Below are positions 1-64,000 of a stretch of 64,000 nucleotides of DNA, piece by piece (position 1 is the stretch's first letter; each line of letters opens with the position of its first letter). The notes under the pieces were generated by a model, which was given only the letters and a program-made list of their open reading frames with translations, did not search any database and was not told the DNA's origin. A program made the translations under genes and the position numbers. This stretch comes from Paramoeba atlantica. Its lineage: Eukaryota > Protista > Discosea. The stretch covers positions 186,001 through 250,000 of the forward strand of contig CDRNVI010000030.1 of assembly GCA_977017575.1 (NCBI GenBank). The letters are read 5' to 3'.

Positions 1-2
1 AA

Positions 3-352
3 CCCTGGTAGGCCTCCCAAAATGACATATTTTCGACTAAAAAATGCGAAAAAGTATTTTTCGAACCCAAAGGGGTGTTTTTGTGTCGAAAGAATGATGT
101 GGTCATGCGTACGAGTGATTTCCCCCGCCGAAATGTCGGATTTAGTGCTCTGAGAGCGTACGTAGAAATGTCCCTATTTTTACCTAAAAATCGGCTATTT
201 TTGGCTCAAATCCTTCCGTTTTCTTCCGCGTTCCTGGCCAATTTTTCTCTTTAGGCTCTTCGTTAAACGCGGTGGTAGTTTTCAACGCGAAGCGCGCAGC
301 ATGAGTGACTTCTAAGTTAAAAATAACCACCGCGTTTAACGAGGAGCCTAAA
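3..352 (+). repeat. Left arm of a ~350-400 bp inverted repeat (partner 4597-4994); contains an internal palindrome at 240-359
   Basis: GGTAGGCCTCCCAAAATGAC... aligns by eye at roughly 80-85% to the reverse complement of 4597-4994 (GGTACGCCTCCCAAAATGAC...), apart from one ~45 bp indel. Confidence 0.85.
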
Positions 353-1028
353 GAGAATTGCGACACGAGAACAATAAGAGTCCAGCGGGTAAGTCCAGCG
401 GGTAACGCAGATGTGTCTAAGCCACGTGTGAATTGATTGTATGGTACCACCAAGAAGGCTAGGTGGGAAGGAAGCATCTCAAAAAGGTACCCCCCTGGTA
501 AAGTGATTTTTTTCTGCTCGAATTTGACGAAATGTGGCCCATAAATACCTCCACTGGAGGGAGCCTTTGAGTCCCACATCGGTCCACTCGATCCCGACAA
601 CTTCGAGATTTGTTGCACAACGCACACCTGTTCAGTCACACGCAGGTACGTATGTGTTCCAAGAGGAATCAGAATTTTCAATATCTGTGGTAAATTTCGT
701 ATTCCTGGGGTAAGTTCGCTATAATGCTTGTGAAAAATATTGTTTCGATTGGTTAATTCTATCCTGGTTATTTTCGTGACAAATCACCTGAACGGAAAAC
801 TCACAAGGAATGTACAACGTATTACAACATGCAGTGTAGGTGTGCCCGCAACACAATGAGGCGAATTTTGACGCTTTTGTAGTTTCACCCGACCCCGAGT
901 ACATTAGGAAAGAGTCCATAAGGAAGAAAGAGGTGGAAAACACCCACCGCAATACAGTGTAAAGGTGCAATGTGCCTATAAAGGTCAAATCCCCTGATGC
1001 CTTCATGTTAACCTCTACAAATATTTCC

Positions 1029-1943
1029 TCAATTGCTTTTTACGGTTATCCGTGTGCCATCCACGCCGAGAAGCTTCCTTCCCGCGCGCTCATCCTGCAA
1101 ACTGATGTTCTTCAACCCCTCGGGCAGCAAATCCGGATCGATTTCACCACAAAGTTCAGCATTACGGCTTAGCACAAGAAAACGCAAGCCCTCGGGGAGG
1201 TCATGAAAAAAGACTGTGCCACTGAAATCGTTATTCGCACAATCTAAAACTTCCATCGACGAAGGTAAATGCTGCAAACAAAGTGATCCGTAAAATTCGT
1301 TTTTCGAAAGGTCCAGATAAAATAGCTTTTGTGCAAGATGCGTGAGATCCACGACCCCGGTGAATCGATTACGACGAAGAAACAGATAAGACAGCGTCCC
1401 GGGGAGGTTAGTTAAATCAACATTCCCCTCTAACTCGTTGTCATGCAGCATTAATTCAAATAACAAGCTCGGGAGCTCGGTGAGCACCACAGCCCCATGC
1501 AACCGATTCCCACTTAACGCAAACTGTTTCGACATTTCCGGGAGATGGGCCAAATCGAGGACACCGGAAAACTCGTTATGTCGGATATCCAACATAGTGA
1601 GCGCCCCCGGGAGTTGCTCCAGGGCTACCGCTCCGCTCAGCGCGTTATCCATCATGGACAGATGGAGCAGCGTGGGGCACAGAAACTCCCAGCGTAGGGA
1701 CCCGGTAAGACGGTACCGCACCCAATCGATGGCGACAACTTTTTGGTCTTTCGAACAACTCACCCCACCCCACTCGCACGCCGAGAGGGAGGTGTTCCAG
1801 GAGGGATCGGGATAGATAATGTCCGCCGTGAACTGCGCAAGTTCGTATTCCTGGGGTAGCTGCGTTCCCCGTATTTTACTGGGGCGTTTCGCTGTGATGA
1901 TGCTACGCTCCGGAAGATCCATAGCCTCAGAAAATGAAAGCAT
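1029..1943 (-). CDS. LRR protein 1 (304 aa)
   Basis: LPQEYELAQF motif, WNTSLSACEWGGVSC LRRNT-like cap, then 23-aa repeats of the form xLxxLPxxLxxLxLxxNxFxGxV. Confidence 0.93.
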   Translation of the reverse strand: MLSFSEAMDLPERSIITAKRPSKIRGTQLPQEYELAQFTADIIYPDPSWNTSLSACEWGGVSCSKDQKVVAIDWVRYRLTGSLRWEFLCPTLLHLSMMDNALSGAVALEQLPGALTMLDIRHNEFSGVLDLAHLPEMSKQFALSGNRLHGAVVLTELPSLLFELMLHDNELEGNVDLTNLPGTLSYLFLRRNRFTGVVDLTHLAQKLFYLDLSKNEFYGSLCLQHLPSSMEVLDCANNDFSGTVFFHDLPEGLRFLVLSRNAELCGEIDPDLLPEGLKNISLQDERAGRKLLGVDGTRITVKSN

Positions 1944-2004
1944 TATGCGAGCTTAAATTGCAGCAATTGTTTTTATTTAGAGTAATTAGAGTGCACGAAA
2001 CCAT

Positions 2005-2463
2005 TTAAAATATTGGTGAAAAGGGCATATTTTTGTACCGACTCTTCCGACTGACTGAAAACGATTTTTGTAACATTTGAATAAATTTAAATATTTTATT
2101 GGAATCCTCCATTACAAAGGAACCGTTATTAAAAGAAAGTTAGCATCACCTTTAAAATTCTATTTCGCGCAACAATATGAGCCTCTACTGCGAAGGGTGT
2201 GATATATTTGAGTAAAATCCTACCATTGACTTACGGGATGAACATTCCTTCCTAGAATTTCTAAAAACTCTTCAGCGCCATGCGAATGTGAAAGGTGATT
2301 GCAATCCCGAAATACAAGCATTTGTAATATTTCTGTACAATATTACTGAGGAACGGTAATATATTTTTGTAAGTTTAAGAACTGTTTTCCACTCGTCGGG
2401 GAGAAATTTCAATAAAACCAAATTTTGGTACAAAAATATGCCCTTTTGACCAAAATATTTTAA
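2005..2463. mobile_element. MITE-like element with ~33 bp TIRs and TTAA at both ends
   Basis: TTAA-AATATTGGTGAAAAGGGCATATTTTTGTACC at 2005-2039 is inverted at 2427-2463; the interior is AT-rich and non-coding. Confidence 0.7.
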
Positions 2464-3499
2464 CTACGATAAGCTAAGAGTTACCACATACCCTGCACTA
2501 TACCCTGGTTTTACTACTACACAATCGTGATATACTGAACTTCCTTACCTTGGTGGTTGCTACTTCTACCACATTGTAAAGTTTTGTAGAATCATAAGAT
2601 CTCAACGACTTGCGGCCCCGAATCTCCGCCAGGAACCCGATCGATCGCCAAAGCGAAACGCCGGGCTCCAACCCCAACACAGATTCCCTCCCACACCCGA
2701 CCCAAGCGTCAATCTCATCCCTACCCTCCCATCCCCCCTCCCCTGGCAGCCGGTCTCCCTCCCTCCACCCCCTCCGGTTCCCTCGACCCCTAATCCTGCT
2801 AAAGCATAAAGTCGAGGGAACGGCTCTCTGTCCCCCACACGTCCCTCCAAACCCTCTTGTAATAAAGCATAACAGCCCTCTTTATAATAAAGCATAACAA
2901 CCCGAAATGTGTTACCCGCTCACTTCACTTCCCAGTCCTTTGGCTGTGGGGCTCCCCTGTGCTGTGGGCTTAGGAATCTTTAAACGAAGGTTAAAGTTCC
3001 AGCTTGCCTTGCCGTTACAAGGACCTTGGACTTTGAGCTTTGACCAGGTCGAGGTGTCTCTCACAGCTTCTCTCACACCTGTCATGATAGTATCGAGTAA
3101 AGAAGAGTTCGTCATGAAAGTGTTGAAGGAACTTGTGTTCAAACTTTGAACAGCAGTTTCTTTTAACTTCAAAGACAATGAGGTCACCGTCGACGTGGGG
3201 GGTTAGTTCCCCGAGAGGTCAACCGGTTATAGGGCGGGTGCAAGATACGTACATACATATAACGCACCCAGTTGACCTAAGTCAGTTGAGTTGTTCGTCG
3301 AATGGGATATGAACCAAAGGACTGGCTACCGTTTTCCCGATCCCGGAATCAACTCCCAATCCTTGGAACTTGACCATGTTCGGGCACATGGGTGGGAAAC
3401 CAGCTGAAGATCTGATCCCCACGTTTGAACGTGTCTATATTATCACCCGAAAGGTTTATTCCGCCATGCTTCGGTTACTTGACAACGGTGGATCGACAA

Positions 3500-3790
3500 G
3501 GATTATTTGTTCAAGCCACGTGAACTCATCGGTCAGCTGCGTGAAGCTTCGCAGTGTGGGGGAAGCGTCAATCTTCCTGCGCAACGTGAGCGCGTTGTAT
3601 ACAATTCTTCCTCAAATGTTTAACGACCAGCAATATTCCAGACATGCCCTACATCGTGGAACCTAGCATTCATACGACTCATCCACAAAGGTGAAGAAGC
3701 TAAAATACATAGGAGCTGGTGACCCATAGCACGTACAAGCTGCTTTTGGAACCTTCTGCACAGCAGCATGGCCTATGATTCATACACTGT
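3500..3790 (+). pseudogene. Degenerate non-LTR RT fragment related to the HERO-like elements
   Basis: Mixed-frame translation LYTILPQMFND...CPTSWNLAFIRLIHKGEEAKIHRSW*PIARTS matches LYPRIANTFND...CPPCWSSAVVKLIHKGGEKHIPKNWRPISLTS of the 44464-47106 ORF. Confidence 0.75.
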
Positions 3791-4596
3791 ATGCCACTTG
3801 TATGATGCCACTGTATTCATACACATGTGTGCCACTTGTTATTGTTGTTGTTACAAAACCTCCTACAATCCCCACATGCAAGCGCCGCAAGTACCATTCC
3901 GGCTTCCTTCTTCCTTAGGTCAACTTAGGTTTCTTGGGCCATGGGTTGCGCCGTCGGCTGGACCGCAAAGACCAGACCAGACACCCTAATCCTTTCTGTA
4001 ACCCGTCAGGCTTGAACTGCCCAGAATCATCCTAACTGCACGTGGGGCATTTTCCGCAGCCAAAGAACCATGGTCGAGGCCAGCTGATGGGCGGCGCCCA
4101 CCGTTACGACACAACACGAGCTTTCAACCAGAAAATACCCTCTCTACACCAATTACTGCTCGTCAATGTCATCACAAGCGACGATGTACAGTGTATATTA
4201 TTACCCCCTTTTCTCCGCAGACGAGACAACCGCCACGCGCGTGTGGTACTCTTCCTCCTCCACGTCCTCTCTCCCTATTGTGGCTCTCAGGAACCTCCCG
4301 GTCCCAACATTCCAGGAGCGTCTCCGCTCGAACCTCAACCGTCGTCGCAACGGAGGCCAAAAGACCTCGATCTCCTTGATCGCGACTATCCAGTGGCCAG
4401 CAATCCACCTTCGTGCGCTCCATGCTGAACACTCGCCCCCATGTGATCCCAACCACCACGTTGAGCCGTACACCAAGGGAGCGAATCGTATGTAGACAAT
4501 TATTTTTGTCCTTATCTTTTACTTCTCATGATCATTTATTTGAAGACATTTACAATAATATAAACAAAACTAAAAAAATACAATATTAATCAATAA

Positions 4597-4994
4597 TTTA
4601 GACTCTTCGTTAAACGCGGTGGTTATTTTCAACTTAGAAGTCACTCATGTTTGCGCGCTTCGCGTTGAAAACTACCTCCGCGTTTAATGAAGCGCCTAAA
4701 AAAGAAAAATTGGCTTCGAAAATGGAAGAAAACGGAAGGATTTGAGCCAAAAATAGCCGATTTTTAGGTAAGAATAACGTTTTTTTTCGTATTTTTGCTC
4801 TCAGAGCACTAAATCCGACATTTGCGTGTGGAAAATCACTCGTACGCATGAATTAAAGCCTACAGAACGTGTTGTGTAGATAATGCGCCCCCAACCACAC
4901 CATTCTTCCGACACAAAAAGACCCCTTTGGGTCCGAAAATTGCCTTTTCACCTTTTTTAGTCAAAAATGGGTCATTTTGGGAGGCGTACCACGG
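4597..4994 (-). repeat. Right arm of the long inverted repeat (partner 3-352)
   Basis: Reverse complement of 3-352, including the internal GTTAAACGCGGTGG/CCGCGTTTAA palindrome. Confidence 0.85.
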
Positions 4995-5559
4995 CTCCAA
5001 GAAGGGGTATCTTGTGAAAACAACAGTGTAGAAAGCTAGTATAGAGTAGGTCCCAAACTATCAAAATACAATAGGGGAAATAAATTCAAAAAAATATTTT
5101 TTTTGCCATTTTTTTCGCCGAGTTGAATTTTTTTTCAAAAACAAATTTCCGAAAAAATCCGAACTTGGCGGACCCGTCCTGCGGATACGAGGGGGGCTCA
5201 CCCCCGGGTAGGGGGGTGGAAAATTATCGCCGCGGCTTACTCTACCACTTCCTTGCGCTCGATTTTGAAAAGGAAAAACCTTGGAAAAAAATCGTGACGT
5301 ACGCCCCCCGGCTGGACCCCCCCCTAGACCCCCCATTTTTTTGATTTTTTTTTCAATTTTGGACCACCGGAGCCCCCTTTAATATTTTTTTATATTTTTG
5401 TCTTCTATTATAAACCACCCCCAATGAAAAGTGACCCACCCCTTTTTTTTCGTACAAGTGTCCATTTGAGATGATTTTTGTTGCATTTTGCAGATCTCAA
5501 CACAAAGACTCTGCGCGAGAAGGAATGAAACTAAAAGAAGCGAATAAGTATAATTTAGA

Positions 5560-5960
5560 GGGAAATTTCCATTTTGTCGCTTTTTCGCCGTTCAATTTTA
5601 TACACTGTTTAAGGCGAGAGTCAAAGCTTAAGACCGTTTTGTCGATTACTTTTTGAGGCAAAGAAGACCATACTTTTCGTACACATCGGATAAGTGAAGG
5701 TTTTTCGATGGGGTTTGTTCTACTGCCTCTTGAACCATAGACCAGACGTTTTCTATGCGGGAAAGGTCTGGTGAATTGGGGGGCCAATTCTTTAATAAAT
5801 CTTTCATTCTACTTGTAATGTAGTCCTTAGAGGCATGGGCGGTGTGTGCCGTTGCCCCATCTTGTCGAAAAATACAATTCATGGGGAATGTTACCTTTTT
5901 GAGCGTCTCTATGTAGGACATACTCGTGATAGACGAGTCAGAATCCAGAATAACCAAGTG
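5560..5960 (-). pseudogene. Tc1/mariner (DD34E-type) transposase C-terminal relic
   Basis: FRQDGATAH...WPPNSPDLSRIENVWS, then a frameshift to KVWSSLPQKVIDKTVLSFDSRLKQCIKLNG. Confidence 0.85.
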
Positions 5961-6289
5961 TGTCCACCCTACTCCTATGGCACCCCAAACTTGACATCTT
6001 GGCGCCCAGCGTACTTTTTGCCGCGGGACTGATTTTTTGACCGGGTGCTACCCACATATTCTTTCGGCTATCATTCGTGTCAACTATTTTTTCGTCTGTT
6101 TCATATTCTTTCGGCTATCATTCGTGTCAAATATTTTTTCGTCTGTTTCATCGCTCGAGCGAGCCCCGCTAAATAGGAGGGGGAAGGTGGTAGCTGTGGG
6201 GTATGGAGGCCTCTCGCAACTCCGGGGCCTCACCGGGAGCAGAGACGAGTGTTCACTATTTCTTGAAAACACATTCAATTTCCAAATAA

Positions 6290-6365
6290 TGCATCATCAA
6301 TGTGCTGTATGCATTATCAATGTGCTGTATGCATTATTAATGTGCTGTATGCATTATCAATGTGC
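6290..6365 (+). repeat. 20-bp minisatellite (TGTGCTGTATGCATTATCAA), continued at 9033-9099 beyond the Tc1 palindrome
   Basis: About 4 units on the left; the TATGCATTATCAATGTGC core recurs 3 times in the same orientation on the right. Confidence 0.9.
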
Positions 6366-6650
6366 TACAGTAACTAACAAAAGTGTTCAAATGTTTTCAC
6401 AAATTTTAATGTTTTTATATTTTACAAAAGAGATGCAGAGGATAATGCAGTAGTATATTACAGTAGTGTAGGCTGGAGTAGTGCTTACATTCCCACGTAC
6501 TTAGACTTCATCAACGATCTTACAATAAAAAACTATGAAAGATGTAATGCGATCCCAACACTTGAACACTTTTTTCACTTTTTTGAGATTATTTTTTTTT
6601 GACCAAAACTTTGCCTTACTTCACCCTTACCAAACCAAAATGACCAAAAC

Positions 6651-7670
6651 TTAATACTTCGTAAGTCCCCCCTTCGCCCTAATTACTGCCCTTAAACGAC
6701 GGGGCATGCTGCGGACAAGAGGAAGACATGCACTCGGAGGAAGGCCTGCCCACGCTTTTTGGGCGCGTTCCCAAAGTTCCAACATTCCTACGGGAGGATC
6801 TGGATGATCCGCAGTCGACTTTTTGAGCTCGCCCCATAGGTGCTCTATGGGATTTAAATCGGGAGACTGCGGGGGCCAGTCTAGGACACACAATTCTTGT
6901 AAACGAAGGAATTCCCGGGCCTTCTTACTCGTGTGCTTTGGATCATTATCTTGTTGGAAGATGATCCGGTCCTTCATGACTTCCAACTTGTGGAGGGAAG
7001 GAGACAAATTCTGTTGAAGTATTTGAACGTACTGTTCAGCATTCATGTTGCCATGAACCAGAGCAATGGAGCCCACGCCGTGAGCCATCATACACCCCCA
7101 TACCATGATGGATCCCCCACCGTACTTCACGGTGCTGTGTGTATTTCGCTCTGAAAGTGCTTCCCCAAAGCTCACCCACGCCCACCGGCTGCCATTCGAC
7201 TCGAAACGGCAGATCTTACTTTCATCAGTGAAAAGCACATGGCTCCAGTCGGCGTTCGTCCAATGCTCATACTTCTTTGCAAAGGCAAGACGTAGAGCTT
7301 TGTGACGCTTCGTAAGGTGGGGTTTCCGTAATTTCTTCTTCCCCTTCAAACCACGCTTCCGAAGGGAAACCCGAATGGTTTGGGGCGAAACATCTGCAAC
7401 CCCCTCATCTCTCAACCTTTTACTGGTCGCGACTGCATCCTTAGTTGCACCGCTGGTGATGAGGCGGCGGACGCGATTGGAGCATGTCTCTGTAAGCTTG
7501 CGAGGGCGACCTGTTTTCGGTTTGTTAACTAAGTTGGGTAGGTACTTTTTCTTAATGTTACTTACATTTCCTACGCTCAATTGTAGATCTGACGATACCT
7601 TCCGAATTGATAATCCGTTCTTTAGTTTTTCTATAACAAGCCTACGTAGATCACTGGGTGTACTGCGCAT
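6651..7670 (-). CDS. Tc1-family DD34E transposase (339 aa), left copy
   Basis: N-terminal HTH, GRPR motif, FTDESK / QQDNDPKH / SPDLNPIEHLW catalytic motifs; ORF open. Confidence 0.95.
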   Translation of the reverse strand: MRSTPSDLRRLVIEKLKNGLSIRKVSSDLQLSVGNVSNIKKKYLPNLVNKPKTGRPRKLTETCSNRVRRLITSGATKDAVATSKRLRDEGVADVSPQTIRVSLRKRGLKGKKKLRKPHLTKRHKALRLAFAKKYEHWTNADWSHVLFTDESKICRFESNGSRWAWVSFGEALSERNTHSTVKYGGGSIMVWGCMMAHGVGSIALVHGNMNAEQYVQILQQNLSPSLHKLEVMKDRIIFQQDNDPKHTSKKAREFLRLQELCVLDWPPQSPDLNPIEHLWGELKKSTADHPDPPVGMLELWERAQKAWAGLPPSACLPLVRSMPRRLRAVIRAKGGLTKY

Positions 7671-7727
7671 AGTGCAATGAAACGCAAGGTAAATAAAGAA
7701 AATCTTACTCCATTTACTATACTTTTT

Positions 7728-8747
7728 ATGCGCAGTACACCCAGTGATCTACGTAGGCTTGTTATAGAAAAACTAAAGAACGGATTATCAATTCGGAAGG
7801 TATCGTCAGATCTACAATTGAGCGTAGGAAATGTAAGTAACATTAAGAAAAAGTACCTACCCAACTTAGTTAACAAACCGAAAACAGATCGCCCTCGCAA
7901 GCTTACAGAGACATGCTCCAATCGCGTCCGCCGCCTCATCACCAGCGGTGCAACTAAGGATGCAGTCGCGACCAGTAAAAGGTTGAGAGATGAGGGGGTT
8001 GCAGATGTTTCGCCCCAAACCATTCGGGTTTCCCTTCGGAAGCGTGGTTTGAAGGGGAAGAAGAAATTACGGAAACCCCACCTTACGAAGCGTCACAAAG
8101 CTCTACGTCTTGCCTTTGCAAAGAAGTATGAGCATTGGACGAACGCCGACTGGAGCCATGTGCTTTTCACTGATGAAAGTAAGATCTGCCGTTTCGAGTC
8201 GAATGGCAGCCGGTGGGCGTGGGTGAGCTTTGGGGAAGCACTTTCAGAGCGAAATACTCACAGCACCGTGAAGTACGGTGGGGGATCCATCATGGTATGG
8301 GGGTGTATGATGGCTCACGGCGTGGGCTCCATTGCTCTGGTTCATGGCAACATGAATGCTGAACAGTACGTTCAAATACTTCAACAGAATTTGTCTCCTT
8401 CCCTCCACAAGTTGGAAGTCATGAAGGACCGGATCATCTTCCAACAAGATAATGATCCAAAGCACACGAGTAAGAAGGCCCGGGAATTCCTTCGTTTACA
8501 AGAATTGTGTGTCCTAGACTGGCCCCCGCAGTCTCCCGATTTAAATCCCATAGAGCACCTATGGGGCGAGCTCAAAAAGTCGACTGCGGATCATCCAGAT
8601 CCTCCCGTAGGAATGTTGGAACTTTGGGAACGCGCCCAAAAAGCGTGGGCAGGCCTTCCTCCGAGTGCATGTCTTCCTCTTGTCCGCAGCATGCCCCGTC
8701 GTTTAAGGGCAGTAATTAGGGCGAAGGGGGGACTTACGAAGTATTAA
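7728..8747 (+). CDS. Tc1-family DD34E transposase (339 aa from the homologous ATG), right copy
   Basis: Identical to the left copy except GRPR to DRPR; the ORF track extends to an upstream ATG at 7677 in the spacer. Confidence 0.95.
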   Translation: MRSTPSDLRRLVIEKLKNGLSIRKVSSDLQLSVGNVSNIKKKYLPNLVNKPKTDRPRKLTETCSNRVRRLITSGATKDAVATSKRLRDEGVADVSPQTIRVSLRKRGLKGKKKLRKPHLTKRHKALRLAFAKKYEHWTNADWSHVLFTDESKICRFESNGSRWAWVSFGEALSERNTHSTVKYGGGSIMVWGCMMAHGVGSIALVHGNMNAEQYVQILQQNLSPSLHKLEVMKDRIIFQQDNDPKHTSKKAREFLRLQELCVLDWPPQSPDLNPIEHLWGELKKSTADHPDPPVGMLELWERAQKAWAGLPPSACLPLVRSMPRRLRAVIRAKGGLTKY

Positions 8748-10224
8748 GTTTTGGTCATTTTGGTTTGGTAAGGGTGAAGTAAGGCAAAGTTTTGGTCAAA
8801 AAAAAATAATCTCAAAAAAGTGAAAAAAGTGTTCAAGTGTTGGGATCGCATTATATCTTTCATAGTTTTTTATTGTAAGATCGTTGATGAAGTCTAAGTA
8901 CGTGGGAATGTAAGCACTACTCCAGCCTACACTACTGTAATATACTACTGCATTATCCTCTGCATCTCTTTTGTAAAATATAAAAACATTAAAATTTGTG
9001 AAAACATTTGAACACTTTTGTTAGTTACTGTATATGCATTATCAATGTGCGGCACGTTATGCATTATCAATGTGCAGTAACTATGCATTATCAATGTGCG
9101 AGTGGGGACATAGGGTAATAGAGGGCGGTCTAACACTCCGAGAAATTCGACCAGTCAGCTATCCACGAGGAAGAACAATGGTTAGTGATCCGCACAGCTG
9201 CTCCGAATCCACACAGACCCTCCGAATAGGTCTGAGGTCTGGGGACCGACTCGGACCCCCCCGCATGGAACCAACTCCCGTACACGATGTGGTCGGTAAA
9301 CAACGTTAAACACGTCGGCTGAAACTGGTAGAGGCGTTCGGACCTCGCACCCCCAAACGTCTGTGAAGGACCTAGTATGTCACCCTTGAAGGAGGGTGAC
9401 AACTTCCCAAAGGGGGAACATCCTGAGGGAGCCAGCGGCCAGCCGGGGCGACCCGGTGCCCTTCATTCACTCAGAAACGCATTTGCCGTCCTGCGCTAGT
9501 CATCTGCGTTCGGGTAAGAAAATGTTGATTTCATGTGGATCAAAGCGTCGAAACTTCCTTCAGATCGCCGGGAAGAAACAAAGTAACCGATCATTCCCAA
9601 GTAATCGTCAGGGGTGCTCAAACGCCCACAAGAACGTCTCGCCGCGCTGACTTATTGCACTCTCGGCCAGAGTGTTGGATTTCTGGGTGATCTACCCATG
9701 GGAAAAGTTTCGACAGAGTGAATTACTATGCCATGTTACTAAAGAAATATGGTGCGACAAGTTAATAAAATTATGTGCTCAGAGACGCTGAAAATGGCTG
9801 CATGAATACGAAAATGATTTGAAAACGTTTAAAAAATTATTGTGAGCAATTTTGAAAAGAATCAATTTTTCGTCAAATATTTGTCCCTACCGCCCCATGA
9901 ATTTTTGACAATTTTTTCTCCAAAATATGACAATTTTTTCGTAAAAGAAAATCTAAAGCGCGTCGAATCCGTCAATTTAGTAGCCTATGTGATTTGTTTC
10001 TTCTCTACTACCAAATGTATATGCTTTAAATAATTCGGGTACTCTATGGTGAAAATGTACCCTAAAATTTCGATTTTTTCAAAGTGTTTTCACAAAACGA
10101 AATTGAAGAATAATGGGTGAAAGTCAAGCATTATTTCACAAAAAAAACATTTTTGTTGATGTTCTCATTTGATCATATTTTACTTACAAAGTGTTTTTTA
10201 GGATATTTTTCGCATATTTCTGCA

Positions 10225-11183
10225 CTATTCTCGATGGATTGCTCGTTTTGCCCCAATTTCCAATGTACAGACAGTATTAGCTATAGTGTGCTCGCCCGCG
10301 CCCCCGAAAATGATATTGTCGAGTGGTTGAAAGGCCACAAACTTGTTTTCCAGAGTGTCAGCTGTAGCAAGCGGCATGAAATTCGCATTTGCGATCACTG
10401 GGTCTGCCCCAATCGTTTGTGTCGGAGTCGTACATACCACATGGAGCCACTCTTAAGTTCCTTCGGTCGCCAAGCCAAGTTCTATATGGTATGGCGAACG
10501 GCAATGGTCGTGATCAATTGACTCTGAAAACACTTTTAAGTAGTCAAACTGTCACAGAATTGACAAAAAAGTTGGAACGTATTGTTGCTTCCGTTCATGA
10601 AGTGCGAACTGCGGCTGCACGAGGCACTGTTACTATCATGCAGAAGGACGAAACTTGCTTTTCTAAGCCAAAAAGGGGGGGGTAATAACCGACCAGCCCG
10701 CATTCGCCAGGGGGGATCAACCTGGGCATACGTCCTGACACAGACCTCTCGTTCTCGGAAAGCTGAGCAGATATTTGCAGCACGCTGGATGAACGCCGTA
10801 GTTCCTCGACTAATGACCCTGTGTTTGAACTGGCCGCAAGCGAACGTACCATTGTTCACACGGATGGATGGAGAGGCAGCAATGCCTTGGGCAACAGACT
10901 CAACCATGGAACAGTAAACCATCGCCGTCACTGGGTTGATCCTGTCACCGGGGTGCACACTCAGACTGCTGAGCGCATGAACGGAATGTTGAAAAAAGAA
11001 GTCCGCATGCGGGGCAACGACACACTTGGTAGTGGAATAGAAGCGCGAGACAACCGGCTGAAGTTCACCGGAGAAGTTGTAAACGGCAAGCTGAAAAGAG
11101 GAGAACAAGACGGTCATGCTCTCCGTCGCCTGTTTCAAGACGTGAAGTGGTATTGCGAGAACGTGGAAATCGTTCCAGAATAA
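10225..11183 (+). pseudogene. Merlin (IS1595/ISXO2-like) transposase, frameshifted
   Basis: IMQKDETCFSKPK, TIVHTDGW, VNH and VDPVTGVHTQTAE motifs spread across frames. Confidence 0.85.
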
Positions 11184-11392
11184 GTTTAAACTAGCGTTTA
11201 AGATAACTCGAAGAGAGGTTTAAGGTGCTATAAATTTTATAAAAGTCAATATGACCAGTCAATATGAGATTTTTCTGAAAGTGTGAAATATTGCTTGACT
11301 TTGACCGAAAAATGTTCTCGTATTCATCGTATTCGGTAATTTTATTAACTTTGCACCTATTTTTCTTGAGTTTTTGATCTGTCCTTCTCTGC

Positions 11393-12085
11393 ATGGATTG
11401 TCCGGGGTGCACCACGGTGGCTTGCCTAGTCCTTGTCACTTCTATTTTGCAAATCACGGCGGAAAATGTCCTTCTCCGGCTGAAGAATCACTGTTTTGGG
11501 GCAAATACACCTTGCATTCGCTGCGGAGAGAGGCCTTGTAAAAAGCAATGTTTCAGGAAGCTTGAAAACGGCTCTAAATGCCGTTTAAAGATACCCGAAT
11601 TTGGCCCTTTTTTCCGTTCTAAATCCCAAGTAGTCGCCAAATTTCGGAGTTGGCTGCTCATTGCTCAAGGAAACCTACCCAGTCATGTGTTGCTCTGCAA
11701 TGTAGCATTTGTCAAGTGTATTCCGACATTAGGGAAATACAGAACGTATTCAACGTTCCACGTGGCCCCAGTATACAGCTGAAGTATCTCATGGTAGATG
11801 AGACGTACATCGGAAAACGCCTCCACCACCGCTGAAGAAAACATTCGCAAGCAAAAATTCTGGTTCATGACCGCGACAGAAGTTGATTCGACTACCGGAG
11901 AGTCTCTACAAACTTATTGGGAAGCTACTCTCCGTCGGACTAAAGATGTCTGCCATACTTTCATTCAGTCTGTTATTGGAAATCAAAATTCTATGGTGAT
12001 GGCGGATGAATGGAGGTCCTATCAGGGAACAGATGCATGTCGACATCTCACCATACAGGGAGGGGCACGAAAACTGACAAAGTAA
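11393..12085 (+). pseudogene. Merlin transposase, second subfamily, frameshifted
   Basis: N-terminal Cys cluster (CIRC...C...C), MVDETYIGKR and VMADEWRSY motifs. Confidence 0.8.
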
Positions 12086-12643
12086 GCATTTTAGCGTCCT
12101 AAGGGCTTTTGAGCTGTTTTTTTTTTCAAACGAGAGATCTCGTTTCGAAATATCATATCTACGCTATTTGGAGCCCATTTCTGCTAATCAAAGCAAACAT
12201 TAAAAAAACTGAAATTTTGGGCAAAATATTTTGCAAAAAGTACCGAAAAACGTAAAAAAAAGGCTTTTATTTCTTCTTTTTACCGTACTATAGGCAAACG
12301 CAATAGAAGAAACCGTCGCCAGCTATCACCAGAACAGTGTTCATATCCTGTACGCATTGTCTGCGCACACGAAAGAGAGCGTGGGACATCTATTCCGGAC
12401 ACGGCACGTATGATAAACTGTTCAGAGAGCTCTGTCTCTCTCGGTACGAAGCGCGAGAAGGTCGAGGGTGAAAATTTTCCTCCCCCTCAAAAAATATGAT
12501 ATAAAGATACCCAAAAATATAGATTTGTGAAATATTAATTCGTGAACAAATTTCGAAATGGCGAGCTGTATTCCGCATGTTTCCATAACGAAAAAGACGA
12601 ATACGTTCGTCACTGCACGCTTACCATTAATTTTTTGGAGCTA

Positions 12644-13632
12644 CCGTTACCCCCCCCCCTTACTTAGCCCCCACTTTTTGGCCCAAGACCCGTACTTTGT
12701 GGTGAAGTAAGGGGGATGGTGAAGTAAGGGGGGCGAATAAATGATTCAAAGTTCGATCAATTTATAGTTCTCTCGAAAATCCTCAAATTATTGAAGTACA
12801 CTATGCTATCGACATTGGGCGTAATTTCCTTTTCTTGAGTGTTGTAATACCTCGTGTTGCACATTCTATATTTTATGTTTCGTTTAGCTTGTCTACAATG
12901 TCCCATGGGCTTTTAACTTTCCCCCCATGAAAATTTCTTACATCGTGAAATTTAAATGGTGTCGCAGAACATAACCCATTGAACACCCATTTAAATTTTA
13001 GAACTACAAAACACTGTGGCGCAACTTTATGATCAAACTGACATGATGATGAAACTGACATGGAAGAAAAACGTTCTGAATTAGAAATGGTTCAACATAC
13101 TAAATCATTCCGGATAGCTCCGATCGGTCACTAGCAAGCCAGACCCTTCACAGATAGATTTGGAAGTTTCGAGGCCGAAGTCCTCTACCTGTTTTCGTTA
13201 GTACAAGGCGGCAACAACGCGCTGCTACCCGTTGCGTCGACGAATCGTACGGTAAACCCAAGACAATCTTCAAAAGTTATCATTCCTGCAGCTACGTAGC
13301 ATTCCTGTAACCGTTATCATTTCCCCCCGGAACGTTAAACCGGACTGTGGTTTAAAATCCTGGTATGACGGCGTCGTCTTCACCGACGTGTGCACCAAGA
13401 ACCTTTGTTCATCGATGTTTGTACGCCATCTGTGTCCCTCCTTCAAGACCACTGGGCGTGGCTCTGCCTCGCCTTACCCCGATGCAACGGTCGGTTGCAG
13501 TGCACCCCTCCGGCTGTGTAAAGAGGTGGTAAGTTGTCTGAGAAAAATCCGACACCCCCCTTACTTCACCACACGTCCAGCGACTAAATGTGGTGAAGTA
13601 AGGGGGGAGGCGAAGTAATGGGGGGGTAACGG
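12644..13632. mobile_element. Non-autonomous pogo/Tc1-type element (~990 bp) with TA flanks
   Basis: TA|CCGTTACCCCCCCCCTTACTTAGCC ... GGCGAAGTAATGGGGGGGTAACGG|TA; repeated internal GGTGAAGTAAGGGG motifs. Confidence 0.8.
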
Positions 13633-14874
13633 TATTTAAGGTGCACTTTTCTTAAAATTGCCTTTCGCTCTTTGTTAAAGCTTCTCTGGCGCTTTCTTCC
13701 TTTGAGGCCGCGATTGATGCGTGATTGAAAAAAAGAGGCACCGTTGCTTTCAATACTTCGGACAATTCCTAAACTGGAAGCATGATGATGACAAACCAAA
13801 ATTTTTTGAAGATTTTGGAAGCATGGCGCGTGACCGAAGAGAAATGTCCTCACCATCACGAGGGTGGCAAAGTTCGTGACTCTGCTTCTAGTATTTGTTG
13901 GAGGCGATGTAAGCACGGAAGTTGCAGAAAATGATTGTCTCGATTACATCCTTACTTTTTTGCAGATGTGCGCAAACCGTTCCACAAATTTTAGTTTTGG
14001 TAAACCATTACGAAATTGCCATCCAGTTTCATCCGCTGCCATCTAAATCTTCATAGTGTCCAACTGATGAAGGGATTTAATAATAAAGTTTCAATTATTT
14101 CCATACACGAATATATTAGAAATTTACACCATATTTGCTCTACTTTTTGGTCAAAAAAATTGGTCATTTTTTCCCGGACATTTTTTTTTTCGAAACGGCA
14201 CTATAAGTGGGGGGGGCACAGTACAAATGCATAATAATAAATGATTTATTCATCATTTTGATGTCCTCGATCTTGGAGACTGTGCAGCTAACCGGTCCCC
14301 TCCCTGTGCCCTCTTGTGCCATTTCATGCCATTTCCATGTCAACCCACACTGGAAATAATGAGGTTTTTAAAATGGAAATAAGGAGAATTCAACGATCAA
14401 GGGGTTCCATTGTCTACCAATCTCCGAAAAAGCAAGTAAAAAGCGAGTAAAGCGAAAAGCAGAACTTTCCGAAATCGGAGATTTCGTTGATTGGTACGTA
14501 GAACCGGCAGAACTCTACGTAGAATACCAACTATGAGGGTAGTGAAATTTTGGTAGTGAATTTTTTTTACCTTTTATGTTAGCTAGTTCTTTTGCCTACA
14601 GCTACGTATTGTGCCTATAGCTAGTTACTGTGCCGGGGGGCACCGGGAATATGGTTTCCTTTTTTCTTTTCATCTGAACCTCGCCCATCACTAAAATAAT
14701 GTACATCGAATAAATAAAAAAGGAGCGACACAAGAAGCGGGGTTACACTTGTCACCTGAGATACAGATCTCGGCATGAAACTGCATACTAAAAATGAAGT
14801 CTGCCCTTTGATAAACGTGCGGAAAGATTCACAATTCATATCTATTTCAACTACAATAAACTTGTATTTCGACG

Positions 14875-15714
14875 CTACGAATCGCCCAAGTATTTGGCGT
14901 CTATCTCTCCATCAAACGGGTTGTGGCCCAACGCAAGCCGTTCAAGGCCTGACGGCAGTTTGTCCAAACGCAATTCGCCGCTGAATTTGTTGTGGGACAA
15001 AGTCAAGTACTTCATTGTCGGAGGTAACTTTGTGAGATTTATTACACCACTAAATTCATTTTGTTCTAAATTCATCTCGTTCATATTCAATGGAAGCGAC
15101 GTCAAATCTACGGGCCCAGTGAAACGATTTTCCCACAATAAGAGGTCTTCCATGGTAGGTGGCAGTCTCGTAAAGCACACATTCCCCGTGAACTTGTTCA
15201 TGGATGCGCTAAACGAATATAGTGATGGGGGAAGCGATGTCAAATCTAATGAACCCTCAAACACATTTTGACTCAGCTCTAGATTTTCTAGTTTATCCGG
15301 CAAACCATCTAATCGAATTTCGCCTCTCAATTGATTATGCTGCACAGAAAAATGCTTCACCATTTTCGGAATATCCGTCAAATCTAGACTTCCTATTAAA
15401 CCGTAGTCCCAAAGATTTGGACATGCTGACTGGTCCATTTGATGCCAATGAATAGCTTCTGGTTCGCCTTGTTCGTTACACTCCACCCGATTCCACTCGC
15501 ACGCAGGCATATCCGTACCCCACGTGTAGTGAGGATTTTCAATATTGCGAACGAGACGTGCGAGTTGGTATTCCAACGGAAGATTCGCGACGCTCACTTT
15601 TGCGGCTCTTTTACGCGGTCTCGGACTCACCGTTGTGTTTTCTTTATCACTTAACTTGCGCCTCTTATGATCTGGGGAGGGTGCGTCTTCAAACTTTACG
15701 GTAAGCATATCCAT
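14875..15714 (-). CDS. LRR protein 2 (279 aa), family A with basic N-terminus
   Basis: KRRKLSDKENTTVSPRPRKR, LPLEYQLA, cap WGTDMPACEWNRVEC, about 7 LRRs. Confidence 0.93.
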   Translation of the reverse strand: MDMLTVKFEDAPSPDHKRRKLSDKENTTVSPRPRKRAAKVSVANLPLEYQLARLVRNIENPHYTWGTDMPACEWNRVECNEQGEPEAIHWHQMDQSACPNLWDYGLIGSLDLTDIPKMVKHFSVQHNQLRGEIRLDGLPDKLENLELSQNVFEGSLDLTSLPPSLYSFSASMNKFTGNVCFTRLPPTMEDLLLWENRFTGPVDLTSLPLNMNEMNLEQNEFSGVINLTKLPPTMKYLTLSHNKFSGELRLDKLPSGLERLALGHNPFDGEIDAKYLGDS

Positions 15715-16084
15715 GAAAGAGGAGAGAGGTTGAACAGAGTAAAACAGTTGTGTTCAAGATTAAACATTGTTCTCTACAAATAGCGGTTCAAGTGATAAAG
15801 GGAACAAAAGTCGCTTTCGAGTTATTCTACGCAGATTCCTGTTTGATACCATTTGTCTTCCAAAAGTGGATAATAGTGCTTTGTCTTCGATGGAGATCAA
15901 AATTCCTTTTGTCCGCGTTCGGTAAAGAAAACACTTGGGGTAGTCTTCAACATTAATTAATAGTGAGGGGAAACTGTGGTTGTTGAGCGAGCATTACACG
16001 CTTTTCACAGCATTTGTAAACACGCTTGATACCGGTCTCAAGCCCGGCGTCGTCGTTTCCTCGACGAAGTGTGAGGGTGTAGGA

Positions 16085-16217
16085 GGAGGGTCATCCCTCA
16101 GGTTAGTTGGGGTCATCCCCAGGAGTACTCGGAGGGTCATCCCTCAGTTTAGTTGGAATCATCTCCAGGAGCACTAGGAGGGTCATCCCTCAGGTAGTTG
16201 TTGTCCCAGGAGTACTT
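16085..16217 (+). repeat. Tandem repeat, 3 units of ~46 bp with a GAGGG-TCAT-CCCTC mini-hairpin
   Basis: Units start at 16085, 16131 and 16177. Confidence 0.9.
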
Positions 16218-16987
16218 GGAAAAGTAAGAATCTTTTGGTCAGGAGGGAAGGGGCACCTATTGCTTGCCTATATTCACGTTAACCTTATCAACATGGGTTT
16301 GGTCCCGGTATCAAGTTGCCTACGAAGTGAAAATACCAGCGTGGGTATTACTTTCTCAGGATAATAGCAACGCCACGTTTCCACCTAATCCGAAATGGAG
16401 CTTGTTTGCCCGAAATGATGAAAAAGGAAAGAGAAAGAGGTCAAACTGATTTCTAAACAAGACTTGTGGTACTTATTTCTTGCAAATAACGTAAAGTTAT
16501 ATGGCGAAATTGATCTTTTGACAATTTTTGATTATTTAAGCTCAATATAGGTAAGCAAGCTTCGAAGAGGCAGAGTGATGGTTCTTATGAAAATATGAGC
16601 TCTGAGGGTTGCGACTCTTTCGAGTGCACAAAAAAGGCCTAGCGCTTTCGCCAGAGGAAAAAGTGGACATGAAGTTGAAGATCACTTATTGCGAAGAGAT
16701 TTCTCTGGAGTCCTTGTGTGTCCTACTAAATGCGGCCCCGGAGGAAACATGCCTCACGGCAATAATTTCCTTTGTGGAGCAATGCTTCCCAAGCTCTACA
16801 AAGGAAGAGAAATCAAAAATCACTCGGCGGGTCTTCAAGGTAGCCCGCGCGAACAACGCTACTTAGTTTAAGGAGGAGGTGAAACACCAAATTAAGTGCC
16901 GTAATCTCGCGAAGTTACTCATGGTCCCCCCAAAAGAAACAGCTAAGAAACGTCTTCGTTCTTCAAACCTAGAACTAAATGCAGTAC

Positions 16988-17140
16988 TACTTGTACTTGG
17001 CACTGCTGAGGACCCTTTTCTAGGAGGAGACCGGTGGGGAGCTATGCATTACGATGCGTCGTTCCGGAGCTTTGCTGGAGATTTGTTCATCTCCGCGTTT
17101 GGAACGCACTGTTCAGTCTTGTTTCAAAAGGCTGAGAAGG
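16988..17140 (+). repeat. Dispersed ~150 bp repeat (second copy 28226-28375)
   Basis: TACTTGTACTTGGCACTGCTGAGGACCCTTTTCTAG...TTTCAAAAGGCTG is near-identical at both loci. Confidence 0.9.
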
Positions 17141-17702
17141 CTCATAGTGCGGGTGAAGTCCGCTCAAATGAAAAGCATTTCCTCGCGCTAACCCATTTTC
17201 ACAAGCGATATTCAGGACCTCAAGGAGTTCTATATATTCGAAGATAAAGTCCCGCTTCTAAGGCAAAGTGAAGACGTCAAGGTTAAGCAAGGCCGATGGA
17301 GTGAAGTTTAAGTGAACAACACTATTTGATGCGAAAAAGGGTTTCGTAAGTACAAAATAAATCAAGTCACGTACAGAAAGGAAAAAAGACAGATTGTACG
17401 GCTGAAGTTTACTATTTTTAAATAACAGAGAACTCCTAAGGAACAATCGCCTATTATTACTCGTAGAGGAACAAAGCCCTCCGTGAAGTTTCACCCGCAG
17501 CCCCTCAAATCTATGAGTGAATACTTTTCAGTAGTAAAGCCAAAGTCTTTCGGGGCTACTATTGCAGGGAGGAGGGTCATTTTGCTGACAAATGTCGCAA
17601 CAAAACAGTTTGCTACGCATGTTAGGCTCAGGTGGGCCATAAAAGAAGCTCAGAGAAATGCCCCAAAAGCAAGTCGAAAATACAAGTTCAAGCGCACAAG
17701 CA

Positions 17703-18083
17703 CTATCCCCCGCACATAATTGTCACCGCCCGCCCCCTACTTATTTGTCAGTTCTGGGGAAAGATCGTAAACTCACCCCCCTACATGATTGTCAGCCTGA
17801 CAAAACAGGCGCAGCGAAGCGGCGCCGATTTTTCTTTTGCAATTTTTTTCAAAAATAAATTAGTTTATTGTCCCATCACACAACTTGCAAGCATTAAACA
17901 ACTTGCGAAGAGATAAAACTACCGTTTCTGTACTGATTTTCAAAAAAAGATCAAAAAATGTTTCAATTTTGATCGCGCCCAACGAGACCAACCCCTTAGT
18001 TATTTGTCATCCACCGAACGCCCCCCCTAGTCATTTGTCACTTTTCTCCAAAAAGGGGTGACAAGTAAGTAGGGGGGGTATAG
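17703..18083. mobile_element. MITE (~380 bp), pogo/Tc1-type termini
   Basis: Left CTATCCCCC...TTGTCACC; right GGTGACAAG...GGGGGGGTATAG|TA; internal CCCCCTA(C/G)T(T/C)ATTTGTCA repeats; the left TA is mutated. Confidence 0.65.
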
Positions 18084-18599
18084 TAATTACATAGTTTTTT
18101 GTTTTGAGAGAAATAAAGGATGAAAACAATAAAGGATGACAATAAAGGATGAAATTTAATTAAAGTTTGCTACAATCTCTAATATTATAATGTGATTTTT
18201 TATCTGAACAGTTTTAAAAAGTTTATCAATAAAAACGTATCCGCATCGTGCACCGAAGCGAAATCTACGCGATTCGCTCAAGTATGAATCAAAAGATGAC
18301 ATGCGTCATGATCACCTTGTGGACGCAGCAGTAAGAAAGAGCACGAAGCGTGAGAGGGATCGTGACTGGAGAATACTCCAATCTGTATTGAACATTGGCG
18401 AGACCAAGGAAGTGAAATTTGATGACTTCCTCGACATGCTTTGATTACTCGCTGAGACGTACAAAAATTCAAGGTTAGAGAAGTTTAGAAGGGACGATCT
18501 AAAAGTAAACTTCTTAGTCGAGTTGGAATGGCTTTACTCTCAAGTAGTTACGGTTTCGCTTGCCGAGGAAATCATACTTTGGACAAAGTAAGATTTCCA

Positions 18600-19011
18600 T
18601 TGTGCAATACGTGTGCGAGGTGATGGTACAGAATTTGCACAGACAATTGCTGTGACGACACGAAAGAACAAATTATCTCAAATGTTCATTGAAGTGGTAC
18701 CTCATCGCAAGGCAAGCACTTTGTTTACTCGCATTGAAGGGGGGACTAGAATTTGGACTGACGGGGCGCGGCACTATGCCCGCCTAGGTGAGCGTTACAA
18801 GTGGAATAGTGTAAACCACTGCCGAGAAGGTCACGCACACGGGCGTTCACGCGAACACTGGAGTGTGCAAATTCTGTTGCAAAGAACAGCTGAATCTAAA
18901 AGAAAATATGTTAGGAAGAAAAGTGGGACGAAGGGCAGATGGCGAGCAATGCTCAAGAATGCAATGGCAGTCTACGAAACAACGGCGGAAATGTGGTGCT
19001 GCGCATCTTAG
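18600..19011 (+). pseudogene. Merlin transposase relic
   Basis: FIEVVPHRKASTL, TRIWTDGARHYARLG and SVNH motifs. Confidence 0.75.
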
Positions 19012-19410
19012 AGAAACTGCACGAACATTCTTCGTGTATTCATTCGTATGTCTTGTGTTTTTTCATGCAGGGCAAGACCTGCAGAGATATTTAGTCCCAG
19101 CAGGGGTAAACGCAATCAACGTTCCCTGCTGGAGCCTTTTGCCTTCCGCAGCGAGACAGGGAAAAGCGCGGGATATCTTCCCCGGGAAGGCGAAAAGAAA
19201 CGTCCTCATCGGGATATGATGTCCTGAGATGTTGTGTAAACGCAGTGCGTCAGGAAAGATATACGGATTTGTGGGACGCGAATGGTATTCTCATCGTACA
19301 TGCTACAAATGACTTCCATGGTTCATGATACAACATGGTCAGGGCCATGGATGCATGCTGGCAAATGGAGTTCATGATGCATCAAAAAGCACTATGGATG
19401 GGTGTGAAAA

Positions 19411-19470
19411 TATGCCCATTTCCGGGAGAGAAAAGATGAGCTAGGAGAAAAAGTACAAGGCACAGAAACA
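19411..19470 (-). ncRNA. Degenerate SL-RNA-like copy
   Basis: Minus strand TGTTTCTGTGCCTTGTACTTTTTC...CCCG-GAAA-TGGG; colinear with the 21472-21547 and 36378-36453 copies, donor junction eroded. Confidence 0.55.
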
Positions 19471-19664
19471 TTTAAACAGCATTTAACGAAGCTAAAGTTG
19501 TAAGCTGAAAGTTATTTCCTCTACATAAAATTTTCAAAACCCCCAAGAATTGTAAAATTTCTGAAGAATGCAAATTTTCCTTTAATTTAACCCCTCTCGC
19601 CTAATGAAGTGCAACCATTCATAATTTTTCTGTATTTCCAAGGACAAAACATTAATCAACCCTT

Positions 19665-20585
19665 TCAGTTTTCCAAGAATTTAGCGTCTATCTCTCCTTC
19701 AAACTGGTTGTGACCCAGCGCAAGCTGCTCAAGACCTGACGGCAGTTTGTCCAAACGCAATTCGCCGCTGAATTTGTTATGGGATATCGACATATACTTC
19801 ATTGTCGGAGGTAACTTTGCGAGATTTATTTCACCACTAAATTCATTTCGTTCTAAATTTATATGCCACATTTTCGATGGAAGCGACGTCAAATCTACGG
19901 ACCCAGTCAAACGATTATCCCCCAACAAAAGTTGTTCCATGGGAGGTGGAAGTCTCGTAAGGCACACATTCCCTGTAAAGTTGTTCTTGTATGAACAGAA
20001 CAAATATAGTGATTGGGGAAGCGATGTCAAATCTAATGAACCCTCAAACTCATTTTGACTCAAGTCTAGATTTTCCAGTTTATCCGGCAAACCATCTAAT
20101 CGAACTTCGCCTCTCAATTGATTCTTGTTCACAGAAAAACGCTTCACCAATTTTGGAATATCCGTCAAATCGAGACTCCCTTTTAAACCGTACTCCCAAT
20201 GATCTTGACAGTCCGAATCCTCCATTTGCTCCCAATAAATATCGTCGGGTTCCCCTTGTTCGTTACAAATTACCCGATCCCACTTGCACGCAGGCGTATC
20301 CGTGTCCCACGTGTTGTGAGGATTTTCAATATTGCGAATGAGACGTGCGAGTTGGTATTCCAATGGAAGATTCGCGACGCTCACTTTTGCGGCTCTTTTA
20401 CGCGGTCTCGGACTCACCGTTGTGTTTTCTTTATCACTTAACTTCCGCCTTTTATGATCTGGGGAGCGTGCGTCTTCAAAGCTTACGGTAAGCATAAATG
20501 TATGCATGAAGGAGCTGTGAGATTGAACAGAGTAAAAAAACATATGTTCAAGCTTAAAATTAGTCCTCTCCAAAGAACGGTTCAA
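19665..20585 (-). CDS. LRR protein 3, family A (homologous ATG at 20495)
   Basis: Paralog of 14875-15714 with the same N-terminus and cap. Confidence 0.93.
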   Translation of the reverse strand: MNRSLERTNFKLEHMFFYSVQSHSSFMHTFMLTVSFEDARSPDHKRRKLSDKENTTVSPRPRKRAAKVSVANLPLEYQLARLIRNIENPHNTWDTDTPACKWDRVICNEQGEPDDIYWEQMEDSDCQDHWEYGLKGSLDLTDIPKLVKRFSVNKNQLRGEVRLDGLPDKLENLDLSQNEFEGSLDLTSLPQSLYLFCSYKNNFTGNVCLTRLPPPMEQLLLGDNRLTGSVDLTSLPSKMWHINLERNEFSGEINLAKLPPTMKYMSISHNKFSGELRLDKLPSGLEQLALGHNQFEGEIDAKFLEN

Positions 20586-20826
20586 GTGATAAAGGGACGA
20601 GTGATAAAAACGTCTTCGAGTTATTTTACGTAGAAATAAATCTATTAAATATATTTAATAGACCGCACCGAGATCGCACAGAATCCCCACCCGCAGCCCC
20701 TCAATTTAAGATGCTATAAAATTACTATAAAAATTGTGAAAGTCTATATGACCACACAATATGATATTTTTTTAAAGTGTGAAATAAAGCTTGGCCTTCT
20801 TTGCCTTACTGATACAGTAACAAAAA

Positions 20827-20970
20827 CCCAACGCAAGGTCCCAAAGACCTGGCGGCAGTTTGTCCAAACACAATTTGCCGCTGAATTTGTTATGGGATAA
20901 CGACAAATACTTCATTGTTGGAGGTAATTTCGTGAGATTTATTTCACCACTAAACTCGTTTCGTCGTAAT
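20827..20970 (-). pseudogene. LRR family A fragment, 3' part; continues at 26395-26450
   Basis: Near-identical to 28771-28913 of LRR protein 4. Confidence 0.85.
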
Positions 20971-21084
20971 TTTGATGTTCATGCGCTCGTTGGCGCAGAG
21001 ATACAGCCCTTGATGCGACAGCCGATATCATCGGCACAATCCGTATTGACGGGTGTCGCACCAAGGGGGTTTAGCTCGGACTCT

Positions 21085-21227
21085 GTCGGTAGAGGGGGTC
21101 CAGGCAACTCGCCCTCTCTTTACGCAGCCGGAGGGGCGCACTGCAACCGACTCGGTCCCAGTCGGTAGAGGTGGTCCAGGCAACTCACCACCTCTTTACG
21201 CAGCCGGAGGGGCGCACTGCAACCGAC
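21085..21227 (+). repeat. Two 67-nt GC-rich structured units (period 76); partial inverted copy at ~13440-13530
   Basis: GTCGGT...ACCGAC closing stem and a 9-bp inner stem in both units. Confidence 0.85.
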
Positions 21228-21471
21228 CGCTGCCTCGCGATAAGACGAGGCAGAGCCACGCCCAGTGGTCCTCAAGGGAGGCCACCATGGCGCATGGCTC
21301 CCCGGGAAGAAAAAGGCGCGAGAAGAAGAAAGCCGGGGAGGGAAGAAAACCCACTCAAGGAGTGAGCCGGGGAGGGTTGATGGGGTGGAAGCGCGTCCCC
21401 TACTTCGCCGAGAAAGAGGGACAGTTTCGGCCTTAGTGCCGGCCGGCAACGGGCATATAAAACAGTAAGAT

Positions 21472-21547
21472 TATGCCCGTTGCCGGGGAAAGAAAAGATG
21501 AACTAAAGGGAAAATGTACCAACAAGGTACAGAAACTGTATCTTTAT
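21472..21547 (-). ncRNA. SL-RNA-gene-like sequence (exon 3' part, GT intron, GNRA hairpin)
   Basis: ATAAAGATACAGTTTCTGTACCTTGTTG|GTACATTTT...CCCG-GCAA-CGGG; the 16-nt core matches the trypanosomatid SL core and the TTG|GTA junction mirrors the SL donor site; no clear Sm site seen. Confidence 0.7.
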
Positions 21548-24500
21548 ATATGTTATCATGTAGGAAATATTCTACAGAGATTAGACGGTGATTATGGGAG
21601 TTCCATATTACGCGCACAAAACGCGTTGAAATCACCTGACAATCAGCGACTCACTCCCCAGAACTAACCTCCATCCACTGTTTGTTCTCGCGGTGCTGGA
21701 AAATTATGAAACTTCCCCGGAGATCGCTAGTCGTCATATTTCGGCGACACACTGCAACCGCTTCTTCATTTCCCATGAAGAGAGAGTTGAGCGTTCGGAC
21801 CGACATATGCAGTTTGCCTCTCGCTCCCACCTCGAAGACGAGTAGGAATGTGGTAGGATGGTCGAGTTTTCTAGAGTGGTATAAACTCGTGTACTTTTCT
21901 ATTTTGCGCTCGTGTGCGAACTCAAAGTTCTCCTCCCAAGGGCAGGTAAGTTCTATAATGTATTCTTCTCCATTAGATAGTTTCACCCATCCGTCAGGAC
22001 GTAGCTCAGTATCAAGGTTCGTGAGCCACGTGTGGGTGGAGCGGAAGTGGGGGAGATCGAAGTGACATTGACTAGTGGAGGAGGATCGTTGTACGGAGTT
22101 CGCTAATGCCTGTAATACCATGTTATTAGGGTATACCTCCCTTGTTCGAGTGACTTCCTACAACCAGATAGAATATGCCGCGTAGTTTGTGTCTCGCTGT
22201 CACAGATGGGACATTTATCGCTCGCATGTGTCGATACGCCCCACCTACGAAGAGATGCCCTGGTTGGGAGCGGCGTCTCGGTAAGCACTGAGGATGTGAA
22301 CCGCGAAAGCGATTCACTCTTGAGGTTGCATAGGGCGGCGGCGAAGTCTCTCGCAAGGTCTGCTTCCGTTGCGATTCTGAACCATCGTCCTGCTACGGCA
22401 GTACGCCGTTGGACGGCTTCCGTGAGGTGTCGCTCGTATTCGCTTCCAAGGAGTCTTCGGACGTTACTATGGCTTGTACTGTGCATATCCGTCGGCGGGC
22501 GAATGTCTCCTGCTCTCCTTTTGTTCGCTTCTCGCCTGATGCGCTCACGTAAAGCGTGCTGGACCTCGGGATCACGCGATTTATCCATTTGTTCCATTGT
22601 CCCCACAGTGGAAAGAAGCCAAAGTTTTGACAGACTCATGAGATTCCAGTCATGCTCTGAATAGAGCAGCTCACTAGTTGCTGATTTCGCTACGTTTAAC
22701 CATTTCCGAATTTCGCGTGTGGCGCATCGCTGTAGCCGAAGTACGTGATTGAAGGTAAGGCATGAGTTCACGACGAAGGAATACCGCAGACGAGAGATGA
22801 TGCCGTTATTGTATATCCACAGGCGCGCGGGAAGGTCATGTGCGCTGGAAGATATATTACGCAACCAGGCTCGCAGACGGGTTCGTAGTTTTAGAAAGAG
22901 TGTCTTGCCTTGTTGAGCACCGGGTGCGAGCGTCATGCCTTGTTGAGCACCGGGTGCGAGCGTCATGCCTAAAAATGTGCTACCATTATCACATATATGC
23001 GGGATAGGTGACGTGCCGATCACGATCTGTGGTCGGCGTGTAATATATCCAGAGTCTTGCGTCATCGCCATGTGTTGCAGCCGGCATTTTTTCACGTTTA
23101 GTTTCATCCCAATATCGCTTAGAACTTTGACGAGTGCGTTTGTAGCGTTCTGCATTTCCTGGGGGGTATTTGTCAGAATAGTAAGGTCATCTGCGAAGGC
23201 CTTTAGAAAAATTTCTTTCGCATTCCACGTGATCCCGTATTCGGGGCAACTTGAACGGACAAAACGCAGAACTAGCTCCATCGCCAAGTTGAATAAAATA
23301 GGCGAAAGCGTATCTCCCTGCAATACGCCACGACCTATCTCAATAGACTTCGTGAGTCCTTCTGCACATTTAATTTGTGTAGACGCTCGTTCGTACAACG
23401 CTTTGATGTAGTTAATGAGGATCGGTGAGACGCGCGCCCATTTTAAGGCCTGAAATAAAATTGTATGGGGTATGGATCCAAACGCGTTTTTGATATCAAA
23501 CTGGGCAAGTACGTATTGCTTTTTGTGGCGCCGCTGGTGCTCGAGGATCTCGCAAAGGACCTGGGTGTGCTCAACTGTCCCATTCATATGCGGCAAGAAG
23601 CCTTTTTGTATTGTTGTGTCCAGGGCATTGGAATCCAGGGAATGCTGAAGGATACGGTGACTGAGGATTGAGTGGAAAAGCTTCCCAATGCAGCTAGTCA
23701 AGCTTATCGGCCGCCAGTTTTCCATACTTGAGGTGGGGCCCCCTTTGTGGATAAGTCGAGTGACCGCAGTTTTCCAGGTTGGAGGGCATACACCAAATGT
23801 TAGGACATCATTAAACACCTGTGCCATGTGGGTAAAGACAGGGGCGCAGCGCTTTAGCAGCGCGTTCGATACAGTGTCCGAGCCTGGGGCAGCCACAGAG
23901 CGTTTGGATGCGACGGCTGCTGCGATCATGTCTGAGTCAATATCTGACCATTGCATCTCATCAAGGGGAATTGGTTTCGTAAATTCTGCTGGAGGAATCT
24001 TGTGTATCTCTTCTGGTCTAGACATTGAGCCCACAAAGAATCTTTCAACCTCCTGTACAGGAACTGTAGGGTAGGACGTCTCAGTTTCTGAGGTAGATGG
24101 GTCGACGCGATCTAAGCATTCGCCCGCGGCTGTCCAGGGATTTCGCTGGAATCGCGTAAGAGCCCACCGTCGATCGATTTCTTTCCTCTGCAAACTGGAT
24201 TCTTCCATGTACTGTTTTAGTGCCTTTTCGGCTTCCTTTATTTCCCCTCGTTGCTTATTTCTCGCAGGACCCTTCATGAACGTTAGCGCACGTTTAAGTT
24301 GTCGAACGTGTTGACTGAGTACTTTCACTGTGCGTTCAATGACTATATTACTTGTATAAGAAAGCCGTGCGTCGGATCGTTTTCCCGTGCGGCCTCGAAT
24401 GCAGTTACAGCGAGGATTGCTGAGAGTATTTCAGCTTGCGACAGGGCGTCCTCTTTGTCTCGCGCCAGGTGGATATACGAGTTGCAGCGTTCCTCGATCT

Positions 24501-26363
24501 TCGCAATAATACTCTCCCACTGTTCCTCTGTGAAACGGACTAGAACGCGACCTCCATTTATTGTGCGGAATGTTTCGAGTAGGTTCTGCAGTTCAGGGAG
24601 AGGTCGGGTAGCCGGGACTTGCCGGACACGAGGGATGCGCTGCAATATCGTGTGTTCGCAGTTTCCTTCTGGTGGGGAAGGCAAAGGTAAGGGCAGAGGC
24701 GTGGGATCTGTTGCGGACTGCACAAGGGGTAAAGAAGGCGAGGAGCGGCGTACAGAAGGGGAATCATGTTGCGGGGCGTGGACAAGTGGTGCATTCCGCA
24801 CAGGGCTCAGTATTGGACTCGAGCGATTCGAGGGGTTGGTGTGAACTGGGGGGTAGGTTGTTGCGCGTGGAGGGGGCGGTAGTGAAGCTTTTCCGGCGCG
24901 TTCCGCATCACCCATTGCAGGGCACAGTATATTTCTCGTGGTCCAGCATATGGCAGAGTACGCTACTTCAGCGACTTTGAGGAGAACTCCTTTCTGGCAG
25001 CATTGATGTTTACATGTTGCCTTGTCCTTACATTTATGAGCGCAGTTGCGACGAGGCGCTGTTGGAGCAGGGGTGTTGTTGTCATTGCTGGTGTGCAGGT
25101 CTGGAGAGGTACGGACGGGTTCGCGGAGTACAACCTCCGTGCTAGGTTGTATGACACCATTTTTGCAACATCGATGCTTGCACTGAGCTTTGTTGCTACA
25201 TATGTGCCGACAGGGGCGATAATTGACTTCATTGGTTGATGTTTGTGTGTGGTGTGCGGCGTCATCCATGTATCCTAGTGAGGGCGGATTTGCGGTTCCG
25301 GATCCCTGACCTCTTCGAAGTGTCCGATGTCTGGTGTGGTATGCTGATCGGTGTCTATGGATAAGCCTGCTGGTAGTGGACTACTTGCTCGAGCTATGGG
25401 TGGTTCCACGAGGGGTAGCACTGGTTGAGGACTACTTTGGGCATCTGTAATGGGGACCCCCACTTTGCAACACTTGTGCAGACAATTTCTTTTGTCGCGG
25501 CATGTGTGTTTGCACGGTCTTCTGTGAGAAGTAAGTGAGGGTTCCATAGGGGCAACGTCCTCCGGAGAGGGAAGAGACACGTTAGGCGGAAGAGATCCTT
25601 CGTGTCGTACTTTGCAACATGCGTGGAGACACGATGTTTTGTCCCGGCATTTATGAGCGCATGGGGCACGTGGTTCTGAAGCGTGTTTTGAGGCATATGA
25701 TGGCGGTGACACCTTGTAAGAGTCATCTCGGATCCTATAGGGTGCGTCATAGGTAATCTCTGGGTGACCCCGTAGTAGTTCAATGGGTTGTATTTTTCGA
25801 GTTACGTGTGTGATTCGGAACTTTCGTAATCCTGGGATGTCACTACCACATAATTTCTTCGTGACCGCTTTGCCGAGCGCGTTCGAAGAGGAGTACACTG
25901 CATTAAGCTGCATGAACGAATCCCTGTAGGCGGAACTCCAGCTGGCGTGACAAAACGTGCGACTTGGGTTTCCCGTTTCTTGGTATTTTAGGTGTTCACA
26001 TGCGTTGTTTTCAATGACATCTTGAATTGTACACGATTTGATTATCAGACCATCACTTCTTTTGCTTTCCGACTTCAAGGTTTTGCCGATCGAGGCTTTA
26101 GCCGTGTGGACACTCGAGAAGAACTCTCGTTCTGTGAGGGCAATGGCCGCGGCATGCGTGTCTGGGAAATATGACCATGTGACGCTGTCCGAGGGGCGGA
26201 TTTTGACGGGCATCGCTCGACTTTGGATGAAGTGAAAGCTCTGGGGATGTCGCTGCGCGCTAACAGGTCCTCGAGGGAGGCCGTCGTGCGCGATTGGAGC
26301 CGGTGAGGTGACATTGGAGGACATGCTCCGGAAGATAAAGTTAGTACAAAATTGAAAATAATT
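21548..26363 (-). mobile_element. Full-length but frameshifted RLE-type non-LTR retrotransposon (HERO-like), flanked by a 28-bp direct repeat
   Basis: RT motifs KGFLP, QFDIKNAFGSIPH, GVLQGDTLSP, AFADDL; CCHC finger CPIC...HILSGC; RPDG...ELTCPWEE endonuclease; identical 28-mers at 21520-21547 and 26364-26391. Confidence 0.9.
21651..24328 (-). pseudogene. RT plus CCHC plus restriction-like endonuclease ORF, broken by a frameshift at ~22120
   Basis: ORFs 22103-24328 and 21651-22121; the RHD/RHN motif is disrupted (GRYTL|..NMVLQ); 30-bp in-frame duplication GMTLAPGAQQ x2 at ~22909-22968. Confidence 0.9.
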
Positions 26364-26369
26364 CAACAA
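24343..26369 (-). CDS. ORF1 region in two frames (25275-26369, likely ATG at 26324; 24343-25269) with four CxHxC-x5-CxHxCC fingers and Pro-rich linkers
   Basis: CAHKCRDKTSCLHACCK, CKHTCRDKRNCLHKCCK, CRHICSNKAQCKHRCCK, CAHKCKDKATCKHQCCQ. Confidence 0.75.
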
Positions 26370-26391
26370 GGTACAGAAACTGTATCTTTAT
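26364..26391 (-). repeat. SL-exon-like 28-mer at the element 5' end (no GT intron follows)
   Basis: Identical to 21520-21547. Confidence 0.9.
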
Positions 26392-26394
26392 TTT

Positions 26395-26450
26395 ATTCAA
26401 ATGCCTCATTTTCGATGGAAGCAGTGTCAAATCTACGGGCCCATTCAAAC
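26395..26450 (-). pseudogene. LRR family A fragment, 5' part of the split piece
   Basis: Identical to 28914-28969 (NGPVDLTLLPSKMRHLN). Confidence 0.85.
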
Positions 26451-27248
26451 AAAGCCTTACATTTATAACAATACGTCTTGTAGCGGCAGCTCGCCGCGAA
26501 GTAGCCCATCCGTTTGCAGTTATAACATTTTATACCTTCGTTCTCCCGCAGCTGATGTTTCGTTGGTGTAAACGGCGAACCTCCTTGAGGGCGGTAGATC
26601 CTCAAGCTTCGCAACACGAGCCTTGGATTGCAGCTTCTCGGTTGCGGACATAATCCTTGCTTTCTTTTGAATGGCTTCTCGTACCAAACAGGCACTCTTC
26701 CCCCCTGCCATGATGCCATGTAAGAGTGACTTTCCGGTGAAATCAACCTCGGCCCCCAAATCGGCAGCCAGCTCGGTCATCACTCTTCCCGCTACCTTCT
26801 CAAGTAGCTCCCATACCATGACGTGCATGCCTGGCACGAGTCACTTTTCTTTTAGAGAGCCAGGCCCCCCCGACACTAACTCCTCCAAAACTACCTCCTC
26901 GCCTTTCGCGAGCACTTCGGCCACTTCGTTCGCCATCTTTGTTTCCTGCTTCGTTACTATTTTCCCGCGGGGGACTATTGAGTTGACGAACGTCTCCGAT
27001 AGAAATGGCATTGAGAAGGTGCCTATAAGAGCAGATAGCGTTCCTTCCGTTTCCTGGGGACCGGAATCTTTGACGTTCTCCTCTTTAGCGGCTCCCACCC
27101 CTTCCTTTTTGTTAGCGATGTAATGCGTCGCGATTTCGAGAAGCAGCTTTCCAGAAATTTTCTTGTCCTCGTACCGCTTCTCCTCAATTAGCCGGACAAC
27201 TTCCAGCTTTTCGGCTTCATGTACGTTCTCTCCGACTGCTTTCAGCAT
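26451..27248 (-). pseudogene. Gag/ORF1-like relic with degenerate zinc knuckle(s)
   Basis: CYNCKRMGYFAASC followed by CYKC, truncated at the LRR fragment; upstream charged helical ORFs are broken by a stop and a frameshift. Confidence 0.5.
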
Positions 27249-27650
27249 AGCCGGGATGAAGTCAGCTTGGCTGAGCCAACCTTCATGCGACTATTTTCAG
27301 CATCGCGTACCTCTCAGCGACCTTGTACTCACCTTCCAAGGAATTTAATACAGTTGAGTCCGTTTCGGAATCAGACATGGAATGATCACTTTAGAAGATA
27401 ATTGTTATAGAAAGTACTACACGACAAAGCTTTCCTCAATATTCTGCGCTGGAAGGACCTAGATCCCCTTGCTTACTTCATCATCTGATACATTAGATAG
27501 ATTTACACTCTGAAAACGAGCCAAGAAGTTAGCTTCTAGTCTTCAGAGCTGAGCCTAGAAGCATTTCTTGTCTCTATTCCAGCGAGATCCGCCGGCTTGC
27601 TAAGTGATGCACCCAGTAAACTGGAAGACATCAGAACATTAAAAAAAAAT

Positions 27651-27831
27651 GTGTGCCCTAAAGACACTCACGTGATTCTACAGGGCGTCGCTCACCCTAG
27701 TGTGCCCTAAAGACACTCACGCGACTCTACGGGGCGTCGCTCACCCTAGTGTGCCCTAAAGACACTCACGCGACTCTACGGGGCGTCGCTCACCCTAGTG
27801 TGCCCTAAAGACACTCACGCGACTCTACAGG
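27651..27831 (+). repeat. 49-bp minisatellite, ~3.7 copies
   Basis: GTGTGCCCTAAAGACACTCACG(C/T)GA(C/T)TCTAC(A/G)GGGCGTCGCTCACCCTA; units start at 27651, 27700, 27749 and 27798. Confidence 0.95.
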
Positions 27832-28700
27832 AAGTTGATTACCCGTGATCCTTTCTTGGTTCACCCGAAGGTGTTAAGCCAGAGCGCCACGACAAGGCGA
27901 AGGATCGAGCTCTGGAATAGAGACAAGAAGTCTTCAACGTCTTTTGAATCCAGCAAGGAATTCGACACTGTGGGAAATTTAGTTCCTTTGTCGGGGCTGC
28001 GTGCGGAGTCATTGTTCCTATTACCTACCCAGTTTCCAAAAATTTCACAATAGCCACCGCTCTCCGAGCATGACTTTATTCCGTTTTTCTACTTCTTTTA
28101 TATTTCTTGTCAATGTTCAACGGCAAAATCAATGCGAAAATGAGAATAGTCGCGAAAATGAGAATGAGAATGAAAAAATTCTGTCAATGTTCAATTACGG
28201 ATTCTGAGAATAGCGACTACCACTGTACTTGTACTTGGCACTGCTGAGGACCCTTTTCTAGAAGGAGACCGGTGGGGAGCCATGCATTACGATGCGTTGC
28301 TCCGGAGCTTTGCTGGAGATTTGGTCATCTCCGAGCTTGGAGTTTGTTCAGTCTTGTTTCAAAAGGCTGGGAAGGGTCCAGGTGCGGATGAAGTATGCCG
28401 CGGCGATGATTTTCCACCATATTTGGGGGTGACTCCTCCTGATACGCGCAGGGAGGTGAAAATTACCAAATTTGTGGGCTGACCAAAACAAAAAAATATT
28501 GTTCAATGCAAGAAAAATCGCTTCCCGAAAAGTGGGTACAAAAACATTCGTCCTAGAAAAAGGAACTCATAAGCGTATCCCCCAGAATTGGGGGAACTCG
28601 GAAGCAGGGGGGGTGTACAGTATAGTAATTGGAGTCCGAAAAACAGGGTCTACCCCAAACTTTCGGCATGTACAAAAAAGCGACTCCGAATTCGTCTGTA

Positions 28701-29552
28701 CTACCGAATTTGTCCTACTGGTATGTTTGGTAAATATTTGGCGTCTATCTCTCCTTCAAATGAGTTGTGACCCAACGCAAGGCCCCAAAGACCTGGCGGC
28801 AGTTTGTCCAAACACAATTCACCGCTGAATTTGTTATGGGATAACGACAAATACTTCATTGTTGGAGGTAATTTCGTGAGATTTATTTCACCACTAAACT
28901 CGTTTCGTCTTAAATTCAAATGCCTCATTTTCGATGGAAGCAGTGTCAAATCTACGGGCCCATTCAAACGATTTTCCATCAACAAGAGTTCTTCCATGGG
29001 AGGTGGAAGTCTCGTAAGGCACACATTCCCCGTGAACTTGTTCGTGTATGAACAAAACGAATATAGTGATGGGGGAAGCGATGTCAAATCTAATGAACCC
29101 TCAAACTCATTTTGACTCACGTCTAAATTTTCAAGTTTATCCGACAAACCATCTAATCGAATTTCGCCTCTGAATTGATTCTTGTTCACAGAAAAACGCT
29201 TCACCAGGTTCGGAATATCCGTCAAGTCGAGACTCCCTTTTAAACCGTACTCCCAATGATCTGGACCTTCAGAATCCTCCATTTGCTCCCAATAAATATC
29301 GTCCGGTTCCCCTTGTTCATTACATTCAACTCCTTCCCACTCGCACGCAGGCGTATCCGTGTCCCACGTGTTGTGAGGATTTTCAATATTGCGAATGAGT
29401 CGTGCGAGTTGGTATTCCAATGGAAGATTCGCGACGCTCACTTTTGCGGCCCTTTTAAGCGGTCTCGGACTCACCGTTGTGTTTTCTTTATCACTTAATT
29501 TGCGTCTCTTACGATCCGGGGAGGGGGCTTCTTCAAACTTTACGGTAAGCAT
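28701..29552 (-). CDS. LRR protein 4 (283 aa), family A
   Basis: Same basic N-terminus, cap and 23-aa LRRs. Confidence 0.93.
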   Translation of the reverse strand: MLTVKFEEAPSPDRKRRKLSDKENTTVSPRPLKRAAKVSVANLPLEYQLARLIRNIENPHNTWDTDTPACEWEGVECNEQGEPDDIYWEQMEDSEGPDHWEYGLKGSLDLTDIPNLVKRFSVNKNQFRGEIRLDGLSDKLENLDVSQNEFEGSLDLTSLPPSLYSFCSYTNKFTGNVCLTRLPPPMEELLLMENRLNGPVDLTLLPSKMRHLNLRRNEFSGEINLTKLPPTMKYLSLSHNKFSGELCLDKLPPGLWGLALGHNSFEGEIDAKYLPNIPVGQIR

Positions 29553-29719
29553 ATGTATGGAAGAGGAGAGGTTGAACAGAGTTAAAAAGTGTGCGCAAGA
29601 TTTAGGTTTTTTGGTGAAAGTGAAGTATTATTTTACATAAAAAATATTCTTTTTTCCGTTAATGTTTTTATGTGTTCTAAGTGTTGCCTTATCATATTTT
29701 ATGTGCGTTTCTGACATTC

Positions 29720-30500
29720 GTTTACATACAGCTGTACTTTCTTCGCGGTGACGGTACGCTTGATAGTGGGAAAGAAGCGAGAGATAATCGGCTGAAGTTC
29801 GGCACAGAAATTGTGAAAAGTAAGCTAAAGAGAGGAAAACATGAGGATTATGCCCTAAAATCTTACCCCTACTTCGTGCACGGAGTTGGAGAAATGGTTC
29901 CTGCAAAACCACACAAAAAGATATGCAACCGTTGAGAATCAGTATATCGGAATGCGTGCCGTATCAAGCAGGAAAAATACGAACCTCACACATCTCAATG
30001 CTCAGCCATCTCACTACCAGCATTCTTTTGCTCATCAGAGCCGACATCTGGCCAATCCGATGTGCACTGGGAAGATCTGCCACAGCCGAGGTGTGGGTCG
30101 GAGAACAGTACAGGAGATTTGCATTCCGCAGCAGATACAGCACTTGCTCAGGAGAAGTCCGAGCAGTAAGATTTCTCCAGAATTCAGTTTGATGAAACCG
30201 TTATAGGAAAACGTAAATATCAGCGTGGGAGACGTCAGCGCAAAACGGCGGTGGTGATTTACGACGGCGACAGAGATCCGAGGACAAGAAATGGGAAGAA
30301 CCCATTGGATACTAGTGAAGCAAAGAGATACTGAAACTCTTCAGAGCTTTATTCTTCCTCACTTGATGAGTGCGAGGGCTGACGTTGTTAGCGACTGTTG
30401 GGGTGCGTACACTACTCTGGGGGACTTTTGCCGTTACCACGCTGTGAAGCACAGCTTGAAGTTTGTGAACTCCCAAGGCTATCGCACTAAACCTGGCTAG
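29720..30500 (+). pseudogene. Merlin relics (3' end of one subfamily at ~29720-29850; core of a second at ~29930-30500)
   Basis: EARDNRLKF...KLKRG shared with 10821-11183; QFDETVIGKRKYQRGR, HWILVKQRDT and VVSDCWGAY motifs. Confidence 0.8.
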
Positions 30501-30750
30501 GAAGAAAATGATAAAGTATAATTTATGGCCTTGGGACATAAATGACATTTTATGAGTTGTGAGCAAGGGTGAATACGCAGCCTGGATCACTTTTGTGGTT
30601 TGCGTTGGAAGTAAGTCACGATGGATCATAACCGGTGGTCATGACTCTAATCGATTTTGTTTTTTAAATTAGAATAGCTTTCTGTTAAAAAGATTCCTTT
30701 TATGGTATCGAACGCGAAATAACCCCAACCTCCTTAAAACGGGTGTTAAT

Positions 30751-30982
30751 TTGCTGCACCCGTCGATCTATAAACGCGGCACAGAAAACACTTCTAGATA
30801 TCAATGTGTACAACCTCAAACATTGTCATATCATTTTGGTAATTTTAGTAATCATGAAAAGGAAACTTGCCTTAAAACTTGCTGCACCCGTCGATCTATA
30901 AACGCGGCACAGCAAACACTTCTAGATATCGATGTGTACAACCTCAAACATTGTCATGTCATTTTAGTAATTTTAGTAATCA
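30751..30982 (+). repeat. ~105-bp direct tandem duplication (period ~129)
   Basis: TTGCTGCACCCGTCGATCTATAAACGCGGCACAG... occurs twice. Confidence 0.9.
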
Positions 30983-31081
30983 AGAAAAGGAGTCCTTTTT
31001 GGCAGTCCTTTTGAAGGACCATGAAAGGGGGTCGTTTTAAAGGACAGCGGATTCGGGACGATTGGGTCGAAAAACAGTCCC

Positions 31082-31710
31082 ATGCCAAATATTTCCAAAA
31101 TCGAAGAAAATACAAGACCTGTAGGGGGGGTACGTGAGGGGGGTGACGGTAATGGGGTACAATTCATGCAGAAGGACGAGACCTACAGAAGTAAAGAGAG
31201 GCTGGAGCCATCGCAACCACTGTGTTCCGAAACAAGGTCAGCAATAGTTCCACACTCTTGTGATCACGAATGCGGATGACCGGGCACAAGAGGTGTTTGT
31301 CAAATCCTTTCATAAATACCAATTGGTGTACTTCTACCCCCCGCTCCTACCCCAGTTAGCGCACCTTTGTCAAAAGCCTGCCGAATCGTTGTTCCATCCA
31401 CGATTACTCCACATGTCTTGCATTTAGGAGAACGGTCCTGAAGACCGACGGGTGACGTGGAAGGTTAGAGTTCGGTTCACTTGTAAACCACAAGATAGTG
31501 AATCATAGAGGAAGTGGGCGACAACCGAAAGAGTATCAAAGAACACCGTCGACGGAATGAAGAGCCGATTGAAAATTGAGCTAAAGCTTCGTTGGAACCA
31601 GCCAGGCGTTGAAGATGAAGCTCGAGAGAAGAAGATAAAGTTCAGAGTGTACAACCGGAAAGTTGAGAGTTGCGTAAACGGCAAGTTGAGAAAACTTTGG
31701 TTCATTGCGC
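31082..31710 (+). pseudogene. Merlin transposase relic (same subfamily as 10225-11183)
   Basis: VQFMQKDETY, HKIVNH, and DGMKSRLK...EAREKKIKF...VNGKLRK. Confidence 0.75.
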
Positions 31711-31873
31711 ATACTATTGAATATTAAGCTGCTTTTTGTGTCGGTAGTGCTGGGCTGAAAACCGTGCATGCTGAAAAATACGTGAAAAACAAGAAGCGTA
31801 AAGAACAAAGCGTCGTCCTTTCTATTTCATTTTGCGCGACATAGGTTGTTTTTGTTTCTGTATTTCGACGTTG

Positions 31874-32779
31874 TCAGTCACGCAAGTATTTGGCGTCTAT
31901 CTCTCCTTTAAATGAGTTGTGACCCAACGCGAGGTGTGAAAGAGATGACGGAAGTTTGTCCAAACACAATTCACCGCTGAATTTGTTATGGGATAACTTC
32001 AAAAATGTGATTATGGTGGGTAAGTTCGCGAGATTTATTTCACCACTAAACTCGTTTCGTTCTAAATTCAAATGCCACATTTTCGATGGAAGCAACGTCA
32101 AATCTACGGGCCCAGTCAAACGATTGTCCCCCAACAAGAGTCGCCCCATGATAGGTGGCAATCTCGTAAGACACACATTCCCTGAAAAGTTGTTCATGTA
32201 TGAACAAAACGAATACAGTGATGGAGGAAGAGATGTCAAATCTAATGAACCCTCAAATTCATTTTGACTCAGGTCTAAATTTTCAAGTTTGTTGGGTAAA
32301 CCATCTAATCGAACCTTGCCTCTCAATTGATTATTATTCACAGAAAAACGCTCCACCAGGTTCGGAATATCCGTCAAGTCGAGACTCCCTTTTAAACCGT
32401 ACTCCCAATGATCTTGACAGTCCGACTCTTCCATTTGCTCCATTTGCTCCCAATAAATATCGTCCGGTTCCCCTTGTTCATTACATTCAACTCCTTCCCA
32501 CTCGCACACAGGCGTATCCGTGTCCCACGTGTAGTGAGGATTTTCAATATTGCGAATGAGACGTGCGAGTTGGTATTCCAATGGAAGATTCGCGACGCTC
32601 ACTTTTGCGGCCCTTTTAAGCGGTCTCGGACTCACCGTTGTGTTTTCTTTATCACTTAATTTGCGTCTCTTACGATCCGGGGAGGGGGCTTCTTCAAACT
32701 TTACGGCAAGCATATGCATGAAAAAGGAGAGAGGTTGAACAAAAGAAGGAGGTAGAACGAAAGAGGTTGAACAAAACAA
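31874..32779 (-). CDS. LRR protein 5, family A (homologous ATG at 32713)
   Basis: Paralog of family A with a small EQM duplication in the cap linker. Confidence 0.93.
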   Translation of the reverse strand: MFCSTSFVLPPSFVQPLSFFMHMLAVKFEEAPSPDRKRRKLSDKENTTVSPRPLKRAAKVSVANLPLEYQLARLIRNIENPHYTWDTDTPVCEWEGVECNEQGEPDDIYWEQMEQMEESDCQDHWEYGLKGSLDLTDIPNLVERFSVNNNQLRGKVRLDGLPNKLENLDLSQNEFEGSLDLTSLPPSLYSFCSYMNNFSGNVCLTRLPPIMGRLLLGDNRLTGPVDLTLLPSKMWHLNLERNEFSGEINLANLPTIITFLKLSHNKFSGELCLDKLPSSLSHLALGHNSFKGEIDAKYLRD

Positions 32780-33069
32780 TTGCGTTAAAGTTTAGAATTT
32801 GTTCCCTCAAATAACGGTTCGTGTGATGACTTAAATAGTTTTCCGCTGAATTAGTTCACGTACAAATCTGTTTGATTGTCAAAAAATATAGGGTTGGGCT
32901 TCGCTTCCCGATCTAATTCTTTTGCCTCTGAGCTGCTTTCATTGAGAGCTCAACACTGAGACTCAATGTTTATCAAAAATATGGACAACCTTTGTTTGTT
33001 CAGCAAAACTGGGTAAAGAGTTTCAATAAGAAAAATAGGCAACGTAAACGAAGAGAACGAAAATCACTT

Positions 33070-33260
33070 TGATTACTCGTCCTTGTTTGATACACTCAGT
33101 AGATGGACACATACACGGTTCGCATATCATCATCTTATGTGCCGAGCAAGGAAATCGCGACCTTTGTACTGTGATCCAACAAAAGGTTGAAATGGGATGT
33201 GAAATCTACATCGATATAAACAATACGGTAACGCTCACAAAATCATATCCAGTATCCCTT
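33070..33260 (+). pseudogene. Possible Merlin relic
   Basis: LCTVIQQKVEMGCEIYID resembles the Merlin segment around the second catalytic Asp. Confidence 0.4.
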
Positions 33261-33265
33261 AAATC

Positions 33266-33876
33266 CTAGCACACGCTCCTGACCCACTTACCCCGCGGCG
33301 GCACCAATAGCTCTTTGTCCGACGCGTGGGCCCGGGCCACCTTGTTGAGGAAGTTCAAGGTCTCTGGTCCCGGTATCTCGTAGGTAGTGAAGGCCAGGGG
33401 GTCCAATTCCATGCCCCTCACCAGCGCCATCTTATCATGAGTGTTCCGTTTGTTGGCCTCATCCATGCTAAGGGTGTGGGACCGCTCAGCCGCCTCCCTG
33501 TCCACATAGGATGGGGTCAGAGGATTCACTACTCTGACATTGACAAGGACGATCCACCCATAGTGAGCTAGAAGGTCTGTAAATGATTCTTTGACCTCAT
33601 TGTGGCGGGAGGCCTGGGTTTTCCCCTTCACCTTCTTGCAGTCCAGTGCGTGTACGCAAAACTCCTCATTGCGGAGGGTTGCACCGCACACGCACTGGAG
33701 ATCAGGTTCTGAGTTAGGGTCGTCCAGGTACCGGAGGCGGGCCGCAGTCTCCCACTGCGGGTCCCGCATATAATACTCCGGCCTGTTCGGTCATAGCCCT
33801 GTTCGGTCTGGAATCGTGTTGCGTCTTTCAGATCTGATCTTTCAGATCTAAGGGAAACGGACGGCTTGACTCGCAC
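33266..33876 (-). pseudogene. CRE-clade non-LTR retrotransposon C-terminal fragment
   Basis: CVCG...HALDC finger, RHN, VRVVNPLTPSY, PLAFTTY; the PD segment appears deleted. Confidence 0.7.
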
Positions 33877-34298
33877 AGAGATTTAATGCTAAACTCGATA
33901 TCGTGCGTACGTGTAACAACACACAGGGATTTACAGGCGAGATGTTTCTAAGACGGTTCAGTTTTTAAAAAAATGATAAGCACCTCTTTTTTGTTAAGCA
34001 GCTCTGTTCTCCTTTTTTCCTATTCATCGAGTTTGGAGGCATCAGTAGCAAGTGCAATCGGCGTTGGAGTTTCCTCTAGTCCACTTGCGATCGCTGCAAC
34101 TCGGTCACGATGCATTTCGGCAGAGGATTTTTAACGTCAAGTGTTCCGGTGTATTGGAGCAGAAAATCCATTCTGCGTATCTGATTGTTCCAAGATTGTG
34201 AATTCTTGGTCCGTCATGGATCGCTTTGTGAGGGAAAAATTTAAACCAGAAATTAGGAGAAGAAGAATGTAAATTTTTATATGACATGCGAAATTCAG

Positions 34299-35185
34299 CT
34301 AATACGGGATACCGCTAATCCTAATTTTCGTATTCCAAATTTCCAGCCTAGACACCTCGTGTCGGAACTTCTTCGTAAGGCCTATTCGCCGCACATCGCC
34401 ATGCAGATCAATATTGTCCGACAATTTTAATCCTCGCATGTCCGTGGGAAGACGCGTCAAATCTACCAGACCTGAAAATAAATTATTTGAAAGGTCAACC
34501 TCTCTTAACTTAAACGGAAGCTGATTCAGATACAGCCTACCGGAGAACTGATTTCGATCCATGTACAACCCCATCATACTTCGAGGGAGGGACGTCAAAT
34601 CAATGGATCCAGTAAGCTCGTTCTTCGAGAGGTGCAGGCAGACCAGGGAAACGGGAAGATTTGATAGGCAAACACTTCCAGTAAAGCAATTGTAGTCGAG
34701 GCGGAGGTTTTCAATTCTAGGCGGCAACGAAGCCAAGTCTATTCCGCCTTCAAATCGATTGGTTGTAAGACAGAGTTCCTCGAGTCCCGATGGTAATTGA
34801 TCCAGAGGCACCAAACCCGATAAATCGTTCCTATAGACCTGAAATAACTCAAGTGTGTGGGGAAGATACATAAACCTCAAACTCCCTGATATGTGGAAAT
34901 CATCCCATTTAATACGGACAACTTCCCCATCTTTGTTACATTCAACACCTCCCATATATACTGACATATTGGTGTTTTAGTACTCCATGATTCACGTAAT
35001 TCCTTGACTTCCGCTACTAGCCGTGCTAACTGGTATTCTTGAGGCAGATTCGTAGTGCTCACTTTGGAGGTCTTCACTCTCACACCCGTTGACTCTCCCT
35101 TTAAAGGCGATCCTTCTTTATTCGCTTTCCCAGTTTTCGTAAGGTTTCGTTCCGGAACGTCTAAACATAAATGAGGCGGGATCAT
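34299..35185 (-). pseudogene. LRR gene with a frameshift in the cap (~34955)
   Basis: LPQEYQLA...TPICQ in one frame and GVECNKDG plus LRRs in another; may be a sequencing error. Confidence 0.85.
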
Positions 35186-35504
35186 ATTGATACGGAAATA
35201 ACCCGCGTTCACAGAAACTAAAATATGTGTATATTAAATTCCGGGAAAAATACAAAGAAATTTTCTAAAGTCTTTTTTTAATGACTTTATCTAAATGGAG
35301 ATACAAGACACCAATAATGTACAGTGGTGCTCAGCGAAATTCTGCCTACAGGTCTCGCAATTCACTCTGCCTCAAACAAGTCTCATTTCTCGTGTCTCAG
35401 TGGTCAGATGTATCATGCAAAGGGGTACGGCGTCCTTCAAACAAGTTTGCAAATTACTATTTACTTTTGTACGCGCCATGTACGCGTGGTTGTCAAGAGT
35501 GGTT

Positions 35505-36284
35505 CTAAAACTGCCAAGCATCGGAATTAAGAGCGTACCGGAACGGCAAAAAACACATATACGACCCGCGCTTGGGGAGTATCTTGATTTGAGTTCCCCA
35601 TACGCCGATTTCATAATAAAACCATATTGGATCAAACTCACCGCGGAGATTGGGGTTGTGGTGCAATTCCAACCGGATGCGGTAGGGTAGATGCTGCAAA
35701 TCTACAGGCCCAGAAAAATTATTGTTCATTAAACTTAACGAACAGAACTTGGTGGGTATAGCTCCAAAATCGAGATTTCCGGATAGATCGTTGCGGCTCA
35801 GAAACATCCCCCGTAACGCAGGGGACAACATGCGGAGGGAGATGGAGCCATGCAGCTCGCAGTCAGAGAGATCCAGAGTGTGTAAACTTCTTGGCATCTC
35901 ATCCAAGTTCAGCGTGCCTTCAAAATGGTTATGGTGGCCACTCAAGGTACGAATGTTCCGCGGTAAGGATTCTAGGTCGACTTCACCCTTTAGCTCGTTC
36001 CTACCAAGAAATATATGAGAGCACATTATAATGGATAAGTGTACCCAACGGAGTGTCCCGTTGAGAGCCAAATTCGACCAGTTAACTCTTCTAATATCGC
36101 CATTCCTATTACAGTCCACCTTATTCCACAAGCATGCGGGGGTGTCCGTATTCCACGAGGGAAGTGTCCCCTTGACGTCCTGAATGAATTGTGCTAACTG
36201 ATACTCCTCTGGCAATTTCGCTCGTGCCCTTCCAACGCGGTTGCGTGGAAGTATATCATCCGCAGTGTGGAGTAAAACAAGCAT
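35505..36284 (-). CDS. LRR protein 6 (259 aa), family B
   Basis: LPEEYQLAQF, cap, LRRs, C-terminal IKILPKRGSYxCFLPxRY...WQF tail. Confidence 0.92.
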   Translation of the reverse strand: MLVLLHTADDILPRNRVGRARAKLPEEYQLAQFIQDVKGTLPSWNTDTPACLWNKVDCNRNGDIRRVNWSNLALNGTLRWVHLSIIMCSHIFLGRNELKGEVDLESLPRNIRTLSGHHNHFEGTLNLDEMPRSLHTLDLSDCELHGSISLRMLSPALRGMFLSRNDLSGNLDFGAIPTKFCSLSLMNNNFSGPVDLQHLPYRIRLELHHNPNLRGEFDPIWFYYEIGVWGTQIKILPKRGSYMCFLPFRYALNSDAWQF

Positions 36285-36377
36285 AAGGTTTACTGCAGTA
36301 GTGATACCGTCAAAAATCTTATCAAGGTACTGTTATTTTATCTGTCTCTATTTTCCGTGGCACTACAGGATAAAATG

Positions 36378-36453
36378 TGTGCCCGTTTCCGGGAAAAGAA
36401 AGGAAGGGCAAGAAAAATGTACCAACAAGGCACAGAAACCGTATCTTTCTGAG
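36378..36453 (-). ncRNA. SL-RNA-gene-like copy
   Basis: CTCAGAAAGATACGGTTTCTGTGCCTTGTTG|GTACATTTTT...CCCG-GAAA-CGGG. Confidence 0.62.
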
Positions 36454-36880
36454 ACGTCGCGTGCTGCGTACCGAGCACGAGTAAAACACCCCAATATTTT
36501 TAAAGACACCACATTTTCTAGCAAGTACAGAGAAGGAATGCGCCGGGAAATGGCGAAAGGCAAAAGGCGCGAAATTAGCATTTGTGCTTTCGTAATAAAA
36601 ATTTAGTATACCGTACCCAATTAGTATAACGTACCACTAGTATACCTACTAGGTATACTATCCTCAAACATGGTTCAAGTAATTACTGATCACACAACTA
36701 CAGAATGGTGGGTACATGTACCTACAGAATGGTATTTTCTACAATGTTAACTTCTCGACTTTGAGATGAATTCTCACTCACCCCTTCCAAAGCTCTAAGT
36801 ATAGACTCCATGGATATTCACTGGGAGCGCCTGGGAGGGTTTCAACCCTTTCAGTACTCTCGAAAATGGATCAAATTGAT

Positions 36881-37723
36881 TCAATAGGTTTTTACGAATA
36901 TTTGTGTACCATTCACTTTAATGGTATATAATTCTTTTGGTAACATCCAGACCTTGGCAACACCGTAAAGCTCCGCGTTGTTTTCAAGGTTCAATTCTGT
37001 TAATTGTGGAGGTAGGTCGTCGAACAGCACTACTCCAGAAAATCGATTATACGAACAGTCAACCGTGTCAAGTTCCAAAGGCAAATGTTGCAGATCAAGC
37101 GATCCGGTGAATTGATTCCTTGATAGATTGATAACCAGCATAGATGCAGGTAAGGATGTAAGATTAATTTCCCCGGATAAATTGTTTTCATGAAGCAACA
37201 GTCCATACAAGTTTTTTGAAAGGCACGTCAAGTCCACATTCCCGTGAAACCAATTGCTAAATAAGAGAAGCTGACCTAATGTGTAAGGTAAATGGCATAA
37301 ATTTACCTCACCTGTGAATTCATTACTGAAAGCGTTAAAGTCCGTAAGATCAGGTGGAAGCGTGTCGAGTGGTACTTCTCCAGTAAGTTGGCCATGTGCT
37401 ACAGTAAATTTTAGTACCGTGCGCAGCAAATATTGCCATCGAGGTGATCCCTCAAGTTTCTTACGGGAACTGTACATCTGTTTATCCCATTTGATATTTA
37501 CCACGATGAACTTTTCGTCACATGTTACACCCTCCCATTTGCATGCGTGTATCAATGTGTTCCACGAAATATCGGGGTTTCGAATATCAGTGATAAATCG
37601 TGATAGTTCGTATTCCTGTGGCAAGCAGGCCCCTCGTACCTTACTCGGTATTCTCTGCAGTTTGTAATCTGCTGTTTGACAAAATGAATACATGTCCGAT
37701 AAACTCAGTATCATAAATTTCAA
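36881..37723 (-). CDS. LRR protein 7 (ATG at 37714)
   Basis: LPQEYELSRF, WNTLIHACKWEGVTC, LRRs; resembles LRR protein 1. Confidence 0.92.
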   Translation of the reverse strand: MKFMILSLSDMYSFCQTADYKLQRIPSKVRGACLPQEYELSRFITDIRNPDISWNTLIHACKWEGVTCDEKFIVVNIKWDKQMYSSRKKLEGSPRWQYLLRTVLKFTVAHGQLTGEVPLDTLPPDLTDFNAFSNEFTGEVNLCHLPYTLGQLLLFSNWFHGNVDLTCLSKNLYGLLLHENNLSGEINLTSLPASMLVINLSRNQFTGSLDLQHLPLELDTVDCSYNRFSGVVLFDDLPPQLTELNLENNAELYGVAKVWMLPKELYTIKVNGTQIFVKTY

Positions 37724-38173
37724 GAAACTTGTAGTAATGAATGTGAGTGAATTCTCAAGTCGTAGAATGTTTTTCGATCAGATCAGATAAATTGTAAAGT
37801 CGTGGTATAGCTTTGAGCTCTTATTATCGATTAGTATGGATGAGCCTTTTGTAGATTATTCCTCTACCGTTTCCTCTACCGTTTTTCCTCGGGCAAAACG
37901 GTTCAGTAGATTTCGTCTTTTGCGACTACCACAGAAAGTAAGTTTGCGTCCATCACAGAAAGCTGAGGAAGGAATCGAGTGCAAAAGAAATTCATGAATC
38001 CAATGAAAAAGAACAGTTCAATCCTTTTACTCTTACGACGGTCCGTTACGGTGTCTCCTTGCTCGCCAAAATGGCGCAGTTTGTATCCGCATGTAAGAGT
38101 TTCAATTTATTGTTTTGAACCGTCGGAATAAGTGCGTTCCCCAAAGTAAAAGGTCGCTGTATGTGTCGTACGT

Positions 38174-38209
38174 AACTCAGGATAAAAATACAGTTTCTGT
38201 ACCTTGATG
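38174..38209 (+). other. SL-exon-like sequence without intron
   Basis: AACTCAGG-ATAAAAATACAGTTTCTGTACCTTGATG: 26/28 match to the 28-mer, starts with AACT. Confidence 0.6.
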
Positions 38210-38858
38210 AGGTTTCACATCAATTTTACCATTTGAATGGAACGCGTTCCGTTACGACGCTCTCATGCCGTGACTTGGAACACAAAAGTCTGGATTCTCA
38301 TTGAGCGAGTTCGGGGCGCTGCGTTTAAACCGTGGACGCGGAACGCTGAAATATTCGCAGTCTTTCAAGTTCGAAAGGTCTTGACACCTTATTCACCGAA
38401 CCAGTGCATGAGCATTTAAACGCTGTAAGAAAACAAGCCATCTTTACAACTTCCCCGTACAAATTTAATGAAATATATGATTAATACATTCTCACAATAC
38501 AATCCTGGTCCTCTCACTTTGAAAAAAAACAAGGATAGGTCTCTTTTGTGGAATCAAACAAAAATAACCCAATTGAGTCGTCCAGCGTGCGGAAAATAGC
38601 GCAAAAATATACAATACCCCCCATCCTACGGTAATACAATGATGTATTGTCTACGACCCTTAAAAAAGAGAAACATTTGAACAACTTTTTGAGTCACTGT
38701 ATGTCGAGCGCTTAACATAAAAAAATAGATATGCCTTATACGTATAAGCCTCACGTACGTATAAGCCTTATAAAGTAAATTTAGCCTTCTTTCCGATTTC
38801 TGTGAAAACAAAGAAGCCTTATACGTTTTACACATTCTCACAATACACACATGTTTAG

Positions 38859-39080
38859 CTAACATGTATTCAAAAACTGCCATATGTTGGAATCAAAGAC
38901 GTAACGTAAAGGCAAAAAGCACCGGTAGGATCCGCGCTTGGGGAGTATCTTGATTTGAGTTCCCTCTATTTTGGGTGTGGGAGGAATCCATATCGGATCG
39001 TATTCACCACTTAAATTCTGATTATGATCCAACCTTAACGAAATGAAGTGGGAGACATGCAAATCTACGGGGCCCGAGAA
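38859..39080 (-). pseudogene. LRR family B 3' fragment
   Basis: LRLDHNQNLSGEYDPIWIPPTP...KRGSYRCFLPLRY; stop codon mutated. Confidence 0.9.
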
Positions 39081-39389
39081 TTGACAAATAAGTGGGGGGC
39101 ACAGTGTATTAATTCTTTTAGTTTCTCAAGAATTTCGGTTTCGTCAATGGTACCTCTTTCCACAGATTTTATCAGTCGGAAACCCTCCAAAAGTGTTGAC
39201 CATGCAAGAAAAGCAGGTCGTTTGTAGGTCACCACTTTCGACGAAGGCCTTGAGCGAGAAGTACGGAACTTCTACTCGGAGCATTTAGAAAATAAAATAG
39301 GTAGCTGAAAAAGTCTAACAGGCTCGTGTAAACCGGGGTGGGAAGAGCAGAAATCGGGAATGTAGATTTATCGGGCCCGGCAGAGTGCA

Positions 39390-39760
39390 ATGAGGAAAGT
39401 GAGCTCCACTTTGCTTGACCTCATATCCGGGCAGTTCTCGGTCAGTCGAGAGCACGTGCTTGAGCTCATGGAACATCACGGTGCTTTCGAAAAAGCTATC
39501 CGAAAAAGCGAGGGAACGTGCTTACAAGCATTTATATTATGTCTTCGGGTGGACTTGGCGAAGGTTTGGCCGCAAGAAATCGATGGCACCGTCCGACATT
39601 GATGCCCGGATTCTATCGTCGGCAGAGCACTTGTTCACGCAGCACAAAATTCGAAGGTATAATTTTGTGTTGTTCGGCAACGAAACCGCGGTTTTCGTTG
39701 ATGGAGAACCACGAGGTTTAACGTTGGATCCGATACTTCAGGGTTTGCTTATTCCCATGC
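39390..39760 (+). pseudogene. pogo-like (DDE_1) transposase fragment
   Basis: FGWTWRRFGRKKSMAPSDIDARI...LFGNETAVFVDG aligns to 50238-52052. Confidence 0.8.
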
Positions 39761-40176
39761 TGGGGTCGAAGAAGTGGGTTCTACCATTAAAAGAGGTAAA
39801 AAAGAGAGTAAAAAACTCCAAAGGATTGTACTTTTTTAAATAAACATTTTCCCCCAAGAGCAGTGTCGAAAAGTAGGCGGAAAACGTCAAGAGTGATTTA
39901 GAAGAATAATTTGGTATATGTAAAGCACCAAAACACTTTGGTTTTCATGCTACTTTTTGCACGTTGAAAGTACTGCTTCGGATTTAAATGGTTCATTTTG
40001 GCCCCAAATGCAAAGCGCGGGTTCGGTGCGAGTTCGGTGATGCACACCCGCAGCCCCTCATGTATTTAAAACTAACACTAACATGTATTTAAAACTGCCA
40101 CTCCGCCGCAATATGTATTTAAAACAGCCACTCCGCCACAATATACTGCATATTTAAAACTTACACTAACGCGTAT

Positions 40177-40995
40177 TTAAAACTGCCATACGTTGGAATC
40201 AAAGACGTAACGTAAAGGTAAGAAGCATCGGTACGACCCGCGCTTGGGGAGTATCTTGATTTGAGTTCCTTCTACGTTGGGTGTGGGGGGAATCCATATC
40301 GGATCGTATTCACCACTTAAATTTACATTGTGGCTCAAACGTAAGGAGATGAAGTGGGAGAGATGCAAATCTACAGGGCCGAAAAAATGATTGTGGGACA
40401 AATCCAAATAATACATGCGGCTCGGCAGTGCCCCTAAATAGAGACCTCCCGCGAGCGCATTATGACTTAAAATTACAGACTCAACCTCGGGGGGCAGCAT
40501 GTATAGCGAGATGGGCCCATGCAACCTGCAGGAAGAAAGATTCAGAAGATGTAAAGACGGCAGCATTTCTTCCAAATATATAGTGCCACCAAAATTGTTA
40601 AAGCTGACATCAAAACTCCAAATATTAATCGGTAGCAGTTGTAGATCGATTCCCCCCGTTAGTCTATTGATATAAAGATCCAAATGTTTACACATTATAC
40701 TTGATAAATGTGTCCAATGAGGAGTCCCGATGAGAAACTGGTCAGACCATCGAATTGCATTAATTTCACCTTTTTCATTACACCCAACTGTATCCCATTC
40801 GCAAGCGGGAGTATCCGTATTCCAAGAGGGGTGATGGTTCTGTATGTCTTGTAAGAATTGGGCCAAATAGTATTCATCTGGCAGATTCGCCCGCGCTTTG
40901 CCGACACGGGAGTGTGGAAGTAACGGATCTGACATGTGGATTAGTATACTAGTACGTAATATAAATTTCACTACAGTGATTGAAACGAACAGCAA
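40177..40995 (-). CDS. LRR protein 8, family B (ATG at 40935)
   Basis: LPDEYYLAQF, cap, LRRs, family B tail. Confidence 0.92.
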   Translation of the reverse strand: MLFVSITVVKFILRTSILIHMSDPLLPHSRVGKARANLPDEYYLAQFLQDIQNHHPSWNTDTPACEWDTVGCNEKGEINAIRWSDQFLIGTPHWTHLSSIMCKHLDLYINRLTGGIDLQLLPINIWSFDVSFNNFGGTIYLEEMLPSLHLLNLSSCRLHGPISLYMLPPEVESVILSHNALAGGLYLGALPSRMYYLDLSHNHFFGPVDLHLSHFISLRLSHNVNLSGEYDPIWIPPTPNVEGTQIKILPKRGSYRCFLPLRYVFDSNVWQF

Positions 40996-41565
40996 CTAAT
41001 GAATCCGTATGTTATATTTGAGTAGATGAAAAAATAAGTGTGTCCTTGCTGATCAATATCCAGAATACCGAACGTCTGTTTCGGTAATAATACCGTGTGA
41101 ATGAATGAAATTCATTTTCATTGGATCATGGACACTTCGTACACAACCAATAAATAGAATTTCCAGGGTTACGCACAAACTACCACTCTATTAATTGATC
41201 GCCATCAACGCTTCTTGATATGTGAAAAGATAGAAAATAATATGACTGAAAATACGAATCGTGATGCGTATAGAAAGTTGGATTAGCAGTTGTAATAATC
41301 TATTATACTACTGATTATACTACTATAATAATTATTTAATAATGATTATTATTAAAGAAAAAAATTATTTATAATTCTGCTACTATGTGAAAATGTTACT
41401 TCTAATAATATCCTCTAACTGAAGCAAAAAAAAAATCAAGACAAAGGTCCTTGGCGCTTCCAGGCGCTCCCACCCAGAGTCACCCCTCTGAGAACCACGT
41501 GCTCCAAGCTTTAAGTTCTTGCCACTCCGCCACAATATTTATTTAAAACTAACACTAACATGTAT

Positions 41566-42381
41566 TTAAAAATGCCATACGTTGGAATCGAAGACGTATC
41601 GTAAAGGCAAAAAGCACCGGTACGACCCGCGCTTGGGCAGTATCTTAATTTGAGTTCCCTCTACTTCGGGTGTGGAATGAAACCATATCGGATCGTATTC
41701 ACCACTTAAATTCTGATTGTGGTCCAACCTTAACGAGATAAGGCGGGAGAGATGCAAATCTACAGGGCCCGAGAAATGATTGTGGGACAAATCCAAATAA
41801 TACATGCCCTGTAGTGCCCCTAAATACAGACTTCCCGAGAGCATATTATGACTTAAGGTTACGACCTGAACATCGGGGGGCAGCATGCGTAGCGAGATGG
41901 GCCCATGGAACTTGCAGTGACCAAGAATGAGATAACCTAAGGACGGCGGCATTTCCTCCAAATTTAGAGTGCCATCAAAGTTGTTAAAGCTGCCTTCAAA
42001 ATTCAGAATATTAATCGGTAACAAATGTAGATCGATTCCTCCCGTTAGCCTATTGAGATTAAGATTTAAATGAGTACACATTATACTTGATAAATGTGTC
42101 CAAAGAGGAGTCCCGGTGAGAAACTGGTCAGACCATCCAATTGCATAAATTTCTCCTTTTTCATTACACTCAACCTTATCCCATTCGCAAGCGGGAGTAT
42201 CCGTATTCCAAGAGGGATGATCGTTCTGTATGTCTTGTAAGAATTGGGCCAAATAGTATTCATCTGGCAGATTCGCCCGCGCTTTGCCGACACGGGAGTG
42301 TGGAAGTAACGGATCTGACATGTGGATTAGTATACTAGTACGTAATATAAATTTCACTACAGTGATTGAAACGAACAGCAA
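41566..42381 (-). CDS. LRR protein 9, family B (ATG at 42321), tandem paralog of LRR 8
   Basis: Near-identical N-terminus and upstream DNA; diverged LRR faces. Confidence 0.92.
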   Translation of the reverse strand: MLFVSITVVKFILRTSILIHMSDPLLPHSRVGKARANLPDEYYLAQFLQDIQNDHPSWNTDTPACEWDKVECNEKGEIYAIGWSDQFLTGTPLWTHLSSIMCTHLNLNLNRLTGGIDLHLLPINILNFEGSFNNFDGTLNLEEMPPSLGYLILGHCKFHGPISLRMLPPDVQVVTLSHNMLSGSLYLGALQGMYYLDLSHNHFSGPVDLHLSRLISLRLDHNQNLSGEYDPIWFHSTPEVEGTQIKILPKRGSYRCFLPLRYVFDSNVWHF

Positions 42382-42771
42382 CTAATGAATCCGTATGTTA
42401 TATTTGAGTAGATGAAAAAATAAGTGTGTCCTTGCTGATCAATATCCAGAATACCGAACGTCTGTTTCGGTAATAATACCGTGTGAATGAATGAAAACAC
42501 ATATTCTGAATATGTTGTTCACTTCAATATGATAATCACTTCTTTTTGAGTCTTGAACAAAACGTGTTGCCTACGGACTACTCGTGTTGCACTACAAATT
42601 TTTGAATTATTTTTCAGTACCTTTGTATCTCCACTCTTTGGTACAGTTTATCAAACTAAGTTTAATCTCCGACTTTCCTTCATTACTTTTCGGAAAGTGC
42701 GCGAAAACGGGAGGCACAGCCCAATTCGTCACATTACACATAACCCATTATTAGTCGCGTAACCTAACTTC

Positions 42772-43629
42772 TCAAGTTACATTTATTCCCGTCTCAGAAG
42801 TAAACAAACCATGTCGAACAGAATCTGGTAATTGCGATTTCTTGACCTCTCCGTGAAGACCTGTATTGTTGCTCAAAATAAGAGTTTTCAGTCCGCAGGG
42901 CAGACGCGTCAATTCCACATGCCCCGAGAATGTATTCTCCTGCAAGCAAATACCTCCTATCGTCAACGGAAGCTGTGAAAGATCGAGCGCACCGGAAAAC
43001 GAATTATTCGCTAAACTCAACGTCCGCATTTTTGGTGGGAGTAAACTCAAATCCAGCGCTCCCGTGAGATGGTTATGGTTGAGAAAAATATATTTCATAC
43101 CCACAGGGAGCCTCGTGAGACAAACGTTTCCCGTAAACTGGTTCTGGCTCAGATACAAGCCTACCAAATGTTTCGGCAGTGAGGTCATGTCCAACTCGCC
43201 GTCAAGAATGTTATACATCAGAATGAGGGTATCGAGATCCGGGGGAAGCTGATCCATCGGTACGGTCCCGGACAGCTCGTTCGCACGTGCCGCAAAACCC
43301 TCAAGGGAGAGTGGGAGGTACTCGAGGTGTATTTTCCCGACCAAGTCGTACTCACTCCACGAAATATTTGAAATCTTCTCATCCTCGTCACAGTCCACGT
43401 CGGACCACTCACACGCGGGGGTCTCCGTACACCATGAGTCGTCAATGTTTTCTAAATCCGCAATGAGTTTCGCGAGTTGGTATTCTTGCGGGAGATTCGC
43501 GAGAGTAACCTTTGCTGTTCGCACACTCTGGCTTGCGAGCGTAACCTCGGGTCGTTCGTCGTCTGCAACCACTTTGCGTCGCTTCACGGGGGGCTCCAGA
43601 TCGTCGAAACGAAGAAATATCGGAGACAT
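42772..43629 (-). CDS. LRR protein 10 (285 aa) with PPVKRRKV
   Basis: LPQEYQLAKL, WCTETPACEWSDVDC, LRRs. Confidence 0.93.
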   Translation of the reverse strand: MSPIFLRFDDLEPPVKRRKVVADDERPEVTLASQSVRTAKVTLANLPQEYQLAKLIADLENIDDSWCTETPACEWSDVDCDEDEKISNISWSEYDLVGKIHLEYLPLSLEGFAARANELSGTVPMDQLPPDLDTLILMYNILDGELDMTSLPKHLVGLYLSQNQFTGNVCLTRLPVGMKYIFLNHNHLTGALDLSLLPPKMRTLSLANNSFSGALDLSQLPLTIGGICLQENTFSGHVELTRLPCGLKTLILSNNTGLHGEVKKSQLPDSVRHGLFTSETGINVT

Positions 43630-43981
43630 GGTACGGTGTGAAGAAGATACAAAGAGAAAAATGGATATAACGATGGATATAATGTGTGCTGATTAATGAG
43701 GCGTGAGAGGAGGTTTTCGGATGAATTCAATGTATTTTTAGAAATGTTGACCGCACTATTTTCGAGACAGTGATCCTGTTCATATATGGAACATGCACTA
43801 TGCAGATACTACGTACTACACATTCTCAAAGACCGCACTTCAACAAACATTGTGCATTTCGAATAAGTTATTCGAATATACATGTATTATTATAACATAT
43901 TAACAAATATTAACAAAAATATATCATAAGTTTGTTTTCCATAAAAATCTCTTCGTTATTTGTAAATGGATTAAATCTGTT

Positions 43982-44375
43982 TTAATTACTCACATAAATT
44001 TGCGTGTTTAAAGTATACTTATCGCTCCAGTTTTGCAATTGTACTGGTAGTGCCGATCTTGATACAGCGCCGCTCAAATCGGGACAATTCGATAAATCCA
44101 GCAAATCGATGGACATTGGAAGTCTCGTCAAGCAAACATCCCCAGAAAACAGGTTACTTGACAGCTGAAGAGTTATTATGTTCGGCGGAAGGTGGTCGAG
44201 GTGCAATTTACCAGAAAAGTGATTATGATCTAAACTCACGTTCCTTATGCTGGTCGGAAGTGACGTTAAATCAAAACAACCGGAAAAAGCGTTCTCTTGG
44301 AGGTATAAGTTTCTAATGCTTGAAATCGATGCTTGAAACACACACTTGTCCCGTAAACATATTGTATCCTAGATA
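43982..44375 (-). pseudogene. LRR 3' fragment, paralog of 57271-58137, cut by the second retrotransposon
   Basis: Near-identical to 57271-57663 including the 3' flank. Confidence 0.9.
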
Positions 44376-47340
44376 TAATTTATCATACCTTTATAAGGCA
44401 GAGAATATGCGGATAGGCGTGGGGGGCGCATATGACGCTGCCCAGACCTATCTTTTACAGACGTTATACCCGTCCTTCTGTCCAAACGGCAGACTCGCGG
44501 TTCTGCCAGATAATGAAACTGCCTCGAAGGGCGGTCTGCATTAGACTTTCTCGACATTTTTCCGCATGCTTTGTGTCCTCGTCAAAGAGGAGGTTGAGGT
44601 TTCGACAAGATGTGAGTAACGAGCCGCGGGCTCCCACTTCGAATACAACAAGGGTCGTCCTAGGGTGATTAATGCGTCGTTCATGGAAGAGAGCATTATA
44701 TTTACGGGATTTGCCCTCGCGCGCCTGAGACTGGTTCTCTTCCCAGGGCACAGTGAGCTCAATGATGAACTCACTTCCATCCTTAAGTGTAATCAAACCG
44801 TCGGGGCGAAGAAGGTCCTCACGGGTGCCGAGCCATGCCGGGGCATTCCTAAATCCGGGGATATCTAGGTGTACGCTCTTGGTATACGGCGAACGCAGCA
44901 AGTGTTTTCCGAGCTCTTCAAGTAACATGTCATGACGGAGGGTGTATCTCCCTTGCTGAAGGGACTCTTTGCACCCCGAGAGCACGTGCCTTGTTGTTTG
45001 AGATTCGAGTTTACATATGGGACATGTTACACTCGCACGCCGGAGACCCCAAAGCCAAAGATTGGTTCTGGATGGTAGGGGTGAAAGCGTTAGTACTGAA
45101 GCTGCGAAGCGAGAAAGTTTTTCACTGTTGAGGTTGTTCAGGGCCGCTGAGAACTCTTTCGCGAGATCAGCCTCGGAGGGGAGGCTCCACCATTTTGCTG
45201 CTGTCGGTGCCCGTCTCTGAAGCTGATTTATGACGTAAAATTCATGGTTATCACGGGCTATCTGTTGCGCCTTCCGCGCGTCATGAAGGTGTTGAATGGC
45301 GTCAGCGCTTGGACGAATATAACCAGAGGATCGTTTTTCTTCTTCTTGCTTGATTCGGGCTCGTAGCGCCGCCTGTATCGATGGGTCCCGCGACTTGTGC
45401 ATCTGTGTTAAGGCTAGGATAGAGCATTCGGACCACAGCTTGGATAAACTTTTAAGGTTCCACCCTCGTTCAGTATAAAGAATTTCGGTGCAAGTCGTGG
45501 ATGCTGCATTGATCCATTTCTTAAGGTGACGTGTAATTCTTTTCTGCAATCGCAATACAAAGTTGAAAGTGACACACGGGTGAACGGTGAGGGCGTAGCG
45601 CAGACGGGATACGATCGCTCTGTTGTAGATCCAAAGTTTTTCGGGGAGACTGTGTGCACTCTCGTCGACATTCCGAAGCCATGTTCTTAGTCTGACATCC
45701 AGCTTTTTGAAAAGTTCTTTCGCTTGCTGTGCTCCTGGTGCTATGGTCATTCCAAGAAAAGTGCTTCCACGGTCACATATATGTGGTATCGCTTTGCCTT
45801 CGATACTGAGTCTCGGCTTCCTGGTCATGTAACCCGGGTGCTCACTGCCTTCACGCATGGACATGCACTGTGTACGGCTCTTGTCTACGTTGATTGAGAG
45901 TCCTATTCGTCTCAGTGCAGTTTCGAGTGTGTTGGTCGCGTGCTGCGTGTCGGTTTCGCTGCTAGTCAGTATCGTCAGGTCGTCAACGTAGGCTTTCAGG
46001 AAATGCCTTGGAGTATCTGGGTAGTCAAGGCCATACCGGGGGCACGATTGCTTGAGGTATCGTAGTACAGTTTCCATCACTAAGTTGAAAATTATGGGTG
46101 ACAGGGTATCACCTTGTAGCACGCCTCTGTGTATCGGTATAGCACGTGACAAACCTTCGACACACTTAATACGCATTTCCGCATGTGAATACATGCTTTC
46201 AACGTAGGACACGATTTGTGGCGAGACGTTTGCCCATCGCAGTGCCTCGAAGATGATGTTATGGGGGACCGAGCCGAATGCATTGCTGAGATCAAACTGC
46301 GTGAGACAATATTGCCTTTTGTTTCGGCGGTAGTATTGTAGTATTTCGGAGAGAGCTTGCGTGTGTTCCAGTGTACCACTCATCTTCGGAAGAAAGCCTT
46401 TTTGAACGCTTGTATCTAGGAGGCCGGAGGACACGGTATGCGTCAAAATTTGGTGTCCGATCATGCTATTGAAAAGTTTGCCTAGAGCGCTAGTCAGGGA
46501 GATAGGTCTCCAGTTTTTCGGGATGTGTTTTTCGCCTCCTTTGTGAATGAGTTTAACTACGGCGGAGGACCAGCATGGCGGGCAGACGCCGTAGCGCAGA
46601 AGATCATTAAACGTGTTCGCTATACGGGGGTACAGGTATTTGCATTGTTTTAGAAGTGCGTTTGTAATCGTATCACGCTCTGGCGCGCTTGCGCTTCTTT
46701 TGCTGCTGAGCGCGTCTTCGACATCTTGCGCGGTCAGTGGAGACCATTCCATTTCGTTGATGGGTAGAGGACCAAGTACGTTGTTCGGCGGCAGGCGATG
46801 CTCTTCGGCGGGAGGTGCTGTGCTTTCTGTGAAATATTTTTCTATCGTAGGTAAATCACATTCAGGATATTCGGCGGTGGCGGAGGTCGAGGGGCGGTCC
46901 AAGGCCTCGGATGCTGCTGTCCACGGGTTCCGCGTGAATCTGCTATGGGCCCATTGTCTTTCTAGCTGTTTCCTATGTGCTTTGGCCTCTTCTGTGTATG
47001 TTTTCTCTAGCTTCTCACTTTCCTTAATGCAGCGACGGAGCTCTTGGCGTTCCGTTCCGTGTGTGTAGCGTAGTGATTTCTTTTGGTTGCGTATGTGTTT
47101 CGTCATTTCGTGGGCTGCATTTTCAGACGAAAGTGGCCGGTGCTTGAATCAGGCGTGTCTGCGTTTCGATCGCGTGAGGAAACCTTTAGTGGGGTTAATC
47201 TCTTGTGCAATTTCGTATGCCGCCACTGCCAGAGAGGCACCCAGGAGTTCTGCGTTTTTCACTGCGATTTCCGGGGTGTCTACAGTTGGATATTGCAGCC
47301 TTCGGCATGTATCGTATGCCTTGTTTTCAACCCCCCTTCA
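44376..47340 (-). mobile_element. Second HERO-like non-LTR retrotransposon, 5'-truncated
   Basis: Open RT-RLE ORF; upstream NAELLGASLAVAAYEIAQEINPTKGFL is homologous to the ORF1 end of element 1; shared 3' motif ATGATAAnnTATAT. Confidence 0.9.
44464..47106 (-). CDS. Reverse transcriptase plus CCHC finger plus restriction-like endonuclease (880 aa)
   Basis: QFDLSNAFGSVPH, GVLQGDTLSP, YVDDL, CPIC...HVLSGC, RHD, RPDG, ELTVPWEE, KSRKY. Confidence 0.95.
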   Translation of the reverse strand: MTKHIRNQKKSLRYTHGTERQELRRCIKESEKLEKTYTEEAKAHRKQLERQWAHSRFTRNPWTAASEALDRPSTSATAEYPECDLPTIEKYFTESTAPPAEEHRLPPNNVLGPLPINEMEWSPLTAQDVEDALSSKRSASAPERDTITNALLKQCKYLYPRIANTFNDLLRYGVCPPCWSSAVVKLIHKGGEKHIPKNWRPISLTSALGKLFNSMIGHQILTHTVSSGLLDTSVQKGFLPKMSGTLEHTQALSEILQYYRRNKRQYCLTQFDLSNAFGSVPHNIIFEALRWANVSPQIVSYVESMYSHAEMRIKCVEGLSRAIPIHRGVLQGDTLSPIIFNLVMETVLRYLKQSCPRYGLDYPDTPRHFLKAYVDDLTILTSSETDTQHATNTLETALRRIGLSINVDKSRTQCMSMREGSEHPGYMTRKPRLSIEGKAIPHICDRGSTFLGMTIAPGAQQAKELFKKLDVRLRTWLRNVDESAHSLPEKLWIYNRAIVSRLRYALTVHPCVTFNFVLRLQKRITRHLKKWINAASTTCTEILYTERGWNLKSLSKLWSECSILALTQMHKSRDPSIQAALRARIKQEEEKRSSGYIRPSADAIQHLHDARKAQQIARDNHEFYVINQLQRRAPTAAKWWSLPSEADLAKEFSAALNNLNSEKLSRFAASVLTLSPLPSRTNLWLWGLRRASVTCPICKLESQTTRHVLSGCKESLQQGRYTLRHDMLLEELGKHLLRSPYTKSVHLDIPGFRNAPAWLGTREDLLRPDGLITLKDGSEFIIELTVPWEENQSQAREGKSRKYNALFHERRINHPRTTLVVFEVGARGSLLTSCRNLNLLFDEDTKHAEKCRESLMQTALRGSFIIWQNRESAVWTEGRV

Positions 47341-47351
47341 TCAATAAGGTC

Positions 47352-47615
47352 CTAATGGACCGTAGTTGTGGCCACTATCAATATTTGATCGTTGCCACGC
47401 TGGATCGCCATCCCGATGGCCGTCAGCGCGTGCTCTGTGAAGCCTCTTGGGCTTGGGGTTCGTCTCCCCAATTTCCTCAGAAAGGAGAGTGTCGCATTTC
47501 CGCGAACTCCGAAAACCGCAAATGCTAACGGGAAGGGCGCCTTCGCTCTCTGACTTGCCAACCCCCCATACTTCTTAAGTTTGTCGACATCCGCTTTTGC
47601 TGTCAGGGGATTATA
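47352..47615 (-). pseudogene. CRE-clade endonuclease C-terminal fragment
   Basis: NPLTAKADVDKLKKYG...PLAFAVFGVRG...FLRKL...AIQRGN. Confidence 0.7.
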
Positions 47616-48189
47616 ATGAGGCGTGAGAAAAAAGGTCTTCGGATGAGTTAATAATACCACCCCGCCACGCTCCGCTCTGCGAATTCCAGCGCCACCGCCA
47701 ACCTCACCACGAACGCCACCGCCACCTCGTTCGCCGTCGATAGCTCCCCCGCATCCCTCAACGACTTCACCTGCTCCTGCGTTCACCCCGCGAAAAAGCT
47801 TCATCAGGAGTTTTCCCTACCAAGAAAACGGAACATCGCCCCAAACTAAAATTCGTAATCGGCGAATCATCTCCCCGAATTCGTACGTTTGAGAAAGAGC
47901 TCTCTCAGAAGCATGCGAAAGGAGATAGGAGTTATCCATCAAAGGCGAAATCGAGTTACGAGTCTACACAGAATCGCACAGAAACATTACCGTCATCACA
48001 AGGAATGCCACGCGACTGGGAACCAATGGATCAAGAGTGCCCAATCGCATCGTTCCATCCGCTCCCGCTCCCGCAAGAGCTGCCCCGAGAACCGCTCGTC
48101 AGGGCATCCGGCTTATGTCGGATGATGGGGCTTAGCGACCCCAGCCTCCCGAGCTCGCTCAGCCGTCGTCAACATAACAAGACGCTAAA

Positions 48190-49020
48190 GAACTAGGGTG
48201 AGCAGGATTTTCCGTCATTTTTGAAGATGAGACTACCCAGTGCCAACATAACAAGACAACAAAGTTGTACCTGAATATACCTGAAGAAATACTCTGAGGA
48301 TTTTGGCCCGTTCCTCTACCTGGAGGGAAGGTGGCGCTGACCGAGCCCAACTCGACAGCAGACGTTTTATTCTATGAACGTTTGTTGGTACATCGTTCGT
48401 GTGCGACATTACGCGGATGAAGAGAAGCGGTGGAATTGAACCAAGTTTGCACACTTTTTCAAGAAAAAGAAATACTGTTTTTTTTTCATTGTTTTTGGTT
48501 TTTGTGTCTTTCTAAATACAGTACGTACTTCTAACTACAGTACGTAGTTTGAAGTCTTTGCTAGTATTTTTGACCCTTTTACATTCTCAGGTACTGATTA
48601 AATCATGGTAAATGACCACGATGGTGGGTTTTGTTGCGGATGTACGGAAATGATCTCCGAGCCATAACTGAGAAGTGTAATGGCTCATTGCGGGTTCAAG
48701 AGCAAAGCCCGCTGGTGCGGATGTGGCATTGTTCTGTGCGGAGATAGTCTTGTGTGCGTAGCTTTGTTTTTGTCGCGACTTTATTGATATTTAGTTACTT
48801 TTAGGAGAATTTTTGAACAGTGTGCAAACGTGGTTCAATCTGACCAGAAAAGCAGATAGAGATAGCTAAAACGTCTGCGAAAAATTTTACAGTATTAAGT
48901 TAATGCTAGAAGTTGGTAGCCTAAGTGACTTTCCAAACAGAATACAAAAAAGGTAAAATCAAATTTACCGAATCGGTCCCACTACACAAACATTCTTCAG
49001 CCTCTATTTTGTGCACAATA
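48190..49020 (-). repeat. Scrambled duplicates of the pogo element 5' region
   Basis: ~48310-48430 matches 51680-51795; ~48860-49010 matches 51815-51950. Confidence 0.75.
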
Positions 49021-49269
49021 AATGGGGGTAAGGGGGGGTAGCATACTTAGTATCCACATACCCTGGATGTGATAATCTGGTAATCTGGATGTGGTAATTA
49101 CCACACGCAGGGAAATGGGTGGTAATTATCACTGTTCCATTACCTAATTACCTACTAAGTTGAGAGAAAAATGACCTTTTGATTCGTAACCTTTTAGTAT
49201 CTTGAGCTGCAACTATGATTCAGTTTGGGCGAAAGAAAATACGGGGAAGAATATGGTAAAATGGAAATT

Positions 49270-49500
49270 TGTGAGGCAAACGAATACACGCGGATTTCGT
49301 AAAAACGATCTGCATTGGACCAAGTGTGCATGGGAAGTTTAAATGACTCCTGTTTACCTACCGCTATCGTAGTCGATGATTTTACGGCTCATCGAATCAG
49401 CGATCTACCGACGAATAGCGATATACACCGCGTTTCAGTGGGGTGCACTCATTTGATTCAAGTACATGATCTGTTCATTCATCTTCACTTTAAAAGATGC
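49270..49500 (+). pseudogene. pogo-like catalytic fragment
   Basis: IVVDDFTAH...VGCTHLIQVHDLFIHLHFKR. Confidence 0.75.
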
Positions 49501-49575
49501 TAAAAAAATCTTTTTGTACGTGTCGCTCTAATGCTCAGACATACGAAAACATTTCACGATAACGTGTACGTAGTA

Positions 49576-52054
49576 CTGTGACCCCCCCTTTAATATGCAC
49601 ATGTTTTTGGAGTTTGTGCATAATAAAGGGGGGGGGTTGCATAATAAAGGGGGGGTGCATAATAAAGGGGGGTGCATAATAAAGGGGGGGGTGCATAATA
49701 AGGGGGGGTACATAATAAAGGGGGGAAGAAAAGGGTGAAACAAGGGGATGGTGGAAAGTGCGTACATGGTGCCAATGACATCGGTAGCGAAGCAAGGGTC
49801 GATGACGGAGGGGAAGAGAGTGAAGGAACTGTTCTCGAGCAAAGATATTTTTCATGAAGCTTGTGTAACACTAATAAACAAGAAAGTGCTTAAAGTAAAA
49901 AATATAAAAGAATGTGTATACCTAAATACTAGTTACTAATGTAACTGATTCATAGGATACTATAATATTATTTCGAGTTTGTTGAACGCCCATAGTAGAA
50001 TATGCCTGGAGAATCACTCCGAGGACTTACACGACACCGAGTAAAAACCACAGAAAAACCCAGTTCCGTGGTAAAAAATAATATTACAATATGAACCGTT
50101 GCTGTGGACGGAAATAAAGCTCGGGAGGTGAGGTTCGCTAAGCCCCAACATTTGCTTGACAATGTCCCTGACCCCATAAAGTTTTCAACTGTTAACGGAC
50201 TCATCTTCAAAGTTCAAATCATTCACTAAATTCACAATTATAGAACAATCAGAATCAGAATCATCTTCCGACACGTTCTCCACGGACACTTCTCCAAGGG
50301 TTTCTTCGGAATTTGTTGTTCGTTCAGGGGGTAGAGGAATTCCTGGACCACGAGACCACCAGGACCTGGAAAGATGTTTTCGTCCTGGTTTTTGGTTTCC
50401 GTGTCAGATGTTTTGGACCCAGGTTTGGCTTTTTCTACCCAAGGGTACTCCTTTGCAGGTCGCTGGATATATATATGGACGACAGATAATATGGAATTCT
50501 CATTTTTCAACCACACGCGTGAGTGCGCATCTTTTATCCACTGTAGTACCAGAGCGCGAGATACTTTCTGAGAAGTGTTGTCGAGTCGACACGCACTCAG
50601 AATCTCATTGTATTCACGCTTGAATAATCGGTTAAAAACTCGGGTATGCACTTGTATCGCCTTTGTGCAACCTCCTGGTATCGTATGTGGATCGCAATGT
50701 GGAGGAATATTATCTGTTCGGTGCCCGGTATAATCATCCGTAATAATGACGGTAGATGGGTTTTCGAGCGTATAGGGGAGATACTTATGAAGCATTCGCG
50801 GATAAATATCTCCCTTTACCCAACCAGATTGACTAACATCCGCGTATATTCCAGTAAGAGCGGAAGCCTGGCGCGTCATTTCAGCATAAATGCCAGAACT
50901 CTCACGATTCTTGGCGCTGTGGTTGAATATAACAGTTGGGTAAAGAGGGTAAACCTTATCTAGAGAAAAGTCATATATTCCAGCCAGGAAGACGGTAACG
51001 GTTTCCTTAGGATTTGTGTCGACCACCTTCGGTTGCGGGTATCCGATCTGCGCTAGCGTATATCCTTGTACCTGACCGTTTACGAACATCGCCGTTTCGT
51101 CCCCGAAAAAAGCAAAATGATATTTCCGAACAGCATTCTGAAGGTAAAATTTTTGCGCCCACTGTGATATCCTATGTTCCACGTCTGCCGGAGCCAGGCA
51201 CTGTATCCTTCCCCATCTTCTCCAAACCCACCCATAATGCTTCCGAAAGCGTGCATATGTGTCTTCCAATGCTGAAACCGAAGTCAACTGCGTGTTTTGG
51301 CGTATTAGATCGATTACAATGGATTTGGTCAAGGGACACCACAAGGAAGATGCCTTTTCACAAGCACGATGGACTTCACATATTGCCTCCGCCTTATTGT
51401 ACGTGACAGACTCCGGGTCGTTGTAATCACCTCCTTTGGTGTTAAACCCTCTGTTACGATGCTGGTTCCCCATATCTCGATTTACTAATTTTTGATAATT
51501 CAATATCCCAGTCGCACGGATGTCGTACACTGTTCTCCGAGATATCCCGTGCTTTTCTCGAATAGCCTTCACCGAATCCTGGGATCGACAAATCTCGCGT
51601 TTGTCGTAAATTGTGAGTTCAACTCGCTGCCGCTTTTTTTCGATTATCGTTGGAGGTGCATTCGTTTGTAGAACAGGTGCCCGTTCCCCTACCTGGGGGA
51701 GGGTGGCGCTGACCGAGCCCAACTCGACAGCGGACCTTTTATCATATGCACGGTTGTCGGTACACCGTCCGTGTGCGGCATGTGTTGACGAAGAGAAATA
51801 GATAGAGCAGATAGAGAAAGCTAAAAAGTCTACAGTATTGAGTAACTTAATGTTGGAAGTTGGTAGCCTAAGTGACTTTCCAAACAGAATAAAAAAAGGA
51901 AAAATCAAATCGGTCCCACCACACGAACTTTCTTCAGCTTCAATTTTGTGCATATTAAAGGGGAGGGTCCCACCAGACATATTTTCTTCAGCCTCCATTT
52001 TGTGCATATTAAAGGGGGGTAAGAGGGGGTGGATATTAAAGGGGGGGGTCACAG
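49576..52054 (-). mobile_element. pogo/Tigger-type DNA transposon (2479 bp), TA flanks, subterminal repeats
   Basis: TA|CTGTGACCCCCCCTTTAATAT ... ATATTAAAGGGGGGGGTCACAG|TA; about six GCATAATAAAGGGGG(G) repeats at ~49615-49725. Confidence 0.9.
50238..52052 (-). CDS. pogo-like transposase (CENP-B-like HTH plus DDE_1); true start uncertain
   Basis: RQRVELTIYDKREI, GISRRTVYDI, FGDET, QSGW, TDDYTGH, IPGGCTKAIQVHT. Confidence 0.85.
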   Translation of the reverse strand: MTPPFNIHPLLPPFNMHKMEAEENMSGGTLPFNMHKIEAEESSCGGTDLIFPFFILFGKSLRLPTSNIKLLNTVDFLAFSICSIYFSSSTHAAHGRCTDNRAYDKRSAVELGSVSATLPQVGERAPVLQTNAPPTIIEKKRQRVELTIYDKREICRSQDSVKAIREKHGISRRTVYDIRATGILNYQKLVNRDMGNQHRNRGFNTKGGDYNDPESVTYNKAEAICEVHRACEKASSLWCPLTKSIVIDLIRQNTQLTSVSALEDTYARFRKHYGWVWRRWGRIQCLAPADVEHRISQWAQKFYLQNAVRKYHFAFFGDETAMFVNGQVQGYTLAQIGYPQPKVVDTNPKETVTVFLAGIYDFSLDKVYPLYPTVIFNHSAKNRESSGIYAEMTRQASALTGIYADVSQSGWVKGDIYPRMLHKYLPYTLENPSTVIITDDYTGHRTDNIPPHCDPHTIPGGCTKAIQVHTRVFNRLFKREYNEILSACRLDNTSQKVSRALVLQWIKDAHSRVWLKNENSILSVVHIYIQRPAKEYPWVEKAKPGSKTSDTETKNQDENIFPGPGGLVVQEFLYPLNEQQIPKKPLEKCPWRTCRKMILILIVL

Positions 52055-53050
52055 TAATACAATTGGTGGGGGAGACGCACGCAAAAACCTGGTCGACATA
52101 TGTGTGTATACGACACAGATTTCAGATGGTATAACAGGCCGTTATACCCACGAAAATCATAGTCTAACTAGTATACTAGTATATACTAAAACACTAGTAT
52201 TCGGCTAGTATATACTATAGTATATACTATGAGATACTACTTTTTTGTAGACTGGGTATTTACTAATCGTAATCAACGGACGCATGGAAAACTTCAAGCA
52301 ATTCAACGTTCAAGACAAAGGAAGCAGGAGAATATGCTGAATGCTTCATTCTCCAACAGTTACTTAACAAATCAACCAATAAACTTCCTTAAAAATCAGG
52401 AATTGATTTGGTTTACCACAGCGCAGATGCGCACAGAGAGGTGAAAGGATGCTTATCCTGAGCGAAAGTTGAGTCGAGTGCGTGGAAAAGTGAGTTAAGG
52501 GGTGAAAGGAGCTCAGATCTCGCATTCCGCGCACAAACGCTTCCTCACATATTTTTCATTGGTATATGATGTAAGAAAAGAAACAGATCAAGAGCGTGTA
52601 GCACGAATATACGAATAAAATTAATATATTGTAGTGTAATAAAAAATACTAAACGTGGCTATTTTCATCAATGCATAAATATTTATTTATATGTTATTCT
52701 GAATTGATAAAGATACCTGAAGGAATACTTCAAGGACTTACACGACACTGAGTTAAACCACAGAACCCAGTTCCGACGTCAATACATAGTGCGTAATAGT
52801 ACAATAAACCGTTGCTGTGGACGAAAAAAGTATTTCGCTTGTTGAACACTGAGAAAAAAACCAGAGAAAAATATCTCAGATACGGAGAAGAAATACCACA
52901 AAACGGAGCTCTGGACGTACGAATATTATCGCAATATTACCACATATTCTATTTACCGCAATTCAATTGATATTTACCGCAATGTATACCCTGTATGCTA
53001 CGATACTCTATATGTATAATACTCTGTGCGCCATGTAGTTCGATATTGTT

Positions 53051-55013
53051 TTATATGGAGTGTTCCGTGTCAGATCCACGCTTTGCCGCCTTTTTTGCAC
53101 GACTTGTACGATACGGTAGCGAGTTCTCGTTTCCGCGAAGAAACATTTGTGTCGCTACAACATCTGTTCCAATGCGAGCTTGACGGGCACAATATTTCCA
53201 GGAAAGCACCGAAAGGATAGAGTCACATGCCGTCACTAGCGGAGGAAGCCATAGGTAATGCAATGCAGCTTCAAAAATTGTCGGAAAATGTTTCAACCCA
53301 AGTGTTTGCCACCACTCAAGATCGCTCATGCCGGGTGTCCACTGGTAATCGTCGCAGTTTACGTACGTACTCCATTCCTCAATAGTAATGTCGAAAATCG
53401 GGTCGCCAGTTCCCAACAAATCATTTACCCGTTTCACTGAAAGGGATTCCTTCTTGCGAGGTCGAGCGGATAAGAGGATCCACTCAGGCGAAAACCACAT
53501 CACAGCTGCCCATACCTTCATCTCGTGGTTTGAGCATACTCTATTGACGTGCCGATGTATCGACTCTAAGAAATGCCTGGGTGAATTCTCAGCAGACTCG
53601 ACAAGCTGTCGCAAAGTTGGATGAACAAGAGTTGCCATAGGACGATCCTACATGTCAGAGAATTTTTCTTGTGCGATGCGTAACGGCATACAGTCTTTCA
53701 GGAAATCCTTCGCAGACTGCATCAAGTCGTTCGAAGAGTTGTTTTCGAACAAATCAGCCAAATGGTGGACAGATTGAGGGGCTCGCAGAGTTTCCAGTTC
53801 ACTTTTTATGAAGGATGCGACAGTAGGCAACTGATCAGCCAAAAACCTCATGCTTTCGAATTTATCCGCGAGCCATCGCGTGACCCCGCCAAGTTTGGGA
53901 GAAGTGACGGCTCGAATTTCATGAGAATATGCAATGGATTTCACCACACTAGCACCTTTCGCAATTAGAATCTCACATTGGTCTTCTATTTCCAGAGTTT
54001 GATTCAGTTCGGCAAACACATCGCGTGCCTTTAAAGATACTTTCGAGAGAGTTTGCAATGCTTCCTTGAGATGAGCTATGGTGTCCCTGCGACCCCTCTT
54101 GTCAAGGTTTTCGCTGTTCACAGAACGATAAAAAGATTTAAAGTACGATTCAGCTTTTTGAGTCTCTTCGTCAAAGGCGCTTAATATATCTTCAAGAGCT
54201 TTTCCGAAATACTTCCCCTTCTTTGCCCCCACACGGTCCCCTGCATAGAAAATCCTGGAGAAGTATGTTCTTACTTTCATAATTGGCAGATTTGCGTAGT
54301 GCTGCATTGCATCTTTGGCCATATTATGAAACAAGTGTCCGAAGCATGGTAATAGCGCGACACGTGGACAGTGCTTCGTCACGCCAATTACAATGTTCTC
54401 CCGGTCCGTGCTTCCGATAGAGCTGAGGCGCGAGTAAAATTCTTCCTCTGCGGAAACAAGAGAGTCACGAATGCCTAACATAGTGGTTTCTATTTCCTGC
54501 CTAGCCACATTATTTACTGGGGCTCCGTCTGCCATTATGAATCGCAACTTTAGGAGTCGGCTCTCGGAGAGGCATGACCGAAGTACTTCTATCAGGGATT
54601 GTGCCATCTCGCTACCGTTAAATGATTTGTGCTTAGGGTGGTAGATAGGTGGGAGAATAAAGTGGCGATCCACAACATACAAAATGGCGATAAGTACATG
54701 TTCGCTAAGAACCCTGTCAACTCCACCGTCGATTTGCGAGGCCAAAGAATTTAGCTCCATCTATGGTTCGTCGAATGTCTTCCCAGATCATGTCGGCAAT
54801 TCGACGTTCACTGATATGAAATTCGTGAGGAGAAGGAAGGATCGATGCAGCTTCTGAAGGATGTATGTCGGGGGGAAATTCTTGAAATAAGTTCTTTACG
54901 CACTCGAGGAATCCTTCGGTAGAAAGATTGCTCTGAGCTGCGAAACATGGGAGAGCTTCGGAGATGTACTCCTCTAGCGACTTGGGATTTGCAACTTCAC
55001 TGGAGTCTTCCAT
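53051..55013 (-). pseudogene. hAT-like transposase (frameshift at ~54750, in-frame TAG at 53648-53650)
   Basis: KFF..ASQIDG, MADGAPVN, CFGH, VTRW, and a C-terminal FPTIF...LWLPP...FLRGN dimerization-like region. Confidence 0.75.
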
Positions 55014-55343
55014 CCCCTGCTGCGCCTTCGAGCTTTCTTGTGTTTTCGGGGGTGGGGGTTGAAGGTGCGCTTTCCGAGTTCTTTGAACGTTGCGTCATTT
55101 AAAACAGTGAGTGACAAGGTGATTAAAGGAAGTGATAAGGTGTAAACAAAAAGGCTGAGCAATACTTGTGTACCAGTCCTAAATGTCGCAATAAAGACAA
55201 ATCTTTCCATTCATATACAGGGAAAAACTACATTTCTATAGACACTTAATAAGATTATAGACACCTTCGAAAAGTAGTATCTCATAGTATATACTATAGT
55301 ATATACTAAAATACTAATTAGACTATGGAAAATACAAGCAAAG

Positions 55344-56040
55344 ATGCCGATAAAGATTCCAATAAAGATTTCAGTCAAAAGACCCATCAAGGCCCTTTTA
55401 ATAGTTTCATCAGCTGTGATTGCTAATAAGGATTTGAAAGGTGGTACCACACCTATCACTGCTCGTGGAAACGATTTTTCTTCCTTCCTAGAAGCCCAAG
55501 ACGTAGATCGTGACGCAGACACGTCAACTTCTCCTCCGGAACAGGAAACACGACGGTGGAAGAGCTACCGACTGGCGGGCGCGCTAATCCCATCTTCTTA
55601 TTTGGATGGTATGTATCAGAAGGTTATTTCTCTTTTTAAAAGGCGCCATCCAGAACACGAGGTTCTTTTTCTTGGGCCTTTTGTTGTACGGATGTTACTG
55701 GCTCGTGGTACCCTGCCCTGCACTATTGACCACGGCACAAGAATTCATGCGTGCCTATTGTGTACCAACCATTTCGTACTTGTGATCGTCCGTGGACGTT
55801 CATAATCGTGTACGTTTCATAATCATAACTGTGTGCGATAGTATGCGGTCATATTCCCCTCACGCGGCTCCGCACAACATCCACTCATTTAAGACACGCA
55901 TAGCTGAACTCTTATGTTTATCTCCACGAACGTACATCATTTCTTATGTGCCCTGCGAGCAACAGGCTCCCGGTGAAAATAATTGCGCTATTCACGTTGT
56001 GAACAACTTGTATTTGTTTTTAAATTTATTGTTTTTTTAA
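55344..56040 (+). pseudogene. Ulp1/C48-like cysteine protease, frameshifted by a ~16-nt insertion at ~55800
   Basis: NHFVL (His), TVCDS (Asp), EQQAPGENNCAIHV (Gln, Cys) in the Ulp1 order. Confidence 0.7.

Positions 56041-64000: not shown

Follow-up and report, generated by a model that had tools for sequence, protein, structure and literature searches.

How does a Tc1-type transposon come to carry its gene twice, once on each strand, and can it move in that form? The question is raised by a locus in the 64,000-nt stretch of Paramoeba atlantica DNA that was analysed here (the window). A first-pass annotation had described two complete transposase-bearing arms joined head to head and proposed that they had transposed as one unit. 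The reading that we favour, with considerable confidence, is that this is a copy of a functional-looking Tc1 family (DD34E, Sleeping Beauty-like) whose normal full-length form is a palindrome with two gene-bearing inverted arms, the terminal inverted repeats having in effect been enlarged to hold the whole gene.

Architecture of the palindrome

A repeat search returns two inverted arms, at 6366-7671 and at 7727-9032, separated by 55 nt; less the flanking TA, each is 1304 bp long (Table 1). Repeat and ORF analysis bear out the palindrome as first described, with its 55-bp spacer and its two head-to-head 339-aa DD34E ORFs, and base-by-base comparison of the arms turns the earlier estimate of about three differences into exactly three (6544/8854, 7140/8258 and 7510/7888). 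The whole element is a near-perfect palindrome of ~2.7 kb (a 2.66-kb unit), in which inverted repeats of extreme length enclose the whole gene, leaving two genes, no separate 5' end and 55 nt of unique sequence.

Table 1. Features of the element and its insertion site (window coordinates)
Feature	Position	Strand	Basis or remark
Target minisatellite, left part, four 20-nt units	6289..6365	+	Repeat and motif search
TA target-site duplication, left	6366..6367	.	Direct sequence reading; junction GTGC-TA-CAGT
Left arm, 1304 bp: transposase ORF, 3' UTR and terminus CAGTAACTAAC	6368..7671	-	Inverted repeat, 3 mismatches
Transposase ORF, 339 aa, DD34E	6651..7670	-	ORF list, Pfam, SB100X comparison
Central spacer, 55 nt, unique	7672..7726	.	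Base-by-base arm comparison
Right arm, 1304 bp, mirror of left arm	7727..9030	+	Inverted repeat
Second transposase ORF, 339 aa	7728..8747	+	ORF list, residue comparison
Inner copy of terminal motif	8818..8841	+	24 nt, 83% complementary, inverted relative to outer end 9003-9026, 161 nt apart
TA target-site duplication, right	9031..9032	.	Direct sequence reading
Target minisatellite, right part, three cores with irregular linkers	9033..9099	+	Repeat and motif search
9-nt terminus copy CAGTAACTA in place of the normal TG linker of a minisatellite unit	9075..9083	+	45 nt from insertion

The two outer ends are identical (CAGTAACTAAC) and start with CAGT, as Tc1-type terminal inverted repeats do. 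Their terminal 18-mer, CAGTAACTAACAAAAGTG, is found within the window only at these two places (0.05 chance matches expected), and no distinct 5' end is present, so that the identical TA-flanked ends and the missing 5' end of the first description both stand. Inner termini (CAGT with TA) are absent at 7671/7727. The arms are unique coding sequence, in which Tandem Repeats Finder detects only trivial repeats of 8-10 nt, and scanning the window against Rfam at gathering thresholds gives no match. The inner copy of the terminal motif, which has its left-arm mirror at about 6557-6580, may be a candidate second transposase-binding site. The first half of the spacer is 74% purine and the second half is pyrimidine-rich; a pyrimidine-rich stretch therefore precedes either ORF. 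The first AG past the pyrimidine-rich half falls after the ATG, so there is no obvious trans-splice site.

Tc1 elements are frequently found nested in this genome, and one might accordingly look for the origin of the structure in two ordinary copies that chanced to insert head to head or one within the other, as a kind of composite. Neither arm has its own 5' end, however, the two end on one and the same base, 1 nt ahead of the ATG, and that boundary is conserved in every relative; a chance pairing is vanishingly improbable.

The transposase

Pfam profiles identify a DDE_3 domain (2.8e-15) preceded by HTH_Tnp_Tc3_2 (1.5e-09) and HTH_32 (1.5e-04), which provide the N-terminal bipartite helix-turn-helix DNA-binding domain of the Tc1-like DD34E group. 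The catalytic residues are D149, D241 and E276, with 34 residues from the second D to the E, and the catalytic domain aligns with that of Sleeping Beauty SB100X at E = 1.4e-57, with DE, DNDPKH and NPIE in register. These matches place the transposase in the Tc1/mariner superfamily, as a Tc1-like DD34E enzyme of the Sleeping Beauty type.

The two ORF products differ at a single residue, G54 in the left arm and D54 in the right. The left-arm ORF keeps the consensus GRPR motif; the G54D of the right arm is a derived change in that motif, all other arms that were compared having G at the site (site 217). An upstream ATG at 7677 would lengthen the right-arm ORF to 356 aa.

The insertion site

The element lies in a minisatellite, four copies of whose 17-nt core are found to its left and three to its right, all on the plus strand; the same direction of the repeat on both sides had already been remarked on in the first-pass annotation. 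The junctions read GTGC-TA-[element]-TA-TATGC, against GTGC-TG-TATGC in the regular unit. The terminus copy CAGTAACTA occurs four times in the window: at the two element ends, at 9075..9083 and at an unrelated site at 14622. The copy within the minisatellite may be an old excision footprint.

An alternative origin is a one-off rearrangement on the spot, in which a 5'-truncated Tc1 was duplicated in inverted orientation and the palindrome was never mobile as a unit. Inverted duplications do occur locally, and the window copy is the only one that is fully intact. But the minisatellite keeps its phase and direction across the element, with TA duplicated, the same architecture is found at other loci with unrelated TA flanks (L002 and L003, described below), which contradicts a local event, and the same centre recurs in a subfamily that is ~22% diverged. 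A local origin is very hard to credit.

Relatives in the same assembly

About 11 loci with relatives were fetched, all reached by protein look-ups. L003, also a twin, has arms of 1295 and 1238 nt and has lost ~135 bp at its centre. In L002 the 55-bp spacer is the same; one arm is full, and the other has a 717-bp deletion and retains its inner 48 nt and outer 543 nt. Both have TA on both sides and flanks unrelated to those of the window copy. At least two more twin-type copies at other TA-flanked sites, of the kind that the first-pass annotation had proposed looking for, thus exist in this assembly, and the mobility of the structure as one unit is supported: the twin with identical termini sits between duplicated TA at several unrelated loci. 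TA also borders L007 on either side, and both ends of L009, which lies inside a (TATC)n microsatellite whose repeat phase is restored exactly by removing the element and one TA.

The remaining loci preserve less of the second arm. The 55-nt spacer of the window copy is also present in L002, L004 and L010, the last with the inner 107 nt of a second arm. In subfamily B, ~22% diverged from the subfamily of the window copy, an inverted ORF start lies across a 59-nt spacer that is homologous to the 55-nt one (105 nt in L006, 40 in L007, 29-34 in L009 and 27 in L011/L008), and the boundary of the inverted copy is identical at all these loci. Among the fetched relatives as a whole, all except L004, L005 and L012 repeat the initial 27-107 nt of the ORF in inverted form across a spacer of 55-59 nt, with the boundary always 1 nt ahead of the ATG. 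Because the inverted ORF start, the homologous spacer and the boundary recur, even in a subfamily ~22% diverged, the head-to-head centre is inherited across subfamilies and ancestral to the family, an old trait and not a recent derivative of some single-ORF parent.

Copies decay through loss or interruption of one arm or through loss of the centre. The spacer of L008/L011 points the opposite way with respect to the arm that remains, and therefore either arm can survive; these two are one locus seen twice rather than separate copies, since their flanks are 98% identical and L008 has an extra 1.2-kb deletion. The 153-nt left end of L007 was considered as a normal long terminal inverted repeat, but 40 nt of inverted ORF start follow it directly, which favours reading it as a left arm with an internal deletion. 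A splice-donor account of the breakpoints of L010 and L006 (107 and 105 nt) was likewise set aside: GTAAGT is there in subfamily A and absent in subfamily B, and the L006 break is the edge of another inserted repeat. The deletions in L002, L007 and L009 may postdate insertion, and for that reason these loci do not tell which forms can move.

Fold-back chimeras are known to arise in amplified long-read libraries, and a palindrome calls for scrutiny on that account. Logan contigs (DNA-type) of other runs from the same organism contain the head-to-head centre, with sequence variants: a 115-nt unitig of run X2 consists of the spacer and 30 nt of each arm and carries a SNP, and element ends are joined to different flanks in runs X1, X2 and X4. 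That these short-read-derived contigs join the spacer to both arm starts speaks against an artefact of assembly or amplification, as do the three positions at which the arms differ, the normal flanks that continue on both sides, the presence of the architecture at three or more loci, each with its own substitutions and deletions, and the retention of the same centre by old, decayed relatives. An artefact is highly improbable.

The ordinary single-ORF parent that the first-pass annotation had envisaged did not come to light at the fetched loci. No relative with a distinct 5' region is found among the 11, every one of them lacking a distinct 5' end, and the head-to-head centre is common to subfamilies ~22% apart. 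In L004, which is 94% identical, unique sequence lies ahead of the spacer and runs on in frame into the transposase; no left terminus is present within 5.4 kb, and the upstream sequence matches no other locus. The same genome does hold a standard single-ORF Tc1 with 112-nt terminal inverted repeats (L004 6865-8438), and the twin architecture is therefore not a requirement for Tc1 here.

Concerted evolution of the arms

Within a copy the arms differ at 3/1304 positions (window copy), 1/1235 (L003) and 5/530 (L002). Between copies the count is 4-7 for the window copy and L003, and 19-20/1299 for the window copy and L002. Ten sites have a state that is common to the two arms of one copy and absent from both arms of the other copies. 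Since a copy thus has substitutions of its own in both arms, its arms evolve in concert and are in this way kept alike.

The likeness of the arms of each twin, which exceeds that of arms of different copies, also has a reading in which twins are not inherited at all. Single-arm elements with a short inverted repeat (27-107 nt of ORF start) would regenerate a full palindrome when, after a break beside the repeat, the repeat snapped back and primed synthesis, so that every new twin would start with identical arms and a common centre. In other systems breaks are known to turn short inverted repeats into large palindromes, the majority of loci bear just the short inverted repeat and the spacer, and all copies have an identical centre, as deterministic fold-back predicts. 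Subfamily B, for which the fetched loci yielded no full twin and whose longest inner remnant is 105 nt, could have had only a short inverted repeat, which counts against the inherited twin. Against regeneration, the short remnants vary in length (27, 29-34, 40, 48, 105 and 107 nt), and at least two of them (L006 and L011) end at other inserted repeats and not at a fixed boundary; the 543 nt that the short arm of L002 keeps include inverted ORF sequence, which derives it from a full twin; and a single arm needs a left end of its own in order to move, whereas only L009 and L007 show one, in both cases resembling a deleted left arm. Microhomology at the palindrome junction that might support snap-back priming was looked for, and none is seen in the present sequence. 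We regard regeneration from single arms as unlikely, though it deserves to be kept in mind.

If, as we prefer, the twin is the inherited form, the transposase would bind the identical terminal motifs of both arms and the whole 2.66-kb unit would move by ordinary cut-and-paste into TA. Arm identity could be renewed when single-stranded palindromic DNA folds back in repair or replication and one arm serves as template for the other, by gene conversion or by snap-back synthesis.

Genomic setting, expression and silencing

Genes in the window run predominantly one way: 19 of 22 ORFs of at least 220 aa are on the minus strand. Nine of the minus-strand ORFs were scanned, and seven of these are LRR genes. 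On the plus strand one was scanned, a transposase; apart from it, the right arm of the element is the sole plus-strand ORF that reaches this size. A spliced-leader motif of the kinetoplastid type occurs at two sites, and the genome looks kinetoplastid-like, with a kinetoplastid-type spliced leader. The left-arm ORF is sense relative to the surrounding minus-strand cluster; across the relatives, the surviving ORF is sense to neighbouring host genes at four loci and antisense at two, which is not a significant bias.

Because the element lies in a one-directional gene cluster of a genome with a kinetoplastid-type spliced leader, read-through would likely yield a hairpin RNA. Such a transcript could fold into a 1.3-kb hairpin and trigger RNA interference, which makes self-silencing plausible. 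Given long, promoter-less, one-directional units, an ORF on each strand would guarantee one sense copy in either landing orientation, an attractive rationale for the twin layout. The larger proposition, that the palindrome is an adaptation combining an ever-present sense gene in promoter-less units, self-repair by arm templating and RNAi control of copy number, is offered tentatively and is less likely than not. Were it true, it would constitute a new way for a cut-and-paste transposon to secure its expression in promoter-less genomes.

Comparison with known systems

A twin-gene or palindromic layout for natural Tc1/mariner elements was not found in the literature searched, in keeping with the initial remark that no standard Tc1 of this architecture was known. 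With canonical Tc1 and Sleeping Beauty the element shares the paired-like HTH N-terminus, the DD34E domain, the TA duplication, the TA-CAGT termini and the logic of cut-and-paste. Canonical elements, in contrast, have one transposase gene flanked by non-coding 5' and 3' ends that differ from each other, with terminal inverted repeats of tens to a few hundred bp, an arrangement that the window element lacks.

Very long fold-back termini that are prone to internal deletion are also a feature of FB and Galileo of Drosophila and of Tc4 and Tc3 of C. elegans. The arms of FB and Galileo are non-coding and often made of tandem subrepeats, and the transposase, where there is one, is a single central gene. 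In the window element the arms themselves are the gene, and arms of tandem subrepeats with little coding capacity are not what is found.

Tn5 and Tn10 consist of two inverted transposase-bearing modules that are moved together by way of their outer ends, each IS having both ends and being able to move alone. The window element likewise pairs inverted transposase modules and uses the outer ends, but its arms are one-ended and it carries no cargo: the centre is 55 nt, and the terminal 18-mer is confined to the outer ends, which sets it apart from a composite transposon. Primate Y-chromosome palindromes, which undergo arm-to-arm gene conversion, resemble it in their near-identical arms and diverging spacers and copies, but are fixed chromosomal structures and not mobile. 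Concerted arms, central deletions, one-arm loss and many dated copies make the family a small model for palindrome biology.

In vitro, a Mos1 mariner bearing two right ends surpasses the natural left-right arrangement 26-fold in activity (PMC4505599). These donors, which were excised and transposed, share with the window element two identical inverted copies of one end; they were built in the laboratory with a marker and ends of 28 bp, whereas the window element is natural and its duplication spans the gene. The family thus provides a natural test of end choice, and it agrees with the laboratory finding that two identical preferred ends beat the natural left-right pair.

In maize, Mu killer and inverted duplications of Ac, the latter arising by alternative transposition, also combine an inverted duplication of a transposase gene with a read-through transcript that is a long hairpin capable of silencing (PMC3440606; bioRxiv 10.1101/2020.01.07.897926). 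They are immobile, partial and one-off, and they kill the family; the duplication described here is complete, mobile and long-lived, with a predicted hairpin transcript. DNA transposons in kinetoplastids were first reported only in 2021 (PMC8101967), and polycistronic transcription in a kinetoplastid-like genome would make transposon expression and the triggering of RNAi directly testable. What the family adds to these systems is evidence that a Tc1 whose inverted repeats take in the whole gene, with two genes and two identical ends, is viable, mobile and durable over long periods.

Anatomy of the window element

The element consists of two arms (1304 bp each, the outer TA left out) joined head to head across a 55-nt spacer. 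Its two transposases differ only at residue 54, for which the left arm encodes G and the right arm D. The protein contains DDE_3 and HTH_Tnp_Tc3_2 domains (Pfam); its catalytic half matches the catalytic domain of Sleeping Beauty SB100X (E = 1.4e-57) with all three catalytic motifs aligned, and the spacing of D149, D241 and E276 is DD34E. Both outer ends carry the terminus CAGTAACTAACAAAAGTG, an 18-mer with no further occurrence in the window (0.05 matches expected by chance), and TA adjoins each of them. The 17-nt core of the surrounding minisatellite occurs four times to the left of the element and three times to the right, in a single orientation throughout, and the insertion junctions read GTGC-TA-[element]-TA-TATGC. 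The first-pass annotation, which described these arms, spacer, DD34E ORFs, TA-flanked identical ends and the unchanged direction of the minisatellite, is borne out, its "about three" arm mismatches being exactly three.

The first half of the spacer is purine-rich and the second half pyrimidine-rich, so that a pyrimidine-rich stretch precedes each ORF. Since the first AG past that stretch falls beyond the ATG, no trans-splice acceptor can be named for these ORFs.

About 160 nt in from its end, each arm repeats the terminal motif in the opposite orientation to the outer copy, so that the last ~215 bp of the arm resemble a separate miniature element; in IR/DR elements such as Sleeping Beauty, in contrast, the inner repeats are direct. 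A 9-nt copy of the terminus, CAGTAACTA, stands where one minisatellite unit, at 45 nt from the insertion, would normally have its TG linker; it may be the footprint of an old excision or point to local hopping. The unit next to it has an odd linker of its own, GGCACGT.

Features of the window and of other loci with family members (A, the window copy's subfamily; B, a subfamily ~22% diverged; a twin has two head-to-head transposase arms; coordinates are those of each locus)
Locus	Feature	Coordinates	Strand	Remarks
Window (A; ctg4007l)	Full twin, 55-nt spacer			TA both sides, in minisatellite
Window	Inverted arms (repeat search)	6366-7671 / 7727-9032	- / +	55 nt between
Window	Arm mismatches (base-by-base comparison)	6544/8854, 7140/8258, 7510/7888		
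Window	Transposase ORF, left arm	6651-7670	-	339 aa
Window	Transposase ORF, right arm	7728-8747	+	339 aa
Window	Terminal motif, inner vs outer	8818-8841 vs 9003-9026		Mirrored in left arm
Window	9-nt terminus copy	9075-9083		
Window	47-nt tandem unit	6055-6151		2.1 copies, 98% identity
Window	Spliced-leader motif matches	21520-21538, 26364-26382	-	2 mismatches
Window	ORF, sub-threshold Pfam match only	53648-54760	-	
Window	DDE_Tnp_4/Harbinger-type transposase ORF	60772-61806	+	
L002 (A; ctg3254l)	Same 55-nt spacer, one full arm			Intact 339-aa ORF; TA both sides, unrelated AT-rich flanks
L002	Terminus of deleted arm	2542		CGGT, not CAGT
L003 (A; ctg3915l)	Twin of 2528 bp, complete at both outer ends			TA both sides, unrelated flanks
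L003	Foldback-like repeat, left flank	3937-4683		
L004 (A, 94% identical)	Spacer and single arm			Right end TA
L004	Extended ORF	4788-5954, 5453-6809		
L004	Conventional Tc1-type element	6865-8438		
L005 (A)	Central deletion, asymmetric; an internal fragment inverted			Right flank seen also in run X4
L005	Foldback-like repeat, left flank	18-786		
L006 (B)	Second-arm remnant	427-531		105 nt
L010 (A; ctg4005l)	Same 55-nt spacer; second-arm remnant	5889-5995		Inner 107 nt; right end TA

Reality of the palindrome

The source assembly (ENA ERZ24900291) is of long-read style, and Logan contigs of four other sequencing runs of the same organism (X1-X4) were aligned to window positions 5600-9800. A 115-nt unitig of X2 (7642-7756) spans the spacer and 30 nt of each arm, which is the output expected of a k = 31 graph where a genuine hairpin-shaped locus has its loop. 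Its SNP at 7688 (G>A) is also present in the spacers of L002 and L004, and X1 has another spacer variant. Element ends are joined to other flanks in X1, X2 and X4, the flank in X4 being the one found at L005. A fold-back artefact is excluded: the arms are not identical, ordinary flanks run on at both sides, the spacer is found in contigs of other runs and the architecture recurs with its own mutations. The palindrome is real.

Contig depth reaches thousands at 6164-6445, against tens to hundreds nearby, and therefore the minisatellite and the sequence immediately left of the insertion belong to a high-copy repeat; the 47-nt tandem unit lies just upstream. An empty-site-like junction, GTGC-TA-TATGC, is present in contigs of X1-X3, with other arrays as a possible source.

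A family of twin-gene palindromes

Six closely similar proteins, grouped in one 90% cluster, together with more distant fragments, led to eleven loci, which were compared by blastn and alignment. Because three twin-type insertions (the window copy, L003 and L002) lie at unrelated TA-flanked sites, the window element transposed as one unit, as the first-pass annotation had proposed; L003 and L002 are the further palindromes with different TA flanks for which it had suggested a search. The mechanism of movement, as the anatomy would have it, can be put forward with high confidence.

The centre of L003 lacks ~135 bp (11 nt of one arm, the spacer and 69 nt of the other arm), and only the inner 48 nt and outer 543 nt of the second arm of L002 remain, the altered end of which is probably no longer cleavable. 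To the left, L003 and L005 are flanked by members of one foldback-like repeat family, 84% identical to each other and containing hairpins of 41-49 nt, and each insertion is at or close to the end of such a repeat. The left end of L010 was looked for and not found, and L004 has no left terminus within 5.4 kb. The L004 ORF begins ~720 nt upstream, in unique sequence that matches no other fetched locus, and runs on across the spacer into the transposase without a change of frame; a fusion and a truncated relic are both possible readings.

Subfamily B (L006, L007, L009 and L011/L008) varies by 2-3% between members and differs by 21-23% from subfamily A. All its copies have an inverted copy of the arm's first 105 (L006), 40 (L007), 29-34 (L009) or 27 nt (L011/L008), which begins at one common base, the T before the ATG, across a 59-nt spacer that is alignable with the 55-nt spacer of A. 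It follows from this common base and the homologous spacers that the palindromic junction predates the A/B split. In L008/L011 the surviving arm has the spacer in the opposite orientation, which shows that the survivor can be either arm. L007 has both outer ends, with TA on both sides, and its left side, with the outer 153 nt directly joined to the inner 40 nt, reads as a left arm with an internal deletion. L009 lies inside a (TATC)n microsatellite, the phase of which is restored exactly by removing the element and one TA. The second arms of L006 and L011 end where other repeats start and, to judge by these junctions, are interrupted, not cleanly deleted.

The second-arm remnants of L010 and L006, copies that belong to different subfamilies, have endpoints no more than 2 nt apart; the L006 break coincides with the border of a further repeat, which L002, L008 and L011 also contain, and the sequence upstream in L010 is unique. 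L008 and L011 share 98%-identical sequence over >2 kb around the element, with 1.2 kb missing from L008, the right end and the greater part of the arm included; the pair probably represents either two haplotypes or a duplication of recent date.

No conventional, distinct 5' end was found in any A or B copy among the eleven loci. The ordinary single-ORF parent that the first-pass annotation envisaged did not materialize among these loci. Comparison of the copies supports a twin-gene palindrome as the family's full-length form, and the interpretation offered for one odd copy as extending to the whole family.

Concerted evolution of the arms

Differences between arms number 3/1304 in the window copy, 1/1235 in L003 and 5/530 in L002; the window copy differs from L003 at 4-7 positions and from L002 at 19-20/1299. 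At ten sites (seven in L002, three in L003) both arms of one copy have a base that is absent from both arms of the other copies. Two of the three window differences are private to the right arm, among them G54D in the GRPR motif (G in all other arms), and one is private to the left. The centre, with spacer and boundaries the same, is of single origin, and independent parallel mutation cannot explain the shared sites. They would arise if one arm repeatedly converted the other, or if a single arm, through fold-back synthesis at the conserved centre, gave rise to the twin anew. Such regeneration is unlikely; conversion or self-templated repair of inherited twins is favoured as keeping the arms alike, since the short arm of L002 still holds inverted ORF sequence. 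That concerted evolution keeps this twin-gene palindrome family uniform is supported.

Genomic context and expression

The minus strand carries 19 of the 22 window ORFs of at least 220 aa. Nine of its ORFs were scanned against Pfam: seven are LRR-protein genes (~280-300 aa, in a one-directional array), one is a reverse transcriptase and one has no match; the ORF with a sub-threshold match is a tenth. On the plus strand, ORFs of this size are limited to the element's right arm and the Harbinger-type transposase. The kinetoplastid-type spliced-leader 3' motif (used as a probe only) is matched twice. From the strand bias and this motif the genome looks kinetoplastid-like, with polycistronic one-directional transcription. 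The two motif matches lie at the ends of a retroelement, which they bracket.

Relative to this direction, the ORF of the left arm is sense. A read-through transcript would run from an arm in antisense across the spacer into an arm in sense, making a 1.3-kb hairpin, and we hypothesize that silencing could be a consequence. An adaptive rationale may be hypothesized as well: two ORFs would make expression independent of insertion orientation. The surviving ORF of one-arm copies is sense in four and antisense in two, which in a sample of six copies is not a significant excess.

The family member in L004 has as its immediate neighbour a conventional Tc1-type element, whose 112-nt TIRs are 96% complementary and whose one transposase ORF encodes 407 aa, so the standard Tc1 layout exists alongside the palindromic one in this genome.

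Comparison with known transposons

In protein and target site the window element is of the Tc1 type in every respect; only its layout is not canonical. DNA transposons were not reported from kinetoplastids until 2021 (PMC8101967). A full-text literature search of limited extent, which is no proof of novelty, turned up no natural Tc1/mariner element described as having a gene inside its inverted repeats. Foldback elements, Galileo, Tc4 and Tc3 have similarly long arms, but theirs are non-coding. Maize Mu killer (PMC3440606) and inverted duplications of Ac (bioRxiv 10.1101/2020.01.07.897926) share the hairpin potential, but are immobile and partial, and kill their families. Homogenization of arms is also a property of large chromosomal palindromes. 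The two identical ends have their likeness in Mos1 donors engineered to have a right end on both sides; in vitro, transposition of these donors is 26-fold better than that of the natural arrangement (PMC4505599).
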